Source: Lama glama (lineage: Eukaryota). Taken from it: 64,000 bases of DNA. The notes beneath the pieces are model-generated. The model did not search any database and had not been told where the DNA came from. It saw only the letters and a list, made by a program, of their open reading frames with translations. The stretch is from the NCBI GenBank assembly GCA_028534125.1, contig CM052816.1, positions 68,202,001 to 68,266,000 on the forward strand, written 5' to 3'. Of the stretch, positions 1 through 64,000 are shown one piece after another. The position numbers and the translations under genes are program-made. The number at the start of each line of letters is the position of its first letter. The first letter of the stretch is position 1.

Positions 1-489
1 AACAATTGTGGCCATATATGAAGAAAAATGGTCTCTACTTTCATTTGCATAGTCATACACTAATTACATTTTTTAAAAAACAGTTATTACCATTATCAGC
101 AGCATTTATAAGAGCATCTACTATAGCACTCTGACGTATGCAAAAATCTGATTGTGCCTTGAATGTAGAGCTTTGTTTTGAATTAATTATATCAGATTTT
201 TATTGATACATTTAAAATAACAGACACCTGTTATAATAAGCCTAAGAATACAGAGGTAGGTAAAGAATAAGTCAGAAATCTACTTTAATTGCAGTTCCCT
301 GAGGTAACCAATATTAACAGTATATATTCATATACCTTCCTCTGTTCCTATGAACATATATAAGCATGTTCACATATACAGTGAGTGGTCGCTGGGTTTA
401 TAAAAATGTGAACAGATGAAATATATAATGTCTGTTTTTTCATTTAATAATTGATTAGAGTCATCCTACCAGATAAATTCATATAGATT

Positions 490-960
490 TGAGACAGGCT
501 GGGACCTGGAACCCTTTACTGCAGTGTATTGCACCTGGACAAACATCTCCAGCAACAGAATACAGGGAAACTATAAAGTACTTAAAATACCTGCACACAT
601 GCACGGTTGGGGCAAATGATGAACAAGATACAAAAAGACCAAAAACCCAATTGCCACTTCTGAGGTATCAGGAGCAAAAGCAGGGTACTAGGCATGGTCC
701 CTGCACACAGTACCACCAAGGCAGTGGGCCGACCACATAAGCTGCCCCTCTGGCCAGACCCATGGACCCACCCCTACCCACATTCCATTTAATGGAGCAG
801 CTCACTCCAACTCAGTGAGCCAGCAAGGGAAAACCTGTTAATTGGTTTTGCTCCCTTGCGCTGCAACATGAGTCCCAATAAAAAGCCTTGCCTGAATGTC
901 TCATCTGGCCTCTTATCAATTTCTATTGATTAAGTAGTTTAAGAACCCTGGCTGGGAACA
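490..960 (+). mobile_element. ERV solo LTR (ERV1-type, possibly MER41-like artiodactyl family)
   Basis: Starts TG (tgagacagg), ends CA (gggaaca), 471 bp. 4-bp target-site duplication GATT at 486-489 and 961-964. AATAAA at 877-882. Family name is tentative. Confidence 0.8.
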
Positions 961-1409
961 GATTTACTTCAGATTTGTTCATCCAGAGTATGAATTTACT
1001 ACCATTTATTCAACTGCCCCTCAAAGGATATACATTCAGGTGATTTTTGCCGCTACATATAACACTGCACTAAACACTCTTGTGACTGCAGAACTGTTTT
1101 AATTTTATCATCATGGTCATCTGAGCCCTGGAATACAACCTCAAATCTTTCCTTCCCCCATCCTCCGCTCCCTGTCATTTGGAGAACAGAGCTGAAGGGA
1201 AACTGAAGATGAGCTGGGAAAGCTGGTAATTACTCCATATAGCACATGGCCAGCAGCCTCCTGCTACAATATTTACGTCCTATTCCATTGAGATGGCACT
1301 CTGCTCACATGACCTAAATGCAGTTCTCACTCCACCAAGAACACAGCCGAATCCAAACTGCATTGGCAGCTTCGCACATGCTCCGTCTGGCCCTGTGAAT
1401 CCTCACTCA

Positions 1410-1498
1410 CCCATTGAGATTTCATTTAGTTTAAAGCATCACACCAGCTGCTGAAGCTCCGTGACTTCCACTATTTTCCTGGCCCAGATCCAAGGCAG
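1410..1498 (+). other. ANKRD55: Probable non-coding exon 1 (5' UTR) of ANKRD55; start coordinate approximate
   Basis: Donor-like CAG|GTGGCC at 1498/1499, about 300 bp upstream of the acceptor at 1795/1796. Fits my recollection of a short first intron in mammalian ANKRD55. TSS cannot be read from sequence. Confidence 0.45.
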
Positions 1499-1828
1499 GT
1501 GGCCCGCCACGAATACTGTTTTTTAGGGTTTGAGGTTTTTTTGTATATTTGTTGGGGGATGGAGTGTGTATAATACTTACACACGGGTATAGCTGATGAA
1601 TGAGGCCATAGGAAGTAACTCTTTTTCCTGGCATGTATTACAGAAATAACATTTACCTATTTCCAGCATTTGCCTTGACAACGACCTGCAGCTCTGATGC
1701 ACATTTAATTCTCAAACAGAGGTCTTGGCAAGGGATGCTGTATCTGACTGTTGTGTTGACTGTAACGTGTGAGATGGTGTTTTTTTCCTCTCTAGAGACC
1801 TGGATGCTTTTTGCCATTCTGATGGTAA

Positions 1829-1886
1829 ATGATGAGACAGGCAACCATGGATTTCAGCACTCCATCTGTGTTTGATCAGCATAAAG
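1829..1886 (+). CDS. ANKRD55: ANKRD55 first coding exon (exon 2; exon starts about 1796)
   Basis: Encodes MMRQATMDFSTPSVFDQHK(G), the recognisable ANKRD55 N-terminus. Acceptor ttttttcctctctag ends 1795; donor G|GTAAAA; phase 1. Confidence 0.92.
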
Positions 1887-1971
1887 GTAAAAACGCTGCT
1901 TTAACTCATCCTTTGGTTCTTCGCATTTTTAGTCCAATGGTAGGGATTTGCAGTTGTAGAGGGAGAAAGAG

Positions 1972-1973
<2 letters not shown>

Positions 1974-2010
<37 letters not shown>
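1974..2010. repeat. (GT)n microsatellite, about 18 units
   Basis: Perfect GT run seen directly. Confidence 0.97.
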
Positions 2011-2011
<1 letters not shown>

Positions 2012-3439
2012 TGTGGAAAATGGATTTCACATAGGAAACAAAGCTGTTCTAAATGTTTACTTCTTATTTGATAAGCATTTGGAAGGGAAAAATAAGCTTA
2101 TGGTCTGTTAGCCTTTTTAAAGTGCTTCTACCTACAAATTTTAAAAATTAGGTTTCAAGCACATCAACTGTTTCAGATGGGATCATCTTTATTCTCCATT
2201 AGCTTTTTACTCAAATATTTTAAAATATATATATTATAATAAGTAATATAAAAATCGTGTGTACCTTTTCAATGTATTAACCCAGTATCTCATTGCTAGT
2301 TTTGTAAATATCTCTTCATTCCTTTTAGGAATAGATGTTGTCCAAATTTGTGCTATAGTTGATATATTATTTCATCTGAGGTTGTGTAATGACTTACCAC
2401 TATGTTATTATTTGTGGTAAAAGGATGTATCTTTCTTGCTCATTGTTTCCAGAGTGGAGGTAATTTTCCACATGAAAAGAATGCTGTGAAATTTGCCTGT
2501 CCTTATAAAAAACATGTATTCAGCCATACAGTCTTGTGTGTACATTTTGTATATGAAGTGTGTGTGTGTATATATATGTAACACATATGTGTAATTATGC
2601 ATCTTTTCTCTGTATGTATAGGAAATTTCCACTCTTTAAATGTAATAAATATTTTTAGAAGATTTTTTTTAAATCTGGTATTTAAACTACTTTCAATAAT
2701 CTCTGAATATTCCTCAGGATCTTAGGATCCTTTGGTCATTTACTTGTTTTGGCTACAACGTGAAAATCATTGTTTGTGAAAGCCTCACTAAGAAAATTCA
2801 TTGCTTCTTTCTTTTTTCCTTTTCCTGCTTCAGGCCATAGTGTGTTTACTACCTACCCTTCAAGCTACATCTGGCTTCATGGGTGAATTATTTTAGTTCA
2901 GTGCTTTGTCAAGTTATAGATTTACATTTAGATTTCTGAGTAACTACTGTGTGTGTGTATGCATCTTCAGAATGTGCTGGTTCACACTGCGTTTGGATAT
3001 AAACATCATAGAAAAAGTGATTGCTACAAGCTGTGCCTACATCCTTTCCCCTTTGTACAGTTTGTATCACTGATGGCAATCAGCAAAAGTGAAAATATGC
3101 TTAGATCCAAAGACCTCATACTGGCTAAAAATGACATTGTTGAACTATGCAATCCAAAGAATAACACAATGGGTTTATTCTTTAAGACCAGCTCTGAGGG
3201 AGCTAGAAATGACTGCGGAGAACTAGCCCTTCATAATGAATTCATCTGTTCCAGTGTTGTGTATTCTAACAAGACTGAGCCCAAAACATAGTTAAAATAT
3301 TAATTTATAATATTTAGTTTCTTATAGCATCTTTCAGGTGAGCAATTCAGTTATTTCTCCACCATAGGCCCGATTCTCCCCCTTGTACGTTAACCCTCTC
3401 CCTGCCACCTCTATCTCTATATCTCGATCATTTCTCTGT

Positions 3440-3700
3440 AAAGGTGCTGTGGTATGGTGGAAATAGCATGGGAGACATAGGCTGAAATGGCAGAACAATG
3501 GCTTCTTAGCTGTGTGACCTTATCAGGTTACCTGACCTCTCTGGGCCTTAGTTTCCTCAGCAATAAAATAGAGAAAATTATGCTTACCTAGCAAGACTGT
3601 TGTAACACTCTAGAGTGATGTACAAAAAGCTCTGTCACATTACCTGATGTACTTTGCCTAAGTAGTTTCCAAACGTGGCTGCTTTTGTTATTATTATTAC
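3440..3700. mobile_element. MIR SINE remnant
   Basis: MIR core-like 'tagctgtgtgacctt...tctctgggccttagtttcctca..aataaaat'. Confidence 0.65.
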
Positions 3701-4174
3701 TGTTACACTTACTACCACCCTGGAGTGTGAGTTCCTCAAATGTGAAAGACTATTCACCTCTCCATCTCTAGGTTGAATTTCATGGTCCTCAGAACAAATG
3801 AGGGTTTAGTTAAGGCCAGTTGACTAGATTACATTAATTAATTTTTTTAGAACTCCAGGATACCATTCAGAACAACCCCTAAAATAATAATTAAATACCT
3901 GAATAGTTCTATTATCACATGAATCCTTCCACCTTAACAACATGAAAGGCCATAATAGGTTTAGGCAAGTTCATAGATTTTAAATACCATATTGTTGGGC
4001 AAAACCATGGTAAAGTGACTTTCTCTCGAAACGTTGAGTGTGGATGGAGCCTAGTAGAGGGTTTTCTGTGAATTCCTAGTATCTGGGGGATCAAAACTCT
4101 AAAAGGCCGCTAGCTTCACATGCAGACATTGACAAAAGACATTACATCTGGAAAGATCTTAGAAGTCTTGTAAC

Positions 4175-4335
4175 CCACTGGTTCTCAAACTTGGCCATGC
4201 ATAAAAATCACCTGGACAGTTTTTGAAAATGCTGATGCCTGGATCCCACCTCTGGAAACTCCAATTTAATAGGTGTGGGCCACAGCCTGACAAACTCCCC
4301 AGGAAGTTCCAGTGTACAAAAAGATTGACAACAAC
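4175..4335. mobile_element. MER5A-like hAT DNA transposon remnant
   Basis: 'cactggttctcaaacttggc...aatcacctgg...aaatgctgatgcctgg..cccac' resembles MER5A. Confidence 0.55.
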
Positions 4336-5374
4336 TCATTCCATCCATCCCCCTAACATCTCGGATGGGAAAAGTGAAGCCCAGAGAGGTTTAAAGGTGA
4401 GTTCTTTTATGACAATAACACACAGCTAATTAGTAACAGGTGACTGAGACGCAGGTGTTCTCTATCCATACAACAGAATAGGAGCTTCTTTTCATGGGCA
4501 ACCTCTGGTCTTAACAGCTACTTTGAGGTGGAGGGTAGGACTGAGACAGCTCTAGCTTATGGTTGCCCAGAGAATAGTCAGCACTGAAAATATGATGTAT
4601 AATAACCTCCAGGGCTCAAACCCAAACCAGGTGGATTTGGCAGGTCTGAATCCCTCCAACTGCATTTTTCTGTATTTCCTTTTAACAGTGATGATAAGAC
4701 AACCCTATGCCAGGGGCTTGGAGACAGGTAGACGTTTTCTCAAGCCCTGCCTCAGTCCTCGTACCATTTGCATGAACTTGGACAAACTGGATCTTCTCAT
4801 CTGTAAAATGTGGATAATATCATATACTTGCAGTGTTGCTGGGAGGCTGAAAGACTGAATTACCTACCTGGCAGAGGGGACTGGGGCCAAGTCTCTGGCT
4901 TGTTTTGTGAAGCTGTGAGGGAGGAAGCTGGGGTCTGCAGAGCTCTCCACTCCCTCTTTGTGCTTCTTGCTTTCACCATAGCAACATCTCTCTGGTCCCA
5001 CGTGTTCTTCCTGGCTCTCTTCCCTCTCAAAGCCCACATGCAGGAAACGACCTGTAGTAAAATCATTTACTACGGAACACAGAGGTTTATTGAAGCTGAG
5101 GCGTTATGTAACTAAAGATATTTGTGTGCTAAACTCTGCCTTCTGGAGGAGCCCAGGCCTCAGGGAGAAAATGAGAACAAGAGGGAGTGGTCCCAAGGGC
5201 CTCACCCACCCCTGCCCTGCTCAGGCTCTGTGAAGAATGTTGGATGGGGCCTCGCAGTGTGTTTGCAGGCACCTGTCAGGGCTGGGGCCCACCCTCACAG
5301 GTTTTCCTCCAGTAGAGCTGTAGAGAGAAAGTGAGGAGGGGTTTGCCCTTTAGCCCATATTAACACAGAGCATC

Positions 5375-5488
5375 CCTGTCCTAGGGCAGCCATAACAAAT
5401 TACTACAAGCTGGGTGACTTCAAACAACAGAATGATAATCTCCCCTGGTTCTGGAGGCCAGAAGTAGGAAATCAAGATGTGTGTGGCT
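5375..5488. mobile_element. MaLR (MLT1-like) LTR fragment interrupted by a SINE
   Basis: 'ctagggcagccataacaaattactacaagctgggtgacttcaaacaacag...ttctggaggccagaagt' is a typical MLT1 end. Confidence 0.6.
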
Positions 5489-5621
5489 GGGTAAGGGTAT
5501 AGCTCAAGTGGTAGGGCACATGCTTAGCATGCATGAGGTCCTGGGTTCAATCCCCAGTACCTCCTCTGAAAAATAAATAAATAAGTAGACCTAATTACCT
5601 ACCCTCCTTCCCCACAAAAAA
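5489..5621 (+). mobile_element. tRNA-derived SINE, camelid vic-1 type
   Basis: A box tagctcaagtggt (about 5500-5512), B box ggttcaatcc (5544-5553), then AT-rich 'aaataaataaataa..cctaattacct' body and A tail. Confidence 0.8.
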
Positions 5622-6689
5622 CCCAAGGTTGTAACAGACCAATCCGCTCCTGGCCCCTCTCCTGGACCCTGAGTGATCTTACCCAAACAATTCCCATTCA
5701 CAGCCTTAGAGAACCCTGAAACTGAAAGTGATTCAGTGGATTGGGGATGAGGAGAGTGGTGACATTTCCAGGATGCTTTGCCACAGAACAGCCCTAGTGT
5801 CCTTGGGAATAGGACCCAAGTATGCAACCCAGGAAGAAGAAAGTGGGAGTGATGTGCAGACAGAATGAACCTGCTCAGCCAGATCTCCTGAATCCACTCT
5901 GGTGTTGTGTCCCACTCCTTTGCAAGATCAACTTCAGAGGGCAAACCCTCAACTCAGCCCCTTGTCCAGAGGTCAACTGAGTCACCACACTGAGCTTTCC
6001 CTATCATCCCTATTTATTAACTCCACATTTCCTTGGTAATTATTAAACAACAGTGTTGGGTAACTACAATTTATGGATTTTCCCTTTGATGCAATGATAT
6101 TTTAGTGGAGCCTAAAAGAAAAACCACTGAACTTGTCACTGTTTTTATTACCTTTTTACTACCAAGCAAGTAGAGAAACAAATATCTACCCATGCCAAAC
6201 TATGGGACAGGTGAGAAAATAATGCTCTGGATGCACTAAGGTCCAAGGCTGGTGTAAAAGATGGGTACAGGCTAGACACTGTCTTGCAGAAAGACCACAT
6301 CCAACCAGGGCTCAGATGTTTGGCACACTTTTAGGAAGCCTGTCAATCATTCAGTGCAAAGTGATGCTGGTTTTGAGAATTCACTTATATCATGAATGAG
6401 CTACATCTCAGATTTTCCTGTTTATCCCTTAAAATTGTGGTGGTTTTACTTCACATTAATTTTCAACTAATAGGTAGGTTTGTGTGCTTAATAAGGGCCC
6501 TTAAGTTTGTTTTCTCTTTGTAAAACTTAAAATCTGTGTTGCTTATTGGTGAGGTTACTGCTGTTTGAGAGGGTATATCAGGGGAGGAAATGAAGGAAAG
6601 ATACACAGTCTATGGAAAGTATTTCCATTTCTAAAGGTGTCATCAGAATTTCAAACTATATACATATAATATTTAATAGCATCCTAATG

Positions 6690-7240
6690 CTTTTTTAACT
6701 TTTGGCTTGAAAATAATTTCAAACTTAAAGAAATGTTTTAAGAATAGTATAAAGAACACTGTATATCTTTTACATTTAACATTTTACCCCATTTGCTTTA
6801 TTGTTAGCTCTTTCTCTGTGTCTGTCCCTACATCTCTCTGTCTCTATGTATCTCTGTCTCTGCCCCTCTCTATATATGTATGTATACATGTGTGTATATG
6901 TTTGTATACTTTTATCTCATCTGCCTGCGTTCCAGTTTTGTCTGTTGATCCAATAATGTCATTTACACCATTTCCCCCTACCCTCGAGTACAGGATTCAG
7001 TCTAGAATTATGTACTACATTTAGTTGTCACATCTCTTTAGTCTCCTTTAATCCGAAACATTTCTGCAGGCTTTCTTTGTCGTTTTTGACATTAACATTT
7101 TTGAATTAGTCTGTCTCTCTCTTTTTTTAATACCGAGTTTCTCCTTATGGGTTTGTCTGACGCTCCCTCATGACTAGACTTAGGTAATTACTTCCTGGCC
7201 AGAATACCACATGGGTGATGTTTCCATCTCAGGTTATCAC
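6690..7240 (-). mobile_element. Old L1 (L1MC-like) 3' fragment
   Basis: T-rich start then 'ttgaaaataatttcaaacttaaagaaa' and 'ttagttgtcacatctctttagtctcctttaatc', typical of L1MC 3' UTR. Confidence 0.55.
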
Positions 7241-8919
7241 AGTGTGGTTTAAATCCTTTTAAATGGTCATTTGAGGTTACAGGTGTTGCACTATTAGCTA
7301 TCACCCAGTTCTTACAGAGTGTTTTAAAATACTGGGTTTCTTCCTAATTGTAAAATATCAGGAAGTATCAGCACCTTCAAATAGTCAAAAAATACAAAGA
7401 AGAATTCAGTATAGAAAGTGTTATATTCTCTTACCTAGCAAAGGGCTCTGTTCTTCAGAGTCTCTTAGCCCCAGCCTGTTCCCAGCTTCTCGGCTGCCAA
7501 GGTGGACCCATAGAAACTCACCCCCAATGTAGGGGTGGGGAATAGTTTCCAAAGGGAATCAGAGGAGATCAGACCAAGTATATAACCAGTATCAATAATC
7601 AGAAGACGAGTGACAACTCTGGTTTATTAAGCAGCTCCCATGTGCCACCACTGAGTTAAACTTTTTACTCCTATTATCTCATTTGATCCTTGGCACAGCC
7701 TTGAGATACATTCCATTTCTAGTCCATCTGAGGTTACATGACTTGCCCAAGGCCACAGAAGACAAGGGCAAAGCTGCCATTTTAACTCTGGCTAGGCTTC
7801 TGACGCCCAAGCCTACCTCAAACTCCTGTTCACCATGAAATTATATGTTTTGGATTCTGATAGCCCACCCTTGCATGACTCTAGCAGGAAGGAAAAGAAA
7901 GGTGATGGTGACTAGATTTGCTCAAGCCGCTGTGTCTCCCCAGGGCTGGGCTTCCGCTGCCAGCAAGTTCTGCCCAGTGAGCTCAGCTTAGTGACAGGCT
8001 GACCTCTTCCAGGATAGGAGTGGATCCAGTCTCCATGGCATCCTAGGAGGAGGAGGAGCTAAAAGGGTAGAATGACACTGGAAGGTGACCTGTGGAACTA
8101 ATGTGATGGAACTGGAGATTTGCAAGGTCAGGACTTGGCTTCCACCACAGACGCTTCAGAACCCAGGTTCTTTATCATTTTCTTACTCAACCCGTTTGTT
8201 CTGTGCAGCAACAGGTTAAGGTTTCTCCTAGAGAGTGTCCAGAGAGCCCTGATCCTGTAAACAAGGTCGCACATAAACAACAGTTGATAAAAAGGGGAAA
8301 GAAGTATTTTAACCTTGACATCCTAAGCTTTGATCCCGGGTAATTCTGAGACCATTTCTTTGTTCTTCAACTCACCACAGTAAATCAGAACACAGTCCGG
8401 TGTTTTGTTTTGTTTTGTTTTGTTAATCTTATTTCTTAAGAACCATAGAAGGAACACCTGAAATTCATCTGAATTGATATATTTATCCTCCTTACTTGGT
8501 GCTATTGAGAAACGGTCTGCTAGAGTTTTGGCTTCACTTTGGCTGACTCAGCACGACCACTGTAGAGAGGAGTCGAGATGGGCTCTCAGGTACCTGGTTT
8601 CAGGTAGTCACAGTGGAAACCAATTTAAGGATGGATCCTGGAAGTGTTCTGTCTTAAAATAGTAACTTGGAGAATTGAAAGGAATTCAGTGAATGTGTAA
8701 TCTAACGCCCTCACTTTTTACATGTGAAAACTAATACAGAGGGGTTAGCGGTGGTACTGTGTAGTGAAGTGTAATGGCCACTGAAGCTGAACCAAAGGGT
8801 TCAAGTCCCGGTGCTGCCACTCATGTCTCTGACCCTTTCCATCAGGCCCCAGCAAGAGTCCTCCTGCCCACTGTTCAGAAGCAAAGGAAAGTTTTATTCT
8901 CTGGTCAAAGAATGGAGAG

Positions 8920-9220
8920 GTGCGAGCTCTCGCGCTGGAGCACAGGGTCTCCCACACGCTGTGGGCGGGGCTGTGTTATAGACTCTGGTCAGCGGGGAGG
9001 GGCGGAACTCTCGCGGGACAGGCGCAGCTGTGCAGCTCACGCGCCAGACCGCGGTGCGTGGCCAGCGTCTCTGCACAGGGCCAGCCGCCGCCCCGCCATC
9101 TTGAATTGTGCCCTGCGTGGACTTCTGCACACAGTCTACTGCGCTGAGGTGTAAGCACAGACGTTTTGTAACAGGAACTCTGGTCTGAAGAGTTGCGGGC
9201 AGTGCCTCTGTACACGGCCT
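8920..9220. promoter_or_regulatory. CpG-rich promoter/enhancer-like element in intron 2
   Basis: About 24 CpG in 300 bp in an otherwise CpG-poor window. GC boxes at 8963-8971 and 8994-9006; YY1-type CCGCCATCTT at 9093-9102. Confidence 0.55.
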
Positions 9221-9329
9221 CCTAGGAGCAAATGAAACCAGACTAAGCACAAAGGAGAAATTTAAAAGGTTAGACCTTATTTTATTACTCAGATTCTATT
9301 TTCATTTCCCATGAATTGTTAATGGGCCT

Positions 9330-9640
9330 TGCCAGTGACACATGCTGTGTGATCCAGGTGTTTAACATCTCTGTACCTCATTTTCCTACCTTGTCGGTTA
9401 AGATGGTGCTACTGCAAAGGATTGTTTGTAAGGATTGAATTAATGAATACATGCAAAACACCTATAACCGTTGCTGGCCCATGTCATCACTAAGTTAGTG
9501 CAAGTGGCGGTTACAGGATTGTTACAAAGATGGTTGTAACAATCTTCAGAGGATTGTAAGATTCAATGACATAGTACGTACAAAGCACTTGGAGCCAGGC
9601 CTGGCCCAGACTAATAACTTAGAAAGTGCTAGTGATTCTT
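9330..9640. mobile_element. MIR SINE remnants
   Basis: 'tttaacatctctgtacctcattttcct' and 'aaagcacttggagccaggcctggc' MIR motifs. Confidence 0.55.
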
Positions 9641-10528
9641 ATAAATGTCCTACCTAAGGTCACATGGGCAACCAGTCTTCCCAGGTCAAGAGAACATCCA
9701 CCCCTTAAGCTGTCTCCCCCTTTGTAATGAATTCACAGCATAGCACTCTTTTTTTATTTGGAAATTGGAAGGGGCAGAATTTGCCTGAGCAAATTCTGTG
9801 GTTTTCCTGAACCACATCAGAAGGAAAATAATTCTCTAGGATAGCTCGTAGGTCTTGCAGTACTTCCACTTTCCCTTTCCTCTGTTTCTAGTGTTCTATC
9901 CTCTGAGTCTAAGACTTACCTTCTAGATAAAACTCATCCCACTGCTTAAAACCCAGCCTACCTGTTAGCTTCCATATTCCACGCTGGTGCCAGGCAGATT
10001 TCTAAACTTTCTATGCTGTTCTAGGAATATCTAGTCTTGAGGCACAATCTGACTGTTTAAATTATTATAGTTTCATAATGTTTTACTATTTGATACAGGA
10101 ATCCTCCCTGAATACTTTTCTTTTCCATTTTACTGGATATTTTTACCCATTTTTTATTTCCTCTTTTTGTTTGTTTTTGCTTTTAGAATGATAATACATT
10201 CATGCAATTTCAGGGTGTAAAACAATGTACAGTGAAAAGTCTCCTCCCACCCCAACTCCTTCAGCCATTCAGATCCCCTCCTGGAGGCAAAACAACGTGA
10301 GCAGTTTCTTCTGCATCCTTACCGACATTCTATGTACAAATAAGCAAATACTCAACTATATTCTTTGTTTCTTTATTAAAGCATAAAGTTATCCATTTAT
10401 TTTTACAAATGAAAATCAGTATCATTTTTCTGAGCTCACCACCCCCTCAAAAAAAAACCTGTTGGAACTCTTATTGAAATGACATTAAACTTAAAAATGA
10501 ATCCATATAATAATTAGAAAATTTTCAC

Positions 10529-12480
<1,952 letters not shown>

Positions 12481-12849
12481 TCTTTTTCTGTACTTCAGTA
12501 TGAGAATTTTTTGTCCCTTGGTCATTTGACATTTATCTTAGCATTTTAAAGGAATTCACTCAACCTCAAATGAGTATGCTATTACCACTAACTTTAATTC
12601 TCTCCCTTGTGTAAAACCAGCTCTTAAAAGATGCGTTCCCAATTTTCAATTAGTGTGTATATTTTGATTTGCTACAAATGAGTACAAACTCTAGCATAGT
12701 AATGTCTGTCCAGCAGAATGCTGAGCCACACAGCTTGGGGAGAGTAGAGTACAGTCTGCTGTGAGTACAAGAGAATGGAATGTGGAATGCCGTCCAGCAC
12801 TAAGGGTCACAAGTTCTCTGGAATATGTGAGGGCTTTGCCTCCTGAGTG

Positions 12850-13110
12850 AACGGACAGTGATAGATAATAGTGCACACTGGTCACAGGGTAGGCTCTCAG
12901 GCCCAACAGCCTACAGTCTTATCTGAGTTTCACCACCTACTGCCTGTGTAACTTTGGGGAAGTCCCCTTCCTGCCCTGTGCCTCAGTTTCCCAGTCCATA
13001 AAATGAGATTAATTCTCATAAGGTGAGAGTTAAATGAGTTGATTTACAGAAAAGGTTTAGCATAGTGCCTGGCGCATAATAAGCACGGCATAGTTGTTGA
13101 CCATCATCAT
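12850..13110. mobile_element. MIR SINE
   Basis: 'ctgtgcctcagtttccc...taaaatgag...ttaaatgagtt...tagcatagtgcctggcgcataataagcac'. Confidence 0.75.
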
Positions 13111-13849
13111 GAAATTGTCATTCAGACGGTGACAGAGACCCTTGGGAGCAGTGCCATAACTGTGGATGCTTTCGTAGCTACTGGGAGACATTGTTTTGCC
13201 ATAGAAGTGATTGTATTGCAATTTTTGCTAACTTTAGGATTGTTCTAAGTTTTTTAATTCCTTTAAATATGCTACTCAGAATTCTAGAATTCAAAACTGG
13301 AGGAAGCACAGAAAAGCTAAATACCTTGACTATAGACAGACCACAAGACTCTGTGGAATGTGACTGAGGTGCACTTTAGCCATATCCCCAAATTCATGTA
13401 TACACCACTACAGAGAAGGTAGCTCTGGGATCCCTGCCTTCCAAGCCACACTTCCAGTGAGTGGGCTGTAGGAGGAGTCTATTCCAAGGTGTTAATAATG
13501 AATGAGTACTACACGGTAAGGTTGCCATTACACATTAGTAAGGAGAGGGAGGATTAGCCAATATTTGGGAAAAAAATAATTGCGGCATACAAAAATAAAG
13601 CTTAGAAGTCTCATATATTAATTATAGCTAAATGTTAACAAGTAAGTATAAGGTTCCAACCTTTATGATAGTTATGACCATTTTAATCATAAAAGCAATG
13701 AATCATAAATGTGATGTCCATAGATTTTGAAAATGTATTTTTTAAAACCAACTAAACAATTAGAGAACTTAAGCAGAAAACCAAGAAAAGTAACTACAGC
13801 ATAGGTAACAGATGTAGAGCTAGTGTTCTTAACATATCTAGAAATTAGA

Positions 13850-14460
13850 TAAATTAGATAAAGACAAATACCTTGAGATAATATGTAAAGGACACCAATA
13901 AATAATTCGTGAAATGGCCATAGACATATGAAAAAACTTCTCTCTCAGGATCAATAAAAGTAATGATCATTGAAAATGATAAACTATTTTCCTTCTTCCA
14001 CATCAGCATTAATTTTTAAGGAACAATAATGCACAGTATCATTAAGAATGAGGTGAAATGTATGCTCTCAAGCCCTCCTTGGGGAGGATGTGTTGGGTCA
14101 ACCTTTCTGTAGGGCAATTTGGCAGAGTCAGATCCATTGATTCCCGAGTTCACTTCTAAGAATGGGTCCAAAGGAAATAATCGAAGATGCACAAAAAGAC
14201 ATGTGTGTAAGAATGTTATAGCATTATTTGGAATAGCCACAGAATTAATAATTCCCCCTAAAGGAAAATAATTTAAATGTTCAATAATAAGAATGATTAA
14301 ATCAACTGTGCTAATGGGATTTTATGCCACATTTTATAAATAACATTTTCAAATCTTACCTTATAACATGGAAAAATATTTATGATCCAAATATTAAGTT
14401 TTTGAAAAAGAGCAAAAATCAAAATTATATGTACAGGATGATTTTTTTTCTGTAAAATGT
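13850..14460 (+). mobile_element. Old L1 (L1ME-like) 3' fragment
   Basis: Degenerate 'atggccatagacatatgaaaaa', 'gggcaatttggca', 'aagaatgttatagcattattt' L1 3' motifs. Confidence 0.55.
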
Positions 14461-14568
14461 AACTCTAGCACTATGCTTAGAACTATTATTCACTGGTTGT
14501 TACAATATTAAAATACTCTATATCCTCATTTCAGTAGGGATTGCTCCAGCCATTTCCCCAGGGACACA

Positions 14569-14617
<49 letters not shown>

Positions 14618-14657
14618 ACGCACACGCACACACTCTCTCTCTCTCTCTCACACACAC
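14569..14657. repeat. Compound (CA)n/(CACACG)n/(CT)n microsatellite
   Basis: Seen directly. Confidence 0.95.
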
Positions 14658-17600
14658 TCTACCCACAATCCAGCACCTAAAAAGTTATCAATCCTGCTCC
14701 AGCTGTTAGGCCTGCCTCTGTTCTGATGGGGGACCTGACAAGCCAGTCATTAGATCCTTTTAATATCGCTCTTGATCTGATCCCTTATTGTGGAAGGAGA
14801 ATTCAGAGTGGGAAGAGAGACAAAGAGTTACTTAATAAATGAGTAACAAAATGGCCTGAGTGTTAGCCACACTTATGCTGGATCTCAGAAAATTTCAGTC
14901 ATTTTCTTCAAGTTCTATGATTGTATTCTAATCCATAGAAAGATCACAGTGTGGGAAATTTGGGATTTGCATTGCTACCCTGGTCAGCTAGTCCTGCCTC
15001 ACCAGCAGCCAGTGCCCCCAAGCTTCAGCCACAGACACGAGTCCACAGTCCTAGGGTGCTACCCACCCAAGGCTGTAGCACTTTGCAGAACTTTCTCCTC
15101 CTGTTCTATGCCTCCTGGCCTCACAGCTTTAGTACCTTGTAACTCTTATGCTTGTTCCTCAGGAGCTTTTATATGTCCTTTGGGTTAGCTTACTTGTTTT
15201 CAGTCATGTCCATTTTGGGTGCAGAATGGGGGGCAGGAGACAGATTAGATTTTGAGTAGGGAGACTGAAAAAGCAGAGGCTCACCACTGCACATTCCCGC
15301 TAGCATTTCTCCCCACTCTTGTACTGCATTACACAAGCAGGTAGAGGAACAGAGGCTCCAGGATGGAAGGTGGGCGGGAAGCAAGCCCACCTGCCACATA
15401 AGACAAGTCCATACAGCACATCAACATCTTAATGGTGATTATCCTTGAGTATGTATTTTCTTCTTATCTGTATTCTCATAATTTTTGTAATCCAAAATGA
15501 AATAACTTATAAAATGTCAGATCAATTAAATAAAAATATCTGGGGTTAGTTCTCAGGCATCAGGTTTATTCTAATCTCCCAAGGTTATTCTAATGTTAAA
15601 CCAGGGTTGAGATCCAGGGGTGCAGTCAACCTCATTTTACAAAATAGAGAACTGAACCCAGAGTAACACACTTGGCTGATATGTTAGTTGGTCAAAAAGA
15701 AGGCTCTTTATCAGATTTAACTGAAAAGTCAAATCTCTTGGTTACTGAGAAGTCATTTCTGTTGTTCCTTTTTCAGAACTCACAATATTACATACAGCCC
15801 TGACAATACAATTTAAACCAGCCTTACTTAACCATTTATCTGTAGTACATGAGAATTGAGGGAAGCTGATCATTTATTTCAACTCTACTTGAAATGCTAG
15901 CAATATGCCTTATAAAACTTTAAAGGAAGAAGACCTTCTTCCATTAGTTTTCCTAATTCTATTCCTAAGGATTAGGAAGAATGAGTTTTCATTTCATGTA
16001 TCTACTCCTCTTCAATTTGCCAATGGGGAAAGAATATGCTGATTGAATCAATAAACATACTTATCAAGTGTCCACAATGTATCCAACACTACTCTAACTT
16101 CTACTATCTAATGTTTGAGATTTTTTTTCTGTAATAAAAGCAAGCCACACTGACAAAATTCTAGTGGGGTTACATGAAGGGTAATTATTCACCAGGTTGG
16201 GTCTTACTCTGTGCCTTTTATAAAGCAACAGCCCCAATGTAGTAAGAAGCAATTCCATTCAATTGCCTTCAAATATCTTTAGGAACCCATGAGACAGTCA
16301 TGAAGAGGTAGAAAGCAGGGTCCAGACAATGAAGACATCCATGGAAACCCAGCTGACTGAACATGGCTGCAACAGGGCTTCAGGAGTGATTCAAAGCTAA
16401 AGAACTACAGAGTGATAGATTTGTTCAGTCTCTAACATTTAGACCAGCACCCAAATTACATTTGTTTTCTTAAACTATTTTCAGGAGATCAAAACCATTT
16501 TACAAGTGGCCACTGTAGAGGGCCACTAGGAAGATGCCTTTTAAAGGACCCAAGGAAGACCCACTTCCCCAAATTTGTTTCAGCCCAATAGTTCATAAAC
16601 AGCAGGTGATTCAATTTTTTGTTTCTCCACAGATGTGCAAAAGACACACAGAATATCAATCACAGAAGGAACCCTAGAGGTCAGCTTTCCACTCAGTACA
16701 GACATCTCTTCAAGAGTATCCCAAGATATGCCTGATCAGAACCTGCTTAGATGTAGGTAGTGACGAGAAGTACACAGCTCACAAGATGATCCCTTCCAGT
16801 TCTGAGCAGCTCTAGTCATTAAAAGTCTCAATTATTCCAATTTCTATCCACCCAAACTAGTTCTTCCCTCTGGATCTACAGAGAACAAGTCCAAACTCTT
16901 CCAGCTTTTTCAATATTTGAAAACAGCTGTCATGTCCAACTGAGTCTTATCAAAACTAAACAAACCCTGCTTCTTCACCTATTCTTCACCTTCCAGAGTC
17001 TGCAGTTAAAAAGGCAAATTCCTGACATGAACACCTGCCATTTCTGGAAAGTGAAAGAGGTGGGTAGTGTCATACTTTTGATCCAGAAAAAAATAAAGAA
17101 GCTCAAAGGAAGGGTGGTCAAAATAACACTTGTCTTATTTTTCAATTTCCAAAGGCCAGAAAGGCTAGACAGACTTTTATGAAGGTTACTTTAAGAAAGT
17201 CATCTAAGATTTATATTGGCCTGCTTACCAAGAACTTCTTGACACAGTACTTTAATATCAAGATTTCCACAGGACTCCAGTATGGGAGAAAACCCATACT
17301 ACATCAGTCAATCCATTTATTGCACATGTGCTAAAGGTCCTATGCATTAAAAATAGAGATCTCTTTAAGGATTAGTATTATTAAAATGAAAGTTCATTCT
17401 ATGAAAATGTATTCCAGGGAGGCATCATTATTACTGAAGTTCTATACAGACATGCTTCTTAAAACAGCCTATTCCACTTGTCAGCACTCTCCCCCACCCC
17501 ATGTCCGGTAGAGATGCTAACCAGGGAATCGCTTTCACAGGTCAGAAGAATCACCCTGAGGAACACAAAGATGCTGAGATTCAAAGAACCACAACATGTG

Positions 17601-18029
17601 TTGCATCACAAGTCTGGTTATGAAGAAAGGCCTGATTGTGGCCAGATATTTACCCTTGAGATAATATTGTTGCAAGACTTCCTCCCCACAGAATGAAATC
17701 CCTTCTTTTCCACTCCCACGGCATGAAGGTTGCTTTGAGTATTCTCAGCTGTTACATGCAGAAAGCTTGGAGCTATTTTTCTCTTTAAAATGTTAGAAAG
17801 AAACTCTTTTTCTTCCTCCCATATGACTGGCACTTCATAATACACTCTTATAGCCTCAGCCAATACACCCTGAGGGACTGGAGGAGAAAACATGAGAAAT
17901 AGCAAAATGTTTCAGCTCACAAAATGTCTGCAGCCTGCTGAGCAAGGCAAAGAGTCTCATTAAGGGAAAAGAAGACAGAGGTTCCTCTCCATGTTGAAGT
18001 ATAATACACAAAAGTGACATGCTTTGAAT

Positions 18030-18240
18030 TCTTTGTTGCAGGCATTGCATTTTATGTGGATGAGCTCATTTAGCTCTCAGAACAACCCTACGAAGTAAAT
18101 ACTATTCTTACCCATTTGACAAGTGAAGAAAGGGAATAGAGAGGTTAAGTAACTCACCCAAGATCACACAGCTAGCAGTGGCAGTGCTAGGATTCAAACT
18201 CTGGAGACTAGGGCCCAGAGCCTGTGCTCCTATCATTTTC
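18030..18240. mobile_element. MIR SINE
   Basis: 'ctcatttagctctcagaacaacccta...agagaggttaagtaactcacccaagatcacacagctag...ggattcaaac'. Confidence 0.75.
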
Positions 18241-20024
18241 CTATATTGCCTCCATGTATATATGCTGTGTGTCACATGATATATAGGATGAGTCACATGA
18301 AACTAACGTGGTTTCCATGGCAGCCAACTGTATCAATGACCTTAAACTTGTTCCTGCTTGGCCAGAGTGTTCCCGACTGGCTTTTAATTCTACCAGCAGA
18401 ACTGGTAGCGTCCTGGCCCAGGGCCCAGGTCAAGGCCCACAGACACTCTTTATCACCAGTGGGTGGCAATATTGTTACATGGAGCCTCTGGGGAGCAGCA
18501 AAGGCCTGGCATCTTCCCTCAAAGTGTATCACTCTAGGCAGCCCCCAAAATACAATCTCTGCACTGTTCTAAAGCACCCAGGATAATCCTGTGGGAGGAG
18601 AAACAAATCTGGGTTAGGAGAATGCCCAGGAAACTCTTCATTTAAATAGTTCTTCCTCTGTCTTGCTGTAATATCCCTGGTGTATCTCAATCATAAATTA
18701 CACACTTGTTTTCCCAGTAAGTCATGTCTCCTTTCTAAGGAAAAAAGACTCTGCAACCTTTGTACCTGCAATTTCACGAGCCTACAGTAGATGTTAAGTA
18801 GATGGATGAATGAATAAATTTCAGTTCTTTAGACACAATCAGTTCCACTCAAAAAACAATCTAAGAAATATCTGCAGAATCCTCTGTAGTTGCCCAAAGT
18901 TAATCCACACTTCACTGAGGACTCTCAGTTCAGCCACCCAAGGGTCCTCAGAATAGAATGAGCCAAAGAAAGCCTCTCAAGACCCTTGGTCTGGACTCTT
19001 GAAACTGGACTCCCTGATCTATCCTTATATTGACCTGGCTGTTCCACAAAACGGTCGCAGCTTAAGCAGAACAAATGCCAAGCTAACCTCTGGGTACTTT
19101 CAACAAAGTGGGCCCAGTAATTTAATGTGATCAAGGGCTTTCCCAAGGAACTCCACAATAATCCAGGGACAGAGCCACTATGAGAAGCTCTAGAAAAGGA
19201 ACCCACATCTGTACAAAATCTGAGAAGCTCTTGAGGAAGACTCTCTAATCCAAAACATTGCTAGCAGCCTGTCATATGTCTGAAGTCCCACTATTCAAGA
19301 GTTGGGCCCTTGGGATTAGGTAGATCATTTGCAATACCCCCAGAAAACTGTTCACAAGGTTTGTAGCCAAGAAAAATGAGGGAAATAGATGATTTCAATA
19401 AAGTCTGTCCTAATTTTCAGGTCAAAATTAATAAAAATTTAAATATGTACCTGTTTTTTTTCTAATTTACTAGGGTATTTATAAAGGTCAGAATTAGCAA
19501 AATGCATGTGTGTTTTTCCTTTTTCAGCACCTTATCAAATATCAAGGACTTGTATTCTCAGACACACTAGTCTCTGTCTACCCTTCTAGTAGTAACACAT
19601 TAATGTAAACCTAGTAAGACACACTACTCTCTCAACATTTAAAACTTGGTGTATTTTGATGATTATAAAAATACATAAGTTCATTATAGAAAATTTGGAA
19701 AATACAGAAAGTTGTGAATAATATCTAAGAGATTACTGATGTTTTGATGCAGGTTCTTCTAGTCTTATATTTTTTGTATATAAATATATACATAGATAAT
19801 TTTTAATAAAATATAATCTATATAATCTACATCTGTTCACATGCTTCTTCCTATTTCCTTTACGTCTGTTTTCCATTTTCTCTACTTTCAGTCTCACTCC
19901 CTCTGTGAATTTTAGAATTTCTCTTTATGCACCCATATATAAGTCTGTTTTAACTTTCGCACAGTTAGGGAGGCAAAAGCTATTCAAACCATGCTCCTCC
20001 TCTAAAGCTGAATGGTAAGAAAGA

Positions 20025-20115
20025 TAAATAGATGACAAATTGATGGTAGACAGATGACACTAGATAGATAGATAGATGATAGATAGATAGACAGATAGAC
20101 GGAATATAGATAAAT
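20025..20115. repeat. Imperfect (GATA)n microsatellite
   Basis: tagatagatagatagatgatagatagatagacagatagac. Confidence 0.9.
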
Positions 20116-20799
20116 AATAGCCAGGTGGATAAGGAAAGAAGGAAGGAGACAAGAAAGAATTTATGTATTATTTGTTTATGTGGATCTTCTGCATTTCTTA
20201 AATGATTTTGTGAACCTTCAGTAGAAAACATTTTTTCTTGTCTCCGTTTAAGATTCCATCAGGACCATGAATTATCCTCCTCATACCTATTACTTCTACT
20301 TCACCCTTTCTCATTTCTACAGAAATTCTTTGTACTATCTCAAGTGTAGGCTTAATTATTTGCATTGACTGCAATTTAAATTGATTGTTTCTACACAATT
20401 TCTATGGAAGGTCCTTCATTTCTTATTTGCTAATCACTGTGTAATTTAGTATGGTTTCTCAGGGTTGGAAGAAACTCTGAGGTACATTCTGTTTTGCCTC
20501 ACACATCTTCCCTTCCCCCTACCTTGTGCTTCACTCTCTGTCTGAATTCTTTCTGCAACACACTTCTGTGGTGACTGTCTAGCCAAGGTTGACCATCTTT
20601 AATGACAGGAAGCTCACTACCTATTGAGGTAACCCAGAACATTTTTACAGTGTTCTAAAACTTAAAATACCCTTCTGTCAGTCTCACTCGCTGCTATTTC
20701 TAACTGCTAGAGTTTCACAGAAGTATTTAATCATAAAATTTTCTGCTTAAAAGCTCTTTGAAAAATAATTCTGTTTACAGTAGCATCAAAAAGAATTTA

Positions 20800-22400
20800 A
20801 AAAAACGCAAACAATAGAAATAAAAGCAAGAATAAACAAATGGGACCTAATTAAACTTACAAGCTTCTGCACAGCAAAGGAAACCATAAGTAAAACAAAA
20901 TGACAACTTACGGAATGGGAGAAAATTTCTGCAAATTAAATCGACAAAGGCTTGATCTCCAGAATATATAAGCAGCTCATATGACTTAGTAAGAACAAAA
21001 CAAACAACCCAATCCAAAAATGGGCAGAAGACCTAAACAAGCAATTTTCCAAGGAAGAAATACAAATGATCAATAAGCACATGAAAAAATGCTCAATATC
21101 ACTAATTATCAGAGAAAGGGAAATCAAAACTATGATGAAGTATACACCTCACACCAGTCAGAATGGCCATCATTCAAAAGTCCACAAATGACAAATGCTG
21201 GAGAGGCTGTGGAGAAAAGGGAACTCTCTTACACTGCTGGTGGGAATGCAGTTTGGTGCAGCCACTGGAAAACAGTATGGAGATTCCTCAAAAGACTAGG
21301 AATAGACTTACCATATGACCCAGGAATCCTGCTCCTGGGCATATATCCAGAAGGAACCCTACTTCAAAAAGACATCTGCACCCCAATGTTCATAGCAGTA
21401 CTATTTACAATAGCCAAGACATGGAAACAGCCTAAATGTCCATCAACAGATGACTGGATAAAGAAGGTGTGGTATATTTATACAATGGAATACTACTCAG
21501 CCTTAAAAACCGANNNNNNNNNNNNNNNNNNNNNNNNNNNNNNNNNNNNNNNNNNNNNNNNNNNNNNNNNNNNNNNNNNNNNNNNNNNNNNNNNNNNNNN
21601 NNNNNNNNNNNNNNNNNNNNNNNNNNNNNNNNNNNNNNNNNNNNNNNNNNNNNNNNNNNNNNNNNNNNNNNNNNNNNNNNNNNNNNNNNNNNNNNNNNNN
21701 NNNNNNNNNNNNNNNNNNNNNNNNNNNNNNNNNNNNNNNNNNNNNNNNNNNNNNNNNNNNNNNNNNNNNNNNNNNNNNNNNNNNNNNNNNNNNNNNNNNN
21801 NNNNNNNNNNNNNNNNNNNNNNNNNNNNNNNNNNNNNNNNNNNNNNNNNNNNNNNNNNNNNNNNNNNNNNNNNNNNNNNNNNNNNNNNNNNNNNNNNNNN
21901 NNNNNNNNNNNNNNNNNNNNNNNNNNNNNNNNNNNNNNNNNNNNNNNNNNNNNNNNNNNNNNNNNNNNNNNNNNNNNNNNNNNNNNNNNNNNNNNNNNNN
22001 NNNNNNNNNNNNNGGAAGAGAAAGAAAAATACCATATGAGATCGCTCATATATGGAATCTACAAAAAAAAAAAAGAACATAAATACAAAACAGAAACAGA
22101 CTCATAGACACAGAATACAAACTTGTGGTTGCCAAGGGGGCGGGGGGTGGGAAGGGACAGGCTGGGATTTCAAAATGTAGAATAGATAAACAAGATTATA
22201 CTGTATAGCACAGGGAAATACATACAAGATCTTGTGGTATCTCACAGTGAAAAAAATGTGACAATGAATATATGTTTGTTCATGTACAACTGAAAAATTG
22301 TGCTCTACACTGGAATTTGACACAACATTGTAAAATGACTAGAACTCAGTAAAAAAAAAAGTTAGAAAAAATAAACAAATAAATAAAATGATAAAAAAAA
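20800..22400 (+). mobile_element. Young 5'-truncated L1 (ORF2 C-terminus and 3' UTR), contains the N gap
   Basis: Translation [28 protein letters not shown]...[42 protein letters not shown] is L1 ORF2p C-terminus. A-rich tail; flanking AAAAAGAAT at 20788-20796 and 22396-22404. Confidence 0.9.
21514..22013. other. Assembly gap, 500 N
   Basis: Run of N seen directly. Confidence 1.
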
Positions 22401-24170
22401 GAATAAAATACTTAGAAACAAACTTAGCCCAGAGGCAAAAAAGACTTGTACACTGAAAACTACAAAACACTGCTGGAAATTAAAGAAGACACCAATAAAA
22501 TGGAAAGACATCTTGTGTTTCATTGATTAGAAGATAATATTGTTAAGATGTCAATACTACCCAGAGATTTACAGATTTGATGCAATCTCTATCAAAATCC
22601 CAATGATATTTTTGCAGAAATATAAAAGTCCATCCTAAAATTCATTTGGAATCTCAAGGGACCACAAATAGCCAATACAAACTTACCAAAGAACAAAGTT
22701 GAAGGTCTCTCACTTTTGATTTCAAAGCATATTACAAATCTACAGCAATCAAAACAGTGTAGTATTGGCATAAAGACAGATATATAGATCCACAGAATAG
22801 AACTGAGTCTAGAAATAATCTCATACATCTGTGGTCAATAAGGATACCAAGACCATTCAGTGGTGGAAGAAATGTCTTTTTAACAAATAATGCTGGAACA
22901 ACTGGACAGCCACATGTGAAACAATGAAGTCAGACCCTTACCTTAAAACTGTCTATAAAAAATAACTCAAAGTAGGCCAAAGATCAGACCTAAAACTGTA
23001 AAACTCTTAGAAGAAAACAAAGGGGGAAAGCTTCATGACATTGAATTTGGCAGTAATTTCTTGGATGTGAGGACGAAAGCATAGACAACCAAAGATAAAA
23101 TAGACAAATTGAACTACATCAGTGTTAAATGGTTTTGTGCATCAGGACACTTTCAACAGAGTGATAAGGCAACCTACAGAATGGGAGAAAATGTATGCAA
23201 ATTATATATCTGATGAGTTAATATCCAGACTATATAGAGAATTTCTACAGCTTAACAAACAAACAAACAAACAAACAAACAAAAAACCCAATTAAAAATG
23301 GGCAAAGGACTTAGACATTTCTCCAGAAATACACAGATGGCCAAAAAGCACATGAAAAGATTCTCAGCATCACTAATCATAGGAAAATGCAAATCAAAAC
23401 CACAAGATATCACTTCACACCCATTAGGCTAGCTATTATTAAAACAAACAAACATATGAAGCAAAAACAGGAAGTAACAAATATTGATAAGGATGTGGGG
23501 AAATTGGAACCCTTGTACATCGTTGGTGAGAATATAAAATGTTGCAGCCACATTGGAAAACAGTGTGGTGTTTCCTTAAAAAATTAAAAATAGAATTATC
23601 ATGCTACTAGCAATTTTGCTTCTAAGTATATACCTCAAAGAACTGAAAACGGAGTCTAAAAGAATTATTTGTATACCCATGTTTGTAGCACCATTATTCA
23701 CAATAGCAAAAGGTGGAAACAACCCAGGTGTCCCCTGATGGCTGAATAAATGAACGAAATGTGATACATACATACAACAGATTATTATTCAACCTTTAAA
23801 AAGAAGGAAATTCTGACACATGCTACAATATGGATGAATCTCATGGGCATTATGCTAAGTGAAATAAGCCAGGCACATAAGGACAAATACTGTATGATTC
23901 CACTTAAATGAGGTACCTAGAGTGATCAAGTTCATAGAGACAGAAAGTGAAACGGTGGTTTCTAGGATATGGAAGAGCAGGAGAAATGGAGAGTATTTGT
24001 CTAATGGGTACAGAGTTTGAGTTCTGGAAGATGAAAAGAGTTCTGGAGATAGTGGTGATGGCTGCACAACAATGTGAATGTACATCATGCCACTGAACTC
24101 TACACTTAAAAATGGTTAAAATGGCAAATTTTGTTATGTGTATTTACCACATTTTTAAATTAAAATTTAA
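22401..24170 (+). mobile_element. Older L1 (L1MB/MA-like) ORF2 3' part and 3' UTR; continues from about 20765-20796
   Basis: Degenerate ORF2 ('aaaactacaaaacactgctg', 'tggaaagacatc', 'atgcaaatcaaaaccacaag') ending with 'cacttaaaaatggttaaaatggcaaattttgttatgtgtatttaccac'. Confidence 0.85.
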
Positions 24171-24539
24171 AAACCTTCAAATATCTGAAAGCAACCATCA
24201 TGACCACACAAGAGTAATCTCCAGAGTAAACACATCTATTTCCTTCCACTGTTCATCATATGATATGAAGTCCAGCCATACTCCATTCTTGTCACTCTCC
24301 TCTGAATGTTCTCTAGCTACCTACAGCTCATTTAATCCATAGGCCATAGACTTCATGACACTGACTAGTTAAGAATGTACAAAGTCTATTACCTCCCTCA
24401 GTCTGGTTGCTAGACTATTATTATTGCAGCCAGGGATCCTACTAGTTTATTGTCACATTGTTTATTCCTTTAGCACTAAATGCCCAACTGAAAACCTAAA
24501 TGCTTTTCTAATATGCCACCACTTAAACTTTTTGTTAGT

Positions 24540-25070
24540 TAGAACTCTTCAGTGATTAAAAAGAAAAGTAAACACATTTATGCAAACTGACTTAAGCAAA
24601 AAAGGAATTTATTGGCATATGTAAATGTTCCAAAAATGGTGCTGGCTTAAGGTATGGCTTCAGGAATTCAAGTGATGTCACCAGGTCTCAATTATTTCCT
24701 TCTCTTAGCCCAGCTCTGCTCTTCCTGTGTTGTCTTCATTCTTAGGCTCTCCACCCATATAATATTCCCCCCATAGCTCCTAGGTGCACCAATGGTTAAA
24801 AAAAAAATGCTTCCTCCCAGAAATCCCAAAATATCCAAAGTATCATTGCCTTTCATGGATTCTGATTGGGCCACATCACTGTACCAATCTCTGTGGCCAG
24901 AATAATGCTCGTGCTGAATGGCTTAGCTCTGGGTCACATGTTCTGTCCCTGAGCAGGGATATAGTCAACTCCACTGAATCAGCTTGTGGGCTGAAAGTGG
25001 AGAGGAGGTGGTCCCTAGAGAATAACCAGGTTAAAGTCACTAGCAGGGTGAGGAGATGTTGAGGAACAAA
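24540..25070. mobile_element. Old MaLR LTR remnant
   Basis: 'aactgacttaagcaaaaaaggaatttattggc' and 'tctgattgggcc' resemble MLT1 elements. Confidence 0.45.
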
Positions 25071-25689
25071 AACTACAGGTTCAACCACCCTTCAATTAGT
25101 TCAAGTAGTTTATGGAACAAGAGACATTACCCTATGTTTATCCCTATTAAATACAGTCTTATTAGAATCCTTCTAATTATTTGGCAAATTATTTGGGATT
25201 CTAATTCTATGAGGCAATGCATTTCTTATTTCTCTCGGCTGTGTATACTCAACAGTGTTATTAATGTGCCTTACAGATTTTATTGCACTCAGTGATGCGG
25301 TTATAAACACATTTATGTATGTTATATAAACATGTTGTATAAGATATAAACAGGCTATAAACACAGAGTTCCTTAGCCCACCACCAGGATCTTCCTTCTG
25401 AAATGACATCACCAGCATCTTTGGATGTGGTACAACCGGGTACCAAGCCCATCTCTGTCCTTAAGTCTGGGCCCTATTTCTTGTGTCCAAAGATATCATG
25501 AGCAATCTTAACAAAACATCTAGGCTCCTGGGAGGGTTTCTAACAGAGTGAATGCTCTATGCAATCTATGAATCCTTTATCTAGCCATCATCAGAGAGAC
25601 CTTCATCTCTACATGTCCCAGATTTCTAATGCTGTCTAAACATGTGCGCACACACACACACACACACACACGTATAAATGGTAACAGTA

Positions 25690-25930
25690 GTAGTAGCAAA
25701 GTATATACAGCATTTACTACATGCTATGCCCTGTTCTAAAGGCACATAAGATTGAATATTAACTCATTTATTCTTCACAGCAACCTTATGAAATAGGTGG
25801 TTGTCATCATCATCATCTCCATTTGAAAGATAAGGATACTAAGGCCCAAAGAGGGTAACTGGCCCAAATTCACACAGCTGGTTAGTACACACCAGTACTT
25901 GAACCCCAATGGCGTGGCTCCAGAGTCCTT
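25690..25930. mobile_element. MIR SINE
   Basis: 'taactcatttattcttcacagcaaccttatga...ctaaggcccaaagagggtaactggcccaa.ttcacacagctggttag'. Confidence 0.7.
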
Positions 25931-27290
25931 AAACTTACCACAGAGGTGACATTTGACCTTGACGTCCCTCCCTTCTCACTTCCAGCCCTCAGGCAATGCA
26001 CAGGTGAGTCATCTTTGAAAACAACACCTGCAGTAACAAATCTCCCATGGATAAATTAGGGAGAAATCACTCACTTTACAAAGCAGTTTGTTGTCATAAG
26101 TGAATCATTTTCAGTGACAAGCTTCTCCTGGGGCAGGTTAACTGGTTTAAAAGTCATTAATGACTTCCCAGAAATACTGGGACAGAGAAACCAAGCCAGA
26201 GGGTTAGGACCACTGCCAACTAAAGATCAATTAGAACTGTAGACTCTCTGGCATAATGTCTACACTAATAAAAAAACACAATTTTAGAAGCTTTTCTTGC
26301 ATGCATGTATTTTCCCTGAACCATAGCCATGTGTGGGAGAAATTGTTTAAATAGAACGCCTCGGCACAGCATCTCACAGAGGGTATCCCCATAAACAGAG
26401 CTTGTCTCCAAGCCCTTCCAGTGCTCCCCTGGGGTCACTTGACTCACAGTTCTGTTGTCACCTTTGGCAGTACTATTCGTTGGTCCAGTCATGCACAAAG
26501 GTATAATAAAGGTGGCTACCAAATTCAAGGGAGTTGCATACAGCTCTGTTTCTTCTGGAAACACCATGTCATGAAATCCCAGATGGTTCAGATGAAGGAC
26601 TTTTGGTGAAGGGACTACATACAGAGATGAGGCAGGGTTGAAAGGACAATATATTACCGGAGGGAGTCCAGTGAGGGCTGGTTCTGGGGAGGAGGATCCT
26701 CTTGGTGGAAGAGAAGCAACTACTGCTAGACCCTGCACTAGGGAAGGCAGGAAGAAATGCCCCCTCTTTCTCTCTTCTATCATTCTCCTGTCAGTGCCTC
26801 CCATGGACACTAAGGGGCAGGGGGCCTGGGTGATACAGCTAGCAAGGGTCAGCCCTCAGGGTACAGAGCAGGAGGAAAAAGAGAGTAATCTGAAGGACAG
26901 AGAATAAGGAGCACAATATCTCTTTCAAGGGTGGGTAAACTGAGTCATTGAAAGGGAAAGTAACATGTTTCAAATCAAAAAAGGGAAACCCAGAACCAAG
27001 ATGAGGGCTCCACTTCCCAGTCTGGTCTTACTGATTTCAAGTAGTCTGAATGACTGGAGAGAATCATTAAATCTCAGAGGACATCTAATTCCTCAGGCTC
27101 CTTCCCAATATATGGTGACCCTACAACATGGCCCACAGTGGTCAACTTTTCTTCAGAAGTGGTGAAGGTGTGTGTGATCAGGATGACTCAGTCTTCTGCC
27201 TGGATTCACCAGAGAGGTTTTCATGAATCACTTGTGTGGGTGATACTTTGGGTGTTGTTATTCTTTCAGTGAATTCTCTCCACACACTAA

Positions 27291-27506
<216 letters not shown>

Positions 27507-27849
27507 TAATAAAATTATATTTGATAGGCCACTTTGATACTGGAGAAACAAGGAGTATCCTGCCTATAGCCATGTATAGGTCCCTTAGTATTTCATTTAA
27601 TGAGAGTCATGGACACAAATCTTCGAATTCTTTTACATCACTTCTTCTCATAAAGTTGGTTGGTAGAGTTTGTTTTCAGCTTCTTTGTATGAATGACTAA
27701 AGTAGATCAGCTAAGTAGATAGAAAGGGGGTATGGAAAGAGGAGGACATTTTTGGTAGCAATGGACATTGGGAAAGTGTGACTATGAAAGCCAGAGAGTG
27801 AGGATTTCTGTTTCTAGGAAGATGGAGTAGAAGGAGTACATTTTTATTT

Positions 27850-29110
27850 ATTCCTTTTGCTAAATACAACTAAAAATCCTGAACATTGTATATAAAATAA
27901 ACATGAGAACACTCCAGAAGGTGGAGAGAAAATGACAGACTAGGTAGGACCTTGGGACCCAAAAAATGACTAAGTGGTAAGTTTCCTGGATTTCCTTCTT
28001 GCCTTATAATCCCCAGACTTGGTGCCAAATAAGTCAATAATGTAGACATGCCAATAGACATAGACCAAAAAAGCCCCTAACAAAAGTCTGTTCTCTAGCC
28101 AAAGAACCAAGAAAGGGCCACATAGCAAGACAGAAAACTTTGAGACAATAATGAGTCTATTCCACCAAACATCACTTCAAAAAATGAAGGAAGGCAGGAA
28201 GGCAAAGAAAGAAAGAAAGGAAGGAAGAGGAGAGGGAGGGAGGGAGTAAGGAAGAAAAAGGGAGGGAGGGGAGGAGAGGGAAGGGAAGGGAAGGGAAGCA
28301 AAAGGAAGGGAAAGAAAAGAAAGAAAAGAAAAAAAAAACTATGACAACAGCCCCATGCATTCTAGCAAAGACCAAGTGGGGAGACTGGACCTCCACCTCC
28401 ACCTGGTAATAAGGTCTTCATCTCCCCATCCCCCTACCTGCAAGGGCAGTGTCACAGGAATCCTTTTTGAGAATTAGGACTTTCTCCACCACCCAGTAAT
28501 GAAGAATCTTCTCTTCTCCTTTGGAGCAGTGTCAAAGAAAGCAGCTAAAACAGAGGGTTTAAGTAAGATTAGGCACCTCATAACACAATACCCCAAATGT
28601 CCAAGTTTCAGTAGAAAAATCACTTATCATACCAAGAGACAGGAGGACCTCAAACTGAATGAAAAAAAAAGACAATTAATAGATCCCAACACTGAGAGGA
28701 AAAATGTTAGAATTATCTGGCAAAGATTTCAAGTAGCCATGAAAAAAAAAATGCTTCAATGAGCAATTATGAACATGCTTGAAACAAATGAAAAAATAGA
28801 AAGGCTCAGCAAAGAAATAACAGATATAAAGAAGAACCAAATGGAAAATGTTTAAACTGAAAAATACAATAATTACAATTAAACACTCAAAGGCTAAGCT
28901 CAGCAGCAGAATGAGGAGGCAGAGGAAAGGATCAGTAAACTTGAAAACAGAGCAATAGAAGTGAGAGAATCTGAACAACTGAAAGAAAGTAGGCTTGCAA
29001 AATGAAGATGAAGAAGGAGAAGACAGAGGAGAAGGAGGAGGAGCAGGACGAAGAGGAAGAAGAAGCAGCTGCCTCAGGGTGCTACAGGACTGCAACAAAG
29101 GATCTATCAT
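27850..29110 (+). mobile_element. Old L1 5' region/ORF1 remnant with internal purine-rich repeats
   Basis: ORF1-like 'ctcagcaaagaaataacagatataaagaagaaccaaatggaaa', 'gaggaaaggatcagtaaacttgaa'. GA-rich tract about 28185-28338. Confidence 0.7.
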
Positions 29111-29404
29111 TGGTTTCTGTGACCTAGTATTTCTGAGAAATCATTAATGATTTTTAACAGTTGACCTATCCCAAGAGGAGCTTGGGATTCCCTTATCATG
29201 ACAATAAAATGTTTTGTAAAGTGAGTGGTTGCTCCCTAATTTAGCCATGGTAGTTTTTTGTTTGTTTTTAAAGCAGGCTTACTTGTACATCTGTGTTGGG
29301 GCTAGAAGTTGGAAATGAGGAGAGTAAAAGGTTAAACACCACTTGTGTGATAAGTACAAAAGTCAGACTAATTGCACTCAATCCTGGCTTGTACTGACTG
29401 ACTA

Positions 29405-31500
29405 TGAATGGAAACAAAGATACAACATATCAAAACTTGTGGGATACAGCTAAAGCAGTGCTAAGAGGGAAATGTATAGCACTAAATACATTCATTTAAA
29501 AAGAGGAAAAGTATCAATCAATAATCTAAGTTCTCACCTCAAGAACATAGAAAAAGAAAAGCAAACTAAACCCAAAGCAAACAAAAGATATAATAAAGAG
29601 AAGAATAGAAATCAATGAAATTGAAAACAGAAAAAGAAAAATAGAGAAAAATCAATGAAACAAGAAACTAATTCTTTGAAACTGTCAATTAAATTGACAA
29701 ACCTCTAGCAATGACGAAGAGAAAATGAAAGAAGACACAAATTACAACTATCAGGAATGACTCTGCAGACATCTGAACGATAATAAGAAAATAAAACAAC
29801 TCTACACTTATAATATGACTAGACAAAATGGATTAATTCCTTCAAAAAAGAGATAAACTCTGCCATAGTTCATCCAATAGGAAACGGATTATTTGAATAA
29901 TGCTATAAGTATTAACAAAATTAAATTCATAATTTAAAAATTCCCAGGAATAGGCATCATCAGGCCTAGATGATTTTACTGGAGACTCCTACAAATTCTT
30001 AAATAATTATTAATATCAATTCTACATAATTTTTCAGACAAGATAAAAGGAGGAAACTTCTCAGTTACATTTATGAAGCTACTATTACTCTGATATCAAA
30101 ACCTGACAAAAAATGATATGAAAAATAAACCCACAGACCAATATTCCCCATGAACATAGATACAGAAATCCTTAGCAAAATATTAGCAAATAGAGTTCAG
30201 TAATATGTAAAAAGGATTATATACCATGACCAAGTTGTTTTTTCCCTAGAAATGTTCTGTCTGGTTCAATATTTGAAAATCAATCAGTATAATCCATCAT
30301 ATTAACCAGCTACAGAAGAAAAATTATGCGATCATATCAATTGATGCAGAAAAAGCATTTGACAAAATTTAACACATGTTCATGATTAAAAACTCACAGA
30401 AAAATAGGAATAAAGGGGGAACTTACTCAATTTGATTAAGAGTATCTACATTCCCAGCACCACCACTTAAGAACTAAAGAAATAAACCTGATCACCTCCC
30501 CCCACCAAAAAAATAAAAAATATTACTTTACATTCATTGAAAAAAAGATTTTTTTTAAAGAGTATCTACAAAAAACCCTAGAGCTAACATTTTACTTACT
30601 GGTGAAAGCCTGAGTGCTTTGCCCCTAAAATCAGGAACAGAACAAAGATGTCTACTCTCTCTCATATTCATCATAATGCTGGAACTTCCAGCCAGTGCAA
30701 AAAGGCAAGAAAAGGAAATAAAAAGCATACATACTGAAAAGGAAAAAACAAAACTGTTCCTTCTTTGCACAGCTTGGTTGTCTATGTAGAAAGTCCTAAG
30801 GAACCTACTAAAAGAAAAAAACTTCCAATACCTGGTAAATCCAGCAAGGTCACAGGGTACAAGATCAATACACAAAAACAAATTTATTTCTATATACTAG
30901 AAATGAGCATGTGGACACCAAAATTAAAACCATGATACCAATTAAAATCACTCAATAAAGTATATTTAAGTGTGAATAAAACAAAACATGTACAAGACTT
31001 GTGTACTGAAACTGTAAAATGCTGATGAAAGAAATCAAGGATCTAAATACATGGAGAGATGTACCATGTTCATGGATTAGAAGATTCAAGGTGGTAAACA
31101 TGCAGTGCTCCCCAAATTCATATACAGGTTTCATGCAATTTCTGTCAAACCCCAGCAAGATTTTTTTATAGATTATCTAAAAGATTATACAAGATTATCT
31201 GAAATTTGTATAGAAGGTAACTAGGAGAAACTAGGATAGATAAAACAATTTTAAGAAAGAAGAAAAAAGTGGGAGGAATCAGTCTACTCAATTTCAAGAC
31301 TTATTATATAGCTACAGAAATCAAGACTGTGTATTGGGTGAGGGATGGACACATAGATCAATGGAAAAGAACAGAAAACCCAGAAATAGACTCACACAAA
31401 TATGCTCAACTGACCTTTGACAAAGGTCCAAATGTAATTCAGTGAAAGAAAGCCTTTTCAACAAATGATGCTGGAGCAATTCAACACCCATAAGCAAAAA
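29405..31500 (+). mobile_element. Old L1 ORF2 remnant
   Basis: 'aacatatcaaaacttgtgggatacagctaaagcagtgctaagagggaaat' and 'tcaattgatgcagaaaaagcatttgacaaaat' (RT motif IDAEKAFDK), with many stops. Confidence 0.88.
30451..30557 (+). mobile_element. 5'-truncated vic-1-like SINE inside the L1, with 13-bp TSD
   Basis: AAGAGTATCTACA duplicated at 30438-30450 and 30558-30570. Insert resembles the 3' half of the SINE at 5489-5621. Confidence 0.7.
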
Positions 31501-31691
31501 ATAAAATAAGGAAATAGATAAAGAGAAGAAAGAAGGGAGCGAGGAAGGGAGGATAGAAGGAAGGAAAGGATGGAGGGACCCAAGGAAGGAGGAATGGAGA
31601 GGAAGTAGGGAGAGAGAGAGAGAGAGAAAAGAGAGAAGAGAAAGGAGAAAGAAAAGAGGAGAGAGGAAGGAGAGAGAGAGAAGGAAGGAAG
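31495..31691. repeat. Polypurine (GA/GGAA) low-complexity tract
   Basis: Seen directly. Confidence 0.9.
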
Positions 31692-32592
31692 TTTTGCCAC
31701 TATTTAAGACATAGCAGTTCTTTGTTGATTTTACCCAGTACAGGTGCTTGAAAGAGTATTAAAAAGGAGAGATACGGAGAAAAACTGGGTTGCAGGCTGC
31801 AATCTTTTGGTAAGAACAGCAGTCCTAGAATTTATCCATTCTCAGGGATCTCTGAGGTCATAGTTTGCAGTTCACCTGGAAACAAATCACAACGTCTATG
31901 TGAATCTACAATCAAAAGGCATCTAAACAAGTCTCAGCTGGGCAAGGGACTGTGTCTGACGTTGTTTTCTTCACCTGGAGGAGTATGAAGTACCTGGGTT
32001 CTGCCTCACCAGCCTGGCTTGTTCTAACAGCCCTGCAAAGTCAATCAGAATGTGTGATTTCATCTGTGTTTTTATTCAGGAAGAAAACACATGAAAAACC
32101 AAATGCTTGGCCTATAGTGATTCTAAAAACAAAGAAGTATTTCAGTTAAGATGGCCCCTTTTAACAAGAATTTGTGCAACACAGGGTTAGTCTACCATCA
32201 CTGCCCTATATCACTTACCACTTCCAATAAAAGTGTGCTGCGCCTGTCTGCCTGGCTGAAGTGCTTTCCAAAGACACCTCCAGATTCTGCATTGTTCAAA
32301 CCAAGTCAGGATAAACCTACCTGTTACGTCCCAAATTGTGCTGATTCCCAAGGTAGTAATAAGCAAATTTTATCATCTGCACAAAATGTCCTAATCAACC
32401 AATTACTGAAAAATTATAAAAGATTTAATAGGGCCAGAAAAATACATAGTTTATATAAATGTAGCAACAATCATCATCTCTCTTCAGCTCAACAGCTGGG
32501 TTTGTGTTGAGGGTTGTTCATTTATCTGCAAAGAGCATAATAAATAAAAAGGCAAAGTCCGTTCATAAATTTCACAAATCAAACATTTTTAA

Positions 32593-32790
<198 letters not shown>

Positions 32791-33088
32791 TAAATGTGTC
32801 ATTGTGGGGCCCCACTTGCAGAAGAGTGTTCTTGGATTTATGCAGCTGGCCAGTAGAAACAGAACTTGAAACCTTTGCTTTGATCATCTCCAACATTTAT
32901 ATACCACTTAGAGTTGGTTTCATGCATTTAAGTCATTTTGATTTTCCTAACAATCCTCTAAGTTAGAGGTGATACCAGCATTAGAGAAATATTCTTTTCC
33001 ATCTTAACTGCATCATAATTTCCCCTGAGGCATTTCCAGACACACTTGGTACTCACTTCTAAGAATGCCCTCCATTAAGTGCCCTTCA

Positions 33089-34265
33089 TTGAAAGAAAGC
33101 AAGCTTCGTTTCACTCTATTCTGTATGCTAGTGGCAGTTAACTTTAGAAACCATCTGAGTGGGGATTAGCATTTGAAGCTGCAGTTTACCTCTCTGGGGT
33201 AGGACTAGTTCAGTGGAGGCTGAAGGATAAGCAAAGTGAGAACAATGAGAACTGGGAAGAGTGGTAGATAGGGAGTAGGGGAGAAAGACCAGACTCTTCA
33301 GGGACAACACCATTCATAGGATTCAACCCACAATCAGTGTTCAAATTAAAAATTGTATAGAGCCAGTCCTCAGTGCAGGAGATTTCAGTCTAGCATTTCC
33401 CAACTTTAGCTCAAGCTTGATACAGCCTTACTGAAAAACTTCAAGCCTGTCTCCTCTCAAATCTTCCCTGTAATCTTTCTGGGAGATCCCAGCGCTATCT
33501 TGAGTCCATGTCAAACAAGTCCTCCTTGGTGCCACGTGAGGGTCATCACTCTCTCTCCTCTCCCAACACAGCTCCTGGAAATCTTCATCAGAAACTACTG
33601 TTGCTGCACTGATGCAGCTTCTTGCATTTGCTGTCGCTGCCCATTGACAGTGGTGAATTAGCCCATGGTATCCTGAAGCTGCCCTGGCCAAATGGAACAC
33701 TCTCTTCCCCAAATACCCACCTACGTGCCACAATCTAGCGTAACTTGCAGTGAAGCATTGCCCAGTTCTCACAGAGATTTTTCTTTAGAAACTAGCCTTT
33801 GATTTCTTATTTGCATGCCCTCTTTCTCTAGGACTCACACATGAAACTGGGAAGAATTTTTCAAAGTGTTGGAGTGCTTGTTTCAAATGTGGGTTCCTGG
33901 ATTACACCATAGACCTTCTGAGTCAGACACTCTGGGAGCAGGACGGGGTTGTGGGTGGAGGGAAGTACCTGTATGTTAAACAAACTTCCCAGGCAATTTT
34001 TATGCTGTTCAAGTTTGAAAAACACTGGTCTGTGAACACTAGGTGAAGTCCAGTATCTCAGACATACCTGTAACTGCCCTCCCAGCCCCCCTCCCCTCTA
34101 GCACATGCCCTAACAACTGCTCTAGCTATGGAGATTTCTGGTGTCTGAGCTGAGTTGAAAAGAGGAAATTTGGATCAGGGGATGCAGGAAGGGATTAGAG
34201 ATGGTTCTAAAGTTAACTGCCACTAGCATACAGAATAGAGTGAAACGAAGCTAGCTTTCTTTCAA
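33089..34265. repeat. Inverted repeat pair: 33089-33156 and 34199-34265
   Basis: 68/67-nt arms differing by one substitution and one 1-nt indel; 1042-bp spacer. Confidence 0.95.
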
Positions 34266-36373
34266 AATTCTAAAATTCAAAATTTCAGATTTCTTGGGCT
34301 GGAGAGCCACTTAAGAACTGGGAAGAAGTCCTCCTCTAGTTCAGAGCGAACAGTGAGCCTAGCGAGGTGCCACCGTTGCAGAGAACTCTTTCTAGGAATG
34401 CATTCTAAAGAGCTGCATGGGGAAGTTTGCCTGCATGACAGCATGTGGCACTATCCTCTTAATGTTGACCTCACCTCAGTTTGGACCCCCAAGGCAGGGC
34501 TCTTCACTGGCTCTCCTGAGGCTCCCTGGGAAGGATGGGGGTAGGTGGTGTGCTATTGATGGCACTGTGAAGTCCACCACTCCCTCTGGCAGTGTTTGAA
34601 TTCAAGTATTAAAGGGCAGCTTGGCAAAGGGGGCACTTAGAAATTGGATCAGTCACAGCTTCAAACTCACTGTACAAATAAACTTACCATAGATGCATGA
34701 CCTTAGCCAAATTTCCTCACCTCTTGTGCCTCTTTCCTCATTTGTAAAATGTAGTAAAAATAATACCCTAAGTTTATCACAAGTGAAGGAGAAACATATG
34801 CAGAATCACCCAGCACATAGTAGGTAAAAGACGTATTTGTTAGTTCTGAATAGTGACCATGGGTTTCAGATGTATTAGGTGGCTTTCTGATTTCTTTTCT
34901 GAAGAAAAGAAAAGAAAAAAAAAAACCCATGCACGCATAGTTCCAGGAAATGTTGCAAAATGATAAAAATGTTTCAAACCCTCCCCCATCAGAAGATTTG
35001 TTTTTCAAAAACTAAACCTTAGGCAACTCTAAAATTTGGCAACTCTGAAATTTGTCCAGCATTCCTTTCTTTTGGGTCTTCTAGTCATACTTTTCCCTTT
35101 TAATCAGAGAAATTGATGACATAGACATTAGGAACTAAAACTAGATTTAATACATTGGTAAACTATGACTCAAGGTTGAAATTATTTGCTTCTACTTAAA
35201 ACTTAAATATTATTGGTCAGTTCTACAAAGCCATATTCAATCAAACCTATGAATTTTGATGTGCTTTTGTTGGAAAAAATTTTTTCTAGACTTTTCAGAA
35301 CCAAAATTTCTTTCTTATCATCTCTCTTTTTCTTCCATGCATTTAGTAACATTTTTATTTTTGCTTCCAATATTGTGAGGGAAAATCTTCAGTCATCTTT
35401 CTCTTAACATTGGGTAATCTTGAGACTTAACTATACAGGAATAGAAGAAGGCAGGACAAAAATAGAGAGTTATTGTCTTATTCTTCATAATAATAGCTTC
35501 ATTTACTTAAAAGCCTGTTTATAATTGGGTGAGTAACCCAAGTGATTCTGGATGAATTTAGGAGACATTCTCCTTGTCATGTGAGCCAAACTCAGTCATC
35601 AGCAAGTTGGGTCAGATGATGAACAGAATGGGAGAACTAGCCTGCAATTATATTTGCCCTTTGAAATAAGGAGAGACGTGGCCCAGCTGTGCTGACCAAG
35701 GAAGGGACAAGGATGAGATGTAGCAATATCAGGTCTCAATCTGGGTAATTGGTAGACAGCAGGGGGTTCTCAGGAAGTTACTTGAGGAATTCATAGGTGG
35801 GTAAAGCACAATAATGGGGAACCCTGAGGGGGTGCTGGTGATGCCCCCAGATTCAGCAGGAAAAAATCACCAGAGTAGCTGAGTCTCAGCCACGGGAGTA
35901 GGTGGCGCTCAGCATAGAATTCTAGGTGTCAGAAGAGGGACTGACTAGTTACTAGAAAGGGAACTTGGAAAAGAGGACAAAGGGCTGTTTATCAGCTATA
36001 GATAGACTGAGGCATCGAGTGGAGGCTGGGACTCAAGAATGACGCAGGAGCACAGTTTTGGAACTGGACCATGACATCCAGGTGAGACCATTGACAAGCA
36101 TGATTAGGAGCTAAGCCCACAGAATGAGAGGCTAGAGCTGAGTAATCACCCCATCACATGCCACATTTTGCTCTAGGAACTGAGTATAAAAAGTGGAGTA
36201 CACGCGAGTGGCCCTAGAAATGGGGAGGTGCAGGTAGAAGAAAGAGTCTAGGAATCAATCTGCATCTGACAGGGTGAAGTTCCTCCACAAAACTCAGGCA
36301 TCCATACCTCAAGACTTTCAGCCCTCTGTTGTGTAAATTCGAGTTATAGTCCTTAACCACTTTAGGTCAATAG

Positions 36374-36592
<219 letters not shown>

Positions 36593-36864
36593 TGAGTAGC
36601 CAGGTTCACACGACGCCCAAGTTGGGAAGCACCCAACTTGGATTAGAAGATCATCTAATCCAACCCTCTGTGGCGAATAAAAACAAAATCCATCCCATTT
36701 TTGGGGGGTAGGGGAATTGTAGCAGACAGGACTACACCTCAGTGAATCAAAATATCCTGGAATAATCTCAGTGCTAAACTCAGTCCCCTCCTACTTCAAT
36801 AAAACCTTTTTCTTCTAGTCTCTGATTTAAGAAAACATGTTGTTCATCATCATCTGAATTCATA

Positions 36865-37260
36865 TATTCATTCATTAAATTAGTCAGTTATTAATTCAAT
36901 AACTATTTACTGAGTGCTTATTATGATCCAACCACTGTTCTAGGCCCTTGCAGTTCCACAGGGAGCAAGACAGCATCTCTGACCTCGCAGTGACTTAAGT
37001 GGCACACTAGTAAACAAATAAATAGTGTTATCTCAAATAGTGCTATGAAGGAAACCAAACAGGGTAACAGAGCACTAGCTGGGCAGAAAGGTTAATGTCT
37101 GAACTCAGAGTCATGCCAACGTTTATGGGCTGGAAGGAAGCAAAAACCCAGCAAAGGAGACTGAGACAGGAGACCAGTGGGTTAGAAGGAAATCTAGGAA
37201 TGTATGCTGCTGGAAACCATGTGAAGGAATGTCCTCAAATAAGCTAGATGATCGAGAAGG
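36865..37260. mobile_element. L2 3' remnant
   Basis: 'attcattcatt...tatttactgagtgcttattatg...actgttctagg' is the typical L2 3' end. Confidence 0.55.
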
Positions 37261-40200
37261 TCACATTTATGTAAGAAGTTGAGCGACGAAGGAAAAAGTT
37301 TTGCCCAGACCAAGTGTAATTACCCCAGTCCACTGTACTACATGGCTTGGATCGCCAGTCTTTTGAAAGTCCCTCCTAGCAGCTTGATCACAGCATTTCC
37401 CACTGTGGAATCAGCAACATTCTGGGCACTTCTTGAACCTCTGCTGACAGAACAGGCCTCTGGCAGGAATTTCTCGTTTCCCAGAGCTAGGCTACAGGCC
37501 AGCACCACAGGGGGTGTGTTCTTCTGCGCCTCTTCCTTACCCTGTGTCCAGAAACTAAAACTGAAGCCCTGTGGGGGTTGAGGAGACCAAGGCGCCTTCC
37601 AGATTGAGAGGTAACATGATTTCTTCATTTCAGTCTGTTTTACACTAAAGTAAAAGGACTTGGGAAATTCCAGGACTATTCCCAACCAAGCCTTGCCTCT
37701 GTTATCATTGGATTATATCCAGGAATAATAGAAAACTAGGGTTTACTCAAAGCCCAACAAAACAAGGAAGTTTAGAGAAGAAACAGAAAGCCCTGAGCTA
37801 ACAATCAGTAGACATCATAAAAAGATGACTACCTTTTGATGAAAACAGAGTGACTTCTAGACAACCCACAAAAATATTTAGTCACAAAATCACACTGTTT
37901 TCCCAAGAGTAATCTTCAGAAAATACATTTTAAATGTACCTTTAAGACTATTCTGCCTTGATTTACTCTACTTAGTTGCTTTTTACCTGCTTTGTTCAGA
38001 GTAGTCATTTTGAAATCTACCTGATTCTGAAAGATGAACACTTGCTTTAGTTGCTGTAATTACAGCTGTTGTAACAAATCAAATCCAAAGTTGCAGTATT
38101 TTAACATAATAAAATTTAATCCAATGTAGATGTTCCTGGTTGGGGGTTGGCTTCCCTCCACAGGTGACTCAGAGAGGACCAAGCTGCTTCCATCTTGTGG
38201 CTTCCTCTTCCCCTTGGATCGCAGAATCCTTTGTTCAGCCTGCAGATGGGATGACAGGAGTATAGACAAGCCTCACTTATTTCTTTAAAATCTCAGCCTA
38301 CAAATGACACAACTCACTTCTGCTCACATTCCTTTAGTAAGGATGGGTGATTTGGCAATAAGTAGTGCTGGGGAATATAGTCCCTGACAAAGAATCTGCC
38401 TCCCTGCAATGACTCCAATCCAAGAAAGGAGGGCATAAACTTTGGTGAAACGCTCTCTCTGCCGTTAAGCCATTGCACCCTGGCATGAACCAAGCCTCGG
38501 CAGCTGGAATCACATTCGAGTTCAGTTTGGTCACTAGATTGGGCTCATCATCTGAAGTCACTGCACTAATAAATTAAAAACCAATCCAAGCCCACTTCAT
38601 CTTTTGTGGACTTGTTAGTCTATTTCTTCTTATGCCCAGCAGTGCCCCTAGACTCTCTAGGATCTGCATTACATCACTAGAACTGAGAGAACACTGAGCT
38701 GTGGCTTCCCCTTCTCTTGAAATTGTACCAAATGACCCAGCTACCACCTTTGGAAGAGCTGAAGCCAGAAAAATAAACATCCTCTGTGTGCTGATGATAC
38801 AGTTTTATTATCCTAAATGGACAGTTAGCTGACTCTGGAAGATAAAATCCTTCTTTAGTTATGGTAATGCTAGCTGCTATAACTAGTAAAACCCAAGATT
38901 AAAGTTTACTTCAAGACCAAAATTAGCATTTCTGGTAAATATTCTCCAAAAATGAGTTGGGTTAAACCTTAACAACCCATAGAGCAAAATCAACTGGTTT
39001 TTCTACCTAGAGAACATTTCAAAACTAGCTTAACTGAAAGGACTCCTTATGGAATTACGTTGCTTAAAATAAGGTATTTTATCATTGTTTATTGAGAAAT
39101 TTTATGGCCGTGGCAGAATTTGATAACATCTATGTTAAATGCTTCAAGCCGAAACTAACAGAGCCAGAGATGTTGGGCTTTGACTGCCCATTTGTTTGTG
39201 TGTCATCATGAACTCAGAATCATTTTCTGAGAAAAAAAATCTTAGTCTGTTTTATGGGCACCTCCTAATTCTAGAATCATAATGCAGAAGGAAGTAACCT
39301 CCCATTAGGCGATGCAAACCTGCTTGACTGTTTAATTTTCCTAAGTGGACACAACTTTAGGCCAGCTTGTCTGACCATTAAACATATAGGTCTGTAATTA
39401 CAACACGGATGATGATGACAAACATCACAGATTATTTACCACATTCTTAGCAAAGTTCTGAGTGTTTTCCATGTACTGTCTTGTCTAACCTTTACCACAC
39501 CTTTATGCGGTAAGTAATATTTCTGTCCCCATTTTATAGATGAGAAAACTGAGGCATCAAAAAGATCACTAATTGTCTGCTGCCTGTGTAAGGATAAGTA
39601 ACCTGCCCAAAGGGTCTGCTGTGCTCCTGGAGTCCACTGTTGTGGACCCTGTAAAATTTATTCTAAAGATCACATTTTGTCATTAAGCCCTTGGTCTACA
39701 CTGAGAGACCTTATAAGGAACAGCCTTAAAGAAGTCCTTATTGTCTCATTGTCAGGAAATATTTTGTTCATTATAGTATCTAAAAATATCTACTAAAATC
39801 GATATTTAGTAGATAAAATAGTAGAAAAATATCTACTAAAGGAAGAATTCCTACGCTTCTCCTAATAAATTTCTTTTTATTTTTATTATGTGACTACTAT
39901 GAGTATGATCATGTTTCTCTGCTTGTATATTTAGAAAACTCAGAGCCCAAATTGTGTCTCACCTCTGACACAAACATAGGACCATAATTACACGTTCTTT
40001 ATCCTGCCCTCATTTTCCCTTTGCCTAGTTTTTTCACTTGTGATCTTGTTTTACTATACGTATCCGAAAAACCACCTAAAATCCTTTTTTGGATTGAGGA
40101 AAAGGGTGGCCAGGAGTGCTACCTCAGGAGTTGGACTGACTAAGTTTGAATTTGGCTCCATTGCTTACAGACCATATTATCTTGGGCAAGTTAACACGTC

Positions 40201-43200
40201 AAGGTTTAGTTAGCTTTCTCTTCTAGAAAGTAGGAATATTACAGTACTTACCTCATAGGAAAATAGGTGGAAGTAAATGAGAAAATGTGTGGAAAGCACT
40301 GAACACTGTTAATCGTCAGTGTTCAGTAAGTGTTAGTGATGATGATGATAATGATGGTGATGATGGTGGAAGATAGAAATAATGAAGTACCATAGATCAC
40401 CACTGAAGAATGAAACCCTGCTACTGCCACGCACCAGCTCTCACCAGGGCCTTCTTCACCTTAGCACACACAGGTCCACAAGAAATATATCCATACACAC
40501 AGGTGCATGCACACACTGCTGCACCCACTGACACGTGCACACATTTACTGCAAAGATCCTCAGGGTATGAACATTGCTCCTATTTGTATTGACCTTGGGA
40601 TGTAGCACATTGCAAATTTTAGAAGCCAATGACCATCAGACTCAACCATTCAGCTCCCCTGAAACTCCCTTCCCTACCTCTGTCAGTGCAAACATCTGTA
40701 TTTTTCCTCTAATCATAAGGATGTGTACCAGTCACACTGTGGCCTTGTACTCAGGTATTCATACTCCTTTTAAAATCCACTAATCCTTAGACTTCTGAAC
40801 AGCACACTCTTCCACTCGGTGCTCACTGGAGGCTATTGACAGCGAAGTCTCAAACTAAAGCTGCTTGTGAACAGGCCAAGAAGGCCCTTCAGTTAGCCCT
40901 TTGCCTCCAGAGAGATTTTGGTCATCTGATGAATACAACTCACTAGCAAACCAACTGGTGCCGATATACAGCCTGTGCTAAGCTACAGTTCACTGGGGAT
41001 CTAAGCACTGCAGGGATAAGGGACCTATAGTTAAGAACATGAAGGCAAGTTCAATGGACAAAAGCAAAGGAGCCCAGGTTTCATCTCACAAGTCCCCTTC
41101 CTGCTTTGAACACTGCTTCTCAGCAGGTCTGAGTTTTCTCCCTTTCAGTTCCCCATGGCTTTTCTTGCTTCCTTGGCTGGGACATTCAGAGGGCGCCCGT
41201 CTGAAAGAGGGGGCATGGTCATTAAGACAGAGCTCCAAAGAGCACGGAGTTGTGTTTGTACAACGCTGTGCATGCTGGAGTTGGAAGGCAAGCAGCAGTT
41301 TCCTCTGAAAGCAGCCACAGGGCTCTCTGAAGGTCTTTTTCAGGGTCTCCATGGTTACCAGCAGATTTTTTTTTTCCTGCCAGAGCCCCAGCAGCTCTGC
41401 CTCTTTTCATTGCTCTTAACTATAGCCAGAGGGAAGAAGGAAATCATTTCTTTGGGGTCCTGTTCTCTTGTTTCAAACTGATGCATTCTAACCTGCAGTG
41501 GATGTTTCACTGCAGCCTGCTCTTACCTCCAGACAGCTTCAAGGACCGGAGAGCAGATGGCTGGCTTGGGGACCCTTTTCCCACCCATCCCTGGGCTGGG
41601 CCAGTTCCAGGGCTGTGAACCCAAGAGGCCAGCAAAACAGAGAAAGTCAAAGAGACAAACTGCACTCCACCCCCGGCCCACAGTATACGTCTAACTGATC
41701 TCTTTCTGGCCCACCAATTGCCTAATGGCAATCTGGGGACCCCAAAATATAAAGAGTCGGAGCTTTTAAAAATTATTTATTATATAGAACTTTCAGTATG
41801 TAAAGTCCATTCTAAGTGCTTTATATGCATTGAAAGTTTAAAGTTACAACAAATTTTTAAGAAATGGGTATTATCATCTCTGCTTTACAGATAAGAAAAT
41901 ATAGGCACTGAGAGTTTCATAACTTGCCGAGGTCACTGGCTGATTGGTGAGGGAGCTGAGGTTCTAACAGAGGCAGTCTGGCCCCAGATTATGTGCTCTT
42001 ATCACTCACCATGCTGCCTGTCTGGGAAGGCTCCTGCTGGGGGTCCATGCCTGCTGTCCTGGCAGCAGGAGATCTGCGAGCAGGACAGAGTTTCAGCTGG
42101 TGCTAATAGGAGACTGGGCTGGGGTATGTGGGAGAAATACTCCTGGGCCACCTCCGCACAAAACAGGAGCTCTGAGAAAACAAAACTAAGAGGTCTGCAA
42201 GTCCGCTGGTAATTCAGACCAATGTGGGACAGGCGTCTTGCAGATTACCACTGAACCATGGAACAGTATGGAAGCGCCAGGCTGGACCACCAACACAATG
42301 TGGGATACCCTTGGCAAGCAATGTACTGCATCAAGTCATTTGCTCTCATAAAGTGGGGGGGGGAGGGAGAGAAGAAATACTTATGTGTAAATTTGTAACC
42401 AACTTTGAAGATGAGTGAGTCATAGAGACTTAGGAATCAAATGGAGGCAAGCAGTGTAGATTAGCATATATCATTGAGGGTCATGACAGAGAAGACATGA
42501 AATAGTAAAAGAGGTAACTAAGAAAGTTTGTTGAAAGACTATTTGAAATTAACCAACAAGAGATGGTGAAAACTCCCCATCCCCACTCCCCATCCCCACT
42601 CCCCCCCACAAAATCAGGAAAAAGTTCTACATTTAGGAGAGAAGGGGCAAGGAAGGAAGCTGTTACTGGAACCTGCGGAGAGCAAGGCTCTAGCTGTAGT
42701 TGTAGCTGTAGGAGAGGGGCCACCTGGCAAGAGCCAAGGCCTTTAGTAAAGGAAAAAAGTCCTTGTTGAAAAGGGAAGTGACCTCTTTCCTTCCTCCTGC
42801 CAGTTCTCCCACTGACCAAACCCAATGGGAAGTCAAAGGGCAGGGGACTTGGATGATAAACTTGTTGGAGGCCAGCCTTCAGAGTGGGACCCTGCAGAGC
42901 AAAGAATGGATTTGAGAGGCAAGTAGAGAAATATCCAGCATAGGGCTCATCATATGACATTTGGAGGCTCACCCAGGATGTGAGAAGAGGTCTTACTCTC
43001 CTCACCCCCATTCTCATCTGATCAGAGCCAACTTCTCTCAATGTGATCACTCTGCTCTGGAGCAGCCCCAGAAGATTCTGTCTGGCTGCAGATGACCTCA
43101 GCCTGCTCAGGGTTAGCCGAGGATAACAAGATTGGACCACAACTGACCTCTTGAGTTTCCCTCCCACTCTCCCTCCCCCAGCACTTCAGACCAAATGTGC

Positions 43201-43883
43201 CCTTGAGATTAGACAATGGCCATTAATGAGAGAGAGAAAGAGAGAGGGAGGGGAGGGAAGAAAGATAATCACCAGTTACCTTCTGCTCATAAAACAGCTA
43301 TATGGGAAAATACAAAAAAACTGTTAACCAAAATTCTGTTATTTTTATAGCATTTTCCCACCAGATGGAGGAATTCTAGAATTCAGAAACGACAGAAGAG
43401 ATGTACTGTTTGCAGCCATAGCCTCTGTTCCTTTAAAGTCTGTAAACTAGGAGCTTTACACCTGTTGTTATTTAATCCTCACCACTCCGCTGTTACTATC
43501 CTTGTTACAGAAGTGAGGATACAGAAGCTCACAGAGGTCATGCAGTGGTGAGGCCAGAGTTAAATCACAGCCTTATCCTGGCTGCCCCAAAAGACAGTGA
43601 TGAGACTTGATTTAAACCCTGGGCTTCCTGGTTACATCACCTCCACTGAAGAGGTCCGTCCCCATTTAAGTTCTCCTTATAGCACTATGTAATAAGAGCA
43701 CTCTTCCTTTTCGTCTGTTGTGGGTAGCAGTTTAATACTTAGGACTTTAAATGTCATCTAAGCTGAGAGACAGTGAAAATCTGATTTGGGAGGAGGCTAA
43801 ACCATTTCGTTTTTCAAATAGTTCTTCCAAAATAATTTCTGAATTTCCTCCATTGTCTTCCTTTCCTTTACCATCCTGATGAG

Positions 43884-44287
43884 AATATTAGTTTGCTGGG
43901 GCGACCATAACAGAATAGCATGGGCTGGGAGGCCTAAACAACAGAAATTTATTTTTTCACAGTTCTGAAGACTGGACATCCAACATCAAGGAGCCAGCAG
44001 GGCTGGTTTCCTCTGAGGCCTCTCTCCTTGGCTTGCAGACGGCCACCGTCTCGCTGCCTCTTCACGTGGTCTTTCTACTGTGAGCACATGCCTCTGGAGT
44101 CTGTGTGTCCTAATCGCCCCTTCTTAAGAGAACAAGAGTCAAACTGGATTAAAGCCCACCCTAGTCCTTTAACTAATTACTTCTTTAAAGGCTCTATCTC
44201 CAATTACAGTCACATTATGAGGCACTTGTGGGGTTGGTTAGAGCTTCAACATACGAATTTGTGGGGGACGCAGTTCTGTCTATAACA
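43884..44287. mobile_element. MaLR solo LTR (MLT1A-like) with 5-bp TSD
   Basis: 'tattagtttgct...aaacaacagaaatttatt..tcacagttctg...cttcaacatacgaattt...ataaca'; ATGAG duplicated at 43879-43883 and 44288-44292. Confidence 0.85.
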
Positions 44288-44519
44288 ATGAGTATCCATT
44301 GATTAACTCACTCAAACCTTTCTCGGTGGTTCCCAAATCTGATTATTGACCAGAATTTCTTGAACTGCTTATTTAAACTGTAGAAGTTGGGCCTCTCTCC
44401 AGAACCAGAGTCAGAAACTCTGAATATAAGCCCAGGTATTTGTGGTTTTAAAAAAAATCTCCCCAGGGAATTCTGAGGTGGAGCCAGGGTAAAACTTCTA
44501 GGGTTAAGTATTCTAGAAA

Positions 44520-44750
44520 TAACACTTACTGTGTTCCAGGTATGCTGTAAATGCTGTATGCATATTAGCTCATTTAATCCTCACACTGAGCTATGAGGTA
44601 GGCACTTTTTATTACCCCCATTTTACAGATGAGGACACATAGGCACAGAGAAGTTAAGCCAGTTGCCTGCAGTCACAGAGCTGGTCAGCGGCTGGACTGG
44701 GATGTGAATCCAAGCAGTCTCACGGCAGAGTCCTGGCTCCTAACAGTACA
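44520..44750. mobile_element. MIR SINE
   Basis: 'ctcatttaatcctcac...ccccattttacagatgagga...aggcacagagaagttaag'. Confidence 0.8.
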
Positions 44751-45317
44751 TTCACCTCTTCTCTCCCATGGATGGAGTGTTGACCTCAGTCAACCAAGTG
44801 TGGGGCCCAAGGAGGGGATAAGAACTTGAACATGAAAATCATTGACAGTTGTTTCACACTAATTACTATCATTTCATGCTTAGATATGTGTGTGTTTTAG
44901 AAAGAGTAAGCAACGTTGTAAAAGCTGATTACCTCCTGGTATAACCTACACATTTAGAAGGCATGACACATGTACCCAGTGGTGAAGCAATTTGAAAGCA
45001 CTCTATAAATTTATATAAAATGAATAAAGAATAAGCACTGAAGGACTTTGCTTCTTAAAGTGAATACAAAGGGACACAGATCTGGTGAATAAGATAAGCC
45101 TGAGGATTCACTTTCTCCATTCCCCTTGGCGCCTCCAGAACACTAAGACAGGTGGCCTCCTTGCCTGTAGCACTGGCTTCTTTTCCATGGATCTTTTCCT
45201 AGATAAATGCAAAGGGCTTATCTTCATTTGGAGGCTTTCAACAGACTGTATTTCTCATGTCATGTTCTCATACAGATTCTATTCTTTTGAGCCACTTCCC
45301 CTGTTTTTTCATTACAG

Positions 45318-45378
45318 GCTCCTGACAGTCCTGGTGCAACAGTCAGACCTGAGCGAGATTAATCACCAGGACAATGAG
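45318..45378 (+). CDS. ANKRD55: ANKRD55 coding exon (exon 6)
   Basis: ttttttcattacag| acceptor; (R)LLTVLVQQSDLSEINHQDNE; donor GAG|GTAAGC; 61 nt, phase 2-0, restoring frame. Confidence 0.92.
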
Positions 45379-48299
45379 GTAAGCCTGCCTCTCAAGGAAT
45401 GGGTGGCCATTGCACATGTGAGGGTGGGAAGAAGGGCTTTTCTGAACCACAAGGATAGGGAGGGAGCAGTTTTGTGCTCCCACGCTGAGAGGGAAGCCTG
45501 CATCTCCACTATTAATCCTCAGGCAGAAATTTATCCCACTGTGGGTGTGGGTAGCTTTTAATAGGGAAGGATTTATTGCATTAAGTACTTAAGCATTTAT
45601 CATACCACTGAAATTTTGTAATTTCCCTTTGGACATTGAGAAATAAATATTGCTCCTTCCTGTCTTCTTGGGAACCAGAAACTTCCATGGCTGCTGATGC
45701 TCCCGCTTTGAGTGAAAGATGACAGAGATGATAATTCTAGGCTCCCTGCTCCAGAAGCCACATTATTAAAGCCAATGATCACAACTGCTGTTTCCTTTAT
45801 GTTGCAAAGACAATCCTGCACGTTTCCAAGAAGACAGCACAGCTCTGTTGAACAAATTTCCTGAGGGAGAGTGGATCAGACCAGGCAGAGCAGCCCCAGA
45901 GTAGCTTAGGGTCTTGTGTCTATTTCACTGTTTTAAAAACCAGGTCTGATTTTCATTAGCCAGCCTGATTTCTTTAATAAGCTTCTTACAACTGATTTAA
46001 ATACCTGGTTTTTAATGGAATTTTGTATAAATGTGAACTTGGTTTGGCTATACTTCACTAAGAATATCCTAGGCCATTCTGATAGCATTGAAAATGCATA
46101 TGCCTCAAAATGCCAAATAACACTGTTTTCAAGGAGATCAGCTGGCCATAGACAACAAAGTGAGAGGAAGCCCCCTAACCAGAGCTGGGCCCCCTCCCCC
46201 ATCTTTCTCCTGGGCTGGGACCTTCATGTTTCTTGAGTCTCCTGATCAAAAGTCCTCCTTCCAACGAGCTTGGCATTAATGACCACACCAAAAAGTGCCT
46301 ACTTCACAGCCTGGGTCAGATGTTGGACACCTCCCTGACTCGGTGGTTACACGCTGCTTTCACTCCCCACACCTTCAGTGGTTTAAAGCAAAACCCCAGA
46401 TGAGAGAATACTGTACTGTTTTAAACTTCTGCTTTAAAAATGAGAACCAGAGATGAGAAAGCACACACTGATCACTCAGCCCATAGTGTGAAAGCAGGGA
46501 ACTTGGAGGCTTACAATTGATCCTGTCAGCTGATCATGAACTTCTAGACTTTGGGCAGCTTGCTAACCACTTCTTCCACCTCCAACTCCTGCCGTCACCC
46601 CTCAAACTGGAACTTACAAGAAAGGGGGCAAATTCAGTCATTCATACCCTGAAGCTGAATTCCCCTTACAGACATTCAACTCTGTCCACCCCTCAGCGGA
46701 ATGAACATCCCCCAGCAAAATGATTCCCTGTTTTTCCCCACCCTGGGAGGCCCCTGGTTGGTGGAGACAATGAAAGTAGACAAAAGCCTTTCTTACAGTG
46801 AGAACTATAATACTTTTTGGATAATATGTGGTAAATATTAGAAAAGTCTCTGGTTCCTTCTCATGCAAAGGAAATTCTTCCTGCTCTTACACCAGCATTC
46901 TGACCTGTTAGCTTTTTTGAGCAGGAGCCTCAAAAAGGACACTTCCTCCCAGTGTCGCAGCTCCCTATTCGCACTATGTCACATCACAGTATGTCTGAAA
47001 TCCACCCGAAGCCAACTATTAATGCTTGCCTGTGTTTTTCATTTATGTATATTGCTAGTGTGAGCCAATCCATATAAATTTGCAAAGGCTAGAAACTCTT
47101 TGCCATTGGGAAATAAGGACAGTTCTGAAATGGAAAGAACACAGCCCAGGCTTTCTTTTTCATTCATTACCTTGGTGGAGTTCCTGCATTTGGCTTCTCA
47201 GTGTTCTGCATAAACCATCACCTACTGTCTCCTCCCTCAATCACTTTTCCAATAAGTTCCAAGCACAATGTCAGCTCCATTACACTTGAGAGAGTAATGG
47301 TTAAAGCACACACACCCTACATCTGCTAAATAACAGGAAGCAAAAGACAGCAAAGGCAAAAGAAATCAGGGAAAAGGTAAGCCAGTGCTGGCAAAGCATT
47401 ATGGTTTCCTAATGACAAGGGGAAAGAACAAGACATAACCCCTATATAGTCTGAATTAAATTATTTTTCAAGAATAACTGAAGGACTCCCAAGCTTATCA
47501 CAATAACGGTTAAAGATTAAAGGATCAACTGATAGAAATCTAACTTCATTAAGAGACATATTCGATTGTAAACTGAAACTAAAAAATGTAGAGGGGGACA
47601 GAAGAAAATAAAAAATCTGTTTCTGAAGCCATTGTATTGCACATGTAAAACAAAACGTGGTATGTACCACTTTATATCAGAAAAGTGACTGTCACTTTAG
47701 ATACTGTCCTGATTTGAGCTCAGTGACTTAAAGTTTTTGTATTAGTTTTTACTTGTATAAGTAATACATGAACACATTTGCTTCTTAAACATTTAAATAT
47801 TACGAGTAATACTGGGAGTCTTTGATTACTTCCACCCTACCACCTTGCCCCCAGGTAATTGCTGTCTGATTTGTCTCTTTTCTAACCTCGTGTATACACT
47901 GTGTGTGTGTGTGTGTGTGTATACACATACACACAGATATAGACACTATGTATGTATAACATGAAAGGTATTTCATATTATATATGCTCTGCAGCTTTGT
48001 TTTTTCACTCAATAATATGTCTTAGAGCTCTATCCACGTTAATACCTATACATATGGCTCATTCCTTTTAATGGCTTCATAATGTTTCATACTATGAAAA
48101 TACCTCCTTTTATTTTCTGTTCTCCTATGAATGGATCTTTAGGTTGTCTCCAATTTTTCACCATTATAAACATTACTCTGAAGAGTGTACTTTTATAAAC
48201 CTCCTTGAGAATTTTATACAAACATTTCTTTAGAAGAAGCCTTGTTAGACAATGTACATTGTTAGAAAATGTACATTGAGGCAGAGGTGGGGAAGGCTG

Positions 48300-48998
48300 T
48301 TTTTTTTAAATTGAAGTACAGCTGATTTACAATATTATGTTAGTTTCAGGTGTATAGCATAGTTATTCAGTATTTTTGCAGATTATATTCCATTATAGGT
48401 TATTACAAGATAATGGGTATAATTCCCTGTGCTATACAGCAGATCCTTGTTGATTATCTATTTTATGTATAGTAGTTTGTATCTATTAATTCCATACCCC
48501 AAATTTGTCTCCCTTCCCTTCCCTCTCCCCTTATGTAGCAACAAGTTTGTTTTCTATATCTGTGAGTCTGTTTCTGTTTTGTATATCCTTCATTTGTATA
48601 ATTTTTTAGATTCCACATATAAGTGATGTCACATAGTATTTATCTTTCTCTGACTTATTTCACTAAGTACAGCAATCTCTACGTCCATCCACATTGCTGC
48701 AAATGGCAGTATTTCATTCTTTTTTATGGCTGAGTAATATTCCATCTTCTTTATCCAATCCTCTGTTGAGGGATGGGTTGCTTCCATGTCTTGGCTATTG
48801 TAAATAATGCTGCTATGAATATTGGGGTGCACTTATCTTTTCAAATTAGTGTTTTCATTTTTTCTGGATATATACCCAGGAGTGGGATTACTGGACATAT
48901 GGTAGTTATATTTTTAGTTTTTTAAGGAATCTCTATACTGTTCTCCATGGTGGCTGCACCAATTTACATTCCCACCAACAGTATACAAGGGTTTCCTA
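48300..48998 (-). mobile_element. L1 3' portion nested in an older L1 remnant (about 47720-49620)
   Basis: T-run then 'ttgaagtacagctgatttacaat'; minus translation EDWIKKMEYYSAIKKNEILPFAAMWMDVE is L1 ORF2p end. Confidence 0.85.
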
Positions 48999-50734
48999 TT
49001 TTTGTTTTTAATATGCATGTTCATCAAAGTGGCTGTATCAATTTATTGCTCCACCCATTGTTATAAAAGGGTGTTTATTATCATTTTCCTGTTGTTGGAT
49101 TTTCTTGTTGTTGCTTTAATTTGCATTTCCCTAATAGTCAGTGAGATTGAGCATAATTTCATAGGTACGATGGTCATTTTTAGATCTTCTAGGACTTGCC
49201 TGCTTAGGTCCTTTGTCTATTCACTAATCTGTTGTGTTACTTGTAATTTTCTTGTGGATTCATAGGAGTTTATTTTACATTCTGAACATTAATCCTTTGT
49301 CTGCTGTTAGATTGCAAATATTTTTTCACAGTCTATTGCTTATTTTAGAACTTTTTGTGGTATCTTTTTCTATACAGAAATTTTAAAATACGATGTAATC
49401 AAAATGATTATCCTTGTCCATTACTGCTTTTGCTTTTATTATCTTTTAAAAGAAGGCCTTCTTTACCCCCAGGGACATAACCACATTATGCTAAATTTTC
49501 TCTTAGTTTGTTACAAGATTTTTTAAGAATATGTGGTTCCATTTCTGAACTCTTTGTTCTCGCTCCAATGATCTGTTTGTTTTTCCTTTTTCATTAGCCA
49601 CATTGCTTAATTACTTAGAAGCTGTCCACACTACAGGGTTTAACAGTGGGAAAGACAATATGGGTCAGATCATCCTTTGTGTCTTTGTTCTCTGGACCTC
49701 AGGGAATCATTGACAAAGTGAGAGGCTTGTCTCTTGCCACTACAGAGAGTTAAAAGTTGCTAGACTCCTGGAACCTAATCTGTCCTGCTCTCATTTTAGC
49801 TTTAACAGGAAGAGTGACCCATCAAGGGGGGCTATGAGCTATTGGTACCTGGGTTAGAACTTTGAATGCATTTCTCCAGAAAAGCACTGTTGTGTATGGT
49901 GTTTAGGATAGATAGCATTTTTGTTGTTGTTTTTGTTTTTCTACTATAGAGCATTTATTTAGTACAATAGCACTCTTTGTTAAAGATAGATTGTTGATCC
50001 TACATTAAATGCACATTCTCACATTCTGGTATAAGTAGATTTTTATGAGTGGCCTAACAATCCAAACTTCCAGCACAACAGCACTCTGAGAAAATAAGTT
50101 CAAGTTGCAAAAACAGATGTGAACCTTTGGGTATAATTCTTTGCACAAAAATCCACTTATAACATTCCTAAGATATAAGCACAAGTAGAGATTGTGTATT
50201 ATAAAGGCAAAATCAGTAGAAATAGTCCCTGCCTCTATAAATCTTTTTACTTTACAGTTGGCAAAAGATAAAATAATAAAGCAAAAAAATTTTAATGCAC
50301 CAGAATTTTTATCCTAAAAGTGAGTACTTTAAAAAATGGAGTAGAATCACTACCACTTAGGGGCCCTCACTTCCTTCTCTCTTCTCTTCTTCTCCCCCCC
50401 ATAAATTTCTAGAGGCAGACCATGTCTTCTTTATCTTTGTATCCTAGAAGCTAGTTCAATAACTTGCACATAGTTGAGTCTCCCCAAAAAAATATGTTTA
50501 GATAAATAGAGAATTAAATTTTAAATTCAAGAAAATGTCATGTTATTTTATTTTATTGACTCTTTCTCGCTTTATTTTGTTGATTCAACTCAGTGACCCA
50601 TTTTATTTATCAGACTTGACTCCAAGTGACTTTTAATTATTTCCAAAATCTACTCTCAAAAAATAAGATTTTACAACATTTGAGATCTTCAGAAATGTAC
50701 TGTAGACTCTTAAGACAGGACTCCTTGTCCATTT

Positions 50735-50930
50735 CTATGATATGGACACATCTGGTATGCTGGGGAAGCCAGTGGATTCCGTCTCAGAAAAATGTCTGAC
50801 ATTACATAAAATAAAATGCATAGGATTACCAAAAAACCCAATTATATTGAAAAGCAGATATCAGAATATTTCAAAGAACAAATTTATGATAGTAATATGC
50901 AAGCTTTTTTATTAATACATTACTAATCTT
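50735..50930. mobile_element. Possible hAT-Charlie-like DNA transposon remnant
   Basis: 'cataaaataaaatgcataggattacc...ccaattatattgaaa' recalls a MER-type DNA element; family uncertain. Confidence 0.4.
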
Positions 50931-52649
50931 TATAATCTATAATTTAAGATTTTTCCCAAATAAATTTGAGAAAATGACTTTCACTGTTGCACTTCTAACA
51001 TCCAGAGTTTTGTTTTGTTTATTTTTTTAGAATCTTTTAAAGTACATCATTAATTCCAATCTTTTGTAAACAGAAGAGCCTTTATAACTTTTGTGAGGGG
51101 TAGTCATATGTGGTTGGGAGATTAATAGTATGTGAATATTAAAATGTCAATGCCAGAGGCAAACTGGACTCCTCTGAAGGATCTAGAATTGTTTTGCTGA
51201 TCTCTCAGCCACCTGCTGTAGTTCTGTCCCCTAGTGCACGAAGCACCCACCACATCACACATTTCTATCTCTGCCATTCGGTGTCCCCAAGAGCTGGTCT
51301 AAAAGTGCAGTTCTGAAACATGAAAAGTGCTAAGCACTTAATCAGATTTCTGGTTCATAAAACACAAAAGTTACAGTGGTTTTGGAAAAAAAGTTCTGAG
51401 AAGCTGACAGGACTTTGAAAACCCTTAACTGAAATGTTGGTGGCATAGGCATAAGGCACAGAATTACTCATCTGCACTAGAGCACTGTTACAAAGCAACT
51501 CCACCCCACACCCAAGAGTTACCACACGCAGTAGTCCTATCAGCAATCTCGAAATGGATCCTAAGTCAAGCAAAACGTAACAAAACATTCTAGAGAGCTG
51601 TGCTCTTAAATGAATGTAAGTTACTGTTCACTCTTGGAGCCAGCACTCCTTATTTTTTTTCAAAAAATGGAATTCTGCTGTCACCAGGGCCATCTGGGTG
51701 TTTGTTGCAGCATGTTTGCAGATGACTCCTAGATTTTCAGCCTTTAGATTCTTTGAAGGCCCAACTGAGTCCCTGATGACTCAATGAAAAGCTTGTAGGA
51801 AAAGTCACTGCAGTTTGGACACAGGTGGCTGACTTGCATTCCACCAACTCTGGTATTTCATACTCCCCATGAATACTCCCAAGGGGAGTATAAATATAAA
51901 TATAATTTGGTATATAAAAAGTATAATTAGCAACTCACTAAGTCTTCCTGTGAACATTTCTTGAACACCTACTGTGTGCTCAGTGAATAAGCCACAGCCT
52001 CTACCTTAGTGTACTACAGCTTAATCTTAATCCCTGGCACAGCTCAGTGCAAACACTAATTGCCTGAAGTCCGCTCTTTAAATGGCCACCAGAGTCTTAA
52101 CACAACCACAATGTGTTAGATGTTTTAACAGAAGTTGAAGGAAGGAGGAGGCAGTTGTAGGAAGAATGTTCCTAAACAAAGTGTGTTGTGCAATACAAAG
52201 AGCTGCACTTGAGCTGATTTTGAAAGTTTTGGTTTTCATATTACTAACCCTAAGAGGATGTGTTTTTGTTTCTCATTAGTCCAACTGAAAAAAAAAAAAA
52301 GCAACAGGAAATTTCCCTTGACCTGACTGAATGTTTGCAACCTGTTTACATTGTAGTATAATTATACTATATATTATATATTATAGTATGTATTATTATT
52401 TAGAGAAATAATGGAGTAATTCAAGTCTTGCTTTAGGGCCACTCAGGGGATCAACAGTTATTTATAACACTTATCCCAAATTTCAGGGTAAGGGAGGAGT
52501 GGCAGGAGAATGTACATATTTCAATACCATACAAAAATAAATACTTGCCAGCTTTACTTTTATAAGAGGCCTAGAGGTGATACCAAATGAAACAAATAAT
52601 ATAGGGTGGCAACCCTTAGGCTAGTGAGAACTACCATTCTGGAAAATAG

Positions 52650-52890
52650 AAGTCTACTAGCATGATGTGTGGAAAGAGCATTTTCCTCCAGAGTTGGAAG
52701 GAAGGACCTGGATTTGAATCCCAATTTTGCTTGTACCCAGTGGGTGGCCTTAGGAAAATTGTTTAACCTCTGTTTCAGTTTCCTTACCTGTAAAATGGGC
52801 CTAAAAATACCTATCCCTTTAGGATTGTTGTAAAGATTCAATGAATTGACATATATAAAGCACTTGGCACCAAGCAGGTGTATAAAAAAT
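52650..52890. mobile_element. MIR SINE
   Basis: 'gacctggatttgaatccc...tttaacctctgtttcagtttccttacctgtaaaatggg'. Confidence 0.8.
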
Positions 52891-55650
52891 GGTAGTGCTC
52901 TTCCCCAGCCTTTGCCAGTGCAGGAGCTGGGGGGTTTTGGTTGTTACTTTTTGTTTTTGTTTTCTTGGTGGGGCGGGTGGGAGAGGATTGTTGTTTTAAG
53001 AAGTAACTCTTGAAGCCTAGAAACTGTGTTTAGAAGACAGTGTTAACAGTGCATAATCATAGTTTAATTGACAGCCACATTTTCACGCTGAATTCTCACA
53101 TTGCTTGCTAAATCTGTATCTCTGCATGTAGTGATTGCCATCTACCTCATTTGGAGCACTCATCAAGAATTTCAGCAGGTTTCAATTGAAGAGTTAGTAA
53201 CAATGATCATATCAGACAAGTTCATTTTCCATAAAGAAGTCGTTTTCTACCTTTCTTTCTTGTGTGTATGATTTTAAACAGCAAAGCCAAATTTTACCAA
53301 AGCAAAAAATTCACGAACAGTAAGAAATCCCTCATTCATTTAATAAGCATTTACTTAGCATCTACAGTGTACCTCGCACTGTTCTAGGCTCTAAGGATTC
53401 AGGCAAGAAGACAAAGACCCTGCCTTCATGAAGCTTACACTCCAGTGACTTCAAAATTGTCTCTGATGTCTTTATCCCTGGAGGCTGGTGCCACTTCATG
53501 ATGAAGCCAATGATTCAGAAGCAAGGGGACTCAGCACTGGGAAAGAGGCAATCCATGCGCAATAAAAAGAATCTGATTCCCTGGAGTCCAGATTTCTAAT
53601 CCCAGTGGGCCAAATTAAAAATGGAGAGGACCTACAGAAATACACTGAGCTATTCTAAATCCTGAGTAAATATTCAGCTGTTGGAATAAGAACAAGAATT
53701 TCCACTGCTTTTAGACCAGCATTCTTTTCCATATGGAACCAATTTCTTGAAACATTTTTAAGTGTATCTTGGGAGACTCAGTGTTACGTGACATTTGAAA
53801 CTTGAAACTTGAAAGCAGACTATAATGTCATGATTTAGAATATGGAACTGGTGCAGGGGATTTAACATTCTAAAGCTCACTGCCCCACAAACCTCAAACC
53901 TTAGATTCAGTTTTGTGCTCATTCACAGACTTGTGAACTTCCCTAGAGCTCAGCTTCCTCTTCCATGTAATGAAATGGCACCTGTCAGAGTTGGCTAACT
54001 GCAACAGCAACAACTCAGAATCTCAGTGGCCTGACACAACAGAAGCCAACTTCCTGCTTTCTTCATAGTCCAATGCTGGTTGACAAGGTGGCCCTGTTCT
54101 ATCTTATCATCCAGGATCTTGGGCTTTTTAATCACATGATTCCAGCACCTTCTTGAGCCTTGTCCTCTATATTCAGTTGTCAGATGAGGAAAGAGAATAT
54201 TTGGATACTTGGAAGACTACATAGGTTTTGTTTTCTAGGCAGGCCTGGGTAGGGAGGGGACTTCCATCCTTCTAACCCTTCTGCTCTTACTGCAATGTGG
54301 TGAGGACTCAATCTCGCAGCCACATCTCTGCTGGGAGGCTGGGGAATGCAGACTGACTCTGTGCCTGGAGGAAGAAGAAACAGTTTGGTAAGCACGAAGC
54401 AGACTTCGCCACAATACTTAATTCAAAAAGCTGTTTGGAGGATTACATGAGATAATATGCATAAGAACTCATAAAGATCTCTGGAGTAGTGTTAGCTCTG
54501 CACTCCTAGCTAGTCTGGGGCCCATCCCCTCCACTCAGCTCATCTTGGATGGGCAGGGAAGACTAAGGTAGTGACTCTATGTTATCTGCAGAAATGACAC
54601 CAAAAAAAGAGTCAGAGCAACTCATATCTTTTGCTCCTTTTACCAGGTATCTTAACCTAGAGTCATTTTAGACATATTTCATGTAATTGAGAGCCATAAG
54701 CAAGGAGAAGAGGCCATCCTTTCATAACATGCTTCCAAAGAATATTAGTCCTCTTTGGCAAACATTTCCCAGCAAACGCTTGTTTAATTACTAAATGATG
54801 CCTAGAATGTGTGACTTCAAGCTCTGAAAGAAGGTGAGATTCACCAGATTCACTCATCGACATCTGTTCTCCAAGCTGCCACAGAGTGATTTCTTCTAAA
54901 CAGTGTAAATAAGATCATGTCAACATCGCTTAACATTCTTCACTGTCCTTCCATTGACTTTAGAATAAAACCCAAATGCCTTATGCAGGGTCGGTATCCC
55001 CCATCCCACACTCCCAGGATCAGCCCTGCCTCCTTCTCCAACCTCATCTCACAGGGCTCACCTCCTCTCCCTCTCCATCCGTCCGTCCATCCATCCATCC
55101 ATCCATTCAACAGCTGCTTATCTAGGCCCGGTTCTGGTCACTGGGGACGCTGCAGTAGAACAGTGTCCCTGCCCCGGTGATGGGAGATGGCATCCTAGCA
55201 TGACTCTGTCACAGTGCCTGCCCCTGTGAGTTGTTGCTCGCTGGTCTCTTCCCCTAGCCCAGCTCACAGAGGCTCTCGTAGAACAGTTTCGCCCCCTGTG
55301 GTTACTCTATCACAGCACTCTGAATGTGTTCATTACAGCATTCAACCATCTGGAAAATCCTTCTGCTTGTTTGCCTGCATTTACTGTGTCTTCCTCTGCC
55401 ACAGAGTAATTCCCATGAGGACAAGGATCTTGTTTATCTTAGTCACCATAGTGTCCTTAACACCTGTTTGCGTGGCACAGAGCAGAAGCTCAATGCATCT
55501 CTGCTGAATGAATGGCTTAAGGAGCGAGTGAACTGACAGGCTGCAGCCAGTGCATCTGGTGATGCCTCAGGCCTGAGGAGAAAGTGTGTGCTCCACCTTC
55601 CTTCCTGATAGCCCGCGCTCATCTCTGCCCCTCTGATTGTGATTTTGTAG

Positions 55651-55788
<138 letters not shown>

Positions 55789-56062
55789 TAGCCAGTGGAC
55801 TTGTCTCAAGTATAAATGGTGTAAAGTGATGTTAACAATTCTGAGTATGTCAGACCTGAAAGATTTTCAAAGGTACAGCCCCAGCACTGATATCAACTTT
55901 ATATGTATGACAGAGCACGTGAGATACACGCTGCCCTCCTCCCCTCCATTCACATCCACGGGGGCAGCAGCAAACCCGTCACTTGGGAGGATTTGGGTAC
56001 ATCAGTTATGAGGTAAAGAGGGGGAGAAGTTATAGAATATCAGACAGAGCCCACCTGGCTGT

Positions 56063-56117
56063 TACACACACACACACACACACACGCACACCCTTCTCTC
56101 TCTCATTCTCTCTCTCA
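56063..56117. repeat. (CA)n followed by (CT)n microsatellite
   Basis: Seen directly. Confidence 0.9.
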
Positions 56118-58549
56118 ATCTCAATGGTTGCTACTGGCTCACAGTAAACCAGGATAAACCTTCAAAGAATTACTTGGAAAATCCCTTCAAAGTGTTTGGA
56201 CCATGACTCTCTTCTTGCTTCCAAATCCTCCAAAGCAGAGTAAATCCAGGTGACCCTGAGTCGTGAACAATGAAAATCGTGGCGCGTGACCCTACCTCAC
56301 TATCCGAAAAGGGCGTCTGTATCAGTGCACAGGACCAGAGAAATCATAAATCTAGTCCAAAGAGGGGTAAACTGAGACAAAGGTGAAAGGATGACCATAG
56401 CATAGGGAAATCATTCAAAGGAAATGATTAACTAGGTGTTATGATCTATTCTGTCCTTCAGAGGAGAGCAGGCCCATTGCATCCTTTCAACGAACTTGGT
56501 AGCCCATTCTGCTTTTTGATGCCTAACATAGACACCTGCACTGTTTATTTCCATCATCCCAATGAGGGCACCCTTGCTGAACTGCTGCCATGACCCCTGT
56601 GATTCTGCCTGCCCTGCAGCGGTTTCACCCAGGCGTTTTCACGTGCCACACACAGCAGAGATGGGCACCTGGCACTTTCAGGGTTGACATTTGTGTCTGA
56701 GTTAAGGGGAAAACAGAAGTGATTTAGAAACTACTCTGTTTTTGTTCCTCCAATCTTGGCTTCAGTTACTTTGTAGCAGGGCCAGCCCTGGGCAAAGCTT
56801 GTTTTTGCCATCCCCACCTGCCCTGAGTATCCTCCTACACACTTTCAGTATCTAATCACCTGCCCTGTCCCCCTCACGCCACTCTCTGCCCAGAGTCCAG
56901 TCCTCTGGCTGGTCAGGGGTCACCACTGTAGCAGTGGCCGCAGGGCAACCCGGCTGGGCCACCAAGAAGCATCCCATGTGTGTTCTCAGCTGAGGTGAGA
57001 GTGGTATCAGAATCCAACATTTTCTGTGTATTCATTCCCATCATCCGTTTTCTGATTCCATAGATCTGGGGTGGGGCTCATGTATGTGCATTTTGAAAAC
57101 TCTCCCCAGGGTATTCTGACCAACATGCCTCCTCTGCTCCCCCTTTCTCCACCACACCCCCAGTTTAGAGCTGCTTCTTGGGACATGGCCTTGCAATGGA
57201 ATCAGTAGCAGTGCTTGTAAAACAACAGATTCCCAGATCTCACTTCTGATTTGGGATCTTTGTGAGTGGGAAGCCCTGTTTTTATCCTCCAAGAAGCAAT
57301 TTGGCAAAATCAAAAGAACAGTGTGCTCAGTTGAGAAGATGTGAGTTTGCACTGACAGACCTGGCTTTGTTCTGAGAAAGGTCACTGATATACTTGGCTT
57401 AACTATTTGTGTATCTTTGGGGTATGAGGGAGACTGTGCACATGACAGCGATATGTATACATTTCCCGTTCCTCCGGGAGACTGTGATGTCCAGCTGGGG
57501 TTGAAAACCACTGTGATAAATGAATTCGTATTAATGGGTGCTGAAACCTTAGCTACTCCCACCTTAGATATTTGCATTTTGACCATGATTTTGTAAAAGC
57601 ATAATGCCTCACTCATTTATTTACTCGATCACTTAATAAATATTTGGTGAGACCTACTGTACATCTGGCATTGGGGGGTAAAAAGGTTAACAAGACAGGT
57701 CCGTTTTAGAACCCCTACAACTGTATGTAATATTACGTGTGTGGGCATGTGAGTATGTTAGCATACATTTTTCTGAGGAAGGAGTCCACAATTTTTTCAA
57801 TTTTTCAGTAAGGATCCATAACTACCCCCACCCCCACCAAAGGTTAAGAATATACTCTGGGTAGGAGTATATGTAGGAACCATGCACCCTCTCCCTCCCT
57901 GTGGTTAGCAGTAAAACTCAGAAGTGATATGTCCTGCCCTTTACCCTGCAGAGAAGACTGAGGGTAATTCCAAATGTCAGCTGAAACCATGATTACACTT
58001 GCCTCCTTGGGCCTCCGTGTTCATTTTTAACACAAGGTCAGCATTGTGCTCCTCTTACAGTTTTTCCACATAAATGACTCCATTTCCCGTTGTCATTCAT
58101 TCCTTTCGCTGAACTTCCGGCTTTTCTTTTGGACCATATGAGACCATGTTTAAAGCTGCAGCACTTTGAAATAGTAAAGCCTCTCTATGTGACACAGATA
58201 ACCAAAGCAGGAAAGATTTGAAATCTTGGGCCCACAAAGTAAACCAAGTTGGACTTCTGCGCCCATTTCTTGGGTCCCTTGGTAGCTGGTGGTGCCCTCC
58301 TGTGGGCCCATTGCCCTCATTCACCTCCCGCATATGCCTAGGAGTCCTCAGTCCGCTATCACTGTCCCTGTCTCCATCCAGTCTCCCTTGATGGAATCTC
58401 ATCCCTTTGGGGCATGTGCTTGCCTATCTGTGATGACACTAGCTTATCAGGAGTCTACACAGATATCTCTTGACCTCATCTCCCTCTCACTCCTCAGTGC
58501 CGCAGAAGTTTAGTCATTAATCTTTATCTCACCTATCATTCTACTCAGA

Positions 58550-60010
58550 ATATTCTCAGGTCAATAAATGCAGCTCTGACCTCTCTCTTGAACTTTAGAG
58601 TCACATTTCCAGCTGCACTGGGCATCTGCCCATAGTTTCTCATGGACGCTTCAAACTCAACATGGTCAAACTGAATCCATGGTCTCCCCTTCCATCACAC
58701 TCCCATCCTCCTAGCAGCCCAAGCCAAAGTTGTCCACGTGGTCCATGAACACTCCTTCTTTATCATCTTTCACATCCAGTTGGTTGTCAAGACCTCTCAG
58801 TTCTACTTCCTCAGGTCTCACATCTCTGTCACCTCCTTTCTATCCCTGCTCTATAGATCAGGGTCCCACAGGAAGCAGCCCACTCAGATGGGATTAATTG
58901 AGCAGAAATTCATAAAGAGGCTATTTACACACAACAGCAGGTTGCCATTAGGGCATCTGGGCCTAAAAGGACATGGAAGGGGAGTGGTTACCAAGATATA
59001 GCAAAAGCTATAGCTGTAGGAGAAGGCTTGAGGCAGAAACGGAAGCCTTTGATAGAATAACAAAACTGTAGCCAAGCAGGGAGAGAATGGAAAGATAAAT
59101 ACCTCACTCTTTCCTCCTTCATCTATCTTCTGTCAGTGCCACTCGCTGGCCAAACCCAACTAGAAACCAAAGAGCAAGGAAGCCCATTGGATGCAATTCA
59201 TACATACTAAAGGGTAGAGAGCAAGATGAAAAAAGACAGAGTAGACCTGGAGGAACAAATGGAGACAATTTAGCACACCTACCATCACTTCCTTAGATCA
59301 AGTTTCCCGATCTCTCTCACCTGAACAGTTTCAGTATCTGTATTCCTACTTTCAGCCCTTTCCTTCTCCCATCTGTTCTCACATTGCCAAGTGCTCTTTC
59401 TACAAATCACAAAGGAATGTACTAACATAACTGTTTCTACACCAAAACAGCTATGGTCACTGTTGGTCCTTGGCTCAGAAACCTTCAAAGAGTGCCATTG
59501 TGTGGTAAAGAACAAACTCCTTGGATTTCCACTTACTGCTGTGAATGCCTTCTCCCCACCCCATCCCACCCCCCTGCCCTTTCCTCTTCAGCTCGTATAG
59601 GCTGTACTCCAGTCATGAGAGAATATTAATAATCTCAGTATCTCATAGACATTCATTCTGTCTTCCCCTTTGTCATGTTCTTCCCTTTTGGTGAAATATT
59701 TCTTTCTCCCTACATTCCCCACATCATCCCTTCTAACTGCAGAATTTCTACTTATTCTTCCTTATTTCTCAAGGCCCAACTAAGTTCACCCTCTTTGTTG
59801 AGCTCCCTTTCAGAATTTTCCCTCCATGTTGTCCATCTAGCACTTCCTTACTTCTATTACTAGTGTTACATCCAGCGAGGTGCCTGTGTCTCCTCTTCTA
59901 GACTGTGCACTTAAGGGCAATGTGCCTTATGCATCCAGATGTCTCTCAAGACCCAGAACAGATCTTTGTGAATCTTAGGTTATTAGAAAAGTATTCACTG
60001 AAATCACTTC
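58550..60010. mobile_element. L2 remnant interrupted by a MaLR-like LTR (about 58855-59275)
   Basis: L2-like 'cttcaaactcaacatggtcaaactgaa', 'tctagactgtgcacttaagggca'; internal 'gggtcccacaggaagcag..cactcagatggg...tggccaaacccaactagaaacca'. Confidence 0.5.
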
Positions 60011-62609
60011 AATAAACTTACCCATCTCAAGCCAATGAGATTAATGCCTTATTGGGTTCTTTCTGTGAAATACTGTTTTCAGCTTAACCAAGTTTTCCAG
60101 AAATGTAATACCTTAATATCAGGGAGTTTTTCCTAATGATAGGAATTCTAAGATAGATATGATGGCAGGTCAGTGAGAGGTGCAAGGATCTGCCCCGCAA
60201 ATCTCACCACTAGCTCCTTCCTAATCCTAGAAGTTGCATTTATTTAGACTTTTCCTTAGCAGTACTCTTCTTTCAGTACACTTTTCAAGGGAAGGTAGAA
60301 AGAAAAGAACTGCACTGATATAAAAACAACTATGTCATGTTTGTTCATTCAGTATGTGGTTGTGTGGTTAAAGAAAGCACACACCCTTGGAGCTCTTGAA
60401 TATACCATCAAGACCTTAGTGCCTGAGACTGGGTTGGTCCAGCGTGGAGTCGTCCTCCTCCCTGTGGTGGCCAAGATCTGTGATCAACTGTTTGAATTGT
60501 GTCGAAATCTTATAAATATACTTTAACTCTAAATATATTTAGTATGCCAAAGGGTAAATATAAATGTCATATACCAGTGAATCCAGTTCATAAGATGAAA
60601 GAGCCTTAGAGCTGGAAGGAACCACACAAATCATTTAGTCCAACCCCTCAGTCCACAGTTGGCAAAACTCGTGCACTGGGAGGTTGTCATCGCCAAAGCA
60701 CACCCCAGACCCACGCGGGTACCCAGGCCCTCCCAGTGCTTGATAAGAGGCTATCTACAAAGCCACATAAGCCCAGAGTAAACAAAGAGAAAGTTTGCGA
60801 AATCAACCCCATTACCCTGGGAGCAGAGACTGACCTACGTTAAAGTGGCCTGCATGTGTGAGCTCCCCAGTGCTCGACTGTAGAGAGGAAAGGGATGAAG
60901 TAGAAAGAGAAAAAACAGGGTCTTGCCTCAGAGTAAATACAAATAAAGAAAAAAGTGAAAGGAGGGAGATAATGAGAAAAAGTGAAGCTAAAAAGGATGG
61001 GTAAATTCTAATCTGCTTGGCTTTGCCCATTGTTTGTCAGCCTTGTTTTACTAATTTGCTTATTTGTGCATTGTTCAGCAAGTATTTGCTATGAGTTACT
61101 CTTTTCTAAGCTCCATTTCAGCATAAAAATTCCCAGTCACAGATGTGGCAAGGACAATGCAGAGATACCCTGGAGACTGTCACCTTGCCAAACAGCTAGA
61201 AGCAGGAGCTAGCCACTTTCTACATACTAACACAGCAAGGAAGGTTTTTGTGGGGTTTTCCCCCATATTAATCATTAGAGCACCTGTGAAATGAAGCAGT
61301 TCAGCAGCTGAGGATCCCCATGCCTCACTGCCTCTCCCCTGCCATTTCTCCCATCTTCCAAAGCTCTCCAGGGTAGTCAGTCCCCAGCTTTGGGATACAG
61401 CAGCCTCTGGAGCCAGGCCAAGCAGAAACCCTGGGTCCAAAGAGGCTAACCAAGAAGATGGTCCCAATTCTAAGCCAGGATATGGGGGCATCTTTCTCCT
61501 CTAGCTAGCCCCAAACCCTCAACTCTCAAATGTTCACACTGTATAAACTAGTAGATCTTCCCCTCCAGCTCCATTCCAGTCTAAGATATCTGGCTCCAGC
61601 TAAACTTATGGACCAGTGTCTTCTCACAGCACAAAACCACCCACCCCTTTAAAGGGGCCTTGTGGCCTAAAACCATAGCCTCTGCTCTGTATAGTCACCA
61701 TCATGGGACAAGTGATAGAAAGAGACCCACTACTTCCAAGAGAAGGAAGGAGTTTGGAGTTCCCTTACCGAAGAAGTCACCATATAACTAATTTCCCCCA
61801 ACATGTTAACAAATAAACAACTAGTCTTAAAGCTCCCACTAAGACTCCTTTGAAGGTCACTTAGAATAAAAAGGGTCTACAATCAGGATATTGGAATCTT
61901 GTTTTTTTATCAGTCTGCCTATAGCAAAATTACTCTACATTCATTCAACTTTCTTCTTGGCAAGGCTTATGTACTCCCTTCCTTCATGAGACAGAAAGAA
62001 AATGACTAGGATCAGCAGTTCCCAGCAGCGTTCAGAGTACACGAAGGCAACTTGAAGGATTACCCATGGACAAAAACTACACAAATACATCAAAAATAAA
62101 ATCTACAATCTCATCTGGCCACCCAGTGCAGAATTCTAGAGCTCCATGAGAATAAGATCTGTACAATAATCTTCCCCTATTGAATGGTGTTCCCACCAAA
62201 CAGAATCCCAGTCTCCGTTCTTCCTAAGGGCCCTCTGGGCACCATCTCATTTCTTCTGTTCTGGTGCTTCTTGGTTTCTGTGACCAAGGCTTCCCAGGCT
62301 TGGAACCTACCTTTGACTGACACTCAGCCCAGCTTGCCAAGAAAGGAATGCTGTTACCAGGAGACCACTGAGCCAGGGCCTCAGCTCACAGACTAGTACT
62401 CTCCAGGGCTCTCTCAAATTCTTACAAGAGTGCACCATGGCAGCCCTCCTAGGAGAGGCTTTTGAAGCGCCTAATGTTGAAAGAAGTTCTCAGTTGGAAA
62501 GGTTCACTTCTTTGCTACTGATGCTGTCGATCTAAACAGCAGTTTTCACTTGAAACTCCCCTAGTATGAACATGCAGGATCAAATAAATAGACCATTTCT
62601 TTTATCAAA

Positions 62610-62860
62610 GACGAAGTGGTGTAGTAAGGAAGTGCAAGGGTTCTGCAGGCAGTCCATCCTGGCTTTGGCACCTCTTGACCATGACCTTGGGCAACTTAAT
62701 CCCTATGTGCCTCCAATTTCTCCCCTACAGTATAGAGATGATAAGAGTATCAATCTCATGGGGTTATTTTCAGGATTAAATGAGTTAGTACATGGAGATG
62801 CTTAGACCAGTGCTGGGCATAGATAGTTCACTCAGTGAACATCGCCATCACCATTGTTCC
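62610..62860. mobile_element. MIR SINE
   Basis: 'tgaccttgggcaacttaatccctatgtgcctc...ggattaaatgagtta...cttagaccagtgctgg'. Confidence 0.75.
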
Positions 62861-63405
62861 TGGGAGGATATGCTTATAAAGAAAAAGAAAATATAGCGAT
62901 AATGTTACGAGTGTCAGGTTTAGAGGCACAGGAATTGTCAGGAAGATCCCAAAAAGGTGTTTTGGAGAAAAAATGTTAAGAGGTGGAAGTTCTCTTATCC
63001 AAAGAAGCCCCATGTAACACTCCAGCTCCCAAGGAAACTGGTGCCTAGGGACGGTCTGGTCAGGATCTTAGAAGAGGCCGATTCGGATGTGCTGGGCAGC
63101 AGCCTGGCTCAGTTTGCTGCTTCCAAAATTGCTCCTCCTTGTGTCAGGCGAGGAGGGAGAAGAGAGAGTGTGAGCAGTGGGTTTTGTTTTTTCCTTCTGT
63201 GCTTGATGCTCCCTCTTATACAGAGGGAGAACCGTGACAGAGTGTTTTGCTGTTTGAATCACTTTGGCAACCTGAATTCCTTTGCTCTTCTAGGAAATTG
63301 TAAACAAAATAAATTCATTGAGTGGACATTATTTTTTTACTTCTGTTTTCCCTCTCCAATGGCTAGTACTTCTTAAAAGGGGAGAGGGGTCTCTTGATTG
63401 TTTTA

Positions 63406-63476
63406 TATTTTTGTATTGAAGTATAGTCAGTTTACAATGCTGTGTCAATTCCTGGTTACAGCATAATATAGTTCAG
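63406..63476 (-). mobile_element. Ultra-short L1 3' tip with 14-bp TSD
   Basis: TCTTGATTGTTTTA at 63392-63405 and 63477-63490. Insert resembles the reverse complement of the L1 tail at about 22295-22350. Confidence 0.8.
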
Positions 63477-63740
63477 TCTTGATTGTTTTAAATTTTCATG
63501 TTTCAGACCCCTTCAAAATATGTTGAAGTAAAATCAAGTAAAAGAATCTTAGCAAAGTTGATAAAGCAGGCATGAAAGTTTAGATACGGTCACTGTAACC
63601 ACCTTCTGATGACAAGCATGCTATAGAACTTAACTCACTGATCCAAAAGATTTGAAAGTTATTGTGAGACAAAGGAGGATGGAAGGAGAAATAGGATGTA
63701 AGACGGAAAGTGAGAGGGAGAGAAAGAAAAAGGTTGAAGT

Positions 63741-64000
63741 CAGGGACCACCTATGGGCCTGCCACCAGTACAGCCACAGCGGGCCCCACACTCAGAAGGG
63801 AGCTCTGTGCTTGGGGCACGATGCTCTTTGGCCATTGGAAAATTCTCAATAACTCTATCTTTGAATTTGTGTTCTGTAAGTTAAGTCTGATAGGACAGTA
63901 GGTGAGCCTTGGCTCACATGGTCCCACTTCCCTGCCACCCTGGGTCAGATGTTCAGGCCCCAGCTCCGCAGTCCTCTGGCAGGGTTTGGGCACAGACTCA
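63741..64000. mobile_element. MER45-like hAT DNA transposon (runs off window end)
   Basis: 'caggg...gggccccacactcagaaggg...aaattctcaataa..tatctttgaatttgtgtt' resembles MER45B/C. Confidence 0.55.

What the first reader, a model, noticed from the sequence alone, without database searches (positions are those of the whole stretch)
33089..34265. Near-perfect 68-bp inverted repeat enclosing 1 kb in ANKRD55 intron 4
Seen: ttgaaagaaagcaagcttcgtttcactctattctgtatgctagtggcagttaactttagaaaccatct (33089-33156) recurs as its reverse complement at 34199-34265 with one mismatch and one indel. The arms match no repeat I recognise, there is no outer TSD, and the right arm is followed by a stutter (ttcaaaatt ctaaaatt caaaatt). 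Inference: the near identity means a recent event or selection on pairing. It could be a 1-kb inversion with duplicated breakpoints, a templated repair insertion, or a maintained RNA duplex. In pre-mRNA it could form about 67 bp of dsRNA 340 nt after the weak exon-4 donor (GTACTG), long enough for ADAR editing or to affect splicing.
Basis: partly seen in the sequence, partly recalled or inferred. Interest (0 to 1): 0.7.

Follow-up and report, generated by a model that had tools for sequence, protein, structure and literature searches.

The report
Intronic inverted copy from replication slip
A 68-base piece of an intron in a mammalian ankyrin-repeat gene is present twice, back to back and about 1,000 bases apart; it is most likely the scar of one DNA-copying or repair slip, a well-known kind of mutation, and nothing found here shows that it does anything.

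Summary
The repeat is real: 33089-33156 and 34199-34265 match in 66 of 68 columns (one substitution, one gap; E 5e-26), with a 1042-nt spacer and no third copy in the window. It does not look like a transposon (no outer duplication; the spacer holds an old multi-copy relic and no ORF over 118 aa) and matches no Rfam family.

New here: the arm edges share short words with the opposite locus. There is an 8-mer at both inner edges, two 6-mer inverted matches, and an exact 9-mer stutter after the right arm. These fit aborted re-priming in a template-switch or microhomology repair event, probably a few million years old (wide range). The right arm is the likelier new copy (about 65%). Whether the spacer was flipped is open (about 50%). 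These signals are weak and were found after looking (p about 0.0003-0.02, 24 + 16 tests).

No genome, outgroup or read pile-up was available. So copy number, ancestral state, polymorphism and editing are untested, and misassembly is unlikely but not excluded. The arms would pair in pre-mRNA (-111.6 kcal/mol) but enclose no known exon. Verdict: an ordinary member of a known mutation class.

The parts
32618..32748 (+). Upstream coding exon (ankyrin repeat; ANKRD55 exon 4 by recall), context only; donor GT at 32749
   Evidence: open frame; donor 5 of 9 consensus letters
33082..33087 (+). 6-mer one base outside the left arm; its reverse complement lies at 34188-34193 (second short duplicate if the right arm is native and the spacer flipped; otherwise chance)
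   Evidence: 1396 of 200000 random locus pairs, 0.7%
33089..33156 (+). Left arm, 68 nt; likelier the original copy
33157..33172 (+). Left inner flank: 16 nt tiled without a gap by three words (5, 8, 6 nt) found on the + strand of the right locus; candidate junction filler if the spacer is inverted
   Evidence: p 0.011, GC-matched 0.008; one of 24 tests
33162..33169 (+). 8-mer GGGATTAG, repeated directly at 34191-34198 where it abuts the right arm
   Evidence: 66 of 196598 random pairs for the strict position; 470 of 19650 for any 8-mer in 30x30 nt
33172..33177 (+). 6-mer whose reverse complement lies at 34276-34281 (microhomology or short duplicate if the left arm is native and the spacer flipped)
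33157..34198 (.). Spacer, 1042 nt, 43-48% GC, longest overlapping ORF 118 aa; orientation relative to the ancestor unknown
33869..34030 (+). Old interspersed-repeat relic in the spacer, with at least 5 other copies in the window (MER5A-like hAT relic by recall)
   Evidence: profile from window copies outside the test region, E 6.8e-6
34191..34198 (+). Second copy of the 8-mer, abutting the right arm
34199..34265 (-). Right arm, 67 nt, reverse complement of the left arm; likelier the new copy
34261..34288 (+). Stutter: exact 9-mer at 34261-34269 and 34276-34284; 34268-34274 also matches the arm's inner end
36482..36592 (+). Downstream coding exon (ankyrin repeat; exon 5 by recall; end approximate), context only

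Best explanation
A single germline replication or repair accident by template switching (FoSTeS/MMBIR type, possibly with polymerase-theta-like re-priming) copied 68 nt backwards to a site about 1 kb away. The product has drifted neutrally since. Most likely order (inferred): the left arm is the original. The nascent strand stalled at its inner end, misprimed a few times on the opposite template and left a 15-16-nt patchwork filler. It then caught a 6-nt microhomology about 1 kb downstream and copied the spacer and the arm backwards. It returned to the normal template at a TTCAA microhomology with one slip, which is the stutter (four-point type 3-1-2-4, spacer inverted; about 0.35). Nearly as likely: only the arm was copied and the spacer is native (type 3-2-1-4, 'inverted duplication'; about 0.30). 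Less likely: the right arm is native with the spacer inverted (about 0.12) or native (about 0.04). Shown: the repeat, its near identity, the junction words. Inferred: which arm is new, the spacer's orientation, the enzyme, the age, neutrality.
For: Arms 97% identical against 64-89% for the window's other repeat pairs. At an assumed 2.2e-9 substitutions per site per year this gives 3-7 My, 95% range 0.1-25 My. Two copies only in the window. No outer duplication, no Rfam family, no long ORF, and an old relic in the spacer. Junction words: 8-mer at both inner edges; left inner 16 nt tiled from one donor strand, p 0.011; right outer flank 24 of 30 nt covered by 6-mers of the left locus, p 0.010; exact 9-mer stutter. 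Literature passages: 54% of 229 verified human inversion sites were inverted duplications, nearly all <1 kb and within 5 kb of the other copy (PMC4617611). Types 3-2-1-4/1-4-3-2 made 31% and 3-1-2-4/1-3-4-2 made 23% of 794 human-chimp events (PMC5453318). Multi-part templated insertions occur as human germline variants (PMC8421209).
Against: No outgroup or second assembly was seen, so the ancestral one-arm state is assumed. The junction statistics are post hoc: 24 tests (18 gave a tile of 0) and 16 (all 8 tests at k=7 gave p>0.08); several words are shared between flanks, so they are not independent. Neither outer flank is tiled from the arm edge. The 6-mer at 33082-33087 (0.7%) favours the opposite polarity. 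Rebuilt junctions joined no old repeat convincingly: only the native-spacer, left-native order gave a spanning hit, E 0.12-0.39, while 26 of 150 random joins reach E 0.25. The four-point model was built for short-range events and single rounds. Polymerase-theta tracts are rarely over 10 bp, with templates within 50 bp (PMC7165422), so the 68-nt arm is not a typical theta tract.
Confidence: 0.8

Rival explanations
1. Two steps: a short template switch first made a 68-bp hairpin with a 13-nt loop. A foreign 1021-nt piece (33170-34190) then landed in the loop with the 8-mer as target-site duplication, which would stabilise a fragile palindrome.
For: Removing the DNA between the two 8-mers leaves arm + 13 nt + arm. 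Perfect hairpins from template switches are common (PMC5453318). Palindrome centres are known to be disrupted by insertions (recalled).
Against: The piece has no terminal inverted repeats, no poly(A) end and no LTR-type ends (sequence), and no long ORF. It needs two rare events. It leaves the stutter and both 6-mers unexplained.
Confidence: 0.05
2. A maintained pre-mRNA duplex: the arms pair, are edited by ADAR or mask a cryptic acceptor in the left arm, and selection or gene conversion keeps them alike.
For: Arm duplex -111.6 kcal/mol; 61 of 68 left-arm bases pair with the right arm at P>0.9 in a fold of 33050-34300. Inverted Alu pairs are edited, most at 300-400 nt apart and less with distance (PMC526178). 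A crude scan puts one candidate acceptor (before 33132) inside the left arm.
Against: Any inverted copy folds this way by construction. No Rfam match (the two hits at E 0.4-0.5 lie outside the feature). No known exon is enclosed. The scan found 4 candidate acceptors in 3.6 kb, so one in a 68-nt arm has about a 7% chance. The donor is 340 nt away and not paired. Both differences between the arms break pairing and none is compensatory.
Confidence: 0.05
3. Assembly artefact: one arm was written twice by a scaffolded short-read assembly.
For: The window has a 500-N gap at 21514-22013. Public runs hold 0.89-0.93 of the words, and losing the right arm would cost only 78 of 2271 31-mers (3.4%), so the shares cannot exclude it.
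Against: The arms differ by a substitution and an indel, are 1 kb apart, carry structured junctions, and lie 11 kb from the gap.
Confidence: 0.05
4. Terminal inverted repeats of a non-autonomous DNA transposon, or two chance copies of a young short repeat.
For: Arm-spacer-arm layout; genome-wide copy number could not be checked.
Against: No outer target duplication (4 nt at best). The spacer carries an old relic shared with other window sites. Two copies in 64 kb. No exact 24-mer match in viral or metagenome contigs, which is weak evidence for a mammalian repeat.
Confidence: 0.04

Closest known systems
Four-point template-switch mutations, types 3-1-2-4 (inverted repeat with inverted spacer) and 3-2-1-4 (inverted repeat); Loytynoja & Goldman 2017, PMC5453318 (passages read)
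   Same: A nearby fragment copied in reverse complement creates a new inverted repeat with or without flipping the spacer; no prior long repeat is needed.
   Different: The spacer here is 1042 nt, not tens of bases, and the junction fillers suggest extra rounds, which that model leaves out.
'Inverted Dup' class of human structural variants; Sudmant et al. 2015, PMC4617611 (passages read)
   Same: Duplicated stretch under 1 kb, inverted, within 5 kb of the other copy, not retrotransposed; attributed to replication errors.
   Different: That class is defined against an allele without the copy and keeps the spacer in place; neither could be tested here.
Staggered-break inversions with inverted duplications; Ranz et al. 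2007, PMC1885836 (passages read)
   Same: An inversion flanked by an inverted duplicate of unique sequence, often from one breakpoint only; their shortest duplicate was 46 bp.
   Different: Described for Drosophila interspecies inversions; inversion of this spacer is not shown.
MMBIR templated insertions (PMC8421209) and polymerase-theta templated insertions (PMC7165422); passages read
   Same: Short templated pieces, several switches and microhomology at the junctions resemble the 5-9-nt words here.
Inverted Alu pairs edited by ADAR; PMC526178 (passages read)
   Same: Intronic inverted pair about 1 kb apart that can fold in pre-mRNA.
   Different: Arms of unique sequence and only 67 bp; editing not observed here.

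Membership tests
Template-switch inverted duplication (four-point 3-2-1-4 / 3-1-2-4; 'Inverted Dup') | Fragment is a reverse-complement copy of nearby sequence, under 1 kb and within 5 kb | tested here: met
   68 nt, 1042-nt spacer, 97% identity
Template-switch inverted duplication (four-point 3-2-1-4 / 3-1-2-4; 'Inverted Dup') | Copied fragment is unique sequence and not retrotransposed (no poly(A), no target duplication) | tested here: inconclusive
   Met within the window; genome-wide copy number not testable
Template-switch inverted duplication (four-point 3-2-1-4 / 3-1-2-4; 'Inverted Dup') | An ancestral or alternative allele has one arm only | not testable with these tools
   No genome held, no look-alike window, no collection hit, no read pile-up
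Template-switch inverted duplication (four-point 3-2-1-4 / 3-1-2-4; 'Inverted Dup') | Microhomology or templated filler at the switch points | tested here: inconclusive
   8-mer, two 6-mers, 16-nt tile and 9-mer stutter at p 0.0003-0.02, post hoc
Short-range four-point event in the strict sense | Switch points tens of bases apart, one round only | tested here: not met
   Spacer 1042 nt; model scope. It works like this class but is not filed in it.
Staggered-break inversion | Spacer inverted relative to an outgroup | not testable with these tools
   Rebuilt junctions gave no significant old-repeat continuity for any order
Staggered-break inversion | Second inverted duplicate at the other breakpoint | tested here: inconclusive
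   Two rival 6-mers, one for each polarity
Polymerase-theta templated insertion | Tract of 3-30 bp from a template within 50 bp of the break | tested here: not met
   The arm is 68 nt; only the 5-9-nt words fit
DNA transposon / MITE | Target-site duplication outside the terminal repeats | tested here: not met
   Longest outer direct match 4 nt
DNA transposon / MITE | Many genomic copies, or a match to a repeat library | not testable with these tools
   Two copies in the window; no genome or Dfam available
Known structured RNA (Rfam, including pre-miRNA) | Match at a family's gathering score | tested here: not met
   32000-35500 gave 2 hits, E 0.42 and 0.47, about 21 bits against cut-offs of about 90, both outside the feature
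ADAR-edited intronic duplex | A-to-G differences in RNA over the arms | not testable with these tools
   RNA runs holding part of the stretch exist, but no pile-up was obtained

The most novel reading that the evidence does not exclude
The accident made a working splicing element. The new arm pairs with the old one in pre-mRNA and hides, or lets ADAR destroy, a cryptic acceptor inside the left arm (candidate exon 33132-33235), protecting use of the weak upstream donor. The 1-kb spacer might also still flip between the arms in living animals.
Probability: 0.05. Interest if true: 0.55.

Novelty: new member of a known kind. Interest (0 to 1): 0.17.

Why it matters
As it stands it matters little. 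It is one more local inverted duplication, the commonest form among verified human inversion sites (PMC4617611). Its modest value is as a readable fossil: the junction words predict a specific order of re-priming steps and an inverted spacer, which one outgroup alignment would confirm or reject. If editing or an effect on splicing were shown, it would be a case of a regulatory RNA duplex born in one mutation inside a gene linked to autoimmune risk in people (abstract starts of PMC8801523 and PMC6759997; gene identity recalled).

Tried and rejected
Genome-wide copy number: no genome is held. Look-alike windows in the scan: none by place or by sequence.

Public runs: of 24 rows, 14 hold 0.89-0.93 of the sampled words (5 organism labels, 6 studies), 2 RNA rows hold 0.28-0.30, 4 rows 0.08-0.11 and 4 rows 0.00. 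None was laid on the sequence. The shares show that the spacer's words are widespread (its loss would cost 46% of 31-mers) but say nothing on the second arm (3.4%). The small shares are no evidence.

An exact 24-mer of the arm found 0 loci in metagenome and 0 in viral contigs, so no outgroup came from there.

My recalled impression of a MIR remnant across the left arm was not borne out. Profiles built from the window's own SINE copies (16 and 15 members) hit only 34569-34846 in this intron. Old-repeat continuity across rebuilt junctions: only the left-native, native-spacer order gave a spanning hit, E 0.12-0.39 in 5 of 5 join variants, no better than 26 of 150 control joins. Purine content at the edges was looked at and not used.

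Tandem Repeats Finder does not call the stutter. The bacterial promoter/terminator scan is irrelevant to a mammal. The Atlas gave only 'ankyrin repeat' for the downstream exon, so the gene name stays recalled.

The paper search for ANKRD55 + 'intron 4' listed 5 papers, none on this repeat by title or abstract start; this was my only search for the locus in print. PMC8755829 (passages) concerns 17-33-nt microinversions and does not fit the size. No supplements were read; those of PMC4617611 and PMC5453318 may hold size distributions that bear on the priors.

Full report
Observation. The repeat is as described. Positions 33089-33156 match the reverse complement of 34199-34265 in 66 of 68 columns, with one substitution and one single-base gap (blastn E 5e-26). 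The spacer is 1042 nt. Among the 12 self-matches of the window at E<1e-3 with low-complexity filtering, it is the only one above 90% identity; the other 11 are 64-89%. A 24-mer from the arm, with 3 mismatches allowed, occurs twice in the window and never in 100 shuffles. The window has one 500-N gap, 11 kb upstream.

Setting. The arms lie in one intron, about 32749-36481, between two exons that code for ankyrin repeats on the + strand. Further ankyrin exons lie near 27.3 kb and 55.7 kb. I recall these peptides as human ANKRD55, but no call names the gene or numbers the intron, and I did not check the species. The left arm starts 340 nt after a donor with 5 of 9 consensus letters. The right arm ends about 2.2 kb before the next acceptor.

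What it is not. There is no outer target duplication: the longest direct match between the outer 30-nt flanks is 4 nt. The 10 ORFs of 50 aa or more that overlap the feature are at most 118 aa. A profile built from repeat copies elsewhere in the window finds an old relic at 33869-34030 (E 6.8e-6; MER5A-like by recall), so the spacer is old genomic DNA and not a young element. Rfam gives nothing within the feature. The arm's 24-mer is absent from the viral and metagenome contigs, which says little about a mammalian repeat.

Junction anatomy, which is new here. (i) The 8-mer GGGATTAG follows the left arm after 5 nt (33162-33169) and directly precedes the right arm (34191-34198). Random locus pairs give this in 66 of 196598 cases at the strict position, and any 8-mer match between two 30-nt flanks in 470 of 19650. 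(ii) The first 16 nt inside the left arm are tiled without a gap by three words from the + strand of the right locus (p 0.011, GC-matched 0.008). They run into a 6-mer whose reverse complement lies at 34276-34281. (iii) After the right arm, a 9-mer repeats exactly at a distance of 15 nt, and 34268-34274 matches the arm's inner end. 49 of 2116 tiles (21 of 462 AT-rich tiles) have such a 9-mer repeat, and 10 of 1813 tiles reach the shift score. 24 of these 30 nt are covered by 6-mers of the left locus (p 0.010, GC-matched 0.015). (iv) A 6-mer one base outside the left arm has its reverse complement at 34188-34193 (1396 of 200000).

How much weight these carry. They were found after looking. One search ran 24 tests, of which 18 gave a tile of zero. 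One search ran 16, of which all 8 at word length 7 gave p above 0.08. Several words are shared between flanks. They are hints.

Mechanism. Four one-event geometries give a single inverted repeat. With the left arm native and the spacer inverted (four-point type 3-1-2-4), the junctions fall at the left inner and right outer edges. That is where signals (ii) and (iii) sit, and the left filler words and the long tract would all be copied from one template strand, with the 8-mer's template next to the stall point. I give this about 0.35. With the left arm native and the spacer native (3-2-1-4), the junctions flank the right arm, which explains (i) and (iii); this class has the higher prior, and I give it about 0.30. 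With the right arm native and the spacer inverted (staggered break), (i) and (iv) are explained but the stutter is chance; about 0.12. With the right arm and the spacer native, about 0.04. These odds are my judgement, not a computed result. Rebuilding each ancestral order did not decide it: only the second order gave a junction-spanning match to other window DNA, at E 0.12-0.39, and 26 of 150 control joins reach E 0.25.

Age. One or two differences in 67 sites is 1.5-3.0%. At an assumed 2.2e-9 per site per year this is 3-7 My, with a 95% range of 0.1-25 My. Gene conversion would make the true age greater.

Independent data. No genome is held and the scan has no look-alike window. Of 24 listed public runs, 14 (5 organism labels, 6 studies) hold 0.89-0.93 of the sampled words. 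Loss of the spacer would cost 1051 of 2271 31-mers, but loss of the right arm only 78. So the spacer's words are widespread, while the second arm is not thereby confirmed. No read pile-up was obtained. Presence of both arms in other animals, spacer orientation and editing all remain open.

Function. The arms would pair in pre-mRNA: duplex -111.6 kcal/mol, and 61 of 68 left-arm bases pair with the right arm at P>0.9. That follows from the duplication itself. Low-level ADAR editing is plausible, since inverted Alu pairs are edited most at 300-400 nt apart and less with distance (PMC526178, passages), but it would not by itself show function. No known exon is enclosed. A crude scan of the intron finds 6 candidate exons on 4 acceptors; two lie within the feature, one with its acceptor inside the left arm. 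That is within chance (about 7%) but gives the one concrete test of the functional reading.

Comparison with what is known. In PMC4617611 (passages), 54% of 229 verified human inversion sites were inverted duplications, nearly all under 1 kb and within 5 kb of the other copy. In PMC5453318 (passages), 31% of 794 human-chimp template switches make an inverted repeat and 23% make one with an inverted spacer; that model is limited to short range and one round. PMC1885836 (passages) finds inverted duplications at 17 of 29 Drosophila inversions, often from one breakpoint only, the shortest 46 bp. PMC8421209 (passages) describes multi-part templated insertions as germline variants. PMC7165422 (passages) limits polymerase-theta tracts to short lengths and templates within 50 bp, which fits the fillers but not the arm. 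Earlier notes of this scan describe similar local inverted duplications in mammals; they are unchecked and I use them only as a sign that the class recurs. One search for this locus in print listed 5 papers, none on it by title or abstract start.

Verdict. Real feature, ordinary class, probably neutral. The right arm is the likelier new copy, and the spacer's orientation is undecided. Interest 0.17.

Noticed in passing
window 34247-34256: The single substitution between the arms makes a perfect 10-nt palindrome in the right arm where the left arm has a quasi-palindrome (pair I9). It could be a small quasi-palindrome correction or chance.
   Followed up: no
window 34881-34927: Low-complexity hairpin of a T-rich and an A-rich tract, 20 nt at 80%; it gave the two sub-threshold miRNA hits in Rfam. 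Probably chance.
   Followed up: partly
window 25933-26194 and 29110-29355: Inverted pair of about 267 nt at 72% identity, 2.9 kb apart, on either side of the ankyrin exon near 27.3 kb. Probably two copies of an old repeat; a pair around an exon is the layout that can favour skipping or circular RNA.
   Followed up: no
window 21514-22013: 500-N scaffold gap between LINE-like fragments; 11216-11431 matches 22159-22375 at 89%.
   Followed up: no
window 34569-34846: Near-full-length old SINE (MIR-like by recall) 300 nt right of the right arm; about 15 further copies in the window.
   Followed up: partly
window 34100-34340 and 45562-45702: Weak similarity (E 0.12-0.39) when the right arm is left out. 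If both belong to one old repeat family, it would show that the right arm was inserted into continuous DNA; chance level here.
   Followed up: partly
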